A DNA stretch of 64,000 nucleotides from a bacterium (GTDB lineage: Bacteria; Zhuqueibacterota; Zhuqueibacteria; Residuimicrobiales; Krinioviventaceae): contig OY843751.1 of assembly GCA_963693055.1 (NCBI GenBank), positions 2,336,001 to 2,400,000 of the forward strand, in the 5' to 3' direction. Below, piece by piece: positions 1 to 64,000 of the stretch; positions within the stretch are counted from its first letter, which is position 1, and every line of letters begins with the position of its first letter. The notes below the pieces were generated by a model. It had not been told where the DNA came from and did not search any database. It was given only the letters and a program-made list of their open reading frames with translations. The translations under genes and the position numbers were made by a program.

Positions 1-420
1 TTTTATGCTCTGTTGCGAAAAACTGCCAAACTTGATTCGCTTGAGGCATTAACACTCGAAACCGGTATTGCTTTTATTCCGGCTCTTTTTTATCTGATCT
101 GGTTTGAAACAGCTCACCAGGGTTCATTTTTTCATACAAATTATATTACTCCCATACTCTTGATGGCTACCGGAATTATTACAGCTTTACCCCTGCTATT
201 GTTTGGAGCGGGCGCACAAAAAATTAAACTGGTGACATTGGGAATTCTTCAGTATATTGCCCCTACATTACAATTTTTATTAGGATTGTTTATATATCAT
301 GAACATTTTCCACGTGAACGATTTGTTGGTTTTGTGATTATATGGATTGCTGTAGCGATATATACATTTGATAGTATTTATGTATTTAAAACAAATCGAC
401 AGCGGATTGCGCAAGCATGA
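1..420 (+). CDS. rarD: RarD/EamA-family transporter, 5'-truncated by the window edge
   Basis: Hydrophobic C-terminal half with RarD-typical 'TALPLLLF..GA' and 'LGILQYIAPTLQFLLG' motifs; the frame is open from the window start. Confidence 0.8.
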   Translation, partial: FYALLRKTAKLDSLEALTLETGIAFIPALFYLIWFETAHQGSFFHTNYITPILLMATGIITALPLLLFGAGAQKIKLVTLGILQYIAPTLQFLLGLFIYHEHFPRERFVGFVIIWIAVAIYTFDSIYVFKTNRQRIAQA

Positions 421-625
421 TAATTTTAACTGATTAAGAAAAAAACTTGACTATCTGCAAAAAATTCTTAATTTCAATATTGCTAACCTGCCATAGCTAT
501 TTTTTGTCTCACTTTAAGAGATTGATTTTTAATCTCTTCATCAATAATAAGACCGGTCTTTTCCGGGAAAAATGAGGTTGGGTAATCCAAAATATATCAT
601 ATAACTTAACAAGGGAGTGTAATCC

Positions 626-1783
626 ATGAAGAAAATGACAGCTGTTGTTGCACTAATGGCAGTATTTACGCTGGCTATGTGTTTTGTAGTTATTGGTGCA
701 ATTTCTGTGGAATTGATGGCAAAATTGGGTGTAGGGCCTGCGGAGATTGGAAGTATGATTTTTGCCCTGTATCTGACAGCTGTGGTTGTACAAATTTTGA
801 TCGGCCCGTTGGTTGACAAATTTGGCCACAAACCTATCGCAATTGTAGGATTTATTGTAACCAGTGCAAGTATGTTTTTGCTCGCTCTTTCTCCCAGCTT
901 TGCAATGGCCATGGTTGCATCCATCTTTTTGGGTGTAGGTGCCATGTGTTTGAATACAGTAGGAAACACACTGATTCCTGTAGTATTGTTTGATGGACAG
1001 GATCCTGCACGTGCCGGTAACTTTGGTAATGGTTTTTTTGGTTTAGGTCTTGTTGTTGCTCCCTGGATAGTTTCTGCAGGTAGTGCAATAGGACTCGCAA
1101 CCAGTACTTCTATTATTATTTTAGGTGTTCTTGTACTCGTATTTTTAGTTTTTTCTTTACTGGCAAGCTATCCACAAGCCAGCACTGGTTTTAAAATGTC
1201 AATGGCATTTAAAGTATTGGCTGAAGGTCCGGTTATTGTTGCAGCGCTTGCATTGTTCTGTTATGTTTCTTTGGAAAGTACAATGAATACCTGGTTGAAA
1301 CCTTATTTGACTGAGGTGTTTAGTGGTAATGCTGCAACCGCAGGTTGGATTTTGGGCCTGTTTGGTTTGTTTATGATGATTGGCCGTTTTATTGTTTCTG
1401 CTATTAAAAACCTTACTGCTATTGGTACCAAAATTATTGCAATTATGGCTGTTGTTTCCATCGCAACAATCCTGTTGATGATCTGGACCCCAAATCCTGC
1501 AACAGCAGTTATTGCTGTTATTTTTACAGGACTTGCTTTTGCACCCATTTTCCCGACAGTTGTTGGTGTTACTTTTGCAAAATATGAACCCCATTTATAT
1601 GGCAGTATTTTTGGGATGATTTTTTCAATTGGATTGTTGGGTGGTACTTTTGTACCCAAGATTATCGGTGATTTGGCTGTAGGAAAAACAGTTCAACAAA
1701 GTCTGCCTATTGCCGCAGTAATGGCTGCTATTCTGGTTGTTATTGCTTTGGTTATGTCCAAAGTCGGTAAAAAAGCTGAATAA
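626..1783 (+). CDS. MFS transporter
   Basis: About 12 hydrophobic segments, MFS motif A 'GPLVDKFGHK'; RBS GGGAG upstream. Confidence 0.85.
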   Translation: MKKMTAVVALMAVFTLAMCFVVIGAISVELMAKLGVGPAEIGSMIFALYLTAVVVQILIGPLVDKFGHKPIAIVGFIVTSASMFLLALSPSFAMAMVASIFLGVGAMCLNTVGNTLIPVVLFDGQDPARAGNFGNGFFGLGLVVAPWIVSAGSAIGLATSTSIIILGVLVLVFLVFSLLASYPQASTGFKMSMAFKVLAEGPVIVAALALFCYVSLESTMNTWLKPYLTEVFSGNAATAGWILGLFGLFMMIGRFIVSAIKNLTAIGTKIIAIMAVVSIATILLMIWTPNPATAVIAVIFTGLAFAPIFPTVVGVTFAKYEPHLYGSIFGMIFSIGLLGGTFVPKIIGDLAVGKTVQQSLPIAAVMAAILVVIALVMSKVGKKAE

Positions 1784-1796
1784 ATTGTTTTGTTTT

Positions 1797-1833
1797 AAAA
1801 GAGCGGCGGGTATTTACTCTCCGCTTTTTTTTT
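1797..1833 (+). terminator. Rho-independent terminator
   Basis: AGCGG...CCGCT stem followed by a T-tract just after the stop codon. Confidence 0.7.
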
Positions 1834-1863
1834 ATCTGAATATTAATAAATACGGAGCATGAT

Positions 1864-3087
1864 GTGAACAAAAAAGTTAGTCTCGGCATTATGATGTTTC
1901 TGGAATATGCCATATGGGGTTCCTGGTACCCGGTATTGTCTGCTTATATGCAAAATACCCTGGGTTTCAATGGAACTCAGGTTGGTGTTATTTACAGTCT
2001 TTTGCCACTTTCAACAATTGTTGCACCGTTTTTTTTCGGTCAGCTCGCAGATCGTTATTTTCCTACACAAAAAGTGATTGCATATGCACAACTCATTGGT
2101 GGTGTTATATTATTATGGTTAGCAACCGTTGATTCCTACACTCCAATGGTCTGGGGAATGTTTATATATACTTTATTGTATGCACCTACCATGGCTCTTA
2201 CCAATTCCATTACCTTTACGCACTTGTCTGATTCCGAACGTGAGTTTGGATGGATCCGGGTTGGAGGAACCATTGGCTGGATTGCCGTTGGATTTACCTT
2301 GACGGGTTGGAGAATTCTTGCGGATAATGGAATACTCCCTGGCACCCCGGGCGATGCTCTAATACTGGGTGGTGTTTTGTCTTTGATTATGGGTGTTTTT
2401 TCTTTTTATTTACCCCATACACCTCCAAACAAAGAAGCCAAAAATCCATGGGCTTTTCTTGAAGCTTTTAAAATGTTCAAGAATTTTAATTTTGCAGTAT
2501 TTATGGGTATAGCATTTATTGTATCCACTGAATTAATGTTTTATTATGTACTTACAGGCCCTTTTTTAACATCTGAAAAAATTGGTGTAACCCAATCCGG
2601 TTTAGCTGGTGTTATGGCAATTGCCCAAATTGCAGAAGTATTTGTTTTAGCGCTGTTACTGCCATACTTTTTACCCAAACATGGTATGCGTAAAACCTTG
2701 ACTTTGGGTATTCTTGCTTGGCCTATTCGCTATATCATTTTTTCAATTGGTTCACCGGCATGGCTGGTTATTGCATCTCTTGCATTGCATGGATTTTGTT
2801 TTGTCTTCTTTTTTGCGGCATCTCAAATCTATGTTGATACAGTTGCACCACGAGATATTCGTGCTTCTGCGCAGAGTATGTATTCGTTTATTACATATGG
2901 AGTTGGTTTATATTTGGGTAGCCGTTTTTCCGGATGGATTCAGAATATATTTTCCGAATTGGGTCCGCAGGGGCAGATTATTCAAACCAACTGGACCTAT
3001 GTATTTATTGTACCCACAATTATGACCATTGTCTGTGCTGTTTTGTTCTTGTTTACATTTAGAGAAAAACCCAAGATGGCAGAATAA
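1864..3087 (+). CDS. Nucleoside:H+ symporter-like MFS (NupG/YegT family)
   Basis: 'MMFLEYAIWGSW', 'GQLADRYF', 'IRVGGTIGW', 'LHGFCFVFFF' and 'RASAQS' motifs. Confidence 0.85.
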   Translation: MNKKVSLGIMMFLEYAIWGSWYPVLSAYMQNTLGFNGTQVGVIYSLLPLSTIVAPFFFGQLADRYFPTQKVIAYAQLIGGVILLWLATVDSYTPMVWGMFIYTLLYAPTMALTNSITFTHLSDSEREFGWIRVGGTIGWIAVGFTLTGWRILADNGILPGTPGDALILGGVLSLIMGVFSFYLPHTPPNKEAKNPWAFLEAFKMFKNFNFAVFMGIAFIVSTELMFYYVLTGPFLTSEKIGVTQSGLAGVMAIAQIAEVFVLALLLPYFLPKHGMRKTLTLGILAWPIRYIIFSIGSPAWLVIASLALHGFCFVFFFAASQIYVDTVAPRDIRASAQSMYSFITYGVGLYLGSRFSGWIQNIFSELGPQGQIIQTNWTYVFIVPTIMTIVCAVLFLFTFREKPKMAE

Positions 3088-3090
3088 GAT

Positions 3091-3118
3091 AAGCCGGTGT
3101 AAACACCGGCTTTTTTGT
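3091..3118 (+). terminator. Rho-independent terminator
   Basis: AAGCCGGTGT-AA-ACACCGGCTT hairpin plus T-tract. Confidence 0.85.
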
Positions 3119-3174
3119 TTCATATTTTATTTTTTTTTGCAATATTCCATTTGATTTTTTATCTGAAAAAATAA

Positions 3175-4419
3175 ATGGAGTATTTAATGTCTTCACCTTC
3201 TCTGGATTCTACAGATTCAAAACATTTATTGCTCAACCGAAATTTGCATATAATATTTGCCATTACTTTAATGGCTGTACTGGGTGTTTCCAGCATAACT
3301 CCGGCCTTTCCCCGAATAACACAAGCTTTAAATATATCGCCCCAGTCTATTGGGTTATTGATTACAGTGTTTACTTTGCCGGGTATTTTTTTAACACCGG
3401 TATTGGGTGTTTTTGCAGACCGATATGGAAGAAAGAAAATTCTCATTCCGTCAATGTTTCTTTTTGGTATTGCTGGTGGATTGTGTGCCTTTACCCGCTC
3501 ATTTGAAACGTTATTGATTATGCGCTTTTTTCAAGGCATCGGTGCCGCGTCTCTGGGAGCTATTAATCTTACGTTGATTGGTGATTTGTTTCCTGGAAAA
3601 CAACGCACCATAGCTATGGGATACAATTCAAGTGTGCTAAGTGTGGGGACGGCATCGTATCCTGCAATTGGTGGCGCTGTTGCTGCTATAGCATGGTATT
3701 ATCCTTTTTTGCTGGCTTTTTTAGCAATACCCATTGGATTGTGGGTTTTGCTGGGCTTAAATAATCCTGAGCCTAGAAACAATCAATCTTTGGGGCAATA
3801 TCTCAAATATGCATTAAAAAGTATGAACAAGAAAAATGTATATGTTTATTTTACTGCCAACCTGGTTACTTTTATCATTTTATATGGCATTTTCTTAACA
3901 TATATCCCTATTTTTTTGCATGAACATTTTCAGTCATCTACAGTTGTTATTGGTCTTGTTATGTCTTCTACATCAGTAGTTACTGCTATTACGGCTTCTC
4001 AACTGGGTCGCCTGGTACGTCGATTTAGTGAGATTGATTTGTTAAGAGTTTCCTATTTATTGTACAGTTTGGGTTTGTTATTAATTCCGTTTATTCATAG
4101 TCTTTATATATTTATAATTCCAGTTGTTATTTTTGGAATAGGGCACGGTTTAAACATCCCTGTGGTTCAATCATTACTCGCGGGTGAAGCCCCGCTCGAA
4201 CATCGAGCTGCATTTATGTCCCTTAACGGTATGGTGCTTCGTCTGGGTCAGACTTTGGGTCCCATTATTATGGCTGGAATATTTTTATTGTTGGGATTGG
4301 ATTGGATCTTTTTTGCCGGTTGTATGCTGGCTGTTTTATTTGTGATTTTTCTTTTCATATTTACAAAAAAAAACAAGGGATTAATATCATTGTTATCTCT
4401 GTTAACTTTTGAAAAATGA
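3175..4419 (+). CDS. MFS transporter (DHA1-like)
   Basis: 'GVFADRYGRKK' motif A, 'RFFQGIG', about 12 TM; true start may be ATG 3187. Confidence 0.85.
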   Translation: MEYLMSSPSLDSTDSKHLLLNRNLHIIFAITLMAVLGVSSITPAFPRITQALNISPQSIGLLITVFTLPGIFLTPVLGVFADRYGRKKILIPSMFLFGIAGGLCAFTRSFETLLIMRFFQGIGAASLGAINLTLIGDLFPGKQRTIAMGYNSSVLSVGTASYPAIGGAVAAIAWYYPFLLAFLAIPIGLWVLLGLNNPEPRNNQSLGQYLKYALKSMNKKNVYVYFTANLVTFIILYGIFLTYIPIFLHEHFQSSTVVIGLVMSSTSVVTAITASQLGRLVRRFSEIDLLRVSYLLYSLGLLLIPFIHSLYIFIIPVVIFGIGHGLNIPVVQSLLAGEAPLEHRAAFMSLNGMVLRLGQTLGPIIMAGIFLLLGLDWIFFAGCMLAVLFVIFLFIFTKKNKGLISLLSLLTFEK

Positions 4420-4426
4420 GGTGCTA

Positions 4427-5461
4427 ATGAAAAGAAGATATTTTATAAAAACAACTTTATTGACTCCTGTTTCACTTGGTTTTATGAACCAGGCAGTTTT
4501 TGGCAAGATTGAAGACTATTATATTCAAGCCAAAGGAAAGATCGTTACCGTTACAGGATTAATGGAACCAAAGCAAGTTGGTAATATCTTGCCGCATGAA
4601 CATGTAATGTCTATCTTTGGTGGTGATGCTGCTGAAAAAGCAGAATATGATAGAGATAAACTATTCAATGCAGTTATTCCTTATCTTGAAAAGGTAAAAG
4701 CAACTGGCAGCAATGCATTGGCAGATTGTACTACTGCTTATTTTGGCCGTGATCCTGAACTATTAAAACAAATCTCTGAACGTGCCGGTTTTTATTTACT
4801 AACCAATACCGGTTATTATGGAGCGGCTGATGATCGATATGTCCCTGAACATGCTTTTAAAGCAAGTGCAGACGAGCTTGCTGATCGCTGGCTGATGGAA
4901 TGGGAACATGGTATTGCCAATACTGGTATACATCCGGGATTTATAAAGATAGGGGTAGATAATGGACCCTTGTCTGAAATTGATACAAAGTTGGTTGCTG
5001 CTGCCGCAAAAACTCATGTGAAAAGTGGTTTGACTCTGGCAATCCATACTGGCGATAATCCTCAGGCAGCGCTTGAGCAGATAGATATTTTAAAACAAGA
5101 AGGTGTTCATCCTTCAGCCTGGATCTGGGTGCATGCTCATAGTGTTAAAGACAAGCAAGCTGTTTTGGATGCAGCAAAAGCCGGTGCCTGGATTGAATTT
5201 GACAGCTTGCAGCCTAATAATGTAGAGTTGCATATGGAATGGATTCAATTTATGATCAACAATGGATATCTGAATCAGATTATGCTATCACATGATGGAA
5301 ATTCATTCAAGTATGGTGACAGACCCATGAAGACCTATCACCATTTACATGAATTACTCGTCCCCATGATGAAACAGACAGGATTGGGGAAAGAAGAAAT
5401 TAATAGGATTGTTACACAGAACCCACAAAGAGCGTTTACCATTCATAAACGGTTGATATAA
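4427..5461 (+). CDS. Phosphotriesterase-family amidohydrolase with Tat signal
   Basis: 'HEH', 'TNTGYY', 'GFIKIG', 'IHTG', 'VHA' and 'SHD' metal ligands; ATG 4427 follows RBS GAGGTG and gives MKRRYFIK (twin-arginine). Confidence 0.85.
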   Translation: MKRRYFIKTTLLTPVSLGFMNQAVFGKIEDYYIQAKGKIVTVTGLMEPKQVGNILPHEHVMSIFGGDAAEKAEYDRDKLFNAVIPYLEKVKATGSNALADCTTAYFGRDPELLKQISERAGFYLLTNTGYYGAADDRYVPEHAFKASADELADRWLMEWEHGIANTGIHPGFIKIGVDNGPLSEIDTKLVAAAAKTHVKSGLTLAIHTGDNPQAALEQIDILKQEGVHPSAWIWVHAHSVKDKQAVLDAAKAGAWIEFDSLQPNNVELHMEWIQFMINNGYLNQIMLSHDGNSFKYGDRPMKTYHHLHELLVPMMKQTGLGKEEINRIVTQNPQRAFTIHKRLI

Positions 5462-5488
5462 TAAAGCCCGGTTTAACCGGGCTTTATT
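5461..5488. terminator. Bidirectional terminator
   Basis: ATAAAGCCCGGTT-T-AACCGGGCTTTAT palindrome between convergent genes. Confidence 0.85.
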
Positions 5489-5489
5489 A

Positions 5490-8084
5490 TTATATTGTTA
5501 CTTTTTCAATTGTTATTTTTTCCGGTTTTTCTATTATTAATTCTATTACCGTATCACCATTCTCCGTCTGTAGACTTCCCGATTCAGCAGCTCCTGTTAT
5601 TTTGTATGCTCCCAGTGATTGCGGCCAATAGATGTTAATTGTACCAGGAGCACCACTTTCTATCATCATTGTCGTATCATCCAGGATCTGAATGTCTTTT
5701 AACCAGCAAGTCGAACGACCAATGTATGCTCCAAAGTTATTATTACCCAACACAAAAACGTTTCTAGCTACATCCGGTTCTGTGAAATCAAATGTAAATT
5801 CAAGGTTGCTGTTTCCTGTCTGTGTTTCACCAAAAATTCCGGGAACATGATAAGCATGACCAATAACACCCAAAAAACTTTTAGTTTTAAAATATTGCGT
5901 TTGATAAGTTTCTGAGGTTATGCTGCCGCTAAAAGCAATGACCTGACCCTGAGCTGAGAGAGAGTCTATCTGTTCATAAACTTCAGGAGATGAGCCAATG
6001 GAGCCGGTTTCTGTCGGTCTTACCGAAGAAGCTGTTTTGGCAATTCTTTTATAATTATTAAAATGAAGCTTGCAGAAATCACGTTCTTCCGGTGAAAGTT
6101 CAGAAAGATCTCCCCAGATACCATGACCACCCAGTATAGCTGTTGATAAATTGTAATGTTGTGCTTTATAGGGTGAATTGTTGTGTGGGTATACAGCATA
6201 TGTCTGTAAAACAGGAGGGACGATGCTGTTATATTCATAAGGAATTGTTCGCATGGATTTGGATCTAAACTGACTCAGATCATCATATCCTGAAGCACCA
6301 TTGTTCATCCAGAAATATCTACCCTCATTGAAGAATTCCAGTCCAATATTACGGCCTTTTTCTGTAACGTCATATACAATGATTAATCCCGGTTTGTAAT
6401 CTGTTAGTGCCTTTGCAATTCGTGTTACACTATTAATAAGCTCAAATCCATAACGTTCTGCACGTTCTTGTGGAGAATCATTAGGGCCGCCATGATGATG
6501 ATTGTCTGCATAGCAAAGTTGGCCGTCTATTCCATCCCATTTAAAGTACGAACAACCCATATCAATCAGCTTTTTGGATTTTTCAATGAAATAAGGTTCA
6601 AAATCACTAACAAGGCAGGCCATGTCTCGTCCCCAGCTTGCTCTTGGGATTGCACCGGTACTGTCTTTTGCCATAAATTCGGGGTGTTTTTCAAATGTTT
6701 CGGATTCTTTGTGAACGCAAAAGGGTGCCATCCATAATCCCAGACGCATTCCATATCCATCCAGTTTTTCTTTAATGGGCCCCAGTTTTTTATCATAATG
6801 ACGTTTATCTACATTCCAGTCACCCATCCAGTCAAACCAGCCATCATCGATAACAAATACGTCCACACCACATTCATGTGCAAAATCTATCTCTTTGAGT
6901 AAACGATTTTCATCACGTAATACATCACGCGGTGAAAAGTACTTTCTTGAACCACCACTGCCTTTGATATTGTAATAGTTTGCAGGATCATAAACTGTAG
7001 CGTCTCCATAAATGTCTGTACCAATTTTCTTTTCCCGCAAATCGGCAAAATTAATAAACTCGCGTTGATCATCACGCTGCCAACCCCATGTGTTATAGTA
7101 GATCATGGGAGTTCGGGTAGCTGATTTTTCACTTTGCCAATTGTAGAGATAATCCCAAATGAGTTTTTTACCCGTTTCGTAATCCGAATTGCTATAACAT
7201 CCTGTCAAGACCCATACTGTTTGCAACGGGTGTTGGGGAGAAAATGTTTCATGTTCGGTAAACGTTCCCCGAATGGCTGTCAAGCCAGTTTGTGTTGCAT
7301 TATTTAATAACAAACCTGTAGAAATTTTGATAAAATCTCGTGTTGTATCGTTATCTGGTGATCCATGTTCATAAGCCATTAACCAGCCAGAGTTGTTTTC
7401 GTTCCTTGCAAGTAAAATAGGTCCTTTAAAAGATCCTGCTCCTGATTGTTCATGTACCAATTCTGCCGGATGATACATATGGCATTGTGACAGGTTGGCA
7501 CCTGATACATCACCAGAATTCCATTCTCTGTCAAGAGGAAATGCATCAATATTTGCGCCCTGTAATTGTTCGCGATTCCACGAAGCCAAACGGATTTCGA
7601 GCAATTCTGTCGCTTTCTCTAAATTATATATGGGAAAAATGTATTGAATGTTATCTGCCACAGATTGCATTGTAAAGGGTACTTTGCGCGGTCTGACAAC
7701 AAAACGTTCCCGGGTTAAAGAGTTGCCTGGAAAAATTTGAACCAGATAATGGATGATAATATCATTATTTTCCAAACGTATATCAACTTCTTTACCACCA
7801 TGTCCCAATTCACGAATTGCATGGGACTGGTAACCGGCTGAATTCAAAGTGTCATTGTTTATGACAAATTTAAACCAGGTATTGTTTGGTGCGGTTATCA
7901 AATTCTGCTCAATATCTTTATGATAAAATGATGTTGGGTAAAATGTGTCTAATGTATTATAATCCCGTTTTATAATATCATTTTCAATAGAGAGTACATT
8001 GTTTTCGAATGTGATTTGAATGTCTTCCGCAGCACTCATGGATGCAATTAACATAATACAAAAGAGTAAGACCAGATTTTTCAT
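5490..8084 (-). CDS. Secreted alpha-galactosidase-like glycoside hydrolase (GH36/clan D)
   Basis: Signal peptide; 'YYNTW', 'FVIDDGW', 'GLWMAP' and 'YFKWD' motifs. Confidence 0.75.
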   Translation of the reverse strand: MKNLVLLFCIMLIASMSAAEDIQITFENNVLSIENDIIKRDYNTLDTFYPTSFYHKDIEQNLITAPNNTWFKFVINNDTLNSAGYQSHAIRELGHGGKEVDIRLENNDIIIHYLVQIFPGNSLTRERFVVRPRKVPFTMQSVADNIQYIFPIYNLEKATELLEIRLASWNREQLQGANIDAFPLDREWNSGDVSGANLSQCHMYHPAELVHEQSGAGSFKGPILLARNENNSGWLMAYEHGSPDNDTTRDFIKISTGLLLNNATQTGLTAIRGTFTEHETFSPQHPLQTVWVLTGCYSNSDYETGKKLIWDYLYNWQSEKSATRTPMIYYNTWGWQRDDQREFINFADLREKKIGTDIYGDATVYDPANYYNIKGSGGSRKYFSPRDVLRDENRLLKEIDFAHECGVDVFVIDDGWFDWMGDWNVDKRHYDKKLGPIKEKLDGYGMRLGLWMAPFCVHKESETFEKHPEFMAKDSTGAIPRASWGRDMACLVSDFEPYFIEKSKKLIDMGCSYFKWDGIDGQLCYADNHHHGGPNDSPQERAERYGFELINSVTRIAKALTDYKPGLIIVYDVTEKGRNIGLEFFNEGRYFWMNNGASGYDDLSQFRSKSMRTIPYEYNSIVPPVLQTYAVYPHNNSPYKAQHYNLSTAILGGHGIWGDLSELSPEERDFCKLHFNNYKRIAKTASSVRPTETGSIGSSPEVYEQIDSLSAQGQVIAFSGSITSETYQTQYFKTKSFLGVIGHAYHVPGIFGETQTGNSNLEFTFDFTEPDVARNVFVLGNNNFGAYIGRSTCWLKDIQILDDTTMMIESGAPGTINIYWPQSLGAYKITGAAESGSLQTENGDTVIELIIEKPEKITIEKVTI

Positions 8085-8096
8085 ATTTCCTCTTTA

Positions 8097-9893
8097 CTAT
8101 TTGATCAGTAACATTTTTCGCTTAAAATTAAAAGTGTCTGTTTTTAATTGATAATAATAAATTCCGCTTGGCCAGGCTTGGGTGTGCAAAGTTGTATTGT
8201 ATACACCTGCTGCTTGAAATTGATTGACAGGAGTAGCTAAAAGCTCTCCTCGTATATTATAAATTGACAGTGTGACCGTTGATGATTGGGCCAAAGTGTA
8301 CCGAATTGTGGTTACAGGATTAAATGGATTGGGATAATTTTGATACAATTGAAAATTATCAGGTGCTTGATCTTGATTGTTGATAGATACAGGAAATGTT
8401 GTAATGATTGCATTGTAAAGTGTTTTAGTTTTTTCGCCACCGGGTCCTATGACTGTCAGGGATACATCAAAGGAATCTGATTTTGTATAAATATGTGAAG
8501 GATTTTGATTGGTACTTTGAGTGCCATCTCCAAAATCCCAATTCCAACTCTTAATATTTCCGGTAGACAAATCCGTAAATTGTACGGTTAGTGGAACCAC
8601 ACCCATTGCAGGAGTAAATTCGAAATCTGTTACAGGAGGTGCAATAACTGTGGTGATAAGATCTGTTTTGGTTATGGTGTTAATTCCTGCTGGACCTGCA
8701 ACCGTAAGAGAAACCGTAAATGTATCTACTTTATCATATACATGTTCAGGATGTTGCTCTTTGCTTGTTGAGCCATCTCCAAAATCCCAAAGCCATGCAT
8801 TGATATTGCCATTTGACTGATCTGTAAATTGTACAGAAAGGGGGGCAACTCCCGTTGTTGGAAAAGCGTCAAAATCTGCAACGGGTATAGGATCTTGAAC
8901 GATAATATAATTTTTTCGTATCAGCGTATCAGTTCCCAGTTCACCTTTTACTGCTAGTCGAACAGAATAGGTGTCGGGCTGGGTATATGTATGTACTGGA
9001 CTTTTCTTAATTCCGGCTTCTTCATCACCAAAATCCCAGGAATATTCGTCTATATCACCTGACGATTGATTTATAAATTGTACTGCAAGTGGCGCAAAGC
9101 CGGTCCGGGGTTCAGCAACAAAAAAGGCTACAGGAGGGCCATTGGTGACTGTGATGTAGCTATATTTAATATTCTGCTTGTTACCTCCCGGTCCTGTAGC
9201 ATCTAGCGAAACGGTAAATGTACCTGTTTCTCTAAAAGTATGGACAGGATTAGGTTCTGAACTGGTACTATCATCACCAAAATTCCAAAGTAAATTGGTA
9301 ACGATGCCGGATAATTGACTGGTAAAGTGAACTGTTAAAGGTGCGCTGCCGTTTAACGTATCTGCACTAAATTCAACTATCGGTTGCATAAATGGCAATA
9401 CATCTATTAATATTACATAATGGCTTTTGGCGTTTACTGCTCCCGCAGCACGATTTCCACCCAAAATTAATGTATCTGGAAGGCTGGACATTTTCCATAC
9501 ATTCAAAGTTATTGCATCATCAGAAACGCCTAGTGTCAAGTCGGTTAATGAAAACGAATCAGCTAACCAGTTGGGAACAGAGGTAGCTCTGCTATCAAAA
9601 CCAATATAGATATCTGCATCATCCAACAAAACCAGCTGAATGAAATCGTTTGTTTGATTGTCAGCATTATCATTTGAAGCAACAATCCAGATCAGGCTGT
9701 CGAGCTCGCCAGGTATTTCAGTTATCGTATAATCACGATCGTTATAATACATATCACCTGTTTCCAGGAGGGATGTATTATAATTTTCCGGTGTTAATAT
9801 TTGAACAGCCTGCTCAATTGGGTACTGGGCATAAAGATAGAAAGGCATTGCTGCAAATATTAAAGTAGAAATTATCAGTAACCGGTTTTTCAT
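8097..9893 (-). CDS. Secreted protein with 4 PKD repeats and a T9SS-type C-terminal domain
   Basis: Repeated 'W.FGD....S....P.H.Y' PKD motif four times; C-terminal 'LYQNYPNPFNPVTTIRY...KMLLIK'. Confidence 0.9.
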   Translation of the reverse strand: MKNRLLIISTLIFAAMPFYLYAQYPIEQAVQILTPENYNTSLLETGDMYYNDRDYTITEIPGELDSLIWIVASNDNADNQTNDFIQLVLLDDADIYIGFDSRATSVPNWLADSFSLTDLTLGVSDDAITLNVWKMSSLPDTLILGGNRAAGAVNAKSHYVILIDVLPFMQPIVEFSADTLNGSAPLTVHFTSQLSGIVTNLLWNFGDDSTSSEPNPVHTFRETGTFTVSLDATGPGGNKQNIKYSYITVTNGPPVAFFVAEPRTGFAPLAVQFINQSSGDIDEYSWDFGDEEAGIKKSPVHTYTQPDTYSVRLAVKGELGTDTLIRKNYIIVQDPIPVADFDAFPTTGVAPLSVQFTDQSNGNINAWLWDFGDGSTSKEQHPEHVYDKVDTFTVSLTVAGPAGINTITKTDLITTVIAPPVTDFEFTPAMGVVPLTVQFTDLSTGNIKSWNWDFGDGTQSTNQNPSHIYTKSDSFDVSLTVIGPGGEKTKTLYNAIITTFPVSINNQDQAPDNFQLYQNYPNPFNPVTTIRYTLAQSSTVTLSIYNIRGELLATPVNQFQAAGVYNTTLHTQAWPSGIYYYQLKTDTFNFKRKMLLIK

Positions 9894-9997
9894 AAATACA
9901 AGATAAATGTTAGATTTTAAACATACTTAATAATAGTTATCCTAATCGATCAATTCAAGTACTTAATTGTAAACTGATTGAATCTGTATGTATATTG

Positions 9998-11275
9998 TTA
10001 ATAGGTTGCCAGGACGTCCAGCATAAACTTGATGATGGTTATGTTTTGCACGGCCATAAAAATAATGAAAATCGAAGAGATTACAATTGAAGCGATTCTA
10101 AATTTGGATTTTAATCTCAAAATACCTGAAAACATGATGATCTCTGACAAAATCCAATGTTGGGAATACAGGAACAATTCTTTGCCATAAAAAGAATGGA
10201 ATATCCAGTTGAAAATTAACACAAGCAATGCTGCCAGTAATAGAAATTGAGAATTGGGGTCCCGAAACAATATTAGCATACCAAGCATCATGATTAATAA
10301 TAAAATAACCCGAATTATAATCAAAGGATTAATATTGTCTTGCATTGAAAATGTAATATCATATTTAGCATCAGGATTGTATGCAACAGCGCCGCTGTTA
10401 TAGTCGATATCCGGTTCCGGAGTTACAAACGCATTGGTCAATGTTTGGGTGAATTCCTGAAATTTGTTACTTGCTTCTGAGAATGAATGTGCTATAAATA
10501 ATTCATGTTTTGTACCATCCAGAACTGATTTTTCTTTGGGAAGTATAAAGGTATTCACCAATAGTGCAAAGCCAACATTAAAAACTAGGATAAATGCGGT
10601 TAAATAGGTTGTAAATTTAACTGCTGTTTTAAAACTGTATCGGATTTGATAAACAACCAATCCCCATAATATCATTACGACAACTATATTAGACAAGGTT
10701 ATTCCTGCAATCAGGATACCTAATAAGAACCATAGTGGCGTATAGAGCTTTTCTTTTTGCAGACTTGTTAATGCCAACAGGAATAATAGTGCCAACAAAA
10801 AACCGGTGATAGCAAAATGTTCAGGCATACTGTTAAAGATTAGCCTGCTAAAACTCAACATTTCAAGCAGACAGAGTATAACTGTTGAAAGAATATCGAA
10901 TCCCCATTTATAGAAAAAGATAAAGAGGATGAGGGTCTTGAATGCACCTAAAACCGGTAAAAGAAAAATGATAATATTTCTTCTGATTTCATTGGGGTGT
11001 GTTTTTATCAATCCACTATGATAAAGAACAGAAGCCAATGCTCTTATAGGTGGATGTACAAAATTTGACAAGTTGGGATGTACCCATTCATGACCACCTG
11101 GTCCCAAACCATATTGAAAGTTTTTAAGTCTAAAACTTGGGTCTGCATCAAATAAAACATTATGTTGCGAAAAAACTTGTAAATGGTCTAATTTTTTTTC
11201 AAGATAATAATTGATGAAAAAACTACAAACAAAAAGTATTGTGATGTTTGCAAAAATAAGCCATTTATCTTTCAT
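9998..11275 (-). CDS. Multi-pass membrane protein of unknown function
   Basis: 425-aa ORF with many TM segments; very AT-rich. Confidence 0.6.
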   Translation of the reverse strand: MKDKWLIFANITILFVCSFFINYYLEKKLDHLQVFSQHNVLFDADPSFRLKNFQYGLGPGGHEWVHPNLSNFVHPPIRALASVLYHSGLIKTHPNEIRRNIIIFLLPVLGAFKTLILFIFFYKWGFDILSTVILCLLEMLSFSRLIFNSMPEHFAITGFLLALLFLLALTSLQKEKLYTPLWFLLGILIAGITLSNIVVVMILWGLVVYQIRYSFKTAVKFTTYLTAFILVFNVGFALLVNTFILPKEKSVLDGTKHELFIAHSFSEASNKFQEFTQTLTNAFVTPEPDIDYNSGAVAYNPDAKYDITFSMQDNINPLIIIRVILLLIMMLGMLILFRDPNSQFLLLAALLVLIFNWIFHSFYGKELFLYSQHWILSEIIMFSGILRLKSKFRIASIVISSIFIIFMAVQNITIIKFMLDVLATY

Positions 11276-11503
11276 TTATTCAACCTGATAATTTTTAGTT
11301 AGAATTATTATATTATATGAAAAAAAAATTAATATGCATAGTAAAATAATATTGAAATTTATACCCGAAATGATTTAAAGGCAGGTTTTGTTCTAGTAAC
11401 ATACAAAAAATGCCCCTGAACTTTTATTAATTTTCTGCTTTACTTTTTTTATTCATAATAAATGATTACATTTATTGTTTGGTAAAAATGGAAAGGATTT
11501 TTT

Positions 11504-14350
11504 TTGTTACAACCAATTAAAACAGGACAGCGCTGGATTAGTGAAATGGAACCCGAATTGGGTTTAGGACTTGTAGTAAAGCTGGAACATAGAAGAGCTT
11601 ATATTGAGTTTGAAGCAGGTGAATGCGTAAGGATCTATGCAATTGAAACAGCACCCATCAAGCGCGTAGAGTTTACCGTTGGAGACACTCTAAAAACCCG
11701 CGATGACGAGGAATTTACTGTTGAAAAAGTTGACGATCAGGATGGATTACTGATTTATAGCGGTAATGGATTTGAGATTATTGAATCTGATCTGAGTCCT
11801 CATATCAGTTTTACCACACCTGAAAATCGAATGTCTGCCGGGCATGTTGATCCGAATGGACTGTTTAACCTGCGCTGGGAAGCTCTACAAACCCGTTATA
11901 ATATCCTCAAATCTCCGGTTAGGGGATTTGTTGGTGGTCGTATAGATTTAATACCACATCAGCTCTATATTGCTCACGAAATTTCTGAGCGCAAAATACC
12001 TCGTGCACTATTGGCTGATGAAGTTGGTTTGGGAAAAACCATTGAAGCTTGTTTAATTATGCATCGTTTATTGGTTAGTGGTCGCATAAACCGTGTGTTG
12101 ATACTTGTACCTGAGGTTTTGATATATCAATGGTTTGTTGAATTACTTCGTCGATTTAATTTAATGTTTAGAATTATCGATGAAGATTTTATGATGGATC
12201 TGGAAGAGGAACATCCCGATGCAAATCCATTTGAGAATGAAGCTTTGGTATTATGCAGTAGTGACTTTTTTGAATATGAACCGGATAGATTTGAACAGGC
12301 AATGCAAGCGGGTTGGGACCTGTTGATTGTGGATGAAGCCCATCATTTGAAAGAAGGTACGCACGAGTATGAACTGGTTCAGGGTTTATCTTTACAAACT
12401 CCGGGATTGTTATTATTGACTGCTACTCCAGAGCAATTGGGTTTGCATGGCCATTTTGAAAGATTAAGGCTGCTTGATCCTGCTCGTTATTCGGATTATG
12501 ATGCATTTCTTAAAGAATCTGAAACATATCACAAAGTTGCCGAGTTGGGGCATGTTATACTGGGTGACAAAAAAGTCCCTGAAAAGTCAATCAAAGACAT
12601 TGAAATGATTTTTAGTGATGACAGTTCTTTGATTCAACTGATTCAGGATGCAATCAGTGGTGATGATAAATCTAAAAAGCGGTTAATGGGACATATGCTG
12701 GACCGTCATGGAATAGGCAGAGTCATGTTCCGCAATACGCGATCTGCAATGCCTGACTTTCCTAAAAGAGAAATTCATCCTGTTGAGTTAAAGGGAGAGA
12801 ACGATCCTGTTTTACTTGCAAGAATTGATAACGAGTTTTCTGGCGATACCGGTAGAATGAAATTCAAAATTTCTTATGATTTTCAAGATGATCCGCGAAT
12901 AGATTGGCTTGCAGAGTTTTTGAAAAAAAATCCCGATGAAAAGGTCCTGTTAATCTGCAGAACCCGTAGAAAAGCTCAAGCCATACATGATGCTTTGAAA
13001 AAAAAGATTGAAATAAAATCCACATTGTTTCATGAAAATATGTCAATTGTGCAAAGAGACAGGAATGCCGCATGGTTTTCAGAACCAGATGGTGCGCGGT
13101 TATTGATCAGTTCAGAGATTGGTAGTGAGGGACGTAATTTTCAGTTTTCTCACCACCTGGTTTTTGTTGATCTTCCTGTTAACCCTGAATTGCTTGAACA
13201 GCGTATTGGACGTTTAGACCGTATAGGGCAAACTTCAACAATCCATATACATGTTTTGTTTATACCCAATACGGCTTATGGAATGTTGTTTGATTGGTAC
13301 CGTAATGGTATAAATGCATTTGAAAAACATGTTCCCGGAGCAAGACAGGTTTATGAAGAATTTAAAGAGCCATTGTGGGAAATGTTAGGACAGGCAAACA
13401 GTTCACCGAACCAAAAAAAATATGAAAAACTGATCAAAGATACCCGTGATTTTAGTGAGAAGCTTGAGCAAAAGCTGGAGGAAGGTAGAGACCGTTTGTT
13501 AGAGCTCCATTCATTTCGTCCCGAAGCTGCTGCTGCGCTTGTAGATTTAATAGAATCAGAAGGGAAAAACACCCGTCTTGATCAATTGATGCATTTGATT
13601 TGGGAGTTTTATGGCATCAATTCAGATGATATTGATATTGAAAAACGTACATTTCGATTGACTCCCGGTGATTTAAAAATTGACGCCTTTCCAGGTTTTA
13701 ATCCCAAGGGAATGATTGTATCCTTTGATCGTGAAAAAGCTATTGAAAGGGAAGATATTATATTCCTCAGTAATGATCATCCTATGGTTCATGGCGCGCT
13801 TGATCTGGTATTGGGAAGCGAATTGGGTAATAGTACCTTGGCTATTTTGCAAAATAACCACGAGTCTGGTATTTTACTTGAAACAATTTATGTTCTGGAA
13901 TGTCTTGCTCCTCTTCGTTTGCAGGTTGATCGTTTTCTTGCTCCCACACCTTTAAGAGTTTTAGTTGAACCCGGTGGTAAGGAAAAATCTGAAGAGTTTA
14001 GTGAAATCCAATTGAAAAAACGTTTAAAAACTCCTGTTCAAGCAGGACAATTGCTTGATTCTATGCCTATTAAAACAGAATTATTACCGGATCTTTTAAA
14101 ACAAAGCAAGCTGATTGCACAGGAAAAAGCTTCTCAAATAATCAAATCTGCTCTTGAACAAACGGAACAATCTCTGGGTGATGAAATTAAAAGATTAAAG
14201 GCACTAAAGCAGGTTAATGATCATGTAAGTGATGAAGAAATCAAACTTGCCGAACAAGAAAAGCAGGAGATTGTTGCAAATATTAAAACCGCACGAATTC
14301 GTTTGGATGCTTTGCGTTTGATTATTGTTGGAGATTTTTCAAATGATTGA
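11504..14350 (+). CDS. rapA: RNA polymerase-associated SNF2 ATPase RapA/HepA
   Basis: N-terminal 'GQRWISEMEPELGLG', 'LLADEVGLGKT', 'DEAHH', 'LTATPEQLG', 'SEIGSEGRNFQF' and C-terminal 'RLDALRLII'. Confidence 0.92.
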   Translation: MLQPIKTGQRWISEMEPELGLGLVVKLEHRRAYIEFEAGECVRIYAIETAPIKRVEFTVGDTLKTRDDEEFTVEKVDDQDGLLIYSGNGFEIIESDLSPHISFTTPENRMSAGHVDPNGLFNLRWEALQTRYNILKSPVRGFVGGRIDLIPHQLYIAHEISERKIPRALLADEVGLGKTIEACLIMHRLLVSGRINRVLILVPEVLIYQWFVELLRRFNLMFRIIDEDFMMDLEEEHPDANPFENEALVLCSSDFFEYEPDRFEQAMQAGWDLLIVDEAHHLKEGTHEYELVQGLSLQTPGLLLLTATPEQLGLHGHFERLRLLDPARYSDYDAFLKESETYHKVAELGHVILGDKKVPEKSIKDIEMIFSDDSSLIQLIQDAISGDDKSKKRLMGHMLDRHGIGRVMFRNTRSAMPDFPKREIHPVELKGENDPVLLARIDNEFSGDTGRMKFKISYDFQDDPRIDWLAEFLKKNPDEKVLLICRTRRKAQAIHDALKKKIEIKSTLFHENMSIVQRDRNAAWFSEPDGARLLISSEIGSEGRNFQFSHHLVFVDLPVNPELLEQRIGRLDRIGQTSTIHIHVLFIPNTAYGMLFDWYRNGINAFEKHVPGARQVYEEFKEPLWEMLGQANSSPNQKKYEKLIKDTRDFSEKLEQKLEEGRDRLLELHSFRPEAAAALVDLIESEGKNTRLDQLMHLIWEFYGINSDDIDIEKRTFRLTPGDLKIDAFPGFNPKGMIVSFDREKAIEREDIIFLSNDHPMVHGALDLVLGSELGNSTLAILQNNHESGILLETIYVLECLAPLRLQVDRFLAPTPLRVLVEPGGKEKSEEFSEIQLKKRLKTPVQAGQLLDSMPIKTELLPDLLKQSKLIAQEKASQIIKSALEQTEQSLGDEIKRLKALKQVNDHVSDEEIKLAEQEKQEIVANIKTARIRLDALRLIIVGDFSND

Positions 14351-14987
14351 TGATTTAAATACTGGTAAAGGCATACCCAAGTGGTTAGACTGGGCCAGAA
14401 GAATACAGTCTATAGCCCAAACCGGACTGGCTTTTAATCAATCAGAATATGATATAGAACGTTTTAACCAGTTGCAAAATATTGCGGCAGAGATTATAGA
14501 AGAACATACTGAACTCAAAAAAACAGGCTTGTTTGAAAATTTTAATCTACAAAAAGGTTATGCTACACCCAAAATTGATGTAAGGGGGGCTGTAGTTAAA
14601 GATGGACAAATTCTACTTGTGCAGGAAAAATCAGATGAGCATTGGTGTATGCCCGGAGGATGGGCTGATGTGGGGGAAGGTCCGGCAGATTCAGTGGTTC
14701 GTGAGATACGTGAAGAAAGCGGCTTTGAAACTAAAGTTGTTAAGATAGTGGGTGTGTATGATGCCAATAGAAGCGGTAGACAATTGGAATTGTACCATGC
14801 TTTTAAAGTTGTTTTTATGTGTGAACTGCTAGGTGGAAAAGCCACACCCAGCAATGAAACGCTTGCTGTAGAATTTTATGATTTCGATTCTTTGCCGGAA
14901 CTCTCTCAAAACCGTACCAACACATATCATCTTGAACATGTTTTTAGGCATGTCCAAAATCCTAACGAATTAACGTTTTTTGATTAA
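14343..14987 (+). CDS. NUDIX hydrolase with Nudix_N domain (YjhB-like)
   Basis: 'IAQTGL', 'GYATPKIDVRG' and the Nudix box 'PGGWADVGE...VREIREESG'. Confidence 0.9.
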   Translation: MIDDLNTGKGIPKWLDWARRIQSIAQTGLAFNQSEYDIERFNQLQNIAAEIIEEHTELKKTGLFENFNLQKGYATPKIDVRGAVVKDGQILLVQEKSDEHWCMPGGWADVGEGPADSVVREIREESGFETKVVKIVGVYDANRSGRQLELYHAFKVVFMCELLGGKATPSNETLAVEFYDFDSLPELSQNRTNTYHLEHVFRHVQNPNELTFFD

Positions 14988-14988
14988 A

Positions 14989-15741
14989 ATGATAAAGTCG
15001 GTTATAACCATAGGTACAGGGGCAGGTTATGCCTCACCTGAAAGAGGTGGAGCTGCCAATTTGGTGTTTATAGATGGCGAATCCATCTTGTTTGATTGTG
15101 GTGAAGGAACTGCCGGCTGGATGAATAAATTGCATATAACGAATGATCTGTCTGTTATTTTTATATCTCATTTACATGCAGATCACATAGCTGGCTTGTT
15201 TGTCTTGTTGCAAAATATGAAGATTCTAAAAAGAAAGAAATTACTCGAGATTTTTTTACCCGGCCCCGGAATAAATGACCTGTCAAACTTTATATCTGCA
15301 GTTTATCTTGATCCTGAAATTGATAACATGCCGTTTCCCATTCAATTAAAACCCATATCTGTTGGCACTCTGTATGCAAATCCTTTTTATTATGTGAATG
15401 CATGGGAATCTGATCATTTTTCTCAAGATATCCTAAAGAATAGAGAACAACGCCCTGTTTTTGGATTTACATTAATCACCTCAGAAACTGATACACTAGT
15501 CTATACGGGAGATATTACGAGTATCGAGTGTATAATTTCTGAATTAAATAAAAAAGCCACACTTGTTTGCGAATCTACACATACCAGCCCAAGTGAGATA
15601 GTTGACATTGCAAAACAAAAGCATATCAAACGTGTTATTTTTACTCATATTGCACCCGATTTTGATGGAAATCAACAAGAGCTAGTTGAGCAGAATGATT
15701 TTGTATCTTTTGCAAAAGATGGACAACGATATATTTGGTAA
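14989..15741 (+). CDS. Metallo-beta-lactamase fold hydrolase (RNase Z-like)
   Basis: 'IGTGAG', 'FDCGEG', 'SHLHADH', 'YTGD', 'CEST' and 'FTH' motifs. Confidence 0.8.
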   Translation: MIKSVITIGTGAGYASPERGGAANLVFIDGESILFDCGEGTAGWMNKLHITNDLSVIFISHLHADHIAGLFVLLQNMKILKRKKLLEIFLPGPGINDLSNFISAVYLDPEIDNMPFPIQLKPISVGTLYANPFYYVNAWESDHFSQDILKNREQRPVFGFTLITSETDTLVYTGDITSIECIISELNKKATLVCESTHTSPSEIVDIAKQKHIKRVIFTHIAPDFDGNQQELVEQNDFVSFAKDGQRYIW

Positions 15742-15754
15742 AAAAGCTCTTTTT

Positions 15755-15770
15755 TGGCAAAAAAATTGCA
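15755..15770 (+). promoter_or_regulatory. Putative sigma54 -24/-12 promoter
   Basis: TGGCAAAAAAATTGCA with GG and GC 12 bp apart, about 80 bp upstream of the response regulator start. Confidence 0.55.
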
Positions 15771-15851
15771 ATATGATTTTATGTAAGGTATATTGTGTAG
15801 AATTACACAAGGTGACTTGGTGGGGGGGTAAAAAATATAGGATAAATTGAC

Positions 15852-16724
15852 ATGATACTTGTGGTTGAAGATGACCAGATTACCCAAACCATTGTTGCGA
15901 AAATTTTGAGCAAAGCTCAGTTTGAACTTGATATAACATCAGATGCATATCAGGCAATTACCAACATTCGTCAAAATCAATACCTGGTTGCAGTTGTTGA
16001 CCTGGTTTTACCTGGTCCCATGAATGGTATTAATTTAATCAAACAAATCAAAAAATATTCTCCAGCAACGCAAATTATCGCTTGTTCAGCATATGGTTCA
16101 CAACAACAAAGCCGATTGGCAGCACGTGCCGGTGCGGATCTTTTTCTATTAAAACCCTTTAAACCCAATGAACTTGTTGCTGCTGTAACTAAATTATCAG
16201 GTGGAGCATCAAATACAATCTCTATTCGAAATAAAAATGCCCGCAAAGACATTAATCAACTTCGGCCTTTGTTGTTTAATCAATTCCCCGAAGTTGTTGT
16301 TGAAGATATTATGAAACTCGGTAAATTAACCCAACTGGGTTTCAAAGAAATGCATGTTATCAATTTTACCGAAGAAATTGCCATTGTACTTGAAGGATCA
16401 TGCAGGTGTTTGTTTTCCAATAGGGATTTGGGTGTTTTGAAAGCTTTTGAATCCATTGGTCAGGAATTTATTGCTGAGGGATTTGATCCTGATTCAACTT
16501 TAAATATTCAGGCATTAATGCCAACAGAGCTGTTTGTTATTAGAAGTGTTGAACTGGTTAAATTTCTTCACAGTCAGCAAAGTGATTTGTTACAAAAATT
16601 GAAAAATAACATAAGATTTATGCATACAAAAAGCCTGTTCACTTTGGCTCTCAAGAGCAATGCCAGTGCTGCAACAGGAGCTGATGCAGTAAATTTTGAC
16701 GATACCAGTCTATTAGGATTATAA
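15852..16724 (+). CDS. Response regulator (REC plus degenerate cNMP-binding-like C-terminal domain)
   Basis: 'LVVEDD', 'VDLVLPG' and 'KPF' receiver motifs; C-terminal 'IVLEG...IGQ' resembles a cNMP fold. Confidence 0.7.
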   Translation: MILVVEDDQITQTIVAKILSKAQFELDITSDAYQAITNIRQNQYLVAVVDLVLPGPMNGINLIKQIKKYSPATQIIACSAYGSQQQSRLAARAGADLFLLKPFKPNELVAAVTKLSGGASNTISIRNKNARKDINQLRPLLFNQFPEVVVEDIMKLGKLTQLGFKEMHVINFTEEIAIVLEGSCRCLFSNRDLGVLKAFESIGQEFIAEGFDPDSTLNIQALMPTELFVIRSVELVKFLHSQQSDLLQKLKNNIRFMHTKSLFTLALKSNASAATGADAVNFDDTSLLGL

Positions 16725-16737
16725 TTTAGGAATTTGA

Positions 16738-17355
16738 GTGAATCAATACCTTTATTTATCTATTCTTTGGATGCTTTGGTGCTTTTTGCATAGTCTTTTT
16801 ATTGCTTCCGCTTTTGTCAAAAAGGCCGAAAATAAAATGGGGGATTCATTTCGATATTATCGGTTGATTTATAATCTTTTTGCATTCATTTCCCTGGTTC
16901 CAATCTATCTGTATACCCGTTCCTTATATATCAGACCCTTTTGGGTTTGGGATGGTACACTTTTAATTGTTAAATATTTATTATTATTTACCGGATTTGC
17001 TCTGTTATGGCTTGGGGCAAAAAGTTTTAGTATGAAACAGTTTATTGGTATTTCACAGGTTTTGAAAGGGAATTCTTTCCGCACCTTGAATAAAAAAGGC
17101 GATATCAGTTCAAGCGGAGTATTGAGATATATTAGGCACCCTTGGTATACCAGTGGAATTTTATTAATTTGGTCTCAGGATTTTGATATTACCAGGTTAA
17201 TCGTTGCATTTATTTTAACGATTTATCTTTTGCTGGGCGCTTTTATTGAAGAACGTAAGCTTTTGAATGAATTTGGAGATTCTTATAAAAATTACCGGAA
17301 AAATGTGTCCATGTTTTTCCCGGTAAAATTTATTCGAAAAAAGTTTAATATATAG
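16738..17355 (+). CDS. Membrane methyltransferase, NnrU/ICMT (MddA-like) family
   Basis: 'CFLHSLF', 'YIRHPWY' and 'EERKL..EFG..Y..Y' motifs. Confidence 0.8.
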   Translation: MNQYLYLSILWMLWCFLHSLFIASAFVKKAENKMGDSFRYYRLIYNLFAFISLVPIYLYTRSLYIRPFWVWDGTLLIVKYLLLFTGFALLWLGAKSFSMKQFIGISQVLKGNSFRTLNKKGDISSSGVLRYIRHPWYTSGILLIWSQDFDITRLIVAFILTIYLLLGAFIEERKLLNEFGDSYKNYRKNVSMFFPVKFIRKKFNI

Positions 17356-17362
17356 TATTGTA

Positions 17363-17596
17363 TTATTTACTTAACCATTCTAATATCTGGTTTTCATCAG
17401 GTAATTTCCCTGAACTCATAACCTGACCATCAACAACAAGTGCCGGAGTCATCATGATTCCATATGAAAGGATGTCATTAATTTCAGTCACTTTTTCAAG
17501 TTCAATATTAATATTGTTTGTTGATGCTACTTGTTTAACACGATCTTCCAGCATATTACATTTGGGGCATCCGGTGCCCAGTACTTTAACATTCAT
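17363..17596 (-). CDS. Small redox-active disulfide protein (thioredoxin-like, Thioredoxin_3)
   Basis: 'VLGTGCPKC' and 'MMTPALVVDG'; commonly found with ArsP permeases. Confidence 0.9.
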   Translation of the reverse strand: MNVKVLGTGCPKCNMLEDRVKQVASTNNINIELEKVTEINDILSYGIMMTPALVVDGQVMSSGKLPDENQILEWLSK

Positions 17597-17607
17597 TTGA
17601 ATTCCTT

Positions 17608-18387
17608 TTATTTTGTTTTTATTTTATTAAATAATTCAGGTAATTTTGTGTTGTAAAAATCTATAATTTTTTCTTGAGTATCTCCCAGGGGTTTTACCGG
17701 AACGAGATCCTGGACTTGTTCATATAAAAGTCCCGAATTAAACAATGTTTTAAGTGATGTATCTGTCATGACTTTGACCGCAGAAACGGCTTCATCCGCA
17801 TCCATACCAAATTGTTCTGCCAATTGGTGCAGTGTATGCCATTGAAACCACATATATGTTGGACCCATTGCAACTATCATTGCATATGCTTCCAGTTTTG
17901 CTTCGGCTACCAATGGAACTTGTCCCAAATATTTAAAAGCCGAAAATACTTTTTCCTGCTCTTGCGTGGTAACAGATGTTGAAAAACAAATTGGATTTAA
18001 CCCTTCATTAATGATAGATGCCGCGCTGGGAATTGTACGAACAATCTTTTTATGTTTGTTCAGCCCTTCTGAAATAACCTGAATTGTGAACTTGGGTGCC
18101 AGTGAAATGATTAAAGTGTTTTCATCAACATAATCTTTAATCGAATCCAATACTGATTTTATAACTGGTGGGTGTACAGCAATCACTATTGTGCTAAATT
18201 CTTTAATATTTGAGTCTATTGATCCCGCTGTTTGAATGCCGAATTTTCTTTTCAGTTCTGCGTTAACATTAGCATCAGGATCAAATACCGTAATATTGTC
18301 GAGTGGTATATTGCTGTTTGCCCAACCTTGAAGCATAAAGTTTACAACTCTTCCACCACCAATAAATAAAATTTTTGAATTTAACAT
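17608..18387 (-). CDS. Pyrroline-5-carboxylate reductase-like NAD(P)-binding protein
   Basis: Rossmann 'FIGGGR', 'IAVHPP', 'AMGPTY'; RBS GGAGGG upstream. Confidence 0.75.
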   Translation of the reverse strand: MLNSKILFIGGGRVVNFMLQGWANSNIPLDNITVFDPDANVNAELKRKFGIQTAGSIDSNIKEFSTIVIAVHPPVIKSVLDSIKDYVDENTLIISLAPKFTIQVISEGLNKHKKIVRTIPSAASIINEGLNPICFSTSVTTQEQEKVFSAFKYLGQVPLVAEAKLEAYAMIVAMGPTYMWFQWHTLHQLAEQFGMDADEAVSAVKVMTDTSLKTLFNSGLLYEQVQDLVPVKPLGDTQEKIIDFYNTKLPELFNKIKTK

Positions 18388-18423
18388 TGTCCCTCCAATT
18401 GTAATATTATTTAAAGTTTAGTG

Positions 18424-18438
18424 CATATGACCATAGGA
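18424..18438 (+). repeat. Left terminal inverted repeat CATATGACCATAGGA
   Basis: Reverse complement of 20241-20255 with one mismatch. Confidence 0.85.
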
Positions 18439-18476
18439 ATCATTGTTTTAATAAAAACAGAAATAAGGAGATTCTT

Positions 18477-19316
18477 ATGGCAGATGTTAAAAATAATTAT
18501 GGTTTAAAAAGACTCGAATCCAAGACAGCTAAAAACGCTATTGTCCAAAAACTGTCTCAGGATTTCAATTTGACTCCTATTATTGCCGAAGCTTACTATC
18601 AACAATTTGACCAATACTTTCAGGAACATTCCAACATTTCATTATCAGGAGGTGAAGTCGCTTATGAAGCTGTTGCCGCTGAAGAACCAGCCGGCAAACA
18701 TATCAGATTAACCCGAAAGCTTACGGTCCGTCTCAAACTAATTGACTTTAATACAGATCTGCAAGCCCTGGCTAATTATGGCCTTGCCGGACTTAGACGA
18801 CACCGGATCGCCCGTCTGACTCGACAAGCCTATGATCAGGGTGCTTTACTCAGCTATGAAGACCTGGCAATGCTTTTAACCACCAGTCCGGCCACTGTTA
18901 AACGTGACATTTATCATCTCCGTCATCACGGTATGTTTATCATGACACGAGGTATGAAACATGACATGGGTCCCGGACTGTCTCATAAAACCATCATTAT
19001 TGATCTGTATCTTAAAGGTTATACCTTTTCAGAAATAGAACAAAAAACCAATCATTCTGAAACCAGCATCAAACGTTACCTCGCTGACTTTATGCAGATC
19101 GCCCTTTTATACAAGGAAAATTTCTCTCCGAACCAGATTCGACTCATTGCAAAGAAATCCGACCGCCTGGTGCGCGAGTATATCCAACTCTACCAAACCT
19201 ATCTTCAACAAAACAATACGCGATTAAACGATCTGTTATCTCCTGCGGAACCTGGTGGCGACGCGAAAAAAAAATCCATTCCTCAACATCTATCAGGAGG
19301 CAAAGAAAATGAGTAA
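18477..19316 (+). CDS. DUF1670-like protein A (multiple HTH-like segments)
   Basis: 'AYDQGALLSYEDLAMLL', 'TRG', 'HKTIIIDLYLKG', 'HSETSIKRY'; resembles PF07900 from memory; RBS AAGGAG. Confidence 0.8.
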   Translation: MADVKNNYGLKRLESKTAKNAIVQKLSQDFNLTPIIAEAYYQQFDQYFQEHSNISLSGGEVAYEAVAAEEPAGKHIRLTRKLTVRLKLIDFNTDLQALANYGLAGLRRHRIARLTRQAYDQGALLSYEDLAMLLTTSPATVKRDIYHLRHHGMFIMTRGMKHDMGPGLSHKTIIIDLYLKGYTFSEIEQKTNHSETSIKRYLADFMQIALLYKENFSPNQIRLIAKKSDRLVREYIQLYQTYLQQNNTRLNDLLSPAEPGGDAKKKSIPQHLSGGKENE

Positions 19317-20133
19317 ACCTTTGACTAAAGAACAAATTCAACTCAAAAAAATGAGACGACTTAAAGATAAAGATCTCAAGCAGTTACTACTGTACAACTT
19401 TTTGAATAGCTATGGCTATGACAAAGGAGCCATCACTGCCAATGCCATCATTGATGATATCCTTAAAATCATTGATGACTATTTCCTTGTCTCCTCTATT
19501 GATGATGACTTGCACCATATTCACTATGGGCAACTCGTCTGGATGGCTGTTCCTGTCGATGAATACCCCAAACGCGGAAAAAGTATTGCCGCTACCCGAA
19601 TGAAACCCGTTGTCCTCTCTTTCATTACTGATCAGGATACTTCTCATATCGCGCATGGTTTTGATTCCAAAACTTTAAGGAAAAGACGCCTCAAACGTTG
19701 GGTTGATGAAGCTTTTGATCAAGGTGCTCTGCTTACTCAACTTGACCTGGCTATGTTACTCGGTGTCTGTGATGCCGTTGTCAGTAAATATGTAAATGAA
19801 ATCCAAAAAGAAGGGCATCTCTTACCAACGCGTGGCAACATCCATGATCTTTCCGGCGCTATTACTCATAAACGCGAAATTATCACTCTGTATCTTGAGG
19901 GATATCTCACTCCCGAAATCGCTTTGAAAACCAAACACAGCAACGAAGCGGTTGACAGGTATATCAAAGATTACCATCGTGTTGAATTACTTTGGAAGCA
20001 TGACATTAAAAACCTTGATCAAATCAGCCAGCTGGCAAGACTTTCCAAACGTGTCATACAACAATATGTTGATCTTTTGCCTGATAAAATTAAAAATCAA
20101 AGGAGTCAGTTGAATCTTTCAAAGAACAATTAG
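19309..20133 (+). CDS. DUF1670-like protein B, paralog of A
   Basis: 'AFDQGALLTQLDLAMLL', 'PTRG', 'HKREIITLYLEG', 'HSNEAVDRY'; RBS AGGAGG at 19295-19300; ATG overlaps the end of ORF A. Confidence 0.8.
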   Translation: MSKPLTKEQIQLKKMRRLKDKDLKQLLLYNFLNSYGYDKGAITANAIIDDILKIIDDYFLVSSIDDDLHHIHYGQLVWMAVPVDEYPKRGKSIAATRMKPVVLSFITDQDTSHIAHGFDSKTLRKRRLKRWVDEAFDQGALLTQLDLAMLLGVCDAVVSKYVNEIQKEGHLLPTRGNIHDLSGAITHKREIITLYLEGYLTPEIALKTKHSNEAVDRYIKDYHRVELLWKHDIKNLDQISQLARLSKRVIQQYVDLLPDKIKNQRSQLNLSKNN

Positions 20134-20162
20134 TTGCTTTTATATTTCCCTTTTATTACTTT
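20134..20162 (+). promoter_or_regulatory. Outward-facing sigma70-like promoter near the right end of the element
   Basis: TTGCTT (20134-39), 17-bp spacer, TACTTT (20157-62). Confidence 0.4.
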
Positions 20163-20240
20163 CAGAATGACAGATCACCAAATTTATTAATGATCTGACG
20201 CTCCGTTGTATTTTTAGGGGGTTTTATAAATTTCTTTTTC

Positions 20241-20255
20241 TCCTCTGGTCATATG
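20241..20255 (-). repeat. Right terminal inverted repeat (TCCTCTGGTCATATG)
   Basis: Reads CATATGACCAGAGGA on the minus strand. Confidence 0.85.
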
Positions 20256-20258
20256 ATA

Positions 20259-21080
20259 CTATTTTAACAAACTTAATTTTTGGGTTTTAGAAAATTGATC
20301 TCCTATGACAGTGACAAAGTAAATACCCGAAGCGCAACTGTTTCCCAGGTCATTAGTACCATTCCAATTCAATTCAAATGATTGATTTATATAGTTTTCT
20401 ACTAATAGTGTTTTTATTTTTTTTCCTGTAATATCATAAATGTAAACTGATATATTTTGAGGTTTTAAAAGTTCTGCTCTGATTTTTGTACCGGCATTAA
20501 AGGGATTGGGGTAAGCACTTAATAATGATAACGTTTCCGGCTGTCTGGATTTGTTGATTCCACTGACAACGTCTGATACAGTTATTTTGATGAGTACGTC
20601 TCTGTCATTATAAGGCTGCCAGCCACAACAATCATGAAAAAATAGCCTGTCTGTTATAGGTTCATTAAATTCGCAACCAAAAGAAACAAAAAAAGTACTT
20701 TCTATTTCAAAAGAAACCGCAATATCACAATCTAAGATAATGTTTTTATCACTTAAAACTATTTCATTCCAGCCGGTCTGTGAAGCAGTTACAGATAACG
20801 GTCCAAAAAATTCTACACTTGGCATTTTTTCATTTATATCATACAAATACAAGTTGAAGGTATTTCCTTCATCCAGTGATTCTACATAGTATTCAATCTT
20901 TTGCAACTGGCATTCACCGGTTATATCAAATCGTGTAGCTAATTTCTGAAGAAACGGGATATTGAATTTGGCTTCAATATTTGGATTACCATTGTAATAT
21001 GAAATTACCTGTTCAACTTGTGTAAATGCCAATTGTGTCGCTAATAAAATTAAACCTGCTACTAATTTCCAGTTTTGCAT
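20259..21080 (-). CDS. Secreted protein with T9SS/FlgD-type C-terminal domain
   Basis: Signal peptide; 'AYPNPFNAGT...WNGTN..G..CASGIYF...KLSLLK'. Confidence 0.85.
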   Translation of the reverse strand: MQNWKLVAGLILLATQLAFTQVEQVISYYNGNPNIEAKFNIPFLQKLATRFDITGECQLQKIEYYVESLDEGNTFNLYLYDINEKMPSVEFFGPLSVTASQTGWNEIVLSDKNIILDCDIAVSFEIESTFFVSFGCEFNEPITDRLFFHDCCGWQPYNDRDVLIKITVSDVVSGINKSRQPETLSLLSAYPNPFNAGTKIRAELLKPQNISVYIYDITGKKIKTLLVENYINQSFELNWNGTNDLGNSCASGIYFVTVIGDQFSKTQKLSLLK

Positions 21081-21098
21081 AATCAGATCCTTTTCGAT

Positions 21099-22400
21099 TC
21101 AATATGAGAACCACATACCAAACAGCATTCCTGTTAATGTTGACATGATTACTACCAGTGAAATAAAAACAACCGTCTTTTTTAATCCCATAATTTTATT
21201 TATAACAAGCATATTGGGTAATGACAATGCCGGTCCTGCAAGAAGCAACGCTAAAGCAGGCCCTTTTGCCATTCCGCCGGCAATTAATCCTTGTAATATG
21301 GGTATTTCAGTTAATGTAGCGAAATACATAAATGCGCCCACAACTGAAGCAAAAAAGTTTGCAAAAAATGAATTATCACCCACAAACATGATGATCCATT
21401 TACTACTAATTAAACCTTCACTGCCAGGAGACCCTAATAAAAATCCAGCAACGAGTACTCCCATTGCAAGCAGGGGGAGGATCTGTTTCGCAAATCCCCA
21501 ACTAGATTCCATCCATTCCGCAGCATCGCCTTTGTTAATTGATAATATGATTGTCAAGCCGATGACAGCAATTAAAAATGGAACAAGTGGTTGTGAAACC
21601 AACAAAGCTGTTACAATTGTTATGATTGATAAAAGGAGTACATGAAATATTTTAATATTTAAAACGTATACAAGAGAAAAAGCAAAGAGAACTCCGAATC
21701 CTGCAGTAATAAACCATTTATTGCTCCAGATAAAGTTCCACAAGCCTGTCGATTCTGCCGGTTTGCCCCAGTTTACAAAGATCAAAATGGCAACCAAGAT
21801 AAAGAAATGAAAAGCTGTTTTCCACAAGGGACGTTCATTTCCGCTATCATGCAAAATAACCTGGCTTTTTTCTTTTTCCCGCTCTTCTTTAATAAAAAAG
21901 AGATGCATAAGTAATCCAATTACAATACTAAAAACTATTGCACCGATAATTCGGGCAATGCCCAGTTCAAAACCCAGAATCCTGGCAGTTAGTATAATGG
22001 CAAGAATATTAATAGCCGGGCCTGAATAAAGAAATGCAACTGCTGGTCCTAAACCGGCACCACGTTGATATATGCTTGCAAAAAGGGGGAGGATTGTACA
22101 AGAACAAACAGCAAGAATAGATCCCGAAAGAGAAGCTACTAAATAGGCAATCCATTTTTTTGCCTGGACTCCCAGATATTTTATAACAGCAGACTGGCTG
22201 ATAAATACACTAATTACACCCGCTATAAAAAAGGCGGGTACAAGGCATAAAAGGACATGCTCACGGGCATACCATTTGAGTAAAACAAGTGATTCATTTA
22301 CAGCATTCAATAGCTGTGGTTTTTCCACAGGCAAGAAATATGCTGAAATAAAAAGTATTATAATCCATAAAAGTGGTTTTTTTTCATTTTTCCAGTTCAA
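21099..22400 (-). CDS. ArsP (DUF318) family permease
   Basis: 'EHVLLCLVPAFFIAG', 'AVCSCTILPLF' and 'MYFATLTE' motifs. Confidence 0.88.
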   Translation of the reverse strand: MNWKNEKKPLLWIIILFISAYFLPVEKPQLLNAVNESLVLLKWYAREHVLLCLVPAFFIAGVISVFISQSAVIKYLGVQAKKWIAYLVASLSGSILAVCSCTILPLFASIYQRGAGLGPAVAFLYSGPAINILAIILTARILGFELGIARIIGAIVFSIVIGLLMHLFFIKEEREKEKSQVILHDSGNERPLWKTAFHFFILVAILIFVNWGKPAESTGLWNFIWSNKWFITAGFGVLFAFSLVYVLNIKIFHVLLLSIITIVTALLVSQPLVPFLIAVIGLTIILSINKGDAAEWMESSWGFAKQILPLLAMGVLVAGFLLGSPGSEGLISSKWIIMFVGDNSFFANFFASVVGAFMYFATLTEIPILQGLIAGGMAKGPALALLLAGPALSLPNMLVINKIMGLKKTVVFISLVVIMSTLTGMLFGMWFSY

Positions 22401-22752
22401 TTTTATCTCCTAAACTACATAATTGGTTGCGATCCAGAGTTTCCGCAAGTTTTAAATCCATTTCAACAGTATGTGTATCTGATACTTTTTCATGCACAAG
22501 TGACAAAAGGGATGAAATTATAGGATCTTCCGTTTTGTCATTTATATAATAATTCACCCATTTTTGTTCTTTAATATCATAAATAAACCCTGCATTCCTT
22601 AATATTTGCAGATGTTTGGATACAGTTGAAGTTGCCAGTTGTAATACTGCTTGCATTTCACAAACACACATGGAACGTTTCTGCAACATTTTGAGAATAC
22701 GTATGCGGTTAGGATCGGAAAGTGCTTTAAATTTTTCTGTGATTTCTCTCAT
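22384..22752 (-). CDS. arsR: ArsR/SmtB family repressor
   Basis: 'FKALSDPNRIRIL', 'MCVCE' metalloid box, 'VSKHL..L'. Confidence 0.88.
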   Translation of the reverse strand: MREITEKFKALSDPNRIRILKMLQKRSMCVCEMQAVLQLATSTVSKHLQILRNAGFIYDIKEQKWVNYYINDKTEDPIISSLLSLVHEKVSDTHTVEMDLKLAETLDRNQLCSLGDKIELEK

Positions 22753-22760
22753 AGTCTTCC

Positions 22761-22806
22761 ATTTCGTTATTTGACGAAATATAGTAATATGATGTCAAAA
22801 AATCAA
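22761..22806 (-). promoter_or_regulatory. arsR promoter with overlapping palindromic operator
   Basis: Minus strand TTGATT-17bp-TATATT; inverted repeat ATTTCGT-N6-ACGAAAT at 22761-22780 just upstream of the start codon. Confidence 0.6.
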
Positions 22807-22845
22807 TAAAAAATTTAAGCAAGAGAATATATTAAGGGGGGGGAT

Positions 22846-22878
22846 AAAAAAAGCTACCCTTATTCAGGGCAGCTTTTA
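22846..22878 (-). terminator. Rho-independent terminator
   Basis: Minus strand AAAAGCTGCCCT...AGGGTAGCTTTTTT hairpin after the 22889-23857 gene. Confidence 0.75.
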
Positions 22879-22888
22879 GAATTGGATA

Positions 22889-23857
22889 TTACTGGATATA
22901 TTTTTCGTACATTGCTTCAAGTTCTTCCTGGGTTTTGGTGCCTTCGTACACAATCAATTTAAAGTGAAAAGTAGCACTTTGTCCCGGCTCCAATGTAAGA
23001 TTGTATGGAACAGGTTCCTGATCGCGACCTTTTTGGAAAACTGACTGACCCAATGGATTAGCAGCAAACAGACCATAATCACGTGCATGCCAGTAGGTCG
23101 GGTAATTATTGCTTTCAGGATGGTTGAAAATTGCAATACCATAAACTTTGTTGTCTTTTTTACCTTCCAGAGTAACCCATTTTGCACGAGTTGCCCAGAT
23201 GTTTTTTGCAGTGCGGTCACCATTTGAGCTCAGGTATTCACTGTTTCCACTTTTTTCTTTTAACCAGTGAGCAACACGAATTGCAAACATGCCTTCTTTG
23301 GTGTCATTAAAAACAACTTTATCATCCTGAGCTGTCAGAGTCATTTTCATGTCTACACAGTTTGCTGTACCATTGCTGCTGAAAACCATAGTGCGGTCTT
23401 CTTTTAAAATAGGTTTTTCATCCTTGTCAACCCATTGCATTACGGTACCCAAAGTACCGGTTTTTGCATCCATTTTGGTGGTTTCAAGATGTTGAATTTG
23501 TGGCGGAAAAGTAGTATTGTTCCAAAAACCATTTTCATTAACTTCATCATAGGTGAAAAAGATACCGGTATGATGAGGATGGTCATGACTTTCACCTTCA
23601 ACTTCTTCAAATGGGTACATGCGTGTTACAATTGTACCTGAAACAGATTCTACCGGAAAAAGAACCGGTTTAGTCAAGGTTGTTTTATCATATTTGTAGG
23701 ATGTGAAAAAGTTACCATCTACCAATACATCAATCTGATTTTCGCCCTCTACAAAAGAAATAGCGCGACCTGTTTTTTTCTGTGCCTCTTGAGTACTGCA
23801 GGCAACAAACATCATAGATACTGAAAATAGTACCATGACTAGCAGTGCTTTTTTCAT
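22889..23857 (-). CDS. Lipoprotein, PmoA-like/DUF6807 family
   Basis: Lipobox 'FVAC'; 'DHPHHTG', 'DTKEG', 'WHARDYGLFAANP'. Confidence 0.75.
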   Translation of the reverse strand: MKKALLVMVLFSVSMMFVACSTQEAQKKTGRAISFVEGENQIDVLVDGNFFTSYKYDKTTLTKPVLFPVESVSGTIVTRMYPFEEVEGESHDHPHHTGIFFTYDEVNENGFWNNTTFPPQIQHLETTKMDAKTGTLGTVMQWVDKDEKPILKEDRTMVFSSNGTANCVDMKMTLTAQDDKVVFNDTKEGMFAIRVAHWLKEKSGNSEYLSSNGDRTAKNIWATRAKWVTLEGKKDNKVYGIAIFNHPESNNYPTYWHARDYGLFAANPLGQSVFQKGRDQEPVPYNLTLEPGQSATFHFKLIVYEGTKTQEELEAMYEKYIQ

Positions 23858-23858
23858 G

Positions 23859-24383
23859 TTAACTCCTCCTTAGGATTGTATAGGTATTTTGAAAAATAGT
23901 AAATGAATTATTATCATATAAACTAAAGATTACATTATTTAAACTACTTTTTTTTTCTGAATAATCCAATACTGTTTTAAACATTATTTTTGCACATTTT
24001 TCAATTGGGTAGCCAAATATGCCCGTGCTGATTGCGGGAAACGCAATGGATTTAATCTCATACTTGTTTGCAAGTTCTAATGCTGAAAGGGTAGCAGATC
24101 TTAACTTGTTGTCTTCATCTCCAGAGCCCATGACTGGTCCCACCGCGTGTATAACATATTTTGCTTTTAATAAACCGCCTGATGTCATTGCAGCAGTGCC
24201 CGTTTTAACAATACCTTGGGTTTTGATCCATTCATTACTTTGCTTCTGTATCTCTGGACCGCCTTTGCGGGAGATTGCGCCCGCAACACCACCACCATGA
24301 GCTAGATGTTCATTGGCAGCGTTCACAATTGCATCTACATCTTGATCTGTAATATCAGCTTGAATTATATCTATTTTAATCAT
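23859..24383 (-). CDS. Macro domain protein (ADP-ribose binding/hydrolase)
   Basis: 'DAIVNAAN..L.HGGGVAGAI', 'VIHAVGP', 'PAISTGIFG'; start set at MIKIDII. Confidence 0.92.
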   Translation of the reverse strand: MIKIDIIQADITDQDVDAIVNAANEHLAHGGGVAGAISRKGGPEIQKQSNEWIKTQGIVKTGTAAMTSGGLLKAKYVIHAVGPVMGSGDEDNKLRSATLSALELANKYEIKSIAFPAISTGIFGYPIEKCAKIMFKTVLDYSEKKSSLNNVIFSLYDNNSFTIFQNTYTILRRS

Positions 24384-24393
24384 AAATGACGTC

Positions 24394-25704
24394 TTAATAA
24401 ATATAAATATTATTTGAATAAATCCATGGGTACCATTGGTCATCAAATTCCAGGTACGCGGTTATTCGGTAATTACCTGGAGTAATATTGTTTTTAAATT
24501 GATACGAGTACTTGTTTACCATAAAATCTAAAAGTGATCCGTTTTTATACAATTCAAACTTGACCGGAAAAGGAGAGACCGCCTGAATTGTGTTAACCTG
24601 CTCCAGTTTAACAGAATCCCCCAGGATCGCTGATAGTGAATTCTCGGCATTCAGGGTGAAAAATTGAAATCCTGTAGCATCTGCCAAATGATCAAACGAT
24701 ACAAATGAATGCGCCGCAACCAGGTTATTTTTAATTGCTCTGGTTGTTAATGTATCGCTGAATACATGGTCGTTCACAAAATGGAAGGAGCATTCATATG
24801 GATCTACGTCCCAACGAAAGGCCCAGCCGGTAACATCTGTCTTTTTTAACAGTATCTTTTCCAACAGTCCTGGTGATTTAACTGTAATTGTATGAGCATT
24901 CGGCCCCACCCATTCCACACTATCATCTGCAGTATATCTGGCTCTTATATTTTGATTGTTATGAGCATCTGGCGCGCCTATACCCGTAATGCGTCTGGTT
25001 TGGTTCAAGTGGTCCCAGTTTTTTAGAATTTCTGTTTGTATATCAAAGAATTCTCTAAAAGCCCAATGTCTGTATTTTTTACCTGTAATTGCTGCGTTAA
25101 TCAGAATTGGAACCAGGCTTTCTTCATCTTTAATGTCTGTATGGATATTATAAATTTCCATTCCCTGGTAATCTGTATTTTCCCAGTCGTGAGGTTCTTC
25201 CGTATGTATATAATAAACAAATCCACCATTCGTGATAACATTTTTAATTAACGAATCGGTATCTGTTTTCCAATCCAAAATAACTGTATCTAATGGATTA
25301 ATTCCCAAGCCGCTTTTTTCTGAGCCAGGTTCAATCAAGATGCCGTCATAGTTACCATAATAGCTGCGGGGAAAAGAGTCTTGATCGCAATGTGGATGAT
25401 CTGAGAAAAAGAGGAAATCCAGGTTTGCTTTCTTGGCAGCGGGTAGTATTTCATTGATATTGCCATGGCTGTCATGTGACCAAAAAGTATGTGAATGCAG
25501 AATTCCATTGAATGCTTTTAAGGGTATATATTGTTTGGGTGTTTTATATTTTAGCTGTAAAGCATGTTTTTGTTTTTCCAGACGGGGATAAGTAACCAGG
25601 CGACGCCATATTGAAGGGGCTGTGAAATAGAGGCCGATCAATAATATCAATATAACCAGTATAGAAAAAGCAAAACCAACAGTTTTTAAGATTTTTTTTA
25701 GCAA
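24394..25704 (-). CDS. Membrane-anchored PHP-like metallohydrolase
   Basis: N-terminal TM; 'LHSHT..SHD', 'SDH', 'DAH' and 'WIYSN' motifs. Confidence 0.65.
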   Translation of the reverse strand: MLKKILKTVGFAFSILVILILLIGLYFTAPSIWRRLVTYPRLEKQKHALQLKYKTPKQYIPLKAFNGILHSHTFWSHDSHGNINEILPAAKKANLDFLFFSDHPHCDQDSFPRSYYGNYDGILIEPGSEKSGLGINPLDTVILDWKTDTDSLIKNVITNGGFVYYIHTEEPHDWENTDYQGMEIYNIHTDIKDEESLVPILINAAITGKKYRHWAFREFFDIQTEILKNWDHLNQTRRITGIGAPDAHNNQNIRARYTADDSVEWVGPNAHTITVKSPGLLEKILLKKTDVTGWAFRWDVDPYECSFHFVNDHVFSDTLTTRAIKNNLVAAHSFVSFDHLADATGFQFFTLNAENSLSAILGDSVKLEQVNTIQAVSPFPVKFELYKNGSLLDFMVNKYSYQFKNNITPGNYRITAYLEFDDQWYPWIYSNNIYIY

Positions 25705-25953
25705 GACTATCCTGAATTATTTGGTATCAATGTTTTTAGAAAAAGTTGGAAAAGGTGTGATCTGAACTAACATATAACAAGTTACGAAATGTATGGATAT
25801 ATTAAAAGTGATTTATTTTAAATCCTTGAATAGTGATTATTTTTCAAAATTATACCAGATAATAAAGATTTAATATTTGTATTTTCTTTTATTTATTACC
25901 CCAATTCATTAATTTATCAAGATTATTTAACAATTTCAAATTGAGGAAAGCAT

Positions 25954-28245
25954 ATGAAACGCATTATTGGGCTATTCATGATTTTCATGTTGATCGTAAA
26001 CAGCTTTTCTGCCGATCATTGTATGTATAATGATCTGACAAGTTTTGTTAATCCATTAATTGGTACGGATTCTGAATTCAAATTATCAAATGGAAATACT
26101 TATCCTGCAATAGCTTTACCCTGGGGGATGAATTTTTGGACTCCCTACACTGCGGATATGGGAAATGGATGGCAGTATGCTTATAACGCTTACAAGATAA
26201 AAGGATTCAAGCAGACTCATCAACCTTCACCCTGGATTGGAGATTATGCTGCTTTCGCTTTAATGCCCTTAACCGGTGAATTGAAAATTGATCAGCAAGA
26301 GAGGGCTTCGTGGTTTAGTCACAAGCGGGAAACGGTTTTGCCTCATTATTATAAAGTATATTTGGGTGATTATGACATTTGGACAGAAATTGCTCCAACA
26401 GATCGCTCTGCTTGCTTTCGTTTCACTTTTCCGGAAGCAAATGAAGCTTATATATTAGTAGATGCTTTTTTTCAAGGTTCGTCAGTTACCGTAATGCCCA
26501 AAGAAAAAAAGATAATAGGTTACTGTTCAAATAACAGGGGCGGCGTACCTGATAATTTTAAAAATTATTTTGTGTTAACATTTGACAAAGAATTTGAAAT
26601 GGCTTCCACATGGGAAGATTCTACTGTTTATCCCAATACCTTGTCCCGAACGGGGGAGCATGTAGGAGCTGTTTTAAAATTCAAGACAAAACGTAATGAG
26701 CAGATCATTGCAAGAGTATCTTCTTCGTTTATTAGTGTTGAACAGGCTGAATTGAACCTAAAACGTGAACTAGGACTACAATCTTTTGATAAAGTGAAAA
26801 ATACAGCTCATAAAATTTGGAATAAAGAGCTCAACCGTATTCGTGTAACTGGTGGTAGTGATGACCAAAAGACAGTATTTTATACGGCATTGTACCGGAC
26901 CCTGCTTTTCCCGCGTAAATTTTGGGAACTGGATAAAGACGGTAATATAATGCACTATAGTCCATACAATGGTAAGGTTTTGCCAGGTTATATGTATACA
27001 GATAATGGATTTTGGGATACGTTTCGAGCTGTTTTTCCATTTTTTACGCTAATGTACCCCGAATTAAACAGCCAGATTATGCAGGGTTTGGTTAATACCT
27101 ATAAAGAAAGTGGTTGGCTGCCGGAATGGGCGAGTCCTGGACATCGGAATTGTATGATAGGATCTAATTCTGCCTCTTTGATAGCAGATTCATATCTAAA
27201 AGGAATACGGGGATATGATATTGAGACGTTGTACGAAGCTATTCTCAAGAATTCTGAGAATGAAGGGCCGTTAAAATCTGTTGGGCGTTTTGGTGTGAAA
27301 TATTATAATGAAATGGGGTATATACCCTATGATGTGGACATTAATGAAAATGTTGCACGCACTTTGGAATACAGCTATGATGATTTTGCAATCTGGAAAT
27401 TAGCTCAGTCTTTAAACAAGCCCCAAACTGAAATTGATCGTTTTGCTAAAAGAGCCCAATTTTATAACAATGTTTTTGACAAATCTACCAATTTTATGCG
27501 GGGTAAAAATAAAGATGGCTCGTGGCAAAGCCCCTTTGTGCCCGAAAAGTGGGGAGACGCGTTTACAGAAGGATGTGCGTGGCATTATACTTGGTCTGTT
27601 TTTCATGATCCGCAAGGTCTAATTGATCTTATGGGAGGTAAGGAGACTTTTGTCACAAAGCTCGATTCGGTTTTTACTGCGCCTCCGGATTTTGATTATT
27701 CTTATTATGGTATTCAAATACATGAAATTACGGAAATGGTTATTGCTGGTATGGGCCAATATGCACATGGCAATCAACCCATTCAACATGGAATTTATTT
27801 GTACAATTATGCCGGTGAACCCTGGAAAGCACAAAAAAAAGTGCGTGAGGTGATGGATCTGTTATACACACCTAAGCCGGATGGCCTATGCGGCGATGAA
27901 GACAATGGTCAAACATCTGCGTGGTATGTATTTTCTGCAATGGGATTTTATCCTGTATGCCCGGGCACAGATCAATATGTATTGGGTTCTCCATTATTTA
28001 ATAAAGTTGAAATGACACTTGAAAACGGTAATGTCTTTACAATAGATGCTGAGAATAATTGTAATTGCAATGTTTATATCCAAAATGCGGAATTGAATGG
28101 GAAATTGTATACCAAAAATTACCTCACTCATAAAACCATCCATGATGGTGGCGTATTAAATTTAGAAATGAGTAAAGAACCCAATATAAATCGAGGAATT
28201 GAAAACGAGGATCTACCATATTCTATGAGCAATGAACAAAAATAA
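25954..28245 (+). CDS. GH92 alpha-1,2-mannosidase
   Basis: 'VNPLIGT', 'GNTYP', 'HQPSPW', 'FWDTFR', 'HGNQP' and 'GDEDNGQTSAW' motifs. Confidence 0.95.
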   Translation: MKRIIGLFMIFMLIVNSFSADHCMYNDLTSFVNPLIGTDSEFKLSNGNTYPAIALPWGMNFWTPYTADMGNGWQYAYNAYKIKGFKQTHQPSPWIGDYAAFALMPLTGELKIDQQERASWFSHKRETVLPHYYKVYLGDYDIWTEIAPTDRSACFRFTFPEANEAYILVDAFFQGSSVTVMPKEKKIIGYCSNNRGGVPDNFKNYFVLTFDKEFEMASTWEDSTVYPNTLSRTGEHVGAVLKFKTKRNEQIIARVSSSFISVEQAELNLKRELGLQSFDKVKNTAHKIWNKELNRIRVTGGSDDQKTVFYTALYRTLLFPRKFWELDKDGNIMHYSPYNGKVLPGYMYTDNGFWDTFRAVFPFFTLMYPELNSQIMQGLVNTYKESGWLPEWASPGHRNCMIGSNSASLIADSYLKGIRGYDIETLYEAILKNSENEGPLKSVGRFGVKYYNEMGYIPYDVDINENVARTLEYSYDDFAIWKLAQSLNKPQTEIDRFAKRAQFYNNVFDKSTNFMRGKNKDGSWQSPFVPEKWGDAFTEGCAWHYTWSVFHDPQGLIDLMGGKETFVTKLDSVFTAPPDFDYSYYGIQIHEITEMVIAGMGQYAHGNQPIQHGIYLYNYAGEPWKAQKKVREVMDLLYTPKPDGLCGDEDNGQTSAWYVFSAMGFYPVCPGTDQYVLGSPLFNKVEMTLENGNVFTIDAENNCNCNVYIQNAELNGKLYTKNYLTHKTIHDGGVLNLEMSKEPNINRGIENEDLPYSMSNEQK

Positions 28246-28285
28246 ACTCATAGGTTTCACAATTTAACAAGCTGCCAATAGATAC

Positions 28286-28317
28286 AAAAAAAGCCTCTTT
28301 TTAAGAGGCTTTTTTTG
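28286..28317. terminator. Bidirectional terminator
   Basis: A-tract, GCCTCTT...AAGAGGC, T-tract, between the GH92 gene and the convergent tRNA. Confidence 0.85.
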
Positions 28318-28327
28318 TTGATGATTG

Positions 28328-28401
<74 letters not shown>

Positions 28402-28545
28402 TAGATTTGGAAATTTACTAAATTAGATGCAATTTGTAAAGGAATTAATTCTTTTTATTTAATTCATTTTAAAAAAATATTGTAACGTTGAGAAATATTC
28501 AAGTTTTTATTTTGTTTTTACATCTATAATTGGAAAAGGAGTAAT

Positions 28546-29454
28546 ATGGATTTTCAACCGGCTTATATTGAAGCTTATAAACGCGGTGATTTAGAACGAA
28601 AAATAGAGCAAGCTTTTAATGCGTTACATAGTTGTACATTATGTCCCCGTCAATGCAAAGTTGACAGATCTTCACGACAACGTGGTATTTGCAAAACCGG
28701 TATTCAGGCTAAAGTTGCCAGCTATCAACCTCATTTTGGTGAGGAAAAAGTATTGGTAGGGAGCGGAGGTTCCGGTACCATATTTTTTTCAAATTGTAAC
28801 TTGATGTGTAATTTTTGCCAGAATTTTGATATCAGCCATTCCGGGCAGGGTGAAGAAGTTACTGATACACAATTAGCCAATATGATGATCTGGCTACAGA
28901 ATTATGGCTGCCATAATATCAATCTGGTTACCCCTTCTCATATAGTTCCTCAAATATTATCTGCTTTAAAAATTTCAATTGAAAATGGATTGTCTATTCC
29001 CCTGGTATACAACACTAGCTCTTATGACTCGGTATTTACTATAAAATTATTAGATGGAATCATTGATATTTACATGCCTGATTTTAAATTTATGGATCCC
29101 ATCCAATCAGAGTTGAATATGAATGCATCTGATTATCCTGAAATTGCTAAACGAGCTATTCTTGAAATGTATCGTCAGGTTGGCGATCTGGTAGTAGATT
29201 CCAAAGGTATTGCTCAACGTGGATTAATAGTACGTCATTTGTTAATGCCAGGCAACACCAACGGTGCTAAAGAAATATTTGAGTTTATTTCAAATTCGGT
29301 TTCCAGGAATACATTTACTAATATTTTGAAGCAATACCAGCCTCTGGGAACTGCATCACAAATACCTCAAATTAATAAAAGAATCACTGATATTGAATTC
29401 AACCAGTCACTAGAATTGGCCCGTTTGTCTGGCTTGCATCGAATTATTTATTAA
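28546..29454 (+). CDS. Radical SAM protein, PflX-like
   Basis: 'CTLCPRQC', 'SGTIFFSNCNLMCNFCQN', 'NINLVTP' and 'VRHLLMP' motifs. Confidence 0.9.
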   Translation: MDFQPAYIEAYKRGDLERKIEQAFNALHSCTLCPRQCKVDRSSRQRGICKTGIQAKVASYQPHFGEEKVLVGSGGSGTIFFSNCNLMCNFCQNFDISHSGQGEEVTDTQLANMMIWLQNYGCHNINLVTPSHIVPQILSALKISIENGLSIPLVYNTSSYDSVFTIKLLDGIIDIYMPDFKFMDPIQSELNMNASDYPEIAKRAILEMYRQVGDLVVDSKGIAQRGLIVRHLLMPGNTNGAKEIFEFISNSVSRNTFTNILKQYQPLGTASQIPQINKRITDIEFNQSLELARLSGLHRIIY

Positions 29455-29581
29455 TATTGTAATTGTAATTTTTTTGTCGTTTGGAATAATTGTTGCTATT
29501 AATATATTTAATTTATTAAACCTTGGTTTTTTTTTGCATAATTCATTAGTTATTATGGCATTATAACCTTTAAATAGAGAA

Positions 29582-29956
29582 TTGAATTTTTTGAGTAGTA
29601 ATCACGATTTCAAAAAGTGTCCTATGTGTGAACATATTTGGGCAGATCGTATTGAATTGATGAGTGACACTAATGTTACAATCACCGGGTATATGGCAAA
29701 TTTTGAGGTTTTGGATTTGGGAATATTTGTATTTAATCATGCAACTTGCAATGGAACATTTTCTGTTAAAGGAAAATATTTTCTGGATTTGTATGAAGGT
29801 GAAATTTATGATGCATGCAAAATTGGTTCGGATGAGTGTTTGGGATATTGTCTGGATCATAATGTTCTTAAACCATGTTCTGCTGAATGTGAATGTGCCT
29901 ATGTTCGTGAGGTGATTCAGATAATTAAGCGTTGGCCAAAAGCAGTTTACAAATAG
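29582..29956 (+). CDS. Small Cys-rich hypothetical protein
   Basis: CPMC, HATC, C..YC and C.AECEC motifs. Confidence 0.65.
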   Translation: MNFLSSNHDFKKCPMCEHIWADRIELMSDTNVTITGYMANFEVLDLGIFVFNHATCNGTFSVKGKYFLDLYEGEIYDACKIGSDECLGYCLDHNVLKPCSAECECAYVREVIQIIKRWPKAVYK

Positions 29957-29986
29957 GCACAGGATATTTTAAAAGGGTTGTAACTG

Positions 29987-30706
29987 GTGGATGATATAAC
30001 TAAAAATGAACCTATCTTGATTCGTTATACTTTTACTATGGAAGACGGATTTAAAGAGGTATTTAACATACGTTTGGATCCAGTAACTTTGGATTTGATT
30101 GCCCAACGTCCCAAGGTGTTACCTGAATGGACGGAGCTAAGTTTTCACAAGTGTCCTCATTGTCCGCTTGAAAATGAAAAGAATTGCCCTTTGGCAGCCA
30201 GTTTGGTAAATATTGTAAAGCGTTTTAACAGATTGATTTCTTATGAAAGAATACATCTTGATGTAGAAACCAAAGAACGTTTTATTTCTCAACATACAAC
30301 TGCCCAAAAGGGGATCAGTGCATTAATGGGTTTGGTCTTTGCTTCGAGTGGGTGTCCGCATACCTGGTTTTTGCGCCCAATGGCAAGGTATCATTTGCCA
30401 CTTGCAAGCAGAGAAGAAACAATATATAGAGCAACATCAATGTATTTGTTGGCTCAGTATTTTATGAATAAACATAAAAAGCCTGTAGATCTGGATTTTG
30501 AAGGATTGACTCAACTATATAAAAACCTTGAAGATGTAAGCCTTTCAGTTGCCGAACGTTTAAATGTAGCAAGTAAGACCGATTCTACAATAAATGCGCT
30601 AATTTTGCTGGATGTATACAATAAAACCCTGCCAATGGCAATTGATACTTCTTTGGAACAACTGGAATATCTTTTCGATTTTTATATCAATAAAAAAAAT
30701 AATTGA
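29987..30706 (+). CDS. Hypothetical protein (DUF6901-like)
   Basis: 'WTEL.FHKCPHCPL', 'SGCP', 'PMARYHLPLA' motifs; family recalled from memory. Confidence 0.65.
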   Translation: MDDITKNEPILIRYTFTMEDGFKEVFNIRLDPVTLDLIAQRPKVLPEWTELSFHKCPHCPLENEKNCPLAASLVNIVKRFNRLISYERIHLDVETKERFISQHTTAQKGISALMGLVFASSGCPHTWFLRPMARYHLPLASREETIYRATSMYLLAQYFMNKHKKPVDLDFEGLTQLYKNLEDVSLSVAERLNVASKTDSTINALILLDVYNKTLPMAIDTSLEQLEYLFDFYINKKNN

Positions 30707-31081
30707 AACAATATTTAATTGAATTTGCATTAGAGCTTGTTCTATTTATTGTTTTTTGATGCAAAAATTTAACAAAATGAATAAATATTAATGGCTAACT
30801 GTGCTGTTTATATACATATAAAGATCCATAGTAAAATGTTCATTAATTGATGATAATTTTTTCTTTTTGATTAAAAAACAGGATTTAAATTTTAAACACA
30901 GCAATATTGTACTTTTAATACTAGTTTTTTCTTGCAATTTTAACTATTTATTCGTTTATTTTTTAAAATAGCGGTAAATATTTTTACTTTAGTGACTTGT
31001 TTTGCTTTTTTATAGTTGATTTGTATGGTACAAATTTTGCACTCAGGTAATTTGAATCGTCCGAATTTTCCGGGAGAATTG

Positions 31082-33817
31082 ATGGCCCAAAAGTCTGAAA
31101 ATCAGTTACAGTATTCAATTGATAAAGTGATTGAGGAAAATGAAAGACTAAAGAAACGCCTTGAATTAATTGAATCAAATTATGAAGAATTACTTTCAAA
31201 GGAAATTCGTTTTCATTCTTTGATTGAAAATCTTTCTGCCGGTTTTATTATTAATGATATTTTAGGCAATTGTATTTATGCTAATGATCATTTGGTTAAT
31301 CTTTTTGGATACAATTTACATGAAATTTTAAAAAGACCGTTAAAGCGATTAATTGATTCAAAGAGTTTTTATGTATATGAAACTGAATTAGCTAAAGTCA
31401 AAAATGGTGAATCATGTAGATTTGAACTTGAAATGATCCACCACAACAGGTCAATTATTTCTGTCCTGGTTACTTTGAGTCCACTCATAGACCAGAATGG
31501 AAATTATAATGGTAATTATGGACTTTTATCAGATGTTACCAAAAGAAAACAGGCACAAAAGGCATTATTAGAGAATGAAGAGAAATATCGAAACCTTGTG
31601 GAAAGAGCTCACGATGGTATTGGAATCATTCAGGATGATTATTTTAAATATGTCAATAATCAATTAGCTCTCTTGACGGAATCTTCAGTTGAAGAATTGA
31701 TGAATAAACCCTTTTTGAATATTTTTTCTAAAGATGATCAGGAAAAATTGTCTAAAGAATATTCACGGCATTTAAATGGAGAGGTTTCTGACAAAATTTA
31801 TCAGGCAAAACTGTGTACAAAGTTTGGAAATATAAAATATGTTGAGATAAATGGTGGTTTTATACATTACCAGGGACAAAATGCCGATTTAATCATCATT
31901 CGAGATATCTCTGATAGAAAAAAAATTAATGCTGAGCTTATTGAGAGCCGAAAAAAATATAAAGTACTTGAAGCTAATATTCCATTGGGAATTTACCGAT
32001 CAACACCTGACGGAATACTCGTTTCAGGAAATCCATCAATGTTAAATTTATTCGGGTTCAAGAGTGAACTTGAAATTAAAGATTTTGATGTTTCAAAATT
32101 GTATCAGAATAGGGAACAACGGGATAAATTTATAACCCAACTCAACAAAGATGGAACCGTTGAAGGGTATGAAATTGAATTAAAACGTCTCGATGGTAGT
32201 TCATTCTGGGCATCAATTAGTACCACAACAGTCTTTGATAAACATATGGAACCTGTTTTTTATGATGGAATTATCCGTGATATAAGTGAAAAGAAACAAG
32301 CAGAGATTTCAATTCGAGAAAGTGAAGAGAAATTTCGAACAATTTCTGAACAATCCATTATGGCTATTGCAATTTTGCAGGAAGGTATTATAAAGTATAT
32401 GAATAATGCTTTTTGCGAATTGTTTGAATTTTCACGTGATGAAATTCAAAAATGGGGGCCGCACCGTTACTTGAAAGCGGTCCATTGGGATAGCATTAGT
32501 ACAGTCTTGGATCGTGGCAGACAAATGACAAAAGATCCAGAAAATGAAGGAAATAGATTTACTTTTAAAGGTATTACTAAAACCGGCAAATTGAAATATG
32601 TTGATAATTATTCAAAAATAATAATGTTTCAAGGCAAGCCTGCAATGTTAATGTCTTTGATTGATATAACTGATAGAAAATTGATGGAAGCTGAAATACA
32701 AAGAGCGCAAAAACTTGAATCAACCGGTTTGTTAGCCGGTGGTATTGCTCATGATTTTAATAATCGCTTGTCCGTTATTTTAGGCAACGCCCAATTGGCC
32801 CGACTTTATTTTAGCCAAAAAGACAAGTTGGTAAAGTATTTGGAAAACATTGAACAGAGCGCAGCCCAAGCTACATCACTAACGCAGCAGCTGTTAACCT
32901 TTTCAAAGGGTGGTGCTCCTATAAAAACAGTCTGTAATGTAAAGGAAATGATTAAAGAGGCCATTAATTTATCGCTAAGTGGTTCAAATGCTTTCTGTAT
33001 TACAAATTTTCAAGATGATTTGTTTAATATAGATGTAGATAAGGGACAAATTACCCAGGTTTTGAATAATATTTTAATTAATGCCGATCAGGCAATGCCT
33101 AGCGGTGGGAAAATTCATATTACAGGTGAGAATCATGATCATTCCCCAAAAGATCCCATTCAGTTGCGTGGCTCAAAATATGTTCGAATAACAATTAAAG
33201 ATCAAGGTACCGGAATTCCTGCAACAATTTTAGATAAAATATTTGATCCATATTTTACTACAAAACAAAAAGGTAGTGGATTAGGATTAGCAGTTGCTTA
33301 TTCTATTGTTGAAAAGCATAAAGGGTTTTTAATGGTAGAATCAGAGTTGGGCCAGGGTACAACTTTTCTATTGTATCTTCCGGCTACAAATGAACAAATT
33401 TCACTGGAGAAAGTAATGGATATTAACACATCAAAAGGATCCGGCTATATCCTTGTGATGGATGATGAAGAACTTGTGTTGGATATGGTGGGGGATATAC
33501 TTTTAGAAGCTGGATATGAAGTAGCACTGGCTAAAGATGGTCAGGAAACTCTTGATATTTACATGAATGCTAAAAATAGTGACAAGCCTTTTCAGGCGGT
33601 AATTATGGATTTAACAATACCTGGAGGTATGGGGGGCAAAGAAACCATGGTTGAATTAAAGAAATTTGATCCAAATGTAAAAGCAATTGTCTCAAGTGGA
33701 TATTCAAATGATCCTATTATGTCAGATTATGAATCGTTTGGATTTGCAGGGGTAATTGCAAAACCCTACAAGATTAAGGCGCTTCAAGATACGCTTAATC
33801 AGGTGTTAAATCAATAA
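31082..33817 (+). CDS. Hybrid sensor histidine kinase (4 PAS, HisKA/HATPase, REC)
   Basis: PAS repeats; 'AGGIAHDFNN', 'NILINA', 'DQGTG', 'FTTK..GSGLGL'; C-terminal receiver domain. Confidence 0.92.
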   Translation: MAQKSENQLQYSIDKVIEENERLKKRLELIESNYEELLSKEIRFHSLIENLSAGFIINDILGNCIYANDHLVNLFGYNLHEILKRPLKRLIDSKSFYVYETELAKVKNGESCRFELEMIHHNRSIISVLVTLSPLIDQNGNYNGNYGLLSDVTKRKQAQKALLENEEKYRNLVERAHDGIGIIQDDYFKYVNNQLALLTESSVEELMNKPFLNIFSKDDQEKLSKEYSRHLNGEVSDKIYQAKLCTKFGNIKYVEINGGFIHYQGQNADLIIIRDISDRKKINAELIESRKKYKVLEANIPLGIYRSTPDGILVSGNPSMLNLFGFKSELEIKDFDVSKLYQNREQRDKFITQLNKDGTVEGYEIELKRLDGSSFWASISTTTVFDKHMEPVFYDGIIRDISEKKQAEISIRESEEKFRTISEQSIMAIAILQEGIIKYMNNAFCELFEFSRDEIQKWGPHRYLKAVHWDSISTVLDRGRQMTKDPENEGNRFTFKGITKTGKLKYVDNYSKIIMFQGKPAMLMSLIDITDRKLMEAEIQRAQKLESTGLLAGGIAHDFNNRLSVILGNAQLARLYFSQKDKLVKYLENIEQSAAQATSLTQQLLTFSKGGAPIKTVCNVKEMIKEAINLSLSGSNAFCITNFQDDLFNIDVDKGQITQVLNNILINADQAMPSGGKIHITGENHDHSPKDPIQLRGSKYVRITIKDQGTGIPATILDKIFDPYFTTKQKGSGLGLAVAYSIVEKHKGFLMVESELGQGTTFLLYLPATNEQISLEKVMDINTSKGSGYILVMDDEELVLDMVGDILLEAGYEVALAKDGQETLDIYMNAKNSDKPFQAVIMDLTIPGGMGGKETMVELKKFDPNVKAIVSSGYSNDPIMSDYESFGFAGVIAKPYKIKALQDTLNQVLNQ

Positions 33818-33837
33818 TTAGAAAGAATGGTGTACCC

Positions 33838-34212
33838 ATGAATAATGGACATAAAGTGCTGGTTGTTGAAGATGAATCAATTATTGCACTTAGTATTCAG
33901 GAAAAATTAATGTCACAAGGGTATGAAGTACCAGCTATTGCTTCAACAGGTGAGATGGCTGTAGAATTGTACAAAAAATACCAACCTCATGTAATTTTAA
34001 TGGATGTAGTACTTGCCGGTTTAATGGATGGTATTGAAGCTTCTCGTGAGATACGAAAGAATTCAAATGTGCCCATTGTTTTTTGCACGGCATACTCTGA
34101 TGAACAAACAATGGAACGCGTTATGGCTGTATCTTTGTCTGATTTTATCCTCAAACCCATATCAGAGTCTGAATTAGACACCAAACTTCAGCATGTTCTA
34201 AATATAAAATAA
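33838..34212 (+). CDS. Single-domain response regulator
   Basis: 'LVVEDE', 'LMDV', 'TAY' and 'KP' motifs. Confidence 0.9.
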   Translation: MNNGHKVLVVEDESIIALSIQEKLMSQGYEVPAIASTGEMAVELYKKYQPHVILMDVVLAGLMDGIEASREIRKNSNVPIVFCTAYSDEQTMERVMAVSLSDFILKPISESELDTKLQHVLNIK

Positions 34213-34300
34213 TCTTTTTTTTGTTTACAGATGAATCTTTTTCCTACATGGCACATCTAAACATTAGAACGTAAATAAACTAATATTTGGGAGATTAACC

Positions 34301-34678
34301 ATGGCAACAATAAATTTGAAAATGGATGAACTGGAAAGCACACTTCAAAATAATGATATCGTATTTATAGATTTTTGGGCTTCCTGGTGTGGCCCCTGTA
34401 AAATGTTTGCACCGGTTTTTGAAAAAGCATCTGAACAGCATCCTGATATTGCATTTGCTAAAGTTGATACCGAAAAAGAACAACAGCTTGCAGCTGCTTT
34501 TGGAATTCAATCTATTCCTACATTGGCTATTTTTAGAGAAAACATCTTGTTGTATAAACAACCAGGTGCTTTACCAGAACAAGCATTGACAGATTTGATC
34601 AAACAAGTTAGTGATTTGGACATGGAAAAGATTAAGGAAGAGGTTAAAGCAGCTGAAAAAGAAAATGCTAACGCCTAA
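34301..34678 (+). CDS. trxA: Thioredoxin
   Basis: 'DFWASWCGPC' and 'SIPT' motifs. Confidence 0.9.
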   Translation: MATINLKMDELESTLQNNDIVFIDFWASWCGPCKMFAPVFEKASEQHPDIAFAKVDTEKEQQLAAAFGIQSIPTLAIFRENILLYKQPGALPEQALTDLIKQVSDLDMEKIKEEVKAAEKENANA

Positions 34679-34699
34679 GTATTGACATATTGGAATTTG

Positions 34700-34735
34700 A
34701 GGCAGCTTTGTTTTTTCAAGCTGCCTTTTTTTTTA
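34700..34735 (+). terminator. Rho-independent terminator
   Basis: AGGCAGCTT...AAGCTGCCT plus T-tract. Confidence 0.8.
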
Positions 34736-34809
34736 TATTTTCCTTTTATTCATAAATAAAAGTTTTTATATTATTAAAATTTAATACACACCTTGGGACA
34801 GGGATACTT

Positions 34810-35211
34810 ATGAAAACCTTGATTGTTGATGATGAACCTATCAATTTAAAATTGTTTATAAAGTATATGCAGCTTTATGGTCAATGTGTTCCTGCAATGA
34901 ATGGCCAGGAAGCAGTAGAAAAATTTAAACATGCTCTGGATGTAAACATCCCTTTTGAGTTGGTTCTGTTAGATATTATGATGCCTCAGGTTGATGGTCA
35001 TGAAGCTTTGAGGAATATCCGCAGTCTTGAGAATGAATATAATATTCCAACAGAAAACAGAGTCAAGATTATTATGACTACTGCATTATCTGATTTTAAA
35101 AATGTTCAAACTGCTTTTAATGAATTGGCTGATGGGTATTTGGTTAAACCTATTGATAAACCCAAGCTCATTCAGGAGATTAACAAACTTTGCAATACAA
35201 ATTTATCTTAA
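34810..35211 (+). CDS. CheY-like single-domain response regulator
   Basis: 'LIVDDE', 'LLDIMMP', 'MTTA' and 'VKP' motifs. Confidence 0.9.
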   Translation: MKTLIVDDEPINLKLFIKYMQLYGQCVPAMNGQEAVEKFKHALDVNIPFELVLLDIMMPQVDGHEALRNIRSLENEYNIPTENRVKIIMTTALSDFKNVQTAFNELADGYLVKPIDKPKLIQEINKLCNTNLS

Positions 35212-35224
35212 TGTTGTCAGATTA

Positions 35225-36001
35225 ATGAAGAAAATTATTGTTTTTTTTGTTCTAGCTTTTTTTTCAATGCTTTTTGCTCAAGATCCTCTAATAACTGATC
35301 GTCCTGATCAAACCGAATCTTCTATTACAGTGCCCAAAAAATCCATTCAAATTGAGACCGGTGTATTGTTTGAGCGTGATAAAATTCACATAGGTTTTTC
35401 TGATGCAAATGTCAGACAATCATCGTTTTCAATTGCTACTACATTGTTGAGATATGGAATTTTTGATAATTTTGAACTCCGTATGGCCAGTGAATATCTT
35501 TATAAAAAAGTTAAACTCTCAAATTTTGACAAAACATCAGATGGATTGCCAGGTGTTATGCTGGGTGGTAAATTTAAGCTGTTTGATGAAAATGGATTGA
35601 TACCTGAGTCGGCAATTCTTTTGGAATTAACTTTTCCCGTGGGCAATGAACAGCTTGCGCCTGATAATACAGAAACAAAATTATTGTTTGCTTCATCTCA
35701 TACAATTTCACCTACTTTGGGTGTTGGGTATAATATTGGAGTTGAATGGATAGATGATAATAATTATTTATATTTATACAGTTTAGCAATGGGAAAGAGT
35801 TTGACAAATAGTTTGTCTTTTTTTATTGAAAGTTTTGGCTCTCTCTCAGAGCATAATGGATGTCCTCTTTCAGTTGATGGTGGTATTACTAAACTATTAT
35901 CACCCATTTTTCAGGTTGATTTTTCAACAGGAGTTGCTTTAAATCAAGATGCCTCAGATTTTTTTACTAGTATTGGTTTTTCTTATCGTTTCCCCCATTA
36001 A
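35225..36001 (+). CDS. Putative outer-membrane transporter-family (Phenol_MetA_deg-like) protein
   Basis: Signal peptide, 'ITDRPDQTES', C-terminal 'GFSYRF'. Confidence 0.75.
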   Translation: MKKIIVFFVLAFFSMLFAQDPLITDRPDQTESSITVPKKSIQIETGVLFERDKIHIGFSDANVRQSSFSIATTLLRYGIFDNFELRMASEYLYKKVKLSNFDKTSDGLPGVMLGGKFKLFDENGLIPESAILLELTFPVGNEQLAPDNTETKLLFASSHTISPTLGVGYNIGVEWIDDNNYLYLYSLAMGKSLTNSLSFFIESFGSLSEHNGCPLSVDGGITKLLSPIFQVDFSTGVALNQDASDFFTSIGFSYRFPH

Positions 36002-36034
36002 ATAGAAATTGTAATAATAGAGAATAATTAAAAT

Positions 36035-36973
36035 ATGTTACAAACAATATGTAGCAATTGGGATATAATATACCAAACTCAAAGACCAGATATTTTAATT
36101 GCCGGTAGCCCGGATCGAACAGAATACAGGGTTGTTGTTCAGGATGTACATGAGCGTTTATATGTGCTGGAGAAAATAAATCCAGATAATTACAAAGTAA
36201 AAGAAAATATAACTAAAGCTTTATCATTTCTTTACAAGAAAAATCTATCTTTTGTTCAGCCTTATTTAAAGACAAGTTCAGGTGACTCATTGATTTCTCA
36301 TAATGATGAATATTGGCAGTTGATCCCTTTTATTAATGGGGTTGAACTTGACAGACCCAAATATCTTAAAGATGCCTGTCGAGGACAAGCCCTTGCAGAG
36401 TTTATGATTGATCTTGACGAAAAATCAACTGGTATTGAAGAGGTTGTAGATTTGGATTATTTTTCAATTATAGAATTTATTGATGATTTTAAAATCAAAC
36501 TTGAAAAGAATAATCCTAAAATATTTAACCATTTAAAGGAATTATTCGACTATTTGGATTCAGAGTTTGTATATCAACATCAAGAGTTGTCACAAGGATT
36601 CTGCCATGGAGATATACATCCCTTAAATATCATCTGGGGCAAAAATGAAATACGCTCTGTTATAGATTGGGAATTTCATGGAAGAAAACCTCAACTTTAT
36701 GATCTGGCTAATTTAATTGGTTGTCTGGGAATGGAAGCGCCAGATGGTTTGTTATCAACCATGATTTTACAAATGTTTAGAGTGCTAAAAGATAGAGATT
36801 ATATTGAGCCATTAGGCAATAAAGTTTTATTGGATTTTGTTCTTGCAATACGCTTTGCATGGTTATCAGATTGGCTGAGAAGAAAAGATAATGATATGAT
36901 TAATTTGGAAATTGCATACATGTTTCTTTTGTTTGATAATCGAAAAACTATTACATCCAGATGGAATTTATAA
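36035..36973 (+). CDS. Phosphotransferase (APH / homoserine kinase type II-like)
   Basis: 'CHGDIHPLN' and 'VIDWEF' motifs. Confidence 0.8.
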   Translation: MLQTICSNWDIIYQTQRPDILIAGSPDRTEYRVVVQDVHERLYVLEKINPDNYKVKENITKALSFLYKKNLSFVQPYLKTSSGDSLISHNDEYWQLIPFINGVELDRPKYLKDACRGQALAEFMIDLDEKSTGIEEVVDLDYFSIIEFIDDFKIKLEKNNPKIFNHLKELFDYLDSEFVYQHQELSQGFCHGDIHPLNIIWGKNEIRSVIDWEFHGRKPQLYDLANLIGCLGMEAPDGLLSTMILQMFRVLKDRDYIEPLGNKVLLDFVLAIRFAWLSDWLRRKDNDMINLEIAYMFLLFDNRKTITSRWNL

Positions 36974-37094
36974 TTCAGCATGTTGTTGGTTTTTTATAAA
37001 ATAATTGTTCCGAATTATACGTTATTTTTGTATATTATTGTCTTGTTCTTTGAAATGAAGTGGATTCACTACACATATAGAATAGAAAGTTATT

Positions 37095-37931
37095 ATGAAC
37101 TGGTGGCAAAACCTTCCTTCCCATATTGATCCTGTATTTTTCTCTCTGGGATCATTCCAAATCCGATATTATGGACTAATGTACGTAGCAGCATTTACTA
37201 CAGTTTACCTGTTGATAAAATATCGTCTGAAACATGAAGCCTATTCCTATACTTTGGAAACAATTCAATCCTTTATGGTTTGGGCAATTCTTGGCGTATT
37301 GATAGGTGGAAGGTTGGGTTACATTTTGTTTTATGATCTTTCATATTTTATCTCTAATCCATTGAAAATGATCATGCCTGTCGAGTTTTCTAATGGTTTT
37401 CGTTTTACAGGTATTAGTGGTATGTCTTTTCATGGTGGTGTATTGGGAGTCTTTTTTGCTTCATTATGGTTCTGCCATCGGGAGAAAATTAATTTTTTTC
37501 ATCTTGGCAGTTTAATTTTACCGGCAATTCCATTGGGATATACATTTGGTCGTATTGGTAATTTCCTTAATGGTGAATTGTATGGCAGAACAACAACAGT
37601 GCCTTGGGGAATGTATTTCCCTTTGGATGTTACGCATCAATTACGACATCCGTCGCAATTGTATGAAGCATTTTTTGAAGGTATTGTTCTGTTTATTGTT
37701 CTTTGGAGTTTGAGAAATAATTTGTATATTCATAAATATTTATTGGCTCTGTTTTTGATTGGTTATGGAGTTTTTAGATTTTTTATAGAATATGTCAGAG
37801 AACCAGACGCACATTTAGGATTAATTGCCCTCAATTTATCCATGGGGCAGTTGTTATGTCTGGGAATGATTATCAGTGGAGTTGCACTGATAATTTTGCA
37901 GAAATATATTATAAAAAATAACAATAGTTGA
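37095..37931 (+). CDS. lgt: Prolipoprotein diacylglyceryl transferase
   Basis: 'YYGLMY', 'GGRLGY', 'GMSFHGG', 'GRIGNFLNGELYGR', 'HPSQLYEA'. Confidence 0.97.
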   Translation: MNWWQNLPSHIDPVFFSLGSFQIRYYGLMYVAAFTTVYLLIKYRLKHEAYSYTLETIQSFMVWAILGVLIGGRLGYILFYDLSYFISNPLKMIMPVEFSNGFRFTGISGMSFHGGVLGVFFASLWFCHREKINFFHLGSLILPAIPLGYTFGRIGNFLNGELYGRTTTVPWGMYFPLDVTHQLRHPSQLYEAFFEGIVLFIVLWSLRNNLYIHKYLLALFLIGYGVFRFFIEYVREPDAHLGLIALNLSMGQLLCLGMIISGVALIILQKYIIKNNNS

Positions 37932-37952
37932 ACCAGGAAAAGGAGAAGGGGA

Positions 37953-38378
37953 ATGGCCGAGGAAAAAAACGCTGCTTCTACAGATAAAAGTCAGAATGAG
38001 CGCATAACCCCGTTTAGCGATGAAGAGTTGGATCGTTTTCGCGAATTGATTGAGCAAAAACGTAAAGAAGCCCTTGAAGAAATTGATCGCTGGAGGAGTT
38101 TTTTGTCGACCGATAACCGTGAGGAACTAGATAGCGATTCCGGTTACAGCTTCCACCTTGCGGATTCTGCTTCAGTGGGCACTGATCGCGAACAAGCTTA
38201 TATGATGATTGACCGTCAGCAAAAATTAATCGGTTATCTTGATAGAGCGCTTGAAAGGATTAATAATAAAACATATGGTATTTGTCGTGTTACCGGCAAA
38301 CCTATTAATCCTGAACGGTTAGAAGCAATTCCACATACAGAAATTTCTGTTGAAGCGAAATTAAAAAGTAAACGTTAA
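37953..38378 (+). CDS. dksA: DksA/TraR family protein
   Basis: 'ALERI.NKTYGICRVTGKPI..ERLEAIPH'. Confidence 0.85.
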   Translation: MAEEKNAASTDKSQNERITPFSDEELDRFRELIEQKRKEALEEIDRWRSFLSTDNREELDSDSGYSFHLADSASVGTDREQAYMMIDRQQKLIGYLDRALERINNKTYGICRVTGKPINPERLEAIPHTEISVEAKLKSKR

Positions 38379-38409
38379 TATTTAATAGAATATCAAAATC
38401 TTTTGATTC

Positions 38410-38466
38410 TAAGGGGTATATTGTGCCCCTTTTTCTTCAAGCCCCTTTTTAGGGGCTTTTTTTTTC
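38410..38466 (+). terminator. Tandem terminator hairpins
   Basis: AAGGGG...CCCCTTTTT followed by AAGCCCCT...AGGGGCTT and a T-tract. Confidence 0.7.
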
Positions 38467-38523
38467 TTGAATTGAATCCAATTTTTATTTATTCTTAAAT
38501 CTATTAATTTTGAGATTAGTAAT

Positions 38524-39033
38524 ATGAATGTTAAAAAAATTATAAAACAAATGACAACCAACGCGCTTATTCTTGATACAATGACTAAAAGTATTTCTCA
38601 TGATCAAGCTGTTTGGAAACCGGCTCCCCAGAAATGGTCTGTGCTTGAAGTGGTTCACCATCTTTTGGATGAAGAAAAATCGGATTTTAGAGCAAGGTTA
38701 AAATTGACGCTAGATGGAAAAGGCGAACCGTGGCCGCCGTTTGATCCTTTGAGATTGGTAACTGAGCATAAATATAATGAGCAGGACTTTGACAAAATCA
38801 TGTCTCTGTGGCTTGATGAGCGAGCTGAATCTTTGGTGTGGTTGCAGAAATTAGAAAAGCCTCAATGGGAACTTTATTATAATCATCCCCAAATTGGTAT
38901 TATAAGAGCAGGGGATTTGTTGGTATCCTGGTTGGAGCATGATCTGTTACATTTTCACCAGCTTTTAAATTTGCAAATTGAATATCAAAAGAGTCAATAT
39001 GCACCTTTTAATAGTAAATACGCATCTCCATAA
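38524..39033 (+). CDS. DinB family protein
   Basis: 'WSVLEVVHHL.DEE..DF' and 'HDLLH' motifs. Confidence 0.85.
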   Translation: MNVKKIIKQMTTNALILDTMTKSISHDQAVWKPAPQKWSVLEVVHHLLDEEKSDFRARLKLTLDGKGEPWPPFDPLRLVTEHKYNEQDFDKIMSLWLDERAESLVWLQKLEKPQWELYYNHPQIGIIRAGDLLVSWLEHDLLHFHQLLNLQIEYQKSQYAPFNSKYASP

Positions 39034-39261
39034 CAAATTGAGGGGGAAGAGATGAAAGCTGTATTTTGATAATACCATTTCTACTGGTTTTGTTTTTTTG
39101 TTTGTAATTATAAATCTTGTAGGCATAAATTTTATCCTGATAATGAGAGCCAACATTTCAGTTTTAACAGAATCATGAAAATGAATTTTATTGAATTCTT
39201 GATTGACTTTCACATTGCATTTCATTAATATTCCCCATAATAATTATTAGAGTGGTTCATA

Positions 39262-40215
39262 TTGTTATCAATATCTTTTCAACAAATTAAAGAATCATAC
39301 AAACGAATTCGTTCTTATATACATCATACCCCGGTAATGAGCTCATCCCAACTTGATTCAGAAACAGGGTGTTCTCTTTTTTTTAAATGTGAAAACCTGC
39401 AAAGAACCGGTGCGTTCAAAATACGTGGTGCCATGAATGCAGTGCTCCAGTTGAATGATAAAGAGCGAAAATGCGGCGTTACAACGCATTCATCCGGAAA
39501 TCATGCTGCTGCGTTGGCATTTGCAGCCAAAACATTTGATATACCTGCATATATGGTTATGCCCGATAATGCGCCAATTGTGAAACAACAGGCAGTAAAA
39601 GGTTATGGTGCTGAAATTATTCCATGTAAACCAACGATGGACGATCGCGAACGTATGCTCAATCACGTTGTCTGTGAAACAAGTGCTGCTGTTATTCCAT
39701 CATATAATGATCATCGAATAATATCCGGACAAGGAACAGCGGCTCTGGAATTCCTTGAGGAATATCCTGATTTGGATATGCTGCTTGCCCCGGTTGGTGG
39801 AGGAGGCTTGATCAGTGGTACGGCAATTGTGGGAAAGTCTGTAAATCCGAATTTAAGAGTGATAGGTGTTGAACCTTTATTAGCTGACGATGCAAAACGA
39901 TCATTAAAAGCAGGTAAAATTATTCCTTCCACTTATCCCAATACAATTGCTGATGGACTGCGTACATCATTGGGAGATATAACGTTTCCTATAATCCAGA
40001 ATTATGTGGATGAAATTACAACGGTAACAGAACAGGAAATTATTGATGCCATGTTTTTGATTTGGGAGCGAATGAAGATTATTATTGAACCTTCATCTGC
40101 TGTTCCTGTTGCAGCATTATTATTTCATGATATAAAACAAGCAGGAAAAAATGTTGGGGTTATTCTTAGTGGTGGTAATGTTGATTTAAAATCACTTCCC
40201 TGGATGAAAGCATAA
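39262..40215 (+). CDS. PLP-dependent serine racemase / threonine dehydratase family
   Basis: 'KCENLQRTGAFKIRGA', 'SSGNH', 'PVGGGGL' and 'SGGN' motifs. Confidence 0.9.
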   Translation: MLSISFQQIKESYKRIRSYIHHTPVMSSSQLDSETGCSLFFKCENLQRTGAFKIRGAMNAVLQLNDKERKCGVTTHSSGNHAAALAFAAKTFDIPAYMVMPDNAPIVKQQAVKGYGAEIIPCKPTMDDRERMLNHVVCETSAAVIPSYNDHRIISGQGTAALEFLEEYPDLDMLLAPVGGGGLISGTAIVGKSVNPNLRVIGVEPLLADDAKRSLKAGKIIPSTYPNTIADGLRTSLGDITFPIIQNYVDEITTVTEQEIIDAMFLIWERMKIIIEPSSAVPVAALLFHDIKQAGKNVGVILSGGNVDLKSLPWMKA

Positions 40216-40317
40216 ATTTGTTAACGCTAAAATTATGTTCAAGATCTGAAATATATTGTAACCTGATCTGTTTTTTTGCGTCTATATGCATGAATAATTA
40301 ATAGATTTAGGTGAAAC

Positions 40318-41523
40318 ATGGTTGCAGATACAGAAAACATAATAACGTATACGTTGAAAAATAACAATGACTCTTCTGTTTCTTTCTATCAGGATTTGTC
40401 AGGTTTTACGACCAGGTTTGAAGTTTATTTCAATGAAACATTTGGTCTGGTACTTGATGATTATTTGAATTTTTTAAATCTTCATCGTATCGAGACTTTG
40501 CGTGATCGTCGCGAATATATGTTTGACTGGCTTGCTTTTGGTGTTTTATGGCGTCAATATATATCAACTGCTGTGGGTGTGAATGCGGTTTCAACCCGCT
40601 TGTTAACCAATCTTTATTTCCTCAGAAGGAAATATAAAAAGTTTAAACCTGCTATTGACAGGGTACGTGGTATTTTATCTACTCTTTTGTTAACTCCCAA
40701 TACTACCAGGCATTTTTCAAATATCCCTTTGAAAATTTCTACAGTTCACAAGTTTATAAATTATTTAGACGCTACCGGGGAATTCCGTGAAGAAGTTAAG
40801 CGACTAAATGTTATATTAAAATTCTTGAAGCATGTTGGAGCAGAAAAAACAGAATCAATTATTGAAAAGACGATTGAATTTTCCGGGTGGTTCAAAGACG
40901 TTTCACAACAAGAATTTAATACTTGTACACCATTTGTAGAATCTTTTATTGCAACCCGGGCCCAATCTCATCGTTGGCAAGAAGACTATTTATTCTGTAG
41001 ACGGGGAAAGATTGAATATTTTTTGAATATGGTGGGCAGTGAACTGATGAACCGGGCATTTGCTTCAAATTTCCATCAGACCAACCAAAAAGCTGTATTG
41101 TTACCTGCTTGTATGCGTAAACATGCTAATGACGGTCAATGCAAAGCAAAACGGATAAGCCTGGATTATGTATGTTCCGGTTGTGATAAAGCTTGTAATA
41201 TTTATCAATATAGCCAAATGGGTAAGGAATACGGATTCAATGTACATATCATTCCGCATTCATCTGATTTTACAGCCTGGCTTGAAAATTTTGCAAAGGA
41301 CCGGCAGGTTGGTGTTGTTGGTGTAGCATGTTTATTAAATTTAATCACCGGCGGTTTGGAATTGAAATCTTTGAACATTCCTGCTCAATGTGTTTTTCTT
41401 GACTATTGCGGCTGTACAAATCATTGGCATGAATCCGGTATCGCAACGGATATTAATCCTAATCAATTATTAAAAGTACTTGATGTTTCCAGTAATATCC
41501 GGAAACTCGCGGCAGTTGCATGA
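40318..41523 (+). CDS. DUF116 domain protein
   Basis: C-terminal 'LLPACM', 'CSGC...C', 'VGVAC' motifs. Confidence 0.75.
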   Translation: MVADTENIITYTLKNNNDSSVSFYQDLSGFTTRFEVYFNETFGLVLDDYLNFLNLHRIETLRDRREYMFDWLAFGVLWRQYISTAVGVNAVSTRLLTNLYFLRRKYKKFKPAIDRVRGILSTLLLTPNTTRHFSNIPLKISTVHKFINYLDATGEFREEVKRLNVILKFLKHVGAEKTESIIEKTIEFSGWFKDVSQQEFNTCTPFVESFIATRAQSHRWQEDYLFCRRGKIEYFLNMVGSELMNRAFASNFHQTNQKAVLLPACMRKHANDGQCKAKRISLDYVCSGCDKACNIYQYSQMGKEYGFNVHIIPHSSDFTAWLENFAKDRQVGVVGVACLLNLITGGLELKSLNIPAQCVFLDYCGCTNHWHESGIATDINPNQLLKVLDVSSNIRKLAAVA

Positions 41524-41671
41524 GTGTATAGACAGCCCCCCCATATTTCATTATCATCCTATTAAAAATTTCTATTTTCTATTAGAATTTTTCCATTTCT
41601 GGTTTTTTATTTGCTTTATTGCTATATATTTGCTTTATTCGAATACATTATATTAAACTAGTTTTGTATTT

Positions 41672-42712
41672 ATGATTATGGAGCATTGTATGCGAATTTT
41701 TGTCAAAGTAAATATTCTCATCTTGATTTTTTTATCCGTTTTGTTTGCGCAAACAGATTTCAATATTACCCATGTTGAAGCCGTGCATTTAACAGAATAT
41801 CAACTCAAGCGAATAGATAAACAAATAGACTTGTTTGCTACAGAGGTTACTCGAGGCTCATCTGATCAGGACCCTGCCCTTATAGTTGTTGGACATGATG
41901 GAGCAGATGGATTTCGTGCTGTGATTAATGCCAGAACAGCCAGAGTCATGGAGATATATAAAAATGGAACTGTTTTTTATACCTGGCCAGGAATAAAAGT
42001 TGTGGGGCATAGAGGCAATGTCAAGCATACTCCTGAAAACACAATCCCGGCTTTTGTAAAAGCTATCGAGTTGGGTGTAGATTTAATTGAAATGGATGTT
42101 CGCCAAACAAAGGATGGAGAGCTGGTAATCCTTCATGATATTACTGTTAATCGTACAACTGATGGTCATGGTAATGTATTTGATATGACCTTGTCTGAAA
42201 TCAAAAAACTGGATGCCGGTTCATGGTTTGGTGACGAATTTAAAGGTACGCGTATACCTACACTCAAAGAAGCCCTGGATACTATAAAGGACAAAGCACT
42301 CCCGGATATTGATTTCAAAGGTGGTGACCCGCAAATACTGGTTGAGTTATTGCGTAACGAAGGTTTATTGGGCAAAATAACCATGTATTGCGGCAACTGG
42401 AATTTAATGAAAGAAACATTACAGATTGATAATGGTTTTATGGTGCGTCCTTCTGTACCGGTGGGATTCGCTGGTTTACCTACAGTGTTAGACAAGGTTA
42501 ATCCACCCATTATAAATATTGACTGGATGCAGTTTTCGGAACGCCTGGTACGAGATGTACATTTGAGTGGCAGGGCTTCTTTTGTAAACGCCATGTCTCA
42601 TGATAATGCGTTTGGTATTGGGGCAATGGTAAACACTATGCCGGATTATATTCAAACAGATGAAATGGAAATTTTAATGCCCTTGTTGCGGGCCAAAGGA
42701 TATCATAAATAA
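41672..42712 (+). CDS. Secreted glycerophosphodiester phosphodiesterase
   Basis: 'GHRG....PENT..AF', 'EMDVRQTKDG', 'HD...NRTT'; true start possibly 41690. Confidence 0.9.
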   Translation: MIMEHCMRIFVKVNILILIFLSVLFAQTDFNITHVEAVHLTEYQLKRIDKQIDLFATEVTRGSSDQDPALIVVGHDGADGFRAVINARTARVMEIYKNGTVFYTWPGIKVVGHRGNVKHTPENTIPAFVKAIELGVDLIEMDVRQTKDGELVILHDITVNRTTDGHGNVFDMTLSEIKKLDAGSWFGDEFKGTRIPTLKEALDTIKDKALPDIDFKGGDPQILVELLRNEGLLGKITMYCGNWNLMKETLQIDNGFMVRPSVPVGFAGLPTVLDKVNPPIINIDWMQFSERLVRDVHLSGRASFVNAMSHDNAFGIGAMVNTMPDYIQTDEMEILMPLLRAKGYHK

Positions 42713-42733
42713 ATGGAAGCGTAGGGCAACGTT

Positions 42734-44533
42734 ATGAAAAAGGCTTTTATAAGAATCATTTTTTTATTAGCAGGTTTAAATGTTATGGTTTATTCTCAAA
42801 TAGAGTTTTATGGTGAATTTTCAAAACGTATTGAACTTGTTGAAAAACGCCTAAACAATGATTCTCCATATGAGCTGGATCTGGTTGTGCAGGATGTAGC
42901 TCGTGTCCCTGAAAACAAACGCAGATTTGAAGAATACGAGGGTGATATTTCTGGACGAATTTTAGGTGCCTGGAGCAGCATGGCCCGCATAACCGATGAA
43001 CGTCCGACAAAACTGGACTCTATTGCGGAACGTGTTTTACAATATCAGCATCCCGAAGGCTATTTCGGTATCAATCAGAAAATCATTGGCTGGGACTATT
43101 GGGGCAGGCAGATTTTTGGACATGGTCGTTTATTGCTTGGGCTTGTTGAATATTATAAACTTTCTGGCGATGAAAGGTTTTTAGAATCTGCTAAAAAATT
43201 GGGTGCCTATCTGGTTAAAGCTGTACCAGAATTAACAACAACTCACGAAGGAAATCCCTGGACCGATACCCGGCGCACAGTTGACTGGTCAAACTCTGAT
43301 TCAAATCGTCGACACTTTGTCAAGACTCACCAAACCAGTATTCTTGAAGGTCTGGTTTCGTTATACAAAATTGCTCCTGATCCTGATCTGTTAAAAACGG
43401 CTGAATATTTAGTATCATTGTTCCCCGAGTTTGGTACCTATCATTCCCATTCATATATGAATACCATGGTGGGTATGGTTATGCTGTATCAGGTAAATCA
43501 GGACCATGAATTACTGCACAAAATATTGGATATCTATTGGCAAAAAATTCTGCCAAAGGGAATTCGGATGGATGGTGCGGTTTGTGAATTTTTTCCTGAT
43601 GATGAGCGTACCGAAGGATGTTCTTTGACAGACTGGGTTCGATTAAATTTATACCTGTGGGATGTGACTCATGAAGCGGTATATCTGGACCAGGTGGAAC
43701 AGTGCTGGCTGAATTCACTATACTATCATCAAACGGCCAACGGCGCGTTTGGTCATGCTTTTCTTACTCATGAAGGCTATGGTGATCGGTATTCTGAATC
43801 CTGGTGGTGCTGTTTGATGCATGGATTATATGCTTTTGCGGATATTGCAGAACGATGTGTTGTTCGAGATAACGAGACATTGTATATTAATTTTTATACA
43901 TCTTTGGATCTCAAATCCACTGATACAATAATGGATGAAATTAAAATAGAGACAGAGTATCCGGAAAAAGGAAAGGTCAAGATTGAATTGTCAGCTTTAA
44001 CCAATAATCGGTCTGTATGTAAAGTGCGGATTCCTGACTGGGTTGAAGATTATAATATTTCAGTGAATGGTAAAGCAGTTGATGCTAAAAGAGATAACGG
44101 ATATCTGGTCTTGAATGGTGAATGGAACACAAATGATATCATAGAGCTGTCATTTGAAAATGGACTGCGCTTTGTTGATGGAGCCGGTAATAATATCCAG
44201 GACCGGCGTTCAATTGATGAGATAACAGAACCGGTTTACTTTTTTCATGGCCCCATGTTATTGATGATAGATAATAATATAAACAATCAATTCCCCAACT
44301 ATATCAATTTAGATATCAAGAAAGCATATACTGAACATAAAAACCATGAACCTCAATACACATTCCCTGCTGCAAACAAGAGTGGAGAATTTAAAGTTGT
44401 AATGGTACCTTTGAAAGATGAAACCTGGAACGACAAGTGGACTGACGAGTGGAAGAATTTTATTCGAAATGGTGAAACACCCATTAAAAGACATGATATT
44501 AAAATTAAACAAAAGATTAAAAAAGTGGAGTAA
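42734..44533 (+). CDS. GH127/GH146-like beta-L-arabinofuranosidase-family protein
   Basis: Signal peptide; 'TEGCS', 'WWCC', 'RIPDW' and 'GPM' motifs. Confidence 0.75.
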   Translation: MKKAFIRIIFLLAGLNVMVYSQIEFYGEFSKRIELVEKRLNNDSPYELDLVVQDVARVPENKRRFEEYEGDISGRILGAWSSMARITDERPTKLDSIAERVLQYQHPEGYFGINQKIIGWDYWGRQIFGHGRLLLGLVEYYKLSGDERFLESAKKLGAYLVKAVPELTTTHEGNPWTDTRRTVDWSNSDSNRRHFVKTHQTSILEGLVSLYKIAPDPDLLKTAEYLVSLFPEFGTYHSHSYMNTMVGMVMLYQVNQDHELLHKILDIYWQKILPKGIRMDGAVCEFFPDDERTEGCSLTDWVRLNLYLWDVTHEAVYLDQVEQCWLNSLYYHQTANGAFGHAFLTHEGYGDRYSESWWCCLMHGLYAFADIAERCVVRDNETLYINFYTSLDLKSTDTIMDEIKIETEYPEKGKVKIELSALTNNRSVCKVRIPDWVEDYNISVNGKAVDAKRDNGYLVLNGEWNTNDIIELSFENGLRFVDGAGNNIQDRRSIDEITEPVYFFHGPMLLMIDNNINNQFPNYINLDIKKAYTEHKNHEPQYTFPAANKSGEFKVVMVPLKDETWNDKWTDEWKNFIRNGETPIKRHDIKIKQKIKKVE

Positions 44534-44550
44534 TTTATACTCCACTTTTT
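44521..44550. terminator. Bidirectional terminator
   Basis: AAAAGTGGAGTA-ATTTA-TACTCCACTTTT between convergent genes. Confidence 0.8.
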
Positions 44551-44556
44551 ACAATA

Positions 44557-45426
44557 TTATTGTTTGGGTATCCATGAATCAACAACTTGCATATTGTTGT
44601 TCATCCATTCACGTGCAACGGTTTCAACATCTTGATTAGATTCCTGGATTTTGACCATAAGATCAGAAAGTTGTGCGTCAGTAAATGAAAGGTTCTTTAA
44701 GAAATTAAAGAGCTCAGGTTTATCTTGCTCAAGGGTTTTGCGTCCCATAATGTGAATATTGCCTTTTTTCCACATCATTTTATCTTCATCTTGTTTAAGG
44801 AATTTAAGATCCCAGCGACCAAATTTCCAATGTGGTTTCCAACCCGTTACAACAATCCATTCCTTGTTGTCAATGGCTTCTTTGAGTGCTGCTGCCATTG
44901 CCGGGCCGCTTGAAGAAAGCAATTTAAAGTCGAGATTATACAGATCAATCAACTCTTCTGTAGTTTTCATGATTCCCGCACCGGCATCAATTCCAGTAAT
45001 TTGACCATTGAATTTTGCCTTGTTGGCATTCATTTCTGATATTTTATCAATCGTGACATAGGTGGGCACAACCAAACCGCTCTGTGTACCTTCATAAACA
45101 TGTCCCAGATCTACAATGTCATTTTTAAATTTTTCTACATAGTCTTTGTGCAGAACCGGCAGCCAGGTTTCCATAAACGCATCCTGGTCGCCTTGTGCTA
45201 CTGAAGTATAAGCAGGTCCCACATCTGCAGCTGTTAATTTAACAGTATAACCCATTTTATCTTCAAGTACCACTTTTGCCAGGTTGGTATAAGCAATACC
45301 TTCTGCCCAATTTACATAAACAAGATTTGCAGTTTTACCTGATTCGGTACTTTTTGAACATCCTGTAAATCCTGCCGTAAATATTATTGCAGCAAGAAAG
45401 AGTATTATTGTTTTTTTAATATTCAT
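44557..45426 (-). CDS. proX: Glycine betaine ABC substrate-binding lipoprotein (OpuAC/ProX)
   Basis: Lipobox 'FTGC'; 'NWAEG', 'WLP.LH', 'GIDAGAG', 'GWKPHW'. Confidence 0.9.
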   Translation of the reverse strand: MNIKKTIILFLAAIIFTAGFTGCSKSTESGKTANLVYVNWAEGIAYTNLAKVVLEDKMGYTVKLTAADVGPAYTSVAQGDQDAFMETWLPVLHKDYVEKFKNDIVDLGHVYEGTQSGLVVPTYVTIDKISEMNANKAKFNGQITGIDAGAGIMKTTEELIDLYNLDFKLLSSSGPAMAAALKEAIDNKEWIVVTGWKPHWKFGRWDLKFLKQDEDKMMWKKGNIHIMGRKTLEQDKPELFNFLKNLSFTDAQLSDLMVKIQESNQDVETVAREWMNNNMQVVDSWIPKQ

Positions 45427-45428
45427 TA

Positions 45429-46268
45429 TTAACTCCTTTTCGTTTGTTGTGTCTTTGAGCCCAAAGCATGAGTGACTCTATCTAAAAATATTGCTAAAAT
45501 GACAATTGAAATTCCGCTTTCAAAACCCAAACCAATATTGAGTTGTGTAATACCTTTTAATACTTCGTTACCCAAGCCACCAGCCCCAATCATACCAGCT
45601 ATAACCACCATAGATAAGGCCAGCATAATGGTTTGGTTAACGCCTGCCAGTATAGTTGGCAGTGCCACCGGCAACTCTGCTTTGAATAGTATTTGGTTTG
45701 GAGTAGAGCCAAAAGACTTGGCAGCTTCTTTTATCTCATGAGGAACTTGACGTATGCCAAGGTTCGTCAAGCGTACCGCAGGCGGCATAGAGAAAATTAA
45801 TGTAGCTACAACACCTGGTACCTCACCCAGTTTGAAGAATAATACAGATGGAATCAGGTATACAAACGCTGGTAGTGTTTGCATAAAATCCAATATGGGA
45901 CGTACAATACTTTCAACCAGATCGCTTTTAGATGACCAAATACCCAAGGGTATAGCAATGACAAGAGCAATGATTACTGATGTAATAACCAGGCTCAGGG
46001 TTTGCATTGTTGGTTCCCAAAACCCCATGGTATAGATAATAAACATTCCAATGAATGTGAAAATGGCTATACCTCGTTTTGCTGTAACCCAGGCAATAGC
46101 ACTAAAGATAACTATAACCAGAATGGGATGCAGAAAGAGTAGAACATTGGTAAATGTATTCAATATTGTTGAAATGGTTAATCCCATTCCATCAAATACA
46201 GGTTCAAAATTATTAGTTAACCAGTTGATTACATGCTCAAAAGTTTCACCAATTTTTAAATCTATCAT
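45429..46268 (-). CDS. proW: Glycine betaine ABC permease (OpuAB/ProW)
   Basis: 'LDFMQTLPAFVYLIP', 'EAA..FG', 'NQTIMLALSMVV' motifs. Confidence 0.92.
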   Translation of the reverse strand: MIDLKIGETFEHVINWLTNNFEPVFDGMGLTISTILNTFTNVLLFLHPILVIVIFSAIAWVTAKRGIAIFTFIGMFIIYTMGFWEPTMQTLSLVITSVIIALVIAIPLGIWSSKSDLVESIVRPILDFMQTLPAFVYLIPSVLFFKLGEVPGVVATLIFSMPPAVRLTNLGIRQVPHEIKEAAKSFGSTPNQILFKAELPVALPTILAGVNQTIMLALSMVVIAGMIGAGGLGNEVLKGITQLNIGLGFESGISIVILAIFLDRVTHALGSKTQQTKRS

Positions 46269-46295
46269 TTTATTAACTCCTGTGACAATTTTAAA

Positions 46296-47522
46296 TTATG
46301 CAGAATACTCGTTCAAAGAGACCGGAGTAATAGATTCAGCGCTTTCACCACCGACTTCTGCAATAATTGATGCCTGGTCAACCACTCCTAAAAGTTTTTT
46401 ATTTTCATCTATTACTGCAAGTGGATAGTTGGCCACAAGTGCAGTTGGAAGCAAATCTGCAATAGATGTGTCTGGTGTTGTTAAATAGATATCTTCAACA
46501 AGTTCAGCTTCAACAGATTTTTCTTTATTTTGTTGCAATTTTACCATGTCTTTTACATGTACAATACCTTTTAAAATGCGGTCTGAATCAACTGCAAACA
46601 AGGTTGATTGTCCATGTTTGTCCATTGTCCTCACTGCCACACCAGGGCCATCTTTGGGAATTGTTATGGTATATGGCTTTCTCATAATTGCCGATGCTGT
46701 AATAACTTTGGTACGATCAACATTTAACAAAAATGCTTTTACATAATCATCTTTGGGCTCAGTCAATATTTCTTCCGGGGTACCAATCTGAATGATTTTT
46801 CCACCGTTACCCATAATTGCAATACGATCACCCAATTTTAAAGCCTCATCAAGATCATGAGTAATAAAAACAATCGTTTTATGCATCTTGGCCTGTAATT
46901 CAAGCAATTCATCTTGCATTTGCGTCCTAATAAGAGGATCAAGTGCGCTAAATGCTTCATCCATCAATAATATTTCCGGATCATTTGCTAAAGCTCTGGC
47001 CAAGCCTACTCGTTGCTGCATACCACCACTCAGTTCATTGATCATGCTCTCTTCATATCCTTCAAGACCAACCAGTTTAATTGCCTCAACGGCTTTTTGA
47101 GCACGTAAAGATTTTTCAATACCCGAAATTTCTAATCCATATTCAACATTATGTTGAACAGTGCGATGTGGTAATAGTCCAAAATGTTGAAAAACCATAG
47201 ACATTTTTGTTCTGCGAACCTCGCGCAATTCTTCTTTATTCATTTTAACGATATCGTTACCATCTATTGATACAGTGCCCCGGGTGGGATCAATTAATCT
47301 GTTTAAACAACGTATTACGGTTGATTTTCCACTACCCGAGAGCCCCATAATTACAAAAATTTCTTTTCTTTCTATCGAAAAAGAAGCATTGTCAATTGCT
47401 ACTGTGTTTCCTGTTTTTTTTAATATTTCTTTCTTTGAAAGGCCTTTCTCTAATAGGGGAAAGGCCTTTTCGGGCTTTTGTCCAAAAATTTTATAAAGAT
47501 TTTTAACTTCAATTACACTCAT
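46296..47522 (-). CDS. proV: Glycine betaine ABC ATPase with CBS domains (OpuAA/ProV)
   Basis: 'GLSGSGKS', 'LSGGMQQR', 'DEAFSALDPLIR'; C-terminal CBS pair. Confidence 0.93.
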   Translation of the reverse strand: MSVIEVKNLYKIFGQKPEKAFPLLEKGLSKKEILKKTGNTVAIDNASFSIERKEIFVIMGLSGSGKSTVIRCLNRLIDPTRGTVSIDGNDIVKMNKEELREVRRTKMSMVFQHFGLLPHRTVQHNVEYGLEISGIEKSLRAQKAVEAIKLVGLEGYEESMINELSGGMQQRVGLARALANDPEILLMDEAFSALDPLIRTQMQDELLELQAKMHKTIVFITHDLDEALKLGDRIAIMGNGGKIIQIGTPEEILTEPKDDYVKAFLLNVDRTKVITASAIMRKPYTITIPKDGPGVAVRTMDKHGQSTLFAVDSDRILKGIVHVKDMVKLQQNKEKSVEAELVEDIYLTTPDTSIADLLPTALVANYPLAVIDENKKLLGVVDQASIIAEVGGESAESITPVSLNEYSA

Positions 47523-47553
47523 GGATCAATTCCTTTCTCATCAATAATGGATA

Positions 47554-48720
47554 CTAGAAATAGTATCCAAAATTTATATTGTATCTAATATTCCAATCTG
47601 CTTCGCTGTCACCTATGCCCAGGCCTTTACCAAAATTTTGGGTGATCCAGGGTTGATTTTTGCCCATGGCAACATCAAAATAGGTATATACTCCTCCGGC
47701 AACTGTAAGAAAGCCTAATATATTTTGTTGAGTATCTGTAAAGGAAGAGACTGTTTTATCTGTCAATGTATAGTCATTATAGAATTGTATACTGGATATC
47801 GGTCCCAGGCTAACAGGTACTGTATATGCAAGACCCAGAGTATATACCATTGCTTCAGCAGCAACAGCGTATGTTCCTGAACCATATGCACCCATTTGTA
47901 CAACATCCAGTTCTGTACCCAGATCATTTTTAACATCATGGTTATAATAAATGGCGTGTACCTTGGCGTTTAAGTTACCAACATTCGCATCAATGTGACC
48001 GGCAACAGCCTTATGGCTGCCTGATTTATTTAAAACAGAATTGAAGATTTGTCCATATTGTACAGATAAACCTACTTCTGAATTGCTGAATTTGTAAGCT
48101 GCTCTTGCATTGATTTGGTTTCTTTCCTGATTATGCTCACCTTCCACAGGAATGATATCGTATGAATAACGTCCTGAACCACCAACGCCATAAGAGACAT
48201 CACCTGGTGCCGGGCCAGCTGGTTCAGGTTGGAAATAATATGCTAATGCAAAATCCCAATTGTCTTTCTTATGCAGAAACTTTAATCCCATATCATAATC
48301 ATCTTCAAGTCCCATATAATAGGCACCCGAAAACCACCAACTGTGAGAAGCATAGGCTTGATCTCCAAAGGGAACCTGTGATACACCCAACTGGACCTGA
48401 GTCTGTTCAGTTATATCATAACCAAACCATCCATGGTGAATAAAATGCGTATCAAAAGTGGGATAGAAGCGATATTCAAAGCTCAAGATTATACCCGCAG
48501 AATTTTTTCCATCAATGTTTATTCTCCAGGTGTCCCAGGTAAACTGGCCATCATTTGTTGTAATATTGTCATCTTCATAATCCTGTAACATGAGATTGTA
48601 CCTAACAGCACCACCAAATTTTATTTCTGAATCAGCAGCATATATAACAGAAAAATTAGACATAATAAATATTATCAATAAAACACAATATACTCTTTTA
48701 TACATGTTTCCAAGTATCAC
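47554..48720 (-). CDS. Outer-membrane porin-like beta-barrel
   Basis: Signal peptide, 'GGAVRYN', C-terminal 'NINFGYYF'; first gene of the betaine operon. Confidence 0.75.
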   Translation of the reverse strand: MILGNMYKRVYCVLLIIFIMSNFSVIYAADSEIKFGGAVRYNLMLQDYEDDNITTNDGQFTWDTWRINIDGKNSAGIILSFEYRFYPTFDTHFIHHGWFGYDITEQTQVQLGVSQVPFGDQAYASHSWWFSGAYYMGLEDDYDMGLKFLHKKDNWDFALAYYFQPEPAGPAPGDVSYGVGGSGRYSYDIIPVEGEHNQERNQINARAAYKFSNSEVGLSVQYGQIFNSVLNKSGSHKAVAGHIDANVGNLNAKVHAIYYNHDVKNDLGTELDVVQMGAYGSGTYAVAAEAMVYTLGLAYTVPVSLGPISSIQFYNDYTLTDKTVSSFTDTQQNILGFLTVAGGVYTYFDVAMGKNQPWITQNFGKGLGIGDSEADWNIRYNINFGYYF

Positions 48721-49118
48721 ATTAACTCCTTTTGTAAATAATAATAGATATATAGAATGGCATTACATTCTAAAATGAAATGAAAGATTTAAAAATATGA
48801 GTGTGAATTGAAAAGTGAGAGATTAAGGATTTGTGGGAGTAAAATCCTGAAAATAAAATAATCGAACAACTTTTAATAATTTATAAAACTTCATATTATA
48901 AGATATTAAAATTCTACGGAATAACAAGGGTTTTATGTTTTTTTCTTTACTTATGCTAAAGATGCTCAAGTATTGTGAAATATAAAAATGATATTTAATG
49001 TATTTATTTTGGCATCCTATTCTCATCAGGAATTTAACCTGCAAGCTGTATGTTTCTGATGTTTATTATTTGTATTCCATTAAATACCTAATAATTATTT
49101 CCATCAAGGAGTAGGAAT

Positions 49119-49502
49119 ATGAGCACAACCATTATTGGAAAAATTGGCTGGATTGATCTTACAGTTAAAAATGCAGATAAAATTAAAGATTTTTACCAGG
49201 CTGTAACAGGTTGGGATACCATTGGTTATCCTATGAATGGGTATGAAGATTTTGTAATGAAGATTCCAGAAACAGGCGATGCGGTTGCAGGCATTTGTCA
49301 TCCCATGGGTGCCAATTCTGATCTGCCTCCTGTATGGATTATTTATATTCATGTTGAAAATTTGGAAAAAAGCATTGAAAGCTGCCGCGAAATGGGAGGG
49401 ACGACATTATCTGACATAAAAAAGATGGGAGACGAGGGACGTTATTGCTTTATTAAAGATCCTGCCGGTACCGTATCCGCATTATACCAATCCAACAGTT
49501 AA
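49119..49502 (+). CDS. VOC/glyoxalase family protein
   Basis: 'W.DLTV', 'FY..V.GW', 'W..YI.V' and 'IKDPAG' motifs. Confidence 0.88.
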   Translation: MSTTIIGKIGWIDLTVKNADKIKDFYQAVTGWDTIGYPMNGYEDFVMKIPETGDAVAGICHPMGANSDLPPVWIIYIHVENLEKSIESCREMGGTTLSDIKKMGDEGRYCFIKDPAGTVSALYQSNS

Positions 49503-49641
49503 TAGTATACTTGCAGTATTTTACGACAATTGTTTGTTTTCTTATTTCATGTTGAAACAACATAACTTTTAAAACATACAATTTTTAGAAATGTTTCGGT
49601 TGTAGGAACTGTTATTTTTCCCATTAAAGGAGGATACAGTC

Positions 49642-50589
49642 ATGAAAACAAAAAATATCTTGAAATTAGTTGTTTTTGCAATTTGGGTTGGAATTGTGGG
49701 TTTAAATGTGCATTTTTTAAATGCAAAGGAAGATAGCATGAAATATAACAAACTAACGCCTGATGAAGAGCGTGTCATTATCCAAAAGGGAACGGAAAGA
49801 CCCTATACCGGTCAGTATTACAAGTTTGATGAAAATGGTACCTATACCTGTAAACGTTGTGATGCGCCTTTGTATAAATCGTCAGACAAGTTTGATGCCC
49901 ATTGCGGATGGCCCAGTTTTGATGATGAAATTAAGGGAGCCGTAAAGCGCCAGACTGATGCTGACGGGCATAGAACTGAAATCTTGTGTGCCAACTGTGG
50001 TGCGCATTTGGGCCATGTTTTTACCGGTGAGCAGTTTACCATAAAAAATACACGTCATTGTGTAAATTCTATATCTTTAAATTTTGTACCCGCAGGAGAA
50101 ATGATGCAAACACAAAATGCCTATTTTGCAGGTGGATGTTTTTGGGGAACGGAATACTATTTTCAACAGGCCAAAGGAGTGAAAAGCACTACTGTTGGCT
50201 ATATGGGTGGCGACAAAGATGATCCTACTTATAAAGAGGTGTGTAATGGTACTACCGGTCACGCTGAAGTTGTAAAGGTAGAGTTTGATCCCAAGCAAAC
50301 GGATTTTGAAACACTGGCAAAATTGTTTTTCGAGATCCATGATCCTACTCAGGTTGATCGTCAAGGCCCCGATATTGGTGAACAGTACCGCTCTGTAATT
50401 TTCTTTACCAATGATGATCAGAAAATGACATCGGAAAAGTTGATAGATATTTTAAAGGACAAAGGATACAAGGTTGCAACAGAGCTGGTTAAAGCTGATG
50501 ATTTTTGGGATGCTGAAGACTATCATCAGAATTATTACCAGCACAATGGTAAAGAACCTTATTGTCATTTTTATACCAAGCGGTTTTAA
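49642..50589 (+). CDS. msrAB: Bifunctional methionine sulfoxide reductase (MsrB-MsrA fusion) with N-terminal signal or anchor
   Basis: MsrB 'GTERP', 'CGWPSF', 'HLGHVF', 'RHCVNS', followed by MsrA 'GGCFWG', 'GHAE', 'HQNY'. Confidence 0.93.
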   Translation: MKTKNILKLVVFAIWVGIVGLNVHFLNAKEDSMKYNKLTPDEERVIIQKGTERPYTGQYYKFDENGTYTCKRCDAPLYKSSDKFDAHCGWPSFDDEIKGAVKRQTDADGHRTEILCANCGAHLGHVFTGEQFTIKNTRHCVNSISLNFVPAGEMMQTQNAYFAGGCFWGTEYYFQQAKGVKSTTVGYMGGDKDDPTYKEVCNGTTGHAEVVKVEFDPKQTDFETLAKLFFEIHDPTQVDRQGPDIGEQYRSVIFFTNDDQKMTSEKLIDILKDKGYKVATELVKADDFWDAEDYHQNYYQHNGKEPYCHFYTKRF

Positions 50590-50623
50590 AAAAAAAGCGG
50601 GATTCACTCTCGCTTTTTTTTTT
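50587..50623. terminator. Bidirectional terminator
   Basis: A-tract, GCGGGA...TCTCGC, T-tract. Confidence 0.75.
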
Positions 50624-50716
50624 GCTACTACTATATCTCGTAATCTATAAAATTTATGATCATGTTTAAGAGGCACCGGGATGATTAGGGCATCCCGGTG
50701 TTTGATGGAGGGGTAT

Positions 50717-51760
50717 TTATTTCAAGAGAGACAGTTTGTTTACAATCTTTTGACTACCAGTATTGATTTCATAAAAGTACATTCCGCTTGACATATATTG
50801 ACCGTAACGATTGGTTCCATTCCAATTCTGACTGTGAATGCCTTCTGCAAGGTATCCCATATCATAGTCCATCACCAATTGTCCGCGAATGTTATATATT
50901 TTCAATGTTACGTTTGCCGGTTCAGCAAGAGAAAACTGAATTGTTGTTCCCGGATTTGCAGGATTTGGATAATTTGAAGCCTTGATTGCAGAATTGGCGG
51001 TTTCAATGCTACCCTGCTGATTTGCCGGATTTGTACAGCCAATATTTTTTTTACCAAGACCTTTTCCGCGTCCTTGTCCATTACCACCACGTTCAATAGC
51101 AGATTCAATAATTTCTGTAAATTCTTCTACCGAAATATATTGTGGTTCATATGTCAAACCCTGTGCTGTATAAAAGTTGTTAAACGCTCGCATATGATTT
51201 CTTGAACCTTTTAAAAGGTTAGTATAAACCAGGGTAATATCCTGATTGTCTGTACGTTCAAGTGTTTCATGCAGATCATTGATATCCAGATCTTCAATGG
51301 TTAAACCAACATACAATGCTTCTATCAGAGACTTGCTGCCTGATTCTACCAGGCTGTTATAGATTGCCTGCAAATCTGCATTACTGAATTTTCCTGCTTC
51401 TTCTAAATAAGGATCTTCAAGTTCATATTTATCGATCAAAAGTTTAACCATATCTGTGTGCTGCTGTTCACTTTTCGCGATATTGGTGAAAACTGCGGAT
51501 TGCCATTTTTCATATAATACCAGATAAACGTCTCGTGCGAGTTTTTCTTCTTCACGCATATGTAACAGATCATTTATTTCGTCTTCTGACAAATCTTCGA
51601 ACGGCAAGTCTGCTAAAATAGTAGAAGCGTTTATACCCCCGGTATTCCCTTTGTTACCGCAGTTACCAAAATTTCCTCTACCCTGAGCAAAAAGTGATTG
51701 GCTTGTAGCGAATGCAACAAGCAACAATGCTGCAATTAATAATGTTTTAGAGTTTTTCAT
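50717..51760 (-). CDS. DUF2202 (ferritin-like) protein with signal peptide and T9SS/FlgD C-terminal domain
   Basis: 'MREEEKLARDVY', 'SEQQH', 'IEDLDI', 'GSRNHMRAF'; C-terminal 'NYPNP.NP.T'. Confidence 0.85.
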   Translation of the reverse strand: MKNSKTLLIAALLLVAFATSQSLFAQGRGNFGNCGNKGNTGGINASTILADLPFEDLSEDEINDLLHMREEEKLARDVYLVLYEKWQSAVFTNIAKSEQQHTDMVKLLIDKYELEDPYLEEAGKFSNADLQAIYNSLVESGSKSLIEALYVGLTIEDLDINDLHETLERTDNQDITLVYTNLLKGSRNHMRAFNNFYTAQGLTYEPQYISVEEFTEIIESAIERGGNGQGRGKGLGKKNIGCTNPANQQGSIETANSAIKASNYPNPANPGTTIQFSLAEPANVTLKIYNIRGQLVMDYDMGYLAEGIHSQNWNGTNRYGQYMSSGMYFYEINTGSQKIVNKLSLLK

Positions 51761-51797
51761 GATGATTCTCCTTTTTGTTAGATTTTACCCCTGCTCA

Positions 51798-51813
51798 TGC
51801 AAGGGGTGTGCCA
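51798..51813 (-). promoter_or_regulatory. sigma54 -24/-12 promoter
   Basis: Minus strand TGGCACACCCCTTGCA, a perfect TGGCAC-N5-TTGCA, about 38 bp upstream of the start codon. Confidence 0.85.
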
Positions 51814-52004
51814 TTATATCGATTTGATCTTAATGCATTGTTTTTGTGTGACTTATGGCAAGTGTCTTGGTTTGTCAGAACGAAAGATTTCGACGACTCG
51901 GGCGAAAAATATCGACAATTTGGTCGAAATGTCGAACAAGAGCATTTTGTCTAAATTGATTTAAGTATCTAATAAATAGTTATTTATCTCATTGAATAAG
52001 GTTT

Positions 52005-52020
52005 TGGCATAACAATTGAA
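52005..52020 (+). promoter_or_regulatory. Putative sigma54 promoter (variant -12)
   Basis: TGGCATAACAATTGAA upstream of the 52082 operon. Confidence 0.5.
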
Positions 52021-52081
52021 TAAGCAAAAGAAATTTCTATCAAGAGAGAATTAAAATTATAAAAATTTTTTAGGAGGGCCA

Positions 52082-52465
52082 ATGAAGGCAAAGTTAATAT
52101 TGTCTGCAATATTTGTTTCAATAGCTCTTAATTTTACAATCGCGTCTGCTTGTGAAATTGAGGTTACCGTTAAAGGAGAAAATGCAGCTATATATAATCC
52201 CGGGCAAGTAGTGGTTTTGCAAGTCAAAGTATTTCTAACTCATAAAGATTGTCCTGAAGGAATCAAGTCAACGAAAATGAATCCAACCGGTATGACCTTG
52301 CTAGGTGCAACCAAATGGAAGCAAATATCTGAATTGGAATTTATTCGATTGGTGCAGGCAAAAATTGATTCTTCTGTCACAGAAGCAATTCTAAATGTTG
52401 GCCGCTCTTGTGATAAAGAGGGTGGTATAGGTAAAATACTATTAAAAGTTGGTCAGGGCTCATAA
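52082..52465 (+). CDS. Small secreted Cys-containing hypothetical protein
   Basis: Signal peptide; 'ACEI', 'THKDC' and 'RSCDKEGG'; RBS GGAGG. Confidence 0.7.
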   Translation: MKAKLILSAIFVSIALNFTIASACEIEVTVKGENAAIYNPGQVVVLQVKVFLTHKDCPEGIKSTKMNPTGMTLLGATKWKQISELEFIRLVQAKIDSSVTEAILNVGRSCDKEGGIGKILLKVGQGS

Positions 52466-53490
52466 TGAGGAACATCTTAATTATTGTTTTATTGTTTATG
52501 AGTGGAATCTCTTTTGCTCAGGATACAGATTCTGCGGAATTATCATTTGAAGATTTTGGTGCTGAATTTGAATCCATTTCAGATACTGAATTGGGGGATA
52601 TATCTACTTCAACCCACTCTTGTTCTACCATTGCAGGTATGCCAAAAGGATTGTACTATTCTCTTATTGCACTATCAATGACTTTAATTGCTGGTATTTT
52701 TGTCAAATTCAAAGCCCTGCGCAAATTCCGTTATCTTTTTCTATTGTTGTCATTGGTTGTTTTTGGATTTTGGAACGGTGGCTGTCCCTGCTCTATTTCA
52801 AGTTTTCAGAATGTATTTTTAACGATTTTTGGTGCAACCGTTAACTGGCACAGTCTTGTATGGTTTTTAGGATTAATTCCCATTACCTATATTTTTGGCA
52901 AAGTCTGGTGTGGTTGGGTTTGTCATTTGGGTGCCTTTCAGGAATTTTTGTACAGAATTACAGATGTGAAAATTGTAAAATCTAAAGGTTTCCAAAAATT
53001 TCTAAAAATTTTACAATATAGCGTTTTCGTAATTCTTGTGATTCAGTTGTTTGTAACCAAAACCAATATTTTTATCCATTATGATCCATTCAAAGTTGCT
53101 TTCAATATGATTTCTTTTCATACATCTGGCTGGATTTTGCTTGGCGTATTACTTGTGAGTTCATTATTTATTTACCGACCTTTTTGTAAAGGGTTTTGTC
53201 CTGTTGGTTTGGCATTAGGTTGGGTTGGCAAGATACCCGGTGCACATAAACTCCAGATTTCCGGCAGCTGTTCAAGCTGCAAATCCTGCATCCGTCATTG
53301 TAATATGCAGGCAATCACGGATGACTTTAAAGCCGACAGTCATAGCTGTATTTTATGCGGTGATTGTCTGGACTATTGTAAAAAAGAATCTATTAAAGTT
53401 ACGTATAAAGGATTACAGAATGAAAAAAATATTGATCTTGTTGTTCCTGATTTCAAGCTTGAAACCATTGATAGCGAGAGACTGTCATAG
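52465..53490 (+). CDS. NapH/MauN-like membrane 4Fe-4S binding protein
   Basis: TM helices; 'CPC', 'WCGWVCHLG', 'RPFC..FCPVG' and two CxxCxxCxxxC motifs. Confidence 0.85.
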   Translation: MRNILIIVLLFMSGISFAQDTDSAELSFEDFGAEFESISDTELGDISTSTHSCSTIAGMPKGLYYSLIALSMTLIAGIFVKFKALRKFRYLFLLLSLVVFGFWNGGCPCSISSFQNVFLTIFGATVNWHSLVWFLGLIPITYIFGKVWCGWVCHLGAFQEFLYRITDVKIVKSKGFQKFLKILQYSVFVILVIQLFVTKTNIFIHYDPFKVAFNMISFHTSGWILLGVLLVSSLFIYRPFCKGFCPVGLALGWVGKIPGAHKLQISGSCSSCKSCIRHCNMQAITDDFKADSHSCILCGDCLDYCKKESIKVTYKGLQNEKNIDLVVPDFKLETIDSERLS

Positions 53491-54721
53491 CGATATTGGG
53501 ATTCATTTAAAACCCATCATACCCAATTTACAATGGGCTGTTGAAACCTCCGCTGCAATTGGTCAGATGTCTGGTAGCGGTATTGATAGAAGACTAAATA
53601 CTGAATCTTTATTTTGGGCTTTGGATTTTACACCTGAAAAATTTGAGATCTATCTTGAAGGTGGACTCAAGTACTGGCAAAAGTCTGATGATGGCCCCGG
53701 TTTGGGTGCAATAGTGAGTGGCTGGGAAAGTTTACCCAAGCCTGAACAACGTAATTTTGGTATGCGCGAAGCCTATTTCAGATTCAATTTATTGAATACC
53801 AAGGTAACCATGGGTTTGCAGTCAATGACTTTGGGAACAACCATGCTGCTTGATGAGCGTGTGTTAGGTGTTGCAAATAGTTATGAAAAAGGACATTACA
53901 AACTCGAATTAAAAGGTGGTACTGTTTCTACTGACTTTGCACGCATGAATGATTTTTGCGGAACGCGTCATGTTTACAGGTTGTTACGAGGTGGACGGTT
54001 TGATATGGTAGCTACAGAACCTGGTAAAACCAATTTTTATGCTGCATCGATAACTTGGAATGCCGAAGAGCCTGTAGAAGTCGTTTCAGGCGATGAGAGT
54101 GAATTTGAAATGGAATCTTTTTCGGATTTATCATTTGAATCTTTCGACGAAGAAGAGAAGCAAATCGTTAAAAATGCCGGTCTGTTATTTTATCAGGAAT
54201 TTGGCTCAGGTTTTTTTGACTACAAGTATTATGGCGGTGCTTTTTCTGATGTCCTTTTGCCATTTGATGTTGATATGCATTTGGAAATGATATATCAATA
54301 TATCTGGCATGAACAGACTGCTGCCTTTAAAGGACAATTTAGCAAAAATTTCAGTATTTTTCCTGCATATCCCTTTTCTACAAGCCTCTCATATTATGGA
54401 GTTTATGAGGTAAGTCAGGATGCCCGGTTTTTTCCGGCATTCAGCAACCTTTATCTGGGTGAAGTCAGCCGGTTGGATGCATTGCATATGCCCTTATTGG
54501 TTGTTGATGTTAAGCAATACTTGCCTGGCAAGCTGGAGCCAACACTCCGTTTGCAGTATGTAAACCAGATCAAATTTGATCACAACACCGAGTTGGATTT
54601 TCAATTATCAGCCAAATTGTTTAAAGGATTCAGAACAATTATCACATTGAGTAAAATTGATTCAGATTTACTTTCAGAATCAGTAATGCTCAATAAACTT
54701 GAATGTCGTTGGTCATTCTAA
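53420..54721 (+). CDS. Probable outer-membrane beta-barrel protein
   Basis: Signal peptide MKKILILLF, amphipathic strands, C-terminal 'LECRWSF'. Confidence 0.6.
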   Translation: MKKILILLFLISSLKPLIARDCHSDIGIHLKPIIPNLQWAVETSAAIGQMSGSGIDRRLNTESLFWALDFTPEKFEIYLEGGLKYWQKSDDGPGLGAIVSGWESLPKPEQRNFGMREAYFRFNLLNTKVTMGLQSMTLGTTMLLDERVLGVANSYEKGHYKLELKGGTVSTDFARMNDFCGTRHVYRLLRGGRFDMVATEPGKTNFYAASITWNAEEPVEVVSGDESEFEMESFSDLSFESFDEEEKQIVKNAGLLFYQEFGSGFFDYKYYGGAFSDVLLPFDVDMHLEMIYQYIWHEQTAAFKGQFSKNFSIFPAYPFSTSLSYYGVYEVSQDARFFPAFSNLYLGEVSRLDALHMPLLVVDVKQYLPGKLEPTLRLQYVNQIKFDHNTELDFQLSAKLFKGFRTIITLSKIDSDLLSESVMLNKLECRWSF

Positions 54722-54734
54722 TCAGGAGAACAGA

Positions 54735-55556
54735 ATGAATTCGGATAGAAGAATTTTTATTAAAAATTTAGGTGTGCTTGCTGCATCATCAGCAGTAGGT
54801 ATACTTGCAGCATGTACCAAACATGGTGTGAATCCTTTAGAATATGTTGATATCTGTCAAAACACCTGTACCGGCTGTGGTGATTGTGTTGAATCCTGTC
54901 AGGATAATGCAATTCTGCTCGAACAAAAATCAACATATATCATTGATAAAGATGATTGTACTGAATGTGGACAGTGTGTTCCTCACTGCAAGCTTGAAGC
55001 TATCCATATCTCTTCAAGTCAATATATCCTGGATTCTAAAGAATGTATTGGATGTGGTTTGTGTATTGATGTGTGTGATCAGGAAGCAGAGGCAATTGTT
55101 TGGGAGAGAGAAGAGTACCTGGTACGCGGAAAATGCCGCAACACCCATTGTAATTTTGAATGTGCTGCAGCTTGTCCTGAAAATGCAATAACCATTGTCA
55201 ATAATACAGCCGTTATAGATATGGAAAAATGCACACGTTGTGGATTGTGTATCGCTCCATGTCCAGCAGATGCAATTAATCCTGCTCATGTTGAAATGGT
55301 TGTTGATCAATGTACCCGATGTGGAAAATGTTTTGATGTATGTGAATTTGATGCAATTAGCAAAGTTGAACCGGAAGGATATTTTGATCCTCATATAGAT
55401 GATGAGGTTTGTAATGCATGCTCGGAATGTAAAGATTCCTGCCCCGAAAATGCTATTTATGGTAAATTGTACAAGGCACAAATTGATAGCGAAAATTGTA
55501 CAGCATGTGGTGAATGCTTTGAAAAATGTACGTATGATGCCATACGGCATGTATAA
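54735..55556 (+). CDS. Tat-lipoprotein polyferredoxin (about 8 [4Fe-4S] motifs)
   Basis: 'MNSDRRIFIK...GILAAC'; seven CxxCxxCxxxC motifs plus one variant; RBS AGGAG. Confidence 0.85.
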   Translation: MNSDRRIFIKNLGVLAASSAVGILAACTKHGVNPLEYVDICQNTCTGCGDCVESCQDNAILLEQKSTYIIDKDDCTECGQCVPHCKLEAIHISSSQYILDSKECIGCGLCIDVCDQEAEAIVWEREEYLVRGKCRNTHCNFECAAACPENAITIVNNTAVIDMEKCTRCGLCIAPCPADAINPAHVEMVVDQCTRCGKCFDVCEFDAISKVEPEGYFDPHIDDEVCNACSECKDSCPENAIYGKLYKAQIDSENCTACGECFEKCTYDAIRHV

Positions 55557-55557
55557 A

Positions 55558-56496
55558 TTATATATCTCTCACACAGCGGAATCCCATATTGCCTGACGAG
55601 CTGTCGGGAGAATTTGAACTTCGTGCAGCAACACGATACCGATTACAATAAGATTTATGACATAGATATGAACCACCCCGCATAACCCTGTTGGTACCAT
55701 CCGATGGGCCAACAGGATTTACTCTAGTATTATTGATATGAAAAGTAGGGTGGAACCAATCCGCGCACCATTCCCATACATTCCCGCAAACATTATATAA
55801 TCCAAAATCATTCGGAATAAATGATTTTGCCGGAGCTGTACCTATAAATCCATCATCGACTGTGTTTTGAGTAGGAAATGTACCTTGCCATACATTGCAC
55901 ATGTGCTTACCTTCAGGTTCGAGCTCATTGCCCCAGGGAAAGATGGTTTGTTCTCTGCCTCCTCGTGCGGCAAATTCCCATTCGGCTTCTGTGGGTAAGC
56001 GTTTACCGGCCCATTGGCAATAGGCATTTGCATCATTCCATGATACATGTATTACCGGATGGTCCATTTTGTTACTGATAGTTGAAAGCGGACCTTCAGG
56101 TCTTCTCCAGTTGGCCCCTTTAACAGCAAACCACCAGGGTGTTTGTGCTGCCTGTTGGCTGTTTTTTGTAATAGCGGGAGGTAGAAACATGTGGAAAACA
56201 TAGGTCCAGCCAAATGATTCAGCTTCGGTTTTGTATCCTGTTTCTTTAACAAATTCAGCAAATTGTTGATTGGTTACTGTTGTTATATCAATCATAAATG
56301 GAGATACCGTAACCTTGCGAACCGGTCCTTCACCATCTGCGGGAAAACCTTTTTTATCATCTGTACCCATAAGAAATGTGCCGCCCGGCAGCTCTATCAT
56401 TTCATTGGATTCTGGAATATGTGTTGAAACACCAATGTTAATTATTTCCCTGGTTGATTTACTATTCCTGGGCGGGCCGCAACATTGCTTACTCAT
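55558..56496 (-). CDS. Formylglycine-generating enzyme (sulfatase-modifying factor 1)
   Basis: 'RLPTEAEWE', 'GNVWEW' and 'RGGSYLCHKSYCNRYRVAAR' with both catalytic Cys. Confidence 0.92.
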   Translation of the reverse strand: MSKQCCGPPRNSKSTREIINIGVSTHIPESNEMIELPGGTFLMGTDDKKGFPADGEGPVRKVTVSPFMIDITTVTNQQFAEFVKETGYKTEAESFGWTYVFHMFLPPAITKNSQQAAQTPWWFAVKGANWRRPEGPLSTISNKMDHPVIHVSWNDANAYCQWAGKRLPTEAEWEFAARGGREQTIFPWGNELEPEGKHMCNVWQGTFPTQNTVDDGFIGTAPAKSFIPNDFGLYNVCGNVWEWCADWFHPTFHINNTRVNPVGPSDGTNRVMRGGSYLCHKSYCNRYRVAARSSNSPDSSSGNMGFRCVRDI

Positions 56497-56726
56497 TGTA
56501 ACCTCTTTATTTTATTAACTTATAGAGTGTAAGGATGTTTAAAACGTTTAATGATATCCATATATTCCTGTCATTTTTGTTAATAAGATAATTGTTGTTG
56601 GTAATGACATACAATGTTTTACAATTATTGTCCATAATAGAGTGTTAATCACAGAACTTGCATGTGGTTAATACGTTATGGTTAAGAACGGAACGGAACA
56701 CGTGTAAACAACTGAGAGGAAAGCTC

Positions 56727-59165
56727 ATGAATAGACGGTTAATATACTTTATATTATTGTTATCCATATCAATCGTTTTTGCTCAACCAGGTCAAAGGTC
56801 TGGATCTGCGCGGGGTACAATAATCAAAGGGCTGGTTCAGGATAACCAGTTAAAGACACCCATTGAATATGCCAATATTATTCTTTATAAACAAAAAGAT
56901 ACCGACCAGGTTACCGGTACGGTTTCAAATAAAGAAGGTCTGTTCACATTGACTGGTGTACAACCTGGGCTTTACAAAATAAAAATCAAGTTTATGGGAT
57001 ATTATGAAAATACAGTGGATAGTGTCCGTGTTAGTGCAAACCAACCTGCAATTGATGTAGGCAAGGTGGGTTTGAATCAAACAGTGTTGATGCTTGAAGG
57101 TGTTCAGGTTGAAGCGGAAAAGGCACCGGTTGAATACAAGATTGATAGAAAAGTGATTAATGTTGATCATCAAATAACTGCTAGTGCCGGCTCTGCAGTA
57201 GATGTGCTTGAAAATGTTCCATCTATTACGGTTGATATTGAGGGTAATGTACAATTAAGAGGTAGCGGAAGTTTTACCGTATTGATTGATAATCGGCCTA
57301 CTGTTATGGACGCAAGCGATCTTTTGCAACAGATACCTGCCAGTACAATTGAGAATATCGAAATTATTACCAATCCTTCTGCCAAATATGAACCCGATGG
57401 TATGACCGGTATAGTTAATATTATTACCAAAAAGAATTCTTTACGTGGATTTAATGGTATTGTTAATTTGAATTCAGGTGTTGATGACAAGTACGGCGGT
57501 GATTTTTTGTTTAATTATCGTATGAATAATGTTAATACCTATTTTGGTATGAACTATAACCACAGATACTTTCCTGGAGATCGTATTGGAGAAAACTGGA
57601 CCGCTCAAAATGATACCATACATTACTTAAATACCAATGGTAGTAATTCAATGGATTTTACTTCTTATGGTGTTCAGGCAGGTGTTGATATTGCTCTGTC
57701 AAAACAGGATAATTTCAAAGTTGGCTTGAATTATCGTGGAAGAGGGATGGAGCATGCGAATAAATCAAATTATGAAGAATGGATTAGCACACTGACAGAC
57801 CGTGATTATTATTCAAGCACGGGTAGTTCTGAAAGAAGTGGCCCTTCTTATAATATGAATTTGGATTATCTTCACCGATTTGAAACCAAAGGACACGAGT
57901 TATCAGCTTTGTTGAATTTATCTTCAAGAAGTGGTGATGAAGAATCGCTTAATGAAAATTATAATGCTAACGGAGCAATTACAAATGGACAACGATCTGT
58001 TGAAAAAGGTCCATCCATGCGTGCTGATTTGAAATTAGATTATACCCGTCCACTAGGTGAAAACAACAAGCTTGAAGCAGGTTACCAGGGTCGATTTAGC
58101 CGCTCTAAAGATGAAAATGAACTCTATGAATATGATTTAGGTATTAGTGATTATGTGTTTCTACCACAATATAGTTATCTAACAAATTATAATCGCGATA
58201 TTCATGCAGTGTATTCCATGTATGCGGGTGAAACCGGTCCTATTGGTTACCAGGCAGGACTTCGTGGTGAATACACGAATCGAAATATTACACTGGATGC
58301 TGAAAATCAGGAATTTGCAATTGACAGATGGGACCTTTTCCCAACAGCTCATTTGTCTTTCAAGGGCGAATCCGGGCATCAAATGATGGCCAGTTATACC
58401 CGCCGCATTGACAGACCACGCGGCTATTATTTTGAACCATTCCTAACCTGGATGGATGCGTATAATGTGCGTACGGGTAATCCTGCAATCAAGCCTGAAT
58501 ATATTGATTCTTATGAAATGGGTTACCAGAAACAAGTTGGACAAAATCTATTTTCTGTAGAAACTTATTACCGCATTACTCATGACCGTGTTGAACGTGT
58601 GCAATCTGTATATGATGAAAATGTTCTGTTGCATTCAGTTGCGAATGTTGGTCAGGATTATGCATTGGGTGCCGAGTTTATGATCAACTGGGACCTGTTG
58701 TCAAACTGGAATATGAACCTGATGGGCAATATGTATGATTATCGTATAGAAGGTGAATTGTTGGGGGCAGATTTTTCACGTAGCAGCTTTAACTGGAATA
58801 CGCGTATGAATAATACATTCAAGTTAACCCAAAATTCCAGAGTACAATTTAATCTAAGATATAACAGTCCATCCGTATCTGCTCAAGGCAGACGTGAAGG
58901 CTTTTTCTCTTCAAGTATTGCCTATAGACATGATTTTCTTGACAAGCGTATTTCCATGACATTACAGGCTCGTGATGTTTTTGGAACAGAGGTACATGAA
59001 AGAATTTCAGAAGGTGATGGATTTTATTCTTATTCAAAATTTGACCGTAATACGCCTATAATCACCATGACAATGAGCTATAAAATAAACAATTTCAAAG
59101 CAAACCGTGGAAAAGGCAATGATGGTGGTGGTGGTGATGATTTTGGTGGTGAAGGTGAATATTAA
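56727..59165 (+). CDS. TonB-dependent receptor / outer-membrane beta-barrel
   Basis: Signal peptide, carboxypeptidase-regulatory-like N-domain, plug 'IEIITNPSAKY...GIVNI', 'GNP..KPE'. Confidence 0.88.
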   Translation: MNRRLIYFILLLSISIVFAQPGQRSGSARGTIIKGLVQDNQLKTPIEYANIILYKQKDTDQVTGTVSNKEGLFTLTGVQPGLYKIKIKFMGYYENTVDSVRVSANQPAIDVGKVGLNQTVLMLEGVQVEAEKAPVEYKIDRKVINVDHQITASAGSAVDVLENVPSITVDIEGNVQLRGSGSFTVLIDNRPTVMDASDLLQQIPASTIENIEIITNPSAKYEPDGMTGIVNIITKKNSLRGFNGIVNLNSGVDDKYGGDFLFNYRMNNVNTYFGMNYNHRYFPGDRIGENWTAQNDTIHYLNTNGSNSMDFTSYGVQAGVDIALSKQDNFKVGLNYRGRGMEHANKSNYEEWISTLTDRDYYSSTGSSERSGPSYNMNLDYLHRFETKGHELSALLNLSSRSGDEESLNENYNANGAITNGQRSVEKGPSMRADLKLDYTRPLGENNKLEAGYQGRFSRSKDENELYEYDLGISDYVFLPQYSYLTNYNRDIHAVYSMYAGETGPIGYQAGLRGEYTNRNITLDAENQEFAIDRWDLFPTAHLSFKGESGHQMMASYTRRIDRPRGYYFEPFLTWMDAYNVRTGNPAIKPEYIDSYEMGYQKQVGQNLFSVETYYRITHDRVERVQSVYDENVLLHSVANVGQDYALGAEFMINWDLLSNWNMNLMGNMYDYRIEGELLGADFSRSSFNWNTRMNNTFKLTQNSRVQFNLRYNSPSVSAQGRREGFFSSSIAYRHDFLDKRISMTLQARDVFGTEVHERISEGDGFYSYSKFDRNTPIITMTMSYKINNFKANRGKGNDGGGGDDFGGEGEY

Positions 59166-59182
59166 TAAATAATTGTTTATAT

Positions 59183-59211
59183 GGCCCGGCAAATTTACCG
59201 GGCTTTTTTTT
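59183..59211 (+). terminator. Rho-independent terminator
   Basis: GCCCGG...CCGGGC plus T-tract. Confidence 0.8.
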
Positions 59212-59323
59212 ACTGTAAAACCCTGCAAATTAATAATTCCTGACATATTCCCATTGTAAATTTTGTTTATTATTAGTAAATGAAACAAATTGTTTCTATG
59301 TTGTTCGTTTATTTGGAGATGTT

Positions 59324-60643
59324 ATGGATTTACCCAATTGTATTTCCAGTGAAATTTTAGATTCTATTGGTGAAGGTATATATACAATTGATAAAAAGTT
59401 CAAAATCAGCTTTATAAATAAAGCTGCAGAGGAAATACTTGGCGTTAGACGTGAAAAAGTAATAGGTAAATTTTGTAAACATGTCTTCAGTTCCGAAGAG
59501 TGTTTGGAAAAATGTCCCATTAGCAAGGTGTTAGATTCCGGTGAGAATGTTTATGATCATATTACAAAGTTTTATCATACCAATGGCATATCGAAAAATG
59601 TAAGGGTAAATGCTTCATTACTCCATAATTCAGATAATGAAATAGTGGGCGGGGTTGTATCATTTCGTGATCTTTCAAATGAAGAGAGTTCTGTATTAAA
59701 ATCCAAAACCATGCAGGATTTTTATGGCATTGTAGGACAATCAAAACCTATGATGGAATTATATGACCTTGTTACAGAAATTGGCAGCACATGCGCTACT
59801 GTATTGATTCAGGGTGAATCCGGAACGGGTAAAGAAATGTTTGCTAATGCAATACAGGCCTCCAGTCAGCGTAACAAAATGCCTTTTATTAAAGTCAACT
59901 GTTCGGTTTTTCCGCCGCAATTGCTTGCAAGTGAATTATTTGGACATGTCAAGGGTGCGTTTACTGATGCAATTCAAAACCGTAAAGGCCGTTTCGAGAT
60001 TGCAGACAAGGGCACATTGTTTTTGGATGAAGTTGCTGAAATGCCGTTGTCAATGCAATTACAGCTCTTACGTGTTCTGCATGAAGGAACCTTTGAAAGA
60101 GTGGGTGAATCTTTGACACGCTCTGTGGATGTAAGAGTGATTGCTGCTACAAACAAGGATTTGGATACCGCTATTAATGACGGATCATTTAGAGAAGATT
60201 TGTTTTACCGATTAAATGTGATTCCTATGCATATTCCTGCGCTTCGTGAAAGAAGAGCTGATATACCGCATCTAGTTAATTTTTTTGTGAAAAAGTTTTC
60301 ATCAACTTATCATAAAGAAATACAGGAAGTAGATGATGAAGCTATGGATTATCTAACCGCTTATAATTGGCCAGGTAATGTTCGTGAATTGGAAAATGCA
60401 ATAGAATATTCATTTATAAGAACTCATGATGATGATGTGATTTCCGCCAAAAAATTACCCGCAAATATCCGCCAGAAAAATGGCAAGTTTTTTACAACAG
60501 GGGATAGCAAGTTTTCTGAACGAGATGAAATTTTAGAAACCTTGAAAAGACATCATTGGAATAAAAGCAAAGCTGCAGATGAACTACGTATGGGCCGTAC
60601 CACTTTATGGCGTAAAATGAAAGCTATGGGCATTGAAACATAG
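59324..60643 (+). CDS. PAS-domain sigma54 enhancer-binding protein (Fis HTH)
   Basis: N-terminal PAS; 'GESGTGKE', 'ELFGHVKGAFTDA', 'LFLDEV', 'WPGNVREL'; C-terminal HTH. Confidence 0.95.
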   Translation: MDLPNCISSEILDSIGEGIYTIDKKFKISFINKAAEEILGVRREKVIGKFCKHVFSSEECLEKCPISKVLDSGENVYDHITKFYHTNGISKNVRVNASLLHNSDNEIVGGVVSFRDLSNEESSVLKSKTMQDFYGIVGQSKPMMELYDLVTEIGSTCATVLIQGESGTGKEMFANAIQASSQRNKMPFIKVNCSVFPPQLLASELFGHVKGAFTDAIQNRKGRFEIADKGTLFLDEVAEMPLSMQLQLLRVLHEGTFERVGESLTRSVDVRVIAATNKDLDTAINDGSFREDLFYRLNVIPMHIPALRERRADIPHLVNFFVKKFSSTYHKEIQEVDDEAMDYLTAYNWPGNVRELENAIEYSFIRTHDDDVISAKKLPANIRQKNGKFFTTGDSKFSERDEILETLKRHHWNKSKAADELRMGRTTLWRKMKAMGIET

Positions 60644-60789
60644 TATGAAACAGTGAAACAATTTGTTCTGCATCGTAACTAACCTATTAATAATATTTTA
60701 AGTTTGATTTTTATATATTTATTTTTATATTGAAACGTTCTGTTTCATGAGTCTTCTTTGTAACCTCTTGTTTTTTATGGTCTTGTTTT

Positions 60790-60804
60790 TGGCAAGGTCT
60801 TTGC
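60790..60804 (+). promoter_or_regulatory. sigma54 -24/-12 promoter
   Basis: TGGCAAGGTCTTTGC about 30 bp upstream of ATG 60834. Confidence 0.7.
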
Positions 60805-60833
60805 CTGATTTACCCCAAAAAAATGGAATTGTC

Positions 60834-61286
60834 ATGTACGAAATGCTTGGTAATCAGTATTTTATGTCCCGTCAGTATAGCCGTGCTACAATGGCTTTAG
60901 AAAGGGCATTACAGTCTGATCCTGATAATATGGGGATTCAGCGCAAGCTGATTATTTGTTATTGTCAAATTGGTAAAGTTGATGATGCATTGCACATGTT
61001 TATATCGCTTATAAAATCAGATATTGACTTTATTATGTCTGCTGATCCTATATTAGATGATTGTCCTTGTCCTGATTTGATTTATAATATGGAAGCACAA
61101 ATATCAGATGAGCGCCAATCTTTGGATTTTAATTTGATAATTGGTATTTTGTGGTTGTTTTGTGATCTTGAACGTTCTTTTGAGTATTTTCATAAAGCAC
61201 AAGTTATGGATCCTAATAATACCAATATAAAATCTATAATGCTTTTTCTTTCAAATCGTTTAGAAAAAGAGAAAACCCGCCATTAA
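60834..61286 (+). CDS. TPR-like protein with a DDCPCP motif
   Basis: Helical repeats; start moved to MYEMLGNQ because the longer ORF contains the sigma54 promoter. Confidence 0.7.
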   Translation: MYEMLGNQYFMSRQYSRATMALERALQSDPDNMGIQRKLIICYCQIGKVDDALHMFISLIKSDIDFIMSADPILDDCPCPDLIYNMEAQISDERQSLDFNLIIGILWLFCDLERSFEYFHKAQVMDPNNTNIKSIMLFLSNRLEKEKTRH

Positions 61287-61379
61287 ATATTTTTTCCTTT
61301 TAATATATCCCTAAATATCTACTTGCTATAGTATATTGCAAATACATTTGTTTTTTTTATTGGCCTTGTCATTATTTAT

Positions 61380-61757
61380 ATGTACTTTATTTACATGAAA
61401 AAAATTATGACATACACATTAATTTCTATTTATTTTAGTTTTTTCCCAATTTATCCCTATATTCATTTTCATTTGAATTGTGATGTTGATAAAGTATGTC
61501 ATCATGTTGATTTCAGTGAATGTGAACATTTTCATCATTCTGAACATCAGGAACATAAGCATTTCAAGGGTGACTGGCAGCATACCATAACCAAAGATGA
61601 TCCCGGTAAAATCCAGTCCATAAACCTTGTACATGAATACAGTTTTTACTATTCTGTAATTACCGGTGCAAGGTTACCCGAGTTCACCAATCATCTCAAA
61701 GATTCCATTCTTTACAGTCCCGATGTTTCACGGGCACCCCCTGCATTACTCGTATAA
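61380..61757 (+). CDS. His-rich leader protein ending near a RAPP motif
   Basis: N-terminal hydrophobic segment, 'HFH..C....CHH....CEHFHHSEHQEHKH', C-terminal 'SRAPPALLV'. Confidence 0.65.
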   Translation: MYFIYMKKIMTYTLISIYFSFFPIYPYIHFHLNCDVDKVCHHVDFSECEHFHHSEHQEHKHFKGDWQHTITKDDPGKIQSINLVHEYSFYYSVITGARLPEFTNHLKDSILYSPDVSRAPPALLV

Positions 61758-61818
61758 TTTACACCAGACAATTTCAAAATTTATTACATGAATTTCAATC
61801 TCTTTCATTAATGGAGAA

Positions 61819-63045
61819 TTGTATATGAACCGCATTGCGAGTATTCTTCTCGTAGCAAGTGCATTGGTTCTGGCTGGGGATAATACTATTCAACTCTCGT
61901 ATACCGAGTTGGATACACTATTGTCAAACAGTCCTGTTTACCATTCACTTGACTATGAGTTTAGTGCCAAACGATATGATGTTAAACATCATTTAAACTG
62001 GCAAAATCCTGAATTTGAATTTGAACGGGACGCATTGAGCGAAAATGGTGATAAAGAAAACGAATCTGTTTTTCTGCTTGGTAAAGATTTTATGCTTCCT
62101 TGGGCTGGCTATTATCATCGTTCTGCAAAAAATGCTGAACTTGATGCAATTCAATTTTCGCAAAAAGATGGCTATTTGTTACAGTTGAACACCTTCAAGA
62201 GTTATTATATAACTCTTGCACTGTTGCAGCAAAAATCCAATCGATATATTGAATTGGACAGCTTGATGAACAAAGCATTGAATATTGCTCAGGAGCGATT
62301 TGAGCAAGGTACATTGTCCGGAATTGAAAACCGTCTTGTGCAGCTGAGCAAGTTTAATGTGCAACGAGATCGTTTTGTTTTACAACAGGAATATAAAGAG
62401 CTGCTTGCTCAATTTGCTATAAGTTTGGGATTTGGTGCTGATGATTCTCTGGATTTCTGTACGGATATTACTTTTTTACCTTTTAAATTAAAACCACTTG
62501 CAGCCTATGCGCAAGCTCTTAACAATCATCCTGTATTGGCATCTATAGCAGTTTCTCAAGATGCAAAAAAACAGCAGGTCCGTTTTGAAAAAATGGCACC
62601 CGTTTCTTCTGTGCATCTTTCAGGTGGCTATAAACAATTAAATGACACAATGGATGGGTATGTGGCCGGTATTTCAATTCCTCTTCCCATATTGAATCAG
62701 AATAAAACGGGTATTCAGAAAACAAAAGCCGAGTTGAATCAATTGCAAATTGATAATCAAATGATAACCCAAAAGTTAAATTTGCGCCTTGAGCAGCTTT
62801 ACTCAGCTCAGGAGGTTCAGCAAAAACATATGCAAACCTTTTCTGAATCATTTCATTCTGCATCACAAATTATTGATGATATTGTGTATACATTTTATCA
62901 AGGCTCTGCTGATTTTGGAGATATTCTGGATACATATCAGGTTTATACTGAGAGCATGAGCACCTATTATGATCAACTCTTGTTGTATTATAATTACCTG
63001 TTGGAACTGGAATACCTGACTCAAGAGAAAATTATTGAATTTTAG
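61819..63045 (+). CDS. TolC-family outer-membrane efflux protein (CzcC-like)
   Basis: Signal peptide, 'WQNPE', 'GISIPLPI.NQN', coiled coils; directly upstream of an adaptor gene. Confidence 0.8.
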   Translation: MYMNRIASILLVASALVLAGDNTIQLSYTELDTLLSNSPVYHSLDYEFSAKRYDVKHHLNWQNPEFEFERDALSENGDKENESVFLLGKDFMLPWAGYYHRSAKNAELDAIQFSQKDGYLLQLNTFKSYYITLALLQQKSNRYIELDSLMNKALNIAQERFEQGTLSGIENRLVQLSKFNVQRDRFVLQQEYKELLAQFAISLGFGADDSLDFCTDITFLPFKLKPLAAYAQALNNHPVLASIAVSQDAKKQQVRFEKMAPVSSVHLSGGYKQLNDTMDGYVAGISIPLPILNQNKTGIQKTKAELNQLQIDNQMITQKLNLRLEQLYSAQEVQQKHMQTFSESFHSASQIIDDIVYTFYQGSADFGDILDTYQVYTESMSTYYDQLLLYYNYLLELEYLTQEKIIEF

Positions 63046-63054
63046 AGGGATATT

Positions 63055-64000
63055 ATGAAATATATAAAATTAACGAGTTTATTATTGGTTGCCTTGATCG
63101 CATGTAGTAAACCGGGTGTAGATGAACATGCAGGGCATGACCATGGTGAAGAAGCTGTTTCCTTAACAACCTGGACTGATGATTACGAGTTTTTTGCCGA
63201 GTTTTCACCTAATGAAGATCATTCTCAGAATGCGTTGATACATGTAACGCAATTAAAGGATTTCAAACCCCTTGTTGATGATCATATTGCGATCATTTTT
63301 GAATCTGAGAGTGATCAGGTACTTTTTGATCAAGAGCTTGAATTAGCCCGACCCGGTATATATAGCAGTGCTATTGAATTACCTGAAACGTCAGAACATT
63401 ATCACGTTGCTCTGAGAATAGGGAATGAGATGTTTGATTTAGGGCATGTAGCGTTTGATGAACATGAGCTTGAGGGACTCGCTGAATCAGAAAATGGTGA
63501 GCATGATCATGAACATGATGCGGAAGCGAATGAAAATAATCATAATACTGATATCAAGGGAGAAATTGTACCTTTTTTAAAAGAACAACAGTGGGTTGCT
63601 GATTTTAATGTTTATAAAAGTAAAGTTGGGGATGTTCGTTCCGTTGTATATGCTATTGGTCAAGTCATTCCGCATCAACAGGGCTTGTCAGAAATTGTTT
63701 CACCCGTTGAAGGTTATTTAAATGTCAACCACAATCAAAATATGGTTGTAGTGGGTGCGCGGGTTAAAAATGGCCAGATACTGGCTACACTATGTCCGCC
63801 AATTGGGCGTTCAAATACATGGACAGAACGATACCTTTCATTTCAACGAGCTGAAAAAAATTACCAACGCGCTCAGGAATTGAAAAAACGACAGGCTATA
63901 TCAAATACAGAATTTGAACAAATTGAACAAGACTATCTTGTTGAAAAAGCCGGATTTGAAACCCTTTTAAACGCATACAATATTACTCCGGATATGAACA
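63055..64000 (+). CDS. RND efflux periplasmic adaptor (CzcB-like), 3'-truncated
   Basis: My translation MKYIKLTSLLLVALIACSKPGVDEHAGHDHGEE (lipobox, His-rich), later 'FLKEQQW' and 'IVSPVEG'; open to the window end. Confidence 0.8.
   Translation, partial: MKYIKLTSLLLVALIACSKPGVDEHAGHDHGEEAVSLTTWTDDYEFFAEFSPNEDHSQNALIHVTQLKDFKPLVDDHIAIIFESESDQVLFDQELELARPGIYSSAIELPETSEHYHVALRIGNEMFDLGHVAFDEHELEGLAESENGEHDHEHDAEANENNHNTDIKGEIVPFLKEQQWVADFNVYKSKVGDVRSVVYAIGQVIPHQQGLSEIVSPVEGYLNVNHNQNMVVVGARVKNGQILATLCPPIGRSNTWTERYLSFQRAEKNYQRAQELKKRQAISNTEFEQIEQDYLVEKAGFETLLNAYNITPDMN

Follow-up and report, generated by a model that had tools for sequence, protein, structure and literature searches.

The window, by which is meant the whole 64,000-nucleotide stretch of DNA that was analyzed, carries genes for ArsR, ArsP, a Por_Secre_tail protein, an F420_oxidored/proC-like protein and a thioredoxin-like protein, in the order given by an earlier note on this DNA, and these are interrupted by a compact element with two genes (Table 1). 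The two open reading frames (ORFs), A and B, are paralogs that overlap by 8 bp and share 34% identity over 196 residues, and both belong to PF07900 (DUF1670), as the earlier note had assigned them, with E values of 1e-58 for ORF A and 2e-62 for ORF B. The element carries these two ORFs only and no TnsA-D genes. Its coding strand is C-rich, as had been judged by eye, with 24% and 22% C compared to 14-17% in seven neighboring ORFs. The tail of the Por_Secre_tail protein matches that Pfam family at 33.8 bits (cut-off 27), and also FlgD_ig, and is of the T9SS type. A promoter scan gave 10 sites against 6.7 +/- 2.7 in shuffles, which is within chance, so no promoter is claimed; one promoter-like site within this chance level (18406-18433, minus strand) lies across the left junction and is directed toward the proC-like gene, where it could offset a polar effect.

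Table 1. Positions of the element, its genes and its target in the window, with one copy of the sister element
Feature	Position	Strand	Remarks
Whole insertion sequence	18411..20264	+	1854 bp with both 2-bp core copies; 1852 bp with one
Left terminal extension	18411..18423	+	core copy 18411-18412 followed by 7 bp and by 4 bp that belong to the repeat in relatives
Left subterminal inverted repeat	18424..18438	+	15 bp
ORF A, DUF1670	18477..19316	+	279 aa
Candidate catalytic set codons, ORF A	18948..19079	+	R158, H170, H193, Y201
Predicted ORF A layout			helices and a hairpin at the N-terminus, a winged HTH (about 102-164) and two further HTH units
Run of nine A near ORF A end	19266..19274	+	ORF B frame (+1) open from here; candidate slippage site
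ORF B, DUF1670	19309..20133	+	274 aa
Non-coding right end	20134..20240	+	no unusual folding; without structured RNA of some relatives
Right subterminal inverted repeat	20241..20255	-	15 bp
Right terminal extension	20256..20264	-	core copy 20263-20264
Restored target codons in right extension	last Lys-codon base 20262; TAG stop 20261-20259	-
Target arm, degenerate motif	20263..20285	-	AA at -15/-14; T at -11, -8, -5, -2 from core
Target gene with T9SS-type C-terminal sorting tail	20259..21080	-	273 aa; frame left intact
proC-like gene	17608..18387	-	insertion separates gene from upstream part of cluster
Sister-element copy	L001:550-2437 = G000:C1:987149-989036		six more copies elsewhere

The earlier note had bounded the element by two 15-bp inverted repeats (18424..20255). 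The repeats do match at 14 of 15 positions, and none of 300 random window pairs gave an equal pair. A BLAST search for extra copies, as had been suggested, revealed five more in the same genome (G000), and the six copies do not differ at any of the 1832 bp between the repeats and agree over another 13 bases on the left side and another 9 on the right side. Hence the repeats are subterminal, with fixed extensions of 13 and 9 bp beyond them, and the element extends over 18411-20264. The outer 4 bp of the repeat are mismatched in the window copy and form part of the repeat in relatives. A contig of the repeat in public runs ends exactly at 18411-20264, although this is probably from the source sample and not independent. 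The non-coding right end of about 120 bp was correctly described, and three other details fell with the old boundaries: the stop codon placed 3 bp from the right end actually lies inside the element, the true empty site has one AA and no CATATG, and the gap predicted after removal is 19 bp, from the target-gene stop to the proC-like start, rather than 45 bp.

A sister element is found in the same genome. It is 1886 bp long, contains two DUF1670 genes whose products are about 30% identical to those of the window element, and is present in seven copies, six of which are 99.8-100% alike and one 92.8%; in its first ORF the differences between diverged copies are mostly synonymous (29 to 10; 52 to 12). 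The sister has different repeats, its genes lie opposite relative to its ends, and its target is the same. Its right end forms a strong hairpin (z -5.3). There are also short remnants of sister ends (G000:C1:5975650, 1730449, 3844072, 5684746, 5106381, 333453), five of the six lying directly after the stop codons of genes with the sorting tail (tag genes).

That the window element is a real and recently spread insertion sequence is virtually certain. In a genome of the same genus (G001), eight of the 11 other distinct sites, which hold five copies of the window element and four of the sister (three sister-element sites being left out), were compared, and all eight are empty with joined flanks. 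The empty site predicted for relatives does therefore exist at 8/8 of these sites, although not in the CATATG form, and the six alleles that were checked base by base each have one copy of the AA core, as expected from the new boundaries. G001 has neither the element nor the target gene at the locus of the window copy, and so offers no exact empty allele for it. Its arsR-arsP-proC-like cluster is itself without the tag gene (window 20259-21080; L036:3050-3500). Among the matches listed for assembled contigs from three runs of one sample there was no circle or empty-site joint, and loose contig ends were mostly other known sites; contigs drop rare forms, so a missing joint is no evidence of absence.

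Relatives of the element are widespread. Of 61 related genomes, 16 have DUF1670 matches; across the phylum, ORF B is matched in 27 of the 167 genomes; and the DUF1670 profile is matched by 2518 cluster representatives. The family occurs in many phyla and reaches Methanosarcina (a control row), with KSB1, Calditrichota, Marinisomatota, Cloacimonadota and Eisenbacteria among the named hosts. The queries used gave no match in plasmids, phages or viral contigs. The earlier note had proposed a test of whether DUF1670 pairs elsewhere are flanked by inverted repeats, and by hand count a repeat score of at least 11 is reached in 49 of 63 loci, versus 8% of random windows in G000. The central claim of the earlier note, a mobile element lacking a catalogued transposase, is thus sustained by the multiple copies, the empty orthologous alleles and the relatives with flanking repeats. 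In distant clades (Chloroflexota, Pontiella) repeats are present and no tag gene is found at the element ends; elements of Pontiella/Kiritimatiellales (L093, L094, L097, L098, L102) have inverted repeats of 43-47 bp. A group II intron end (RF00029) lies exactly at the right extension in two loci (L217:2142-2225 and L225:2074-2157).

The junctions define a 2-bp core. The loci of relatives examined comprised 80 of 82 genome loci and 80 of 456 metagenome hits, together with loci from related genomes and the phylum, and gave 74 distinct insertions with both junctions, across several phyla, in counts whose rows are related and not independent. At 59 of these the insertion is at a tag-gene end, while the other 15 include eight in Poribacteria palindrome loops, tandem or interrupted ends, an intergenic site and unclear cases. 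The two copies of the core agree in 63/74 (AA 49, CG 8, TA 5, AG 1) and differ in 11/74, and at tag ends they agree in 49/59, compared to 27 in shuffles (maximum 38 in 10,000). Core type clusters on a quick protein tree, with 10 changes versus a shuffled mean of 18 (reached in 0/200 shuffles). The gene-side bases after the core are element-derived (ATAG or ATAA in 71/74), with a stop after the near core in all 59 tag-end insertions, while the far-side bases next to the core come from the target. At four mismatch loci (L050, L250, L194, L197) the first core base is that of the element lineage on the far side and of the target on the near side, and the second base is equal on both sides in 56/59, including L007 and L194 where it is unlike that of the sister lineage. 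These patterns suggest that joining takes place within the core and prefers matching bases, although the second-base identity also fits a 1-bp target duplication.

Such a duplication would be produced if A and B were a transposase using metal-dependent hydrolysis and transesterification, with His ligands and a staggered cut of 1-2 bp that duplicates the core. The identity of the core and of its second base on the two sides would be explained in this way, and the proteins contain conserved acidic residues (D94, E117, D129, D163). This chemistry is nevertheless judged distinctly unlikely, as on the far side of the four mismatch cases the first core base is that of the element lineage, the extensions beyond the repeats are fixed and asymmetric, and D94 is kept in most degenerate copies of the protein (see below).

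What the earlier note missed is the main feature of the element, namely its exact targeting of secretion-tag gene ends. Eleven of the 12 distinct sites of the window and sister elements are the Lys-stop codons of T9SS-type tail genes, the twelfth being intergenic, and removal of the element restores the Lys codon and stop that follow a tail of the form YPNPFN ... SG-x-Y ... K. The window element is inserted against the direction of the gene and the sister with it, and both rebuild the stop. An iterated profile found 250 tag-type gene ends in the genome (a few of them false), and only 154 of its 23,135 AARTAR hexamers are tag-gene ends, so that 11/12 corresponds to a P of about 1e-23. It could be argued that the choice of target depends on the tagged protein being translated or exported, or merely reflects selection on near-random AARTAR insertions, since the local motif leaves many non-tag sites unused and what is conserved about the target, in GC-poor and GC-rich hosts alike, is a protein motif. 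However, 152 of the 681 gene ends with AARTAR are tag ends, which gives a P of about 5e-8 for the observed sites by selection for gene ends alone, the TA-core relatives, which join inside the stop codon, keep the DNA register and are one codon off relative to the protein end, and the Poribacteria copies are in non-coding palindromes. An origin of the target preference in translation, export or selection alone is accordingly considered the least probable of all, and very improbable in absolute terms.

How much of the targeting can be ascribed to the degenerate DNA motif at the gene end was evaluated with a matrix trained on 37 sites of other genomes, as training on the organism's own tag ends would be circular. 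At the score of the weakest tag site the matrix selects the top 668 of about 13 million positions in the genome, comprising 165 tag ends, 419 sites inside genes, 80 intergenic sites and 4 other gene ends. The local motif alone gives a P of 2e-6 for the observed tag-end sites and hence is not sufficient, whereas if sites inside genes are disregarded 165/249 are tag ends and P for 11/12 is about 0.05, and so local reading plus selection is roughly sufficient. The matrix fails to explain the intergenic site and the Poribacteria palindrome sites, both of which score low. A distal contact beyond the local motif may also contribute. The spacing to the distal G-x-Y was found in 67/71 occupied versus 116/140 free sites (P 0.019) with motif-less rows dropped, but in 67/81 versus 116/143, no clear difference, with the 10 and 3 motif-less rows kept.

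The choice of a conserved 3′ coding end as a safe landing site is shared with Tn7 and its TnsD/attTn7 system, which is described as inserting 27 bp downstream of one gene with TnsABCD (PMC12372198). The element studied here differs in that its joins fall within the final codon of genes belonging to a family of about 250, and in that it encodes two small proteins. Elements stacked in tandem at one gene end are seen in several loci (L003:1347-5086; L195, L226, L258, L263), and this is to be expected if every insertion regenerates the stop and the arm on the gene side.

The architecture of the ends resembles that of the IS1111/IS110 group. In relatives the repeat is 4 bp longer than in the window copy and leaves 7 and 3 bp beside the core (6 and 3 bp in the sister), and IS1111 is described as having subterminal repeats with 7- and 3-bp (or 6- and 3-bp) extensions and as forming circles (PMC11187229), while a 2-bp core is reported for IS621 (PMC11208158). 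The likeness extends further: each end carries a copy of the core, insertion into a given target is in one orientation, the genes are followed by a non-coding region, and some members target palindromic repeats. Because the 7/3-bp geometry is that of a circle-forming element, we infer by analogy that a circular intermediate is also likely here. The differences are that IS1111 has a DEDD transposase and a seekRNA, whereas here there are two DUF1670 genes without a DEDD/RuvC domain match, no shared guide RNA, and a degenerate, codon-periodic target.

The resemblance to IS1111 raises the question of whether the target is selected by an RNA from the right end, to which DUF1670 would be bound as a recombinase of a new kind. 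In addition to the IS1111-like ends and the non-coding region downstream of the genes, a three-helix motif is present at the right end of 31/73 close relatives, with compensatory changes in 12/16 pairs, and a Poribacteria relative that is 62% identical in A targets a palindrome instead of a tag-gene end, with at least 10 copies (L106-L113, L115, L122) in the 6-nt loop of a 13-bp palindrome. In the 31 relatives the motif (e.g., L186:2341-2399) comes after a -10-like box and is followed by a long variable hairpin. It has no Rfam family match, and nothing credible for the element ends was found in Rfam. However, the motif profile has no hit in G000, the home of 13 recent copies, and on a quick tree the motif is scattered, having been gained or lost 11 times with the target unchanged. 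The right end of the window element folds no better than shuffles (z -0.2 and -0.8), and targets vary freely at third codon positions, which base pairing would tolerate poorly. The three-helix motif is no shared guide RNA, and guidance by an RNA from the right end is regarded as very unlikely.

As the earlier note had supposed, HMM searches place neither ORF A nor ORF B in a transposase or recombinase family of Pfam or NCBIfam; no DEDD/RuvC or DDE domain was matched in these databases at E values up to 1, and PF00589 has no match in either protein. Since they match no catalogued transposase family, the two proteins are likely to be an undescribed DNA cut-and-join enzyme. An AlphaFold2 model of ORF A (pLDDT 86, pTM 0.66; core pLDDT 91) has as its best structural matches the HTH domains of regulators, with Z up to 7.9 over 45-70 residues. 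Foldseek against PDB and BFVD gave no match at E up to 0.001 with the whole ORF A model or the core model (88-212), and VIA gave none at Z >=8 with either. The best 50 structural rows, which barely cover residues 1-98, contain no recombinase, transposase catalytic or HUH domain, and do include the HTH of Tn3 resolvase and the winged helix of Topo VI-A; absence from such lists excludes nothing. Sequence searches of PDB gave no match in one case and HTH only in the other, ESM Atlas gave nothing at 0.9 or above, PHROGs gave HTH-level matches only, and the 25 commonest family matches besides DUF1670 are all HTH models. Both proteins are predicted to be arrays of HTH units. The top structural matches are plain HTH regulators, and a purely DNA-binding role of A and B would also fit them.

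Candidate catalytic residues are nevertheless apparent. In 100 aligned proteins R113, Q121, R158, G159, H170, H193, Y201 and Y235 are 97-99% conserved, and among them R158, H170, H193 and Y201 (R175, H187, H210 and Y218 in ORF B) may constitute a catalytic set with Tyr as the nucleophile. The conserved His residues are 23 apart, and no adjacent His-hydrophobe-His (HUH) motif is present. Of 30 multi-domain homologs, three consist of two complete units fused together and 27 start with a degenerate unit, which mostly keeps D94, R113 and Q121 and loses the R158/H170/H193/Y201 set, while the unit that follows it keeps all four; in the last units of fusions and trios the H, H and Y are kept and the R158 position varies. 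Homologs with three domains (930-950 aa) or with a degenerate plus a complete unit (about 520 aa) are known (P0122-P0125, P0150, P0161 and others), and their organization suggests trio-type elements.

It must be considered whether A and B are noncatalytic HTH adaptors that unite the element ends with the target on behalf of a host enzyme, such as a Xer recombinase or a topoisomerase, or a transposase acting in trans. The HTH-only matches of the family and of the structural searches are what this would predict, and G000 itself has seven PF00589 matches. Yet the near-invariant His, His, Tyr and Arg residues, lost in degenerate copies, would be unusual for an HTH protein that only binds DNA, the complete G000 genome has no PF01548 match, and a search of G000 and G001 for IS110-type transposases gave none. 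Moreover, as the family occurs in Methanosarcina and many phyla, a shared host partner would need to be universal. An adaptor role is on balance unlikely, and A and B are themselves probably the catalysts.

Multi-subunit tyrosine-recombinase systems, such as RIT trios, Tn554 and XerC/XerD, offer a parallel to a pair of paralogous enzymes and act on a core of 6-8 bp. The likeness lies in two or three paralogous subunits, some apparently inactive, in conserved Arg, His, His and Tyr at similar spacing, and in joining within a short core. The spacing H170..H193..Y201 is 23, 31, compared with 23, 32 for R..H..Y, a comparison made by eye that would fit any HTH. HTH-derived catalysis was reportedly discussed by Grishin in 2000. 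Against kinship with the tyrosine recombinases, there is no PF00589 match, profile comparison with up to 27 of their domains gives a probability of 0.2-0.3%, no box I arginine is seen by eye at the usual place, and the core is 1-2 bp rather than 6-8 bp. The active site of tyrosine recombinases is given as a pentad, RKHRH, plus Tyr (PMC8138268).

The earlier note had also suggested that the two proteins are the mobilization enzymes, possibly as a heterodimer. Two subunits are supported indirectly by natural two- and three-domain fusions among the homologs, including A-B fusions, while the catalytic role is inferred. A fusion might in addition be made by the window element itself. Ahead of its end, ORF A has a run of 6-10 A in 75/80 junctions (A9 in 50), the remaining five comprising three with another overlap and two without a run. 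The B frame is open from the run in 75/75 junctions versus 53/75 upstream control windows, and the twelve commonest codon patterns in the run have no AAG, compared with 66% AAA in the ORF body. An A-B fusion by slippage on the A-run is thus plausible. Two-ORF elements with a frameshift fusion are familiar from IS1, IS3 and IS630, which likewise have overlapping ORFs and an A-run that could give a fusion; here, by contrast, both ORFs are full paralogs that would be joined by a +1 shift, the repeats lie inside the ends, and no DDE family is matched.

A model can be assembled around what was directly observed, which is the copies, ends, empty alleles, core, target class and restored stop. A and B would bind the subterminal repeats through their HTH units, as a heterodimer or as the A9-slippage fusion, and the ends would be joined into a circle in the order repeat, 7 bp, core, 3 bp, repeat. 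The proteins would read the degenerate motif, about 27 bp long, where the gene ends, and possibly also the G-x-Y codons about 60 bp upstream, while hits inside genes would be removed by purifying selection. His170, His193 and Arg158 would activate Tyr201, and strands would be exchanged within the core, preferably where the donor and target cores match. The end of the element would then rebuild a sense codon and stop, leaving the target arm reusable and allowing tandem stacking. The chances that this entire scheme is correct, a core-joining IS with a likely circular intermediate and a DUF1670 pair acting as a new tyrosine-nucleophile recombinase, are put at roughly even. That DUF1670 forms an HTH-only recombinase class, with a His-His-Tyr site, that reads the codon-periodic signature of the tag and can be retargeted by protein change, is held a little more tentatively.

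Prokaryotic transposition is ascribed to a few enzyme types, namely DDE, DEDD, HUH, serine and tyrosine. Going by their sequences, the DUF1670-pair elements are an IS family with base-exact targeting, recent activity and no catalogued enzyme. No paper was found in the full-text literature on DUF1670 or PF07900, a search that lay outside subscription journals, supplements and ISfinder, which may list elements of this kind. If the family does fall outside the known types, it would add a new class of enzyme, provide a function for PF07900 and expose mobile DNA that annotation has missed, and its exact ends, core, target rule and candidate catalytic residues make it directly testable. A two-subunit, base-exact integrase of about 550 aa could also serve as a tool, and if the tag signature is what the proteins read, hundreds of harmless landing sites would be available to such elements in a single genome.

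Follow-up and report, generated by a model that had tools for sequence, protein, structure and literature searches.

A multi-copy DUF1670 insertion element encodes paired helix-turn-helix proteins with a candidate His-His-Tyr pocket

Introduction

To our knowledge, the enzymes of known insertion sequences are of the DDE, DEDD, HUH, serine or tyrosine type. The HUH Y1 transposases (IS200/IS605) carry a His-hydrophobic-His motif together with a Tyr. Tyrosine recombinases are defined by the residues R...HxxR...Y, and a 7-bp overlap is given for lambda (PMC8371274). In the IS1111 group, as described in PMC11187229, 11- to 13-bp sub-terminal inverted repeats are bordered by 7- and 3-bp extensions, and insertion occurs at one fixed target in one orientation. 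Spo11/TopVIA places its catalytic Tyr in a winged-helix domain and acts as a dimer with a 2-nt stagger (PMC12203943).

Here we describe an element of 1,854 bp (18411..20264, + strand) found in the window, which is the whole stretch of 64,000 nucleotides that was analysed. It encodes two DUF1670 proteins. Its ends are like those of the IS1111 group (IS110 family), with repeats of about 13 bp and extensions of 7 and 3 bp (or 6 and 3), but neither the element nor the genome contains a DEDD transposase. The proteins are like the tyrosine recombinases (PF00589; XerC/XerD, lambda Int) in that a turn holds a His and the helix after it a Tyr, and in comprising two related subunits side by side, and insertion is likewise site specific and rebuilds the target. 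They are unlike them in lacking the R...HxxR...Y tetrad, in a His-to-Tyr distance of 8 rather than 9 and in an exchange of 1 to 2 bp rather than a 7-bp overlap. With the HUH Y1 transposases they share a conserved set of two His and a Tyr, and insertion without a long duplication, whereas the two His are 23 to 24 residues apart among the best 150 of 3,080 family representatives and do not form an HUH motif, the structural model has no beta-sheet core, and inverted repeats, not hairpin guides, make up the ends.

Three further systems are informative. The HTHs of IS3 OrfA (PF01527) and of resolvases (PF02796) share the register of the DUF1670 motif, with K171, S194, R200 and Y201 falling on standard positions, but DUF1670 has His at two hydrophobic core positions and carries neither a DDE nor a serine catalytic domain beside its HTHs. 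Spo11/TopVIA shows that a winged helix can bear a catalytic Tyr, although TOPRIM is absent from DUF1670 (the model has two strands, and there was none among the Pfam rows). Finally, the short homology beside the crossover and the one-directional inheritance of the mismatched base in Xer integration of CTX phage, as set out in PMC3442271, fit the junctions of the element, while the element itself differs from CTX phage in being a two-gene, multi-copy insertion sequence in the last codons of genes for T9SS-domain proteins.

Results

Two DUF1670 genes form the entire coding content of a mobile element

The element, whose length includes the dinucleotide at each junction, contains ORF A (DUF1670 A-type subunit, 279 aa, 18477..19316, + strand) and ORF B (B-type subunit, 274 aa, 19309..20133, + strand), with the ATG of ORF B at 19309 overlapping the end of ORF A; no other gene is present. 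Both proteins exceed the DUF1670/PF07900 gathering cut-off of 25 bits, scoring 198.8 and 210.8 bits, and are 34% identical to each other over 196 aa. NCBIfam provided no name for either protein. The element is present in six copies in the complete genome with zero internal differences between them, and one 1,854-bp contig was found in each of three runs of one sample, with flanks that diverge at both ends. A second DUF1670 element, about 30 to 40% identical to the first, is present in seven copies. The 6 + 7 copies that a single complete genome carries, and the 114 insertions that could be parsed at the loci retrieved, show that the DUF1670 element is demonstrably mobile.

A genome of the same genus (G085) is syntenic at the locus and is without both the element and the target gene. 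Among the public contigs listed, no circle or empty-site joint was found for either element, which counts as no evidence since contigs drop rare forms. No RNA data set was listed as containing the element. The complete genome gave 0 PF02371 matches and thus no IS110-type transposase, and a trans-acting IS110 helper was rejected for this reason. Tyrosine-recombinase genes (XerC/D-like) were represented by 6 PF00589 matches.

Insertion rebuilds the last codon of the target gene

The target gene (20259..21080, - strand) encodes a protein of 273 aa with a C-terminal T9SS type A sorting domain (TIGR04183, E of 1.2e-11, over the cut-off). Insertion is in the last codon and leaves the gene at full length, and the Lys codon and stop are rebuilt. 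At the gene side, the right sub-terminal inverted repeat (20246..20259, - strand) contributes its outermost base as the last base of the rebuilt TAG stop, and the 3-bp terminal extension with the junction dinucleotide (20260..20264, - strand) finishes the last Lys codon and stop. At the end far from the target gene lie the other junction dinucleotide (18411..18412), the 7-bp terminal extension (18413..18419, + strand) and the left sub-terminal inverted repeat (18420..18433, + strand), which has a perfect core of 10 bp here and of 13 bp in relatives. The element-side base of the far dinucleotide follows the element type across relatives, and its outer base is that of the other junction. The 7-bp extension is constant within an element, and the inverted repeats vary between DUF1670 lineages.

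Among 110 distinct insertions obtained from 190 gene pairs, the gene-side junction continued ATA in 107, the remaining 3 not being parsed, and the far-side junction retained the target's base, which was G in 50/110; the gene side never had G. Under a stricter parse of 114 insertions the dinucleotide was the same on both sides in 103, differed in the first base only in 8 and in the second base in 3, so that the second base matched in 111/114, including 9 with G. At the first-base mismatches the far-side base tracked the element type. The stop codon lay one base after the junction dinucleotide in 104/114; in these data 61 junction rows have the same extension type and come for the most part from near-identical Poribacteria copies, and some short contigs from metagenomes may be chimeras (L138 and L139 have a flank in common). 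The junctions limit the exchange to 1 to 2 bp, perhaps one. Two strand exchanges bounding an overlap of about 7 bp do not fit these junctions, the base after the dinucleotide staying with the far flank. The exchange was perhaps a short stagger, a 1-bp duplication or a single strand transfer completed by replication.

The junction pattern is compatible with a single strand exchange of the Xer/CTX or integron type, without identifying the enzyme. It would fit one strand exchange with pairing beside the cut and completion by replication, a route described for CTX phage and XerC (PMC3442271). This speaks for the somewhat unlikely explanation that the DUF1670 pair just binds and bends DNA while a recruited host XerC/D-type recombinase or topoisomerase cuts it, in the manner of elements exploiting Xer. 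The inverted repeats, however, differ between lineages, no repeat-like arms were seen in the targets (by inspection rather than by comparison with dif), and the family spans bacteria and archaea, all of which would be awkward for recruitment of a host enzyme.

Three residues of a candidate pocket are near-invariant in both subunits

ORF A is predicted to comprise an N-terminal helical hairpin with a beta-hairpin, a winged HTH1 and two further HTHs. HTH1 (residues 99-165; 18771..18971, + strand) has invariant R113 and Q121 and ends in the loop R158-G159...D163-x-G165. HTH2 (residues 170-213; 18984..19115, + strand) holds the candidate catalytic pocket, with H170 (18984), K171, H193 (19053), R200 and Y201 (19077). 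HTH3 (residues 205-244; 19089..19208, + strand) is a tandem repeat of HTH2 with a canonical core of F205, I/L/M at 227 in the family and Y235. The original prediction had pointed to a set of residues shared by the two paralogs as a possible tyrosine-nucleophile site. These residues, namely TRG (R158, codon at 18948), H162-D163, H170-K171, H193-S194 and R200-Y201, were all located at the positions claimed for ORF A, and ORF B keeps R175, H179-D180, H187-K188, H210-S211 and R217-Y218 (Y218 at 19960-19962). The copy of the pocket in ORF B (19831..19962, + strand) thus comprises R175, D180, H187 (19867), K188, H210 (19936), R217 and Y218 (19960).

Conservation was assessed with a profile search that gave 3,080 representatives at 50% identity, the best 150 of which were used. 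The search profile itself contains the motif, and the choice of the best 150 inflates the conservation given below. After removal of three broken or chimeric sequences (P0185, P0210 and P0257) and splitting of fusions, these 150 yielded 154 intact units (49 A-type, 77 B-type, 21 fused A and 7 fused B) and a further set of 18 accessory N-terminal units of fused proteins. In the intact units H170 was present in 154/154, H193 and Y201 each in 153/154, G165 in 152/154, R113 in 150/154, and D163 and Y235 each in 144/154. Conservation was lower for K171 (134/154), R158 (125/154) and R200 (118/154), and S194 (95/154) and H162 (61/154) were, like R200, not invariant. Conservation of the set thus exceeds chance, but to an uneven degree. 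The family-wide conservation predicted for the set therefore holds for H170, H193 and Y201, is weaker for K171, D163 and R158 and does not extend to S194, H162 or R200, as judged from these best 150 of 3,080. Neither Phe nor Trp occurred at position 201 in any of the 154 units. Spacing was also conserved in this set, at 12 residues from R158 to H170 in 151/154 and 8 from H193 to Y201 in 154/154, with H170 and H193 separated by 23 residues in 126/154 and by 24 in 28/154.

Both synonymous codons were freely used at H170, K171, H193 and Y201 across 106 distinct A motifs and 90 distinct B motifs, indicating that the constraint acts on the protein. The pattern used for this count required H, H and Y, and its 37 misses include a few with one changed residue (A unit of L024, B unit of L064, A unit of L115). 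In a FastTree phylogeny, A and B formed separate deep lineages, apart from one A-labelled row among B, and the pocket is retained in both subunits although these lineages are deeply separate.

Within the best 150 of 3,080, the fused units differ from this pattern at the basic residues. Fused A units keep R158 in 21/21 and K171 in only 5/21, whereas fused B units keep K171 in 7/7 and R158 in 0/7, with Lys at that position in three. These opposite losses hint at a possible division of labour between the subunits. D163 is absent from 8 of the 49 stand-alone A units, 7 of which have a Gln five residues later.

A possible HU/IHF-like N-terminal domain may explain pairing

The N-terminal domain of ORF A folded alone with a pLDDT of 86.6. 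The best rows for its hairpin were HU/IHF proteins, with Z of 4.8 to 5.0 and rmsd of 2.4 to 3.0 over 39 to 40 aligned positions, covering residues 13-54 only; the Foldseek E value of this weak match was 0.34. In hhalign the domain had a probability of 4.1 against HU/IHF, compared with at most 0.9 in 30 column shuffles. As a weak lead from the model, an HU/IHF-like domain would explain an A/B heterodimer. A heteromer is plausible in view of the separate old lineages of A and B and their natural fusions.

The motif lies in a helix-turn-helix with two histidines in its core

The AlphaFold2 model of ORF A, built with 145 sequences (pLDDT 91.3, pTM 0.72), has helices at 170-179, 184-191, 195-213, 218-225 and 229-244 and two beta strands only. 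H170 is at the start of helix 1 of HTH2, H193-S194 form the turn, and R200-Y201 are on the recognition helix. The best fold match had a Z of 6.6 and rmsd of 1.7 over 56 aligned positions, and HTH or winged-HTH domains were found throughout the best 50 of 2,880 matches, with DesR matching residues 168-216 (Z 5.4, rmsd 1.7, 49 aligned). A match to Spo11/TopVIA (1d3y; Z 5.5, rmsd 2.4, 61 aligned) covers the winged HTH1 and not the His-Tyr unit. Sequence searches of the PDB returned matches to the HTH repeats only. Foldseek comparison of the whole ORF A model with the PDB gave no match at E<=0.001, and a BFVD match (E 8e-4, TM 0.14, rmsd 19.8) was treated as multi-HTH noise.

Profile comparison agreed with the model. 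Against HTHs from related genomes, the HTH2 block aligned in hhalign with the IS3 OrfA HTH at a probability of 88.6 and with the resolvase HTH at 56.4, and K171, H193 and Y201 align with K, I and W of the IS3 OrfA HTH. The alignment of HTH2 with HTH3 of the same protein had a probability of 95.8, in keeping with tandem repeats, and paired H170, H193 and Y201 with F205, I/L227 and Y235. H170 and H193 thus replace residues that form part of the hydrophobic core in other HTHs and in the protein's own HTH3. An alternative already raised in the original prediction, that the motif is just an HTH recognition helix, holds in structural terms, since S-x5-RY is the turn and recognition helix both in the model and in the hhalign results (88.6 and 95.8). 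The F, I and W positions of IS3-type HTHs pack together in the core, and by analogy H170, H193 and Y201 of DUF1670 would be in contact.

Tyr201 itself is at an ordinary HTH position. Its counterpart Y235 in HTH3, a unit without these His, is conserved to almost the same degree (144/154, best 150 of 3,080), and S-x5-RY is present in 4/5 resolvase HTHs. The invariance of the Tyr alone therefore does not imply that it is a nucleophile. The fold also speaks for recruitment of a host enzyme, in which H170, H193 and Y201 would be a structural metal site or a set of backbone contacts: all structural matches listed are DNA-binding HTH or winged-HTH domains, K171 and Y201 are on ordinary HTH positions, and the N-terminal hairpin weakly resembles the HU/IHF DNA-bending dimers. 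On the other hand, two invariant core His that are present in both subunits and jointly lost in an accessory copy would seem to exceed the usual needs of DNA binding.

Membership of the tyrosine recombinase family is not supported

The proposal that the motif is a divergent tyrosine-recombinase-like site was examined against 26 recombinases that this group of genomes encodes. The predicted shortening of the His-to-Tyr distance by one residue was borne out, with 8 in 154/154 DUF1670 units (best 150 of 3,080) against 9 in 26/26 recombinases. Family membership was not supported. Comparison with the recombinase catalytic domain in hhalign gave probabilities of 0.19 and 0.58 and no profile homology, and PF00589 was absent from the Pfam rows of ORF A and ORF B up to E=1. 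The R...HxxR...Y tetrad was not found, since a His at 167, the equivalent of its first His, occurred in 1/154 units, and the HxxR string seen in 8/154 units is H170-K-x-R (both among the best 150 of 3,080). What survives of the proposal, alongside the absence of an HxxR signature and hhalign values of 0.2 to 0.6%, is a near-invariant H170/H193/Y201 set in which the two His are non-canonical.

A residual resemblance was nevertheless observed. In 26/26 recombinases the Arg of HxxR is 11 residues before a Gly that is 12 before a His, and H170, G181 and H193 are likewise spaced by 11 and 12. This shared spacing around the Gly, the same up to the second His, would fit a highly diverged tyrosine recombinase in which HK...G...H...Y derives from the integrase RH...G...H...Y and A and B act as XerC and XerD. 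We consider such descent very improbable. The position of the catalytic Arg in recombinases holds a His (H170) in DUF1670; the first His of HxxR is absent and the distance to the Tyr is shorter by one residue; a winged HTH takes the place of the upstream Arg/Lys region; the hhalign probabilities are 0.2 and 0.6, against 95.8 for the block as a tandem repeat of HTH3; and the junctions are without a 7-bp overlap. The best 50 of 2,880 fold matches (Z>=2), filled by HTH domains, included no recombinase, topoisomerase IB or telomere resolvase; such folds may lie lower in the ranking.

Accessory units have lost the candidate pocket residues jointly

The 18 accessory units (from the best 150 of 3,080) keep the scaffold of the family, with R113 in 18/18, G159 in 16/18, S194 in 13/18 and F205 in 11/18. 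In the same units H170, K171 and H193 were each found in 0/18, Y201 and R158 each in 1/18 and D163 in 2/18. Position 193 was hydrophobic (I/L/V/F/Y) in 15/15 rows reaching it, and position 201 was occupied by I, W, L or Y and hydrophobic in 14/14, counting the one Tyr. The accessory units form one clade in the FastTree phylogeny, and the joint loss of residues therefore represents one event. No fused or accessory-type DUF1670 locus was found in the viral contigs searched. Joint loss of R158, D163, H170, K171, H193 and Y201 fits the pattern that a catalytically dead copy would be predicted to have; much the same pattern would arise if a particular contact with DNA had been lost.

We also considered that the pocket is catalytic while Tyr201 is structural, with H170, H193 and D163 binding a metal for activation of either water or a 3'-OH of DNA, or with a covalent His intermediate. 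It is the two His, and not the Tyr, that are the non-canonical residues; D163 is kept in 144/154 intact units (best 150 of 3,080), the A units without it mostly having Gln five residues on (7/8); and the single matching base at the two junctions (111/114) could have arisen as a short duplication of the target when a staggered cut was repaired. Chemistry of this kind is nonetheless quite unlikely. Y201 is never replaced by Phe or Trp in the 154 units of the best 150 of 3,080, yet Trp, Ile or Leu takes its place in the accessory units, and no DDE/RNase H or HUH fold is present in the two-strand model.

Discussion

The reading that we favour, with a probability of only about 0.38, is that the element supplies its own recombinase, a heteromer of A and B in which Tyr201 is the nucleophile in a His-His pocket. 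In its favour are an element without any other gene, its multiple copies and a genome without PF02371. Also in favour are the near-invariance of H170, H193 and Y201, the hydrophobic residues at the equivalent positions of other HTHs, the nearly fixed spacing, the retention of the set in the two deep lineages A and B, the accessory units, which lose the pocket residues jointly and become hydrophobic at 193 and 201, and the winged-helix Tyr of Spo11/TopVIA. Several observations count against it. Y235 in HTH3 is almost as conserved as Y201, the accessory units represent one loss event, and D163 is absent from 8/49 stand-alone A units. Retention of K171 in 5/21 fused A units and of R158 in 0/7 fused B units indicates that one subunit can do without these basic residues, the 6 PF00589 matches mean that a host enzyme is available, and no known enzyme fold was matched among the rows listed.

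If the element does encode its recombinase, A and B would form a heteromer that reads, through its HTHs, both the sub-terminal repeats and the coding ends of genes for T9SS sorting-domain proteins. H170, H193 and Y201 would adjoin, and together with D163, R158 and K171 they would make the Tyr reactive and keep the phosphate in place, a metal perhaps taking part. The element might excise as a circle and insert by a 1- to 2-bp exchange in the last codon of the target, either through a very short staggered cut or through one strand transfer followed by replication. Such an enzyme would act in the manner of a tyrosine transesterase while standing outside the tyrosine recombinase family.

A more ambitious and doubtful version is that DUF1670 represents a new recombinase class that evolved from an HTH, in which two core His turned a recognition-helix Tyr into a nucleophile, with an IHF-like heterodimer, scarless insertion into last codons, a 1-bp core and no guide RNA. 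This would amount to convergence on tyrosine-recombinase chemistry in an element that targets genes for secreted proteins. In the event that Tyr201 is the nucleophile, a DNA-binding motif turned active site would constitute a new enzyme class and possibly a compact tool for site-specific insertion. If a host enzyme is recruited instead, the element would represent a new way of hijacking one. The candidate chemistry is narrowed to three to six residues of a mobile element encoding HTH-type proteins only, and their catalytic role is putative.

A guide RNA was considered in view of the seekRNA-like possibility that the downstream non-coding region directs insertion. This region is 18 to 225 nt long in most relatives and by eye not conserved, and a guide there was set aside as unlikely because the region is just 18 to 30 nt long in 13/97 same-target relatives. 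A short match to target-like sequence was observed in the downstream non-coding region of this element and of the Poribacteria copies.

The distribution of DUF1670 is patchy, with the family present in 33/167 genomes of the element's own phylum (E<=0.001) and in 3/401 and 5/401 genomes of two other phyla (E<=1e-20, the centre genome being counted each time). Methanosarcina acetivorans, among the control genomes, also carries DUF1670, placing the family in both bacteria and archaea. Searches of the openly accessible literature, by family and by topic, listed no paper on the element. In the complete genome, two of the seven copies of the second DUF1670 element abut copies of the first.

Junction bases and the second element

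The base shared by the two junctions was found to follow the gene into which the element had inserted: the second junction base was G on both sides for elements at Arg-ending genes (loci L134, L138, L149, L021, L182, L184, L185, and L011) and A at Lys-ending genes. This common base tracks the last codon of the target. In the same-genus genome G085, the site syntenic with window positions 18399-21114 lacked the target gene as well as the element.

A second DUF1670 element (element 2; L001:1140-3045) was identified in this genome's own sequence (G000:C1), where it is present in seven copies. Its inverted repeats differ from those of element 1, the kind of target is common to both, and the orientation of its genes relative to its ends is reversed, with the 3-bp end lying upstream of ORF A. 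The two elements abut at one site in two cases, L002 (G000:C1:507829-511588) and L003 (G000:C1:1346307-1350145), one being tail-to-tail and the other having both elements inserted close together, which suggests that one element can make use of a site or end that the other has left behind. Four orphan single ends of element 2 were also observed (G000:C1:333436, 1730447, 3844052, and 5975648), three of them at stop codons of T9SS-like genes and none of the four with an adjoining DUF1670 gene, and these may be what is left of old insertions or may reflect imprecise loss.

Promoter-like sequence in the right non-coding region

A near-consensus sigma-70 promoter directed at the 3-bp end was predicted in 36 of 97 distinct right non-coding regions (noted at L056-L117, L172, L174, and L180), and no such promoter was found on the opposite strand of the 97. 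Were the element circular, transcription from the predicted promoter would cross the junction and enter ORF A; in the integrated element the promoter points antisense into the target gene.

Domain likeness, fusions, and divergent members

The N-terminal domain of ORF A (window 18477-18842), a helical hairpin and beta-arm at residues 13-100, weakly resembled HU/IHF, which filled the top Foldseek rows and, in other comparisons, gave Z of 4.8 to 5.0 and an hhalign probability of 4.1. An IHF-like A/B heterodimer would explain the constant retention of two paralogs.

Natural fusions included A+B proteins of about 530 to 546 aa, accessory+A proteins of about 500 to 570 aa, and four-unit chains of 930 to 952 aa containing a further shortened unit (P0122-P0127, P0136, P0164, and related proteins). 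A divergent subfamily with other inverted repeats (L022, L025, L028, and L127-L133) showed no likeness to T9SS gene ends in its flanks, and its B subunits lacked R158. Two B-type copies, L035 and P0144, carried Tyr at the H193 position and Phe at the K171 position, with Y201 also absent from L035; both copies are possibly decaying.
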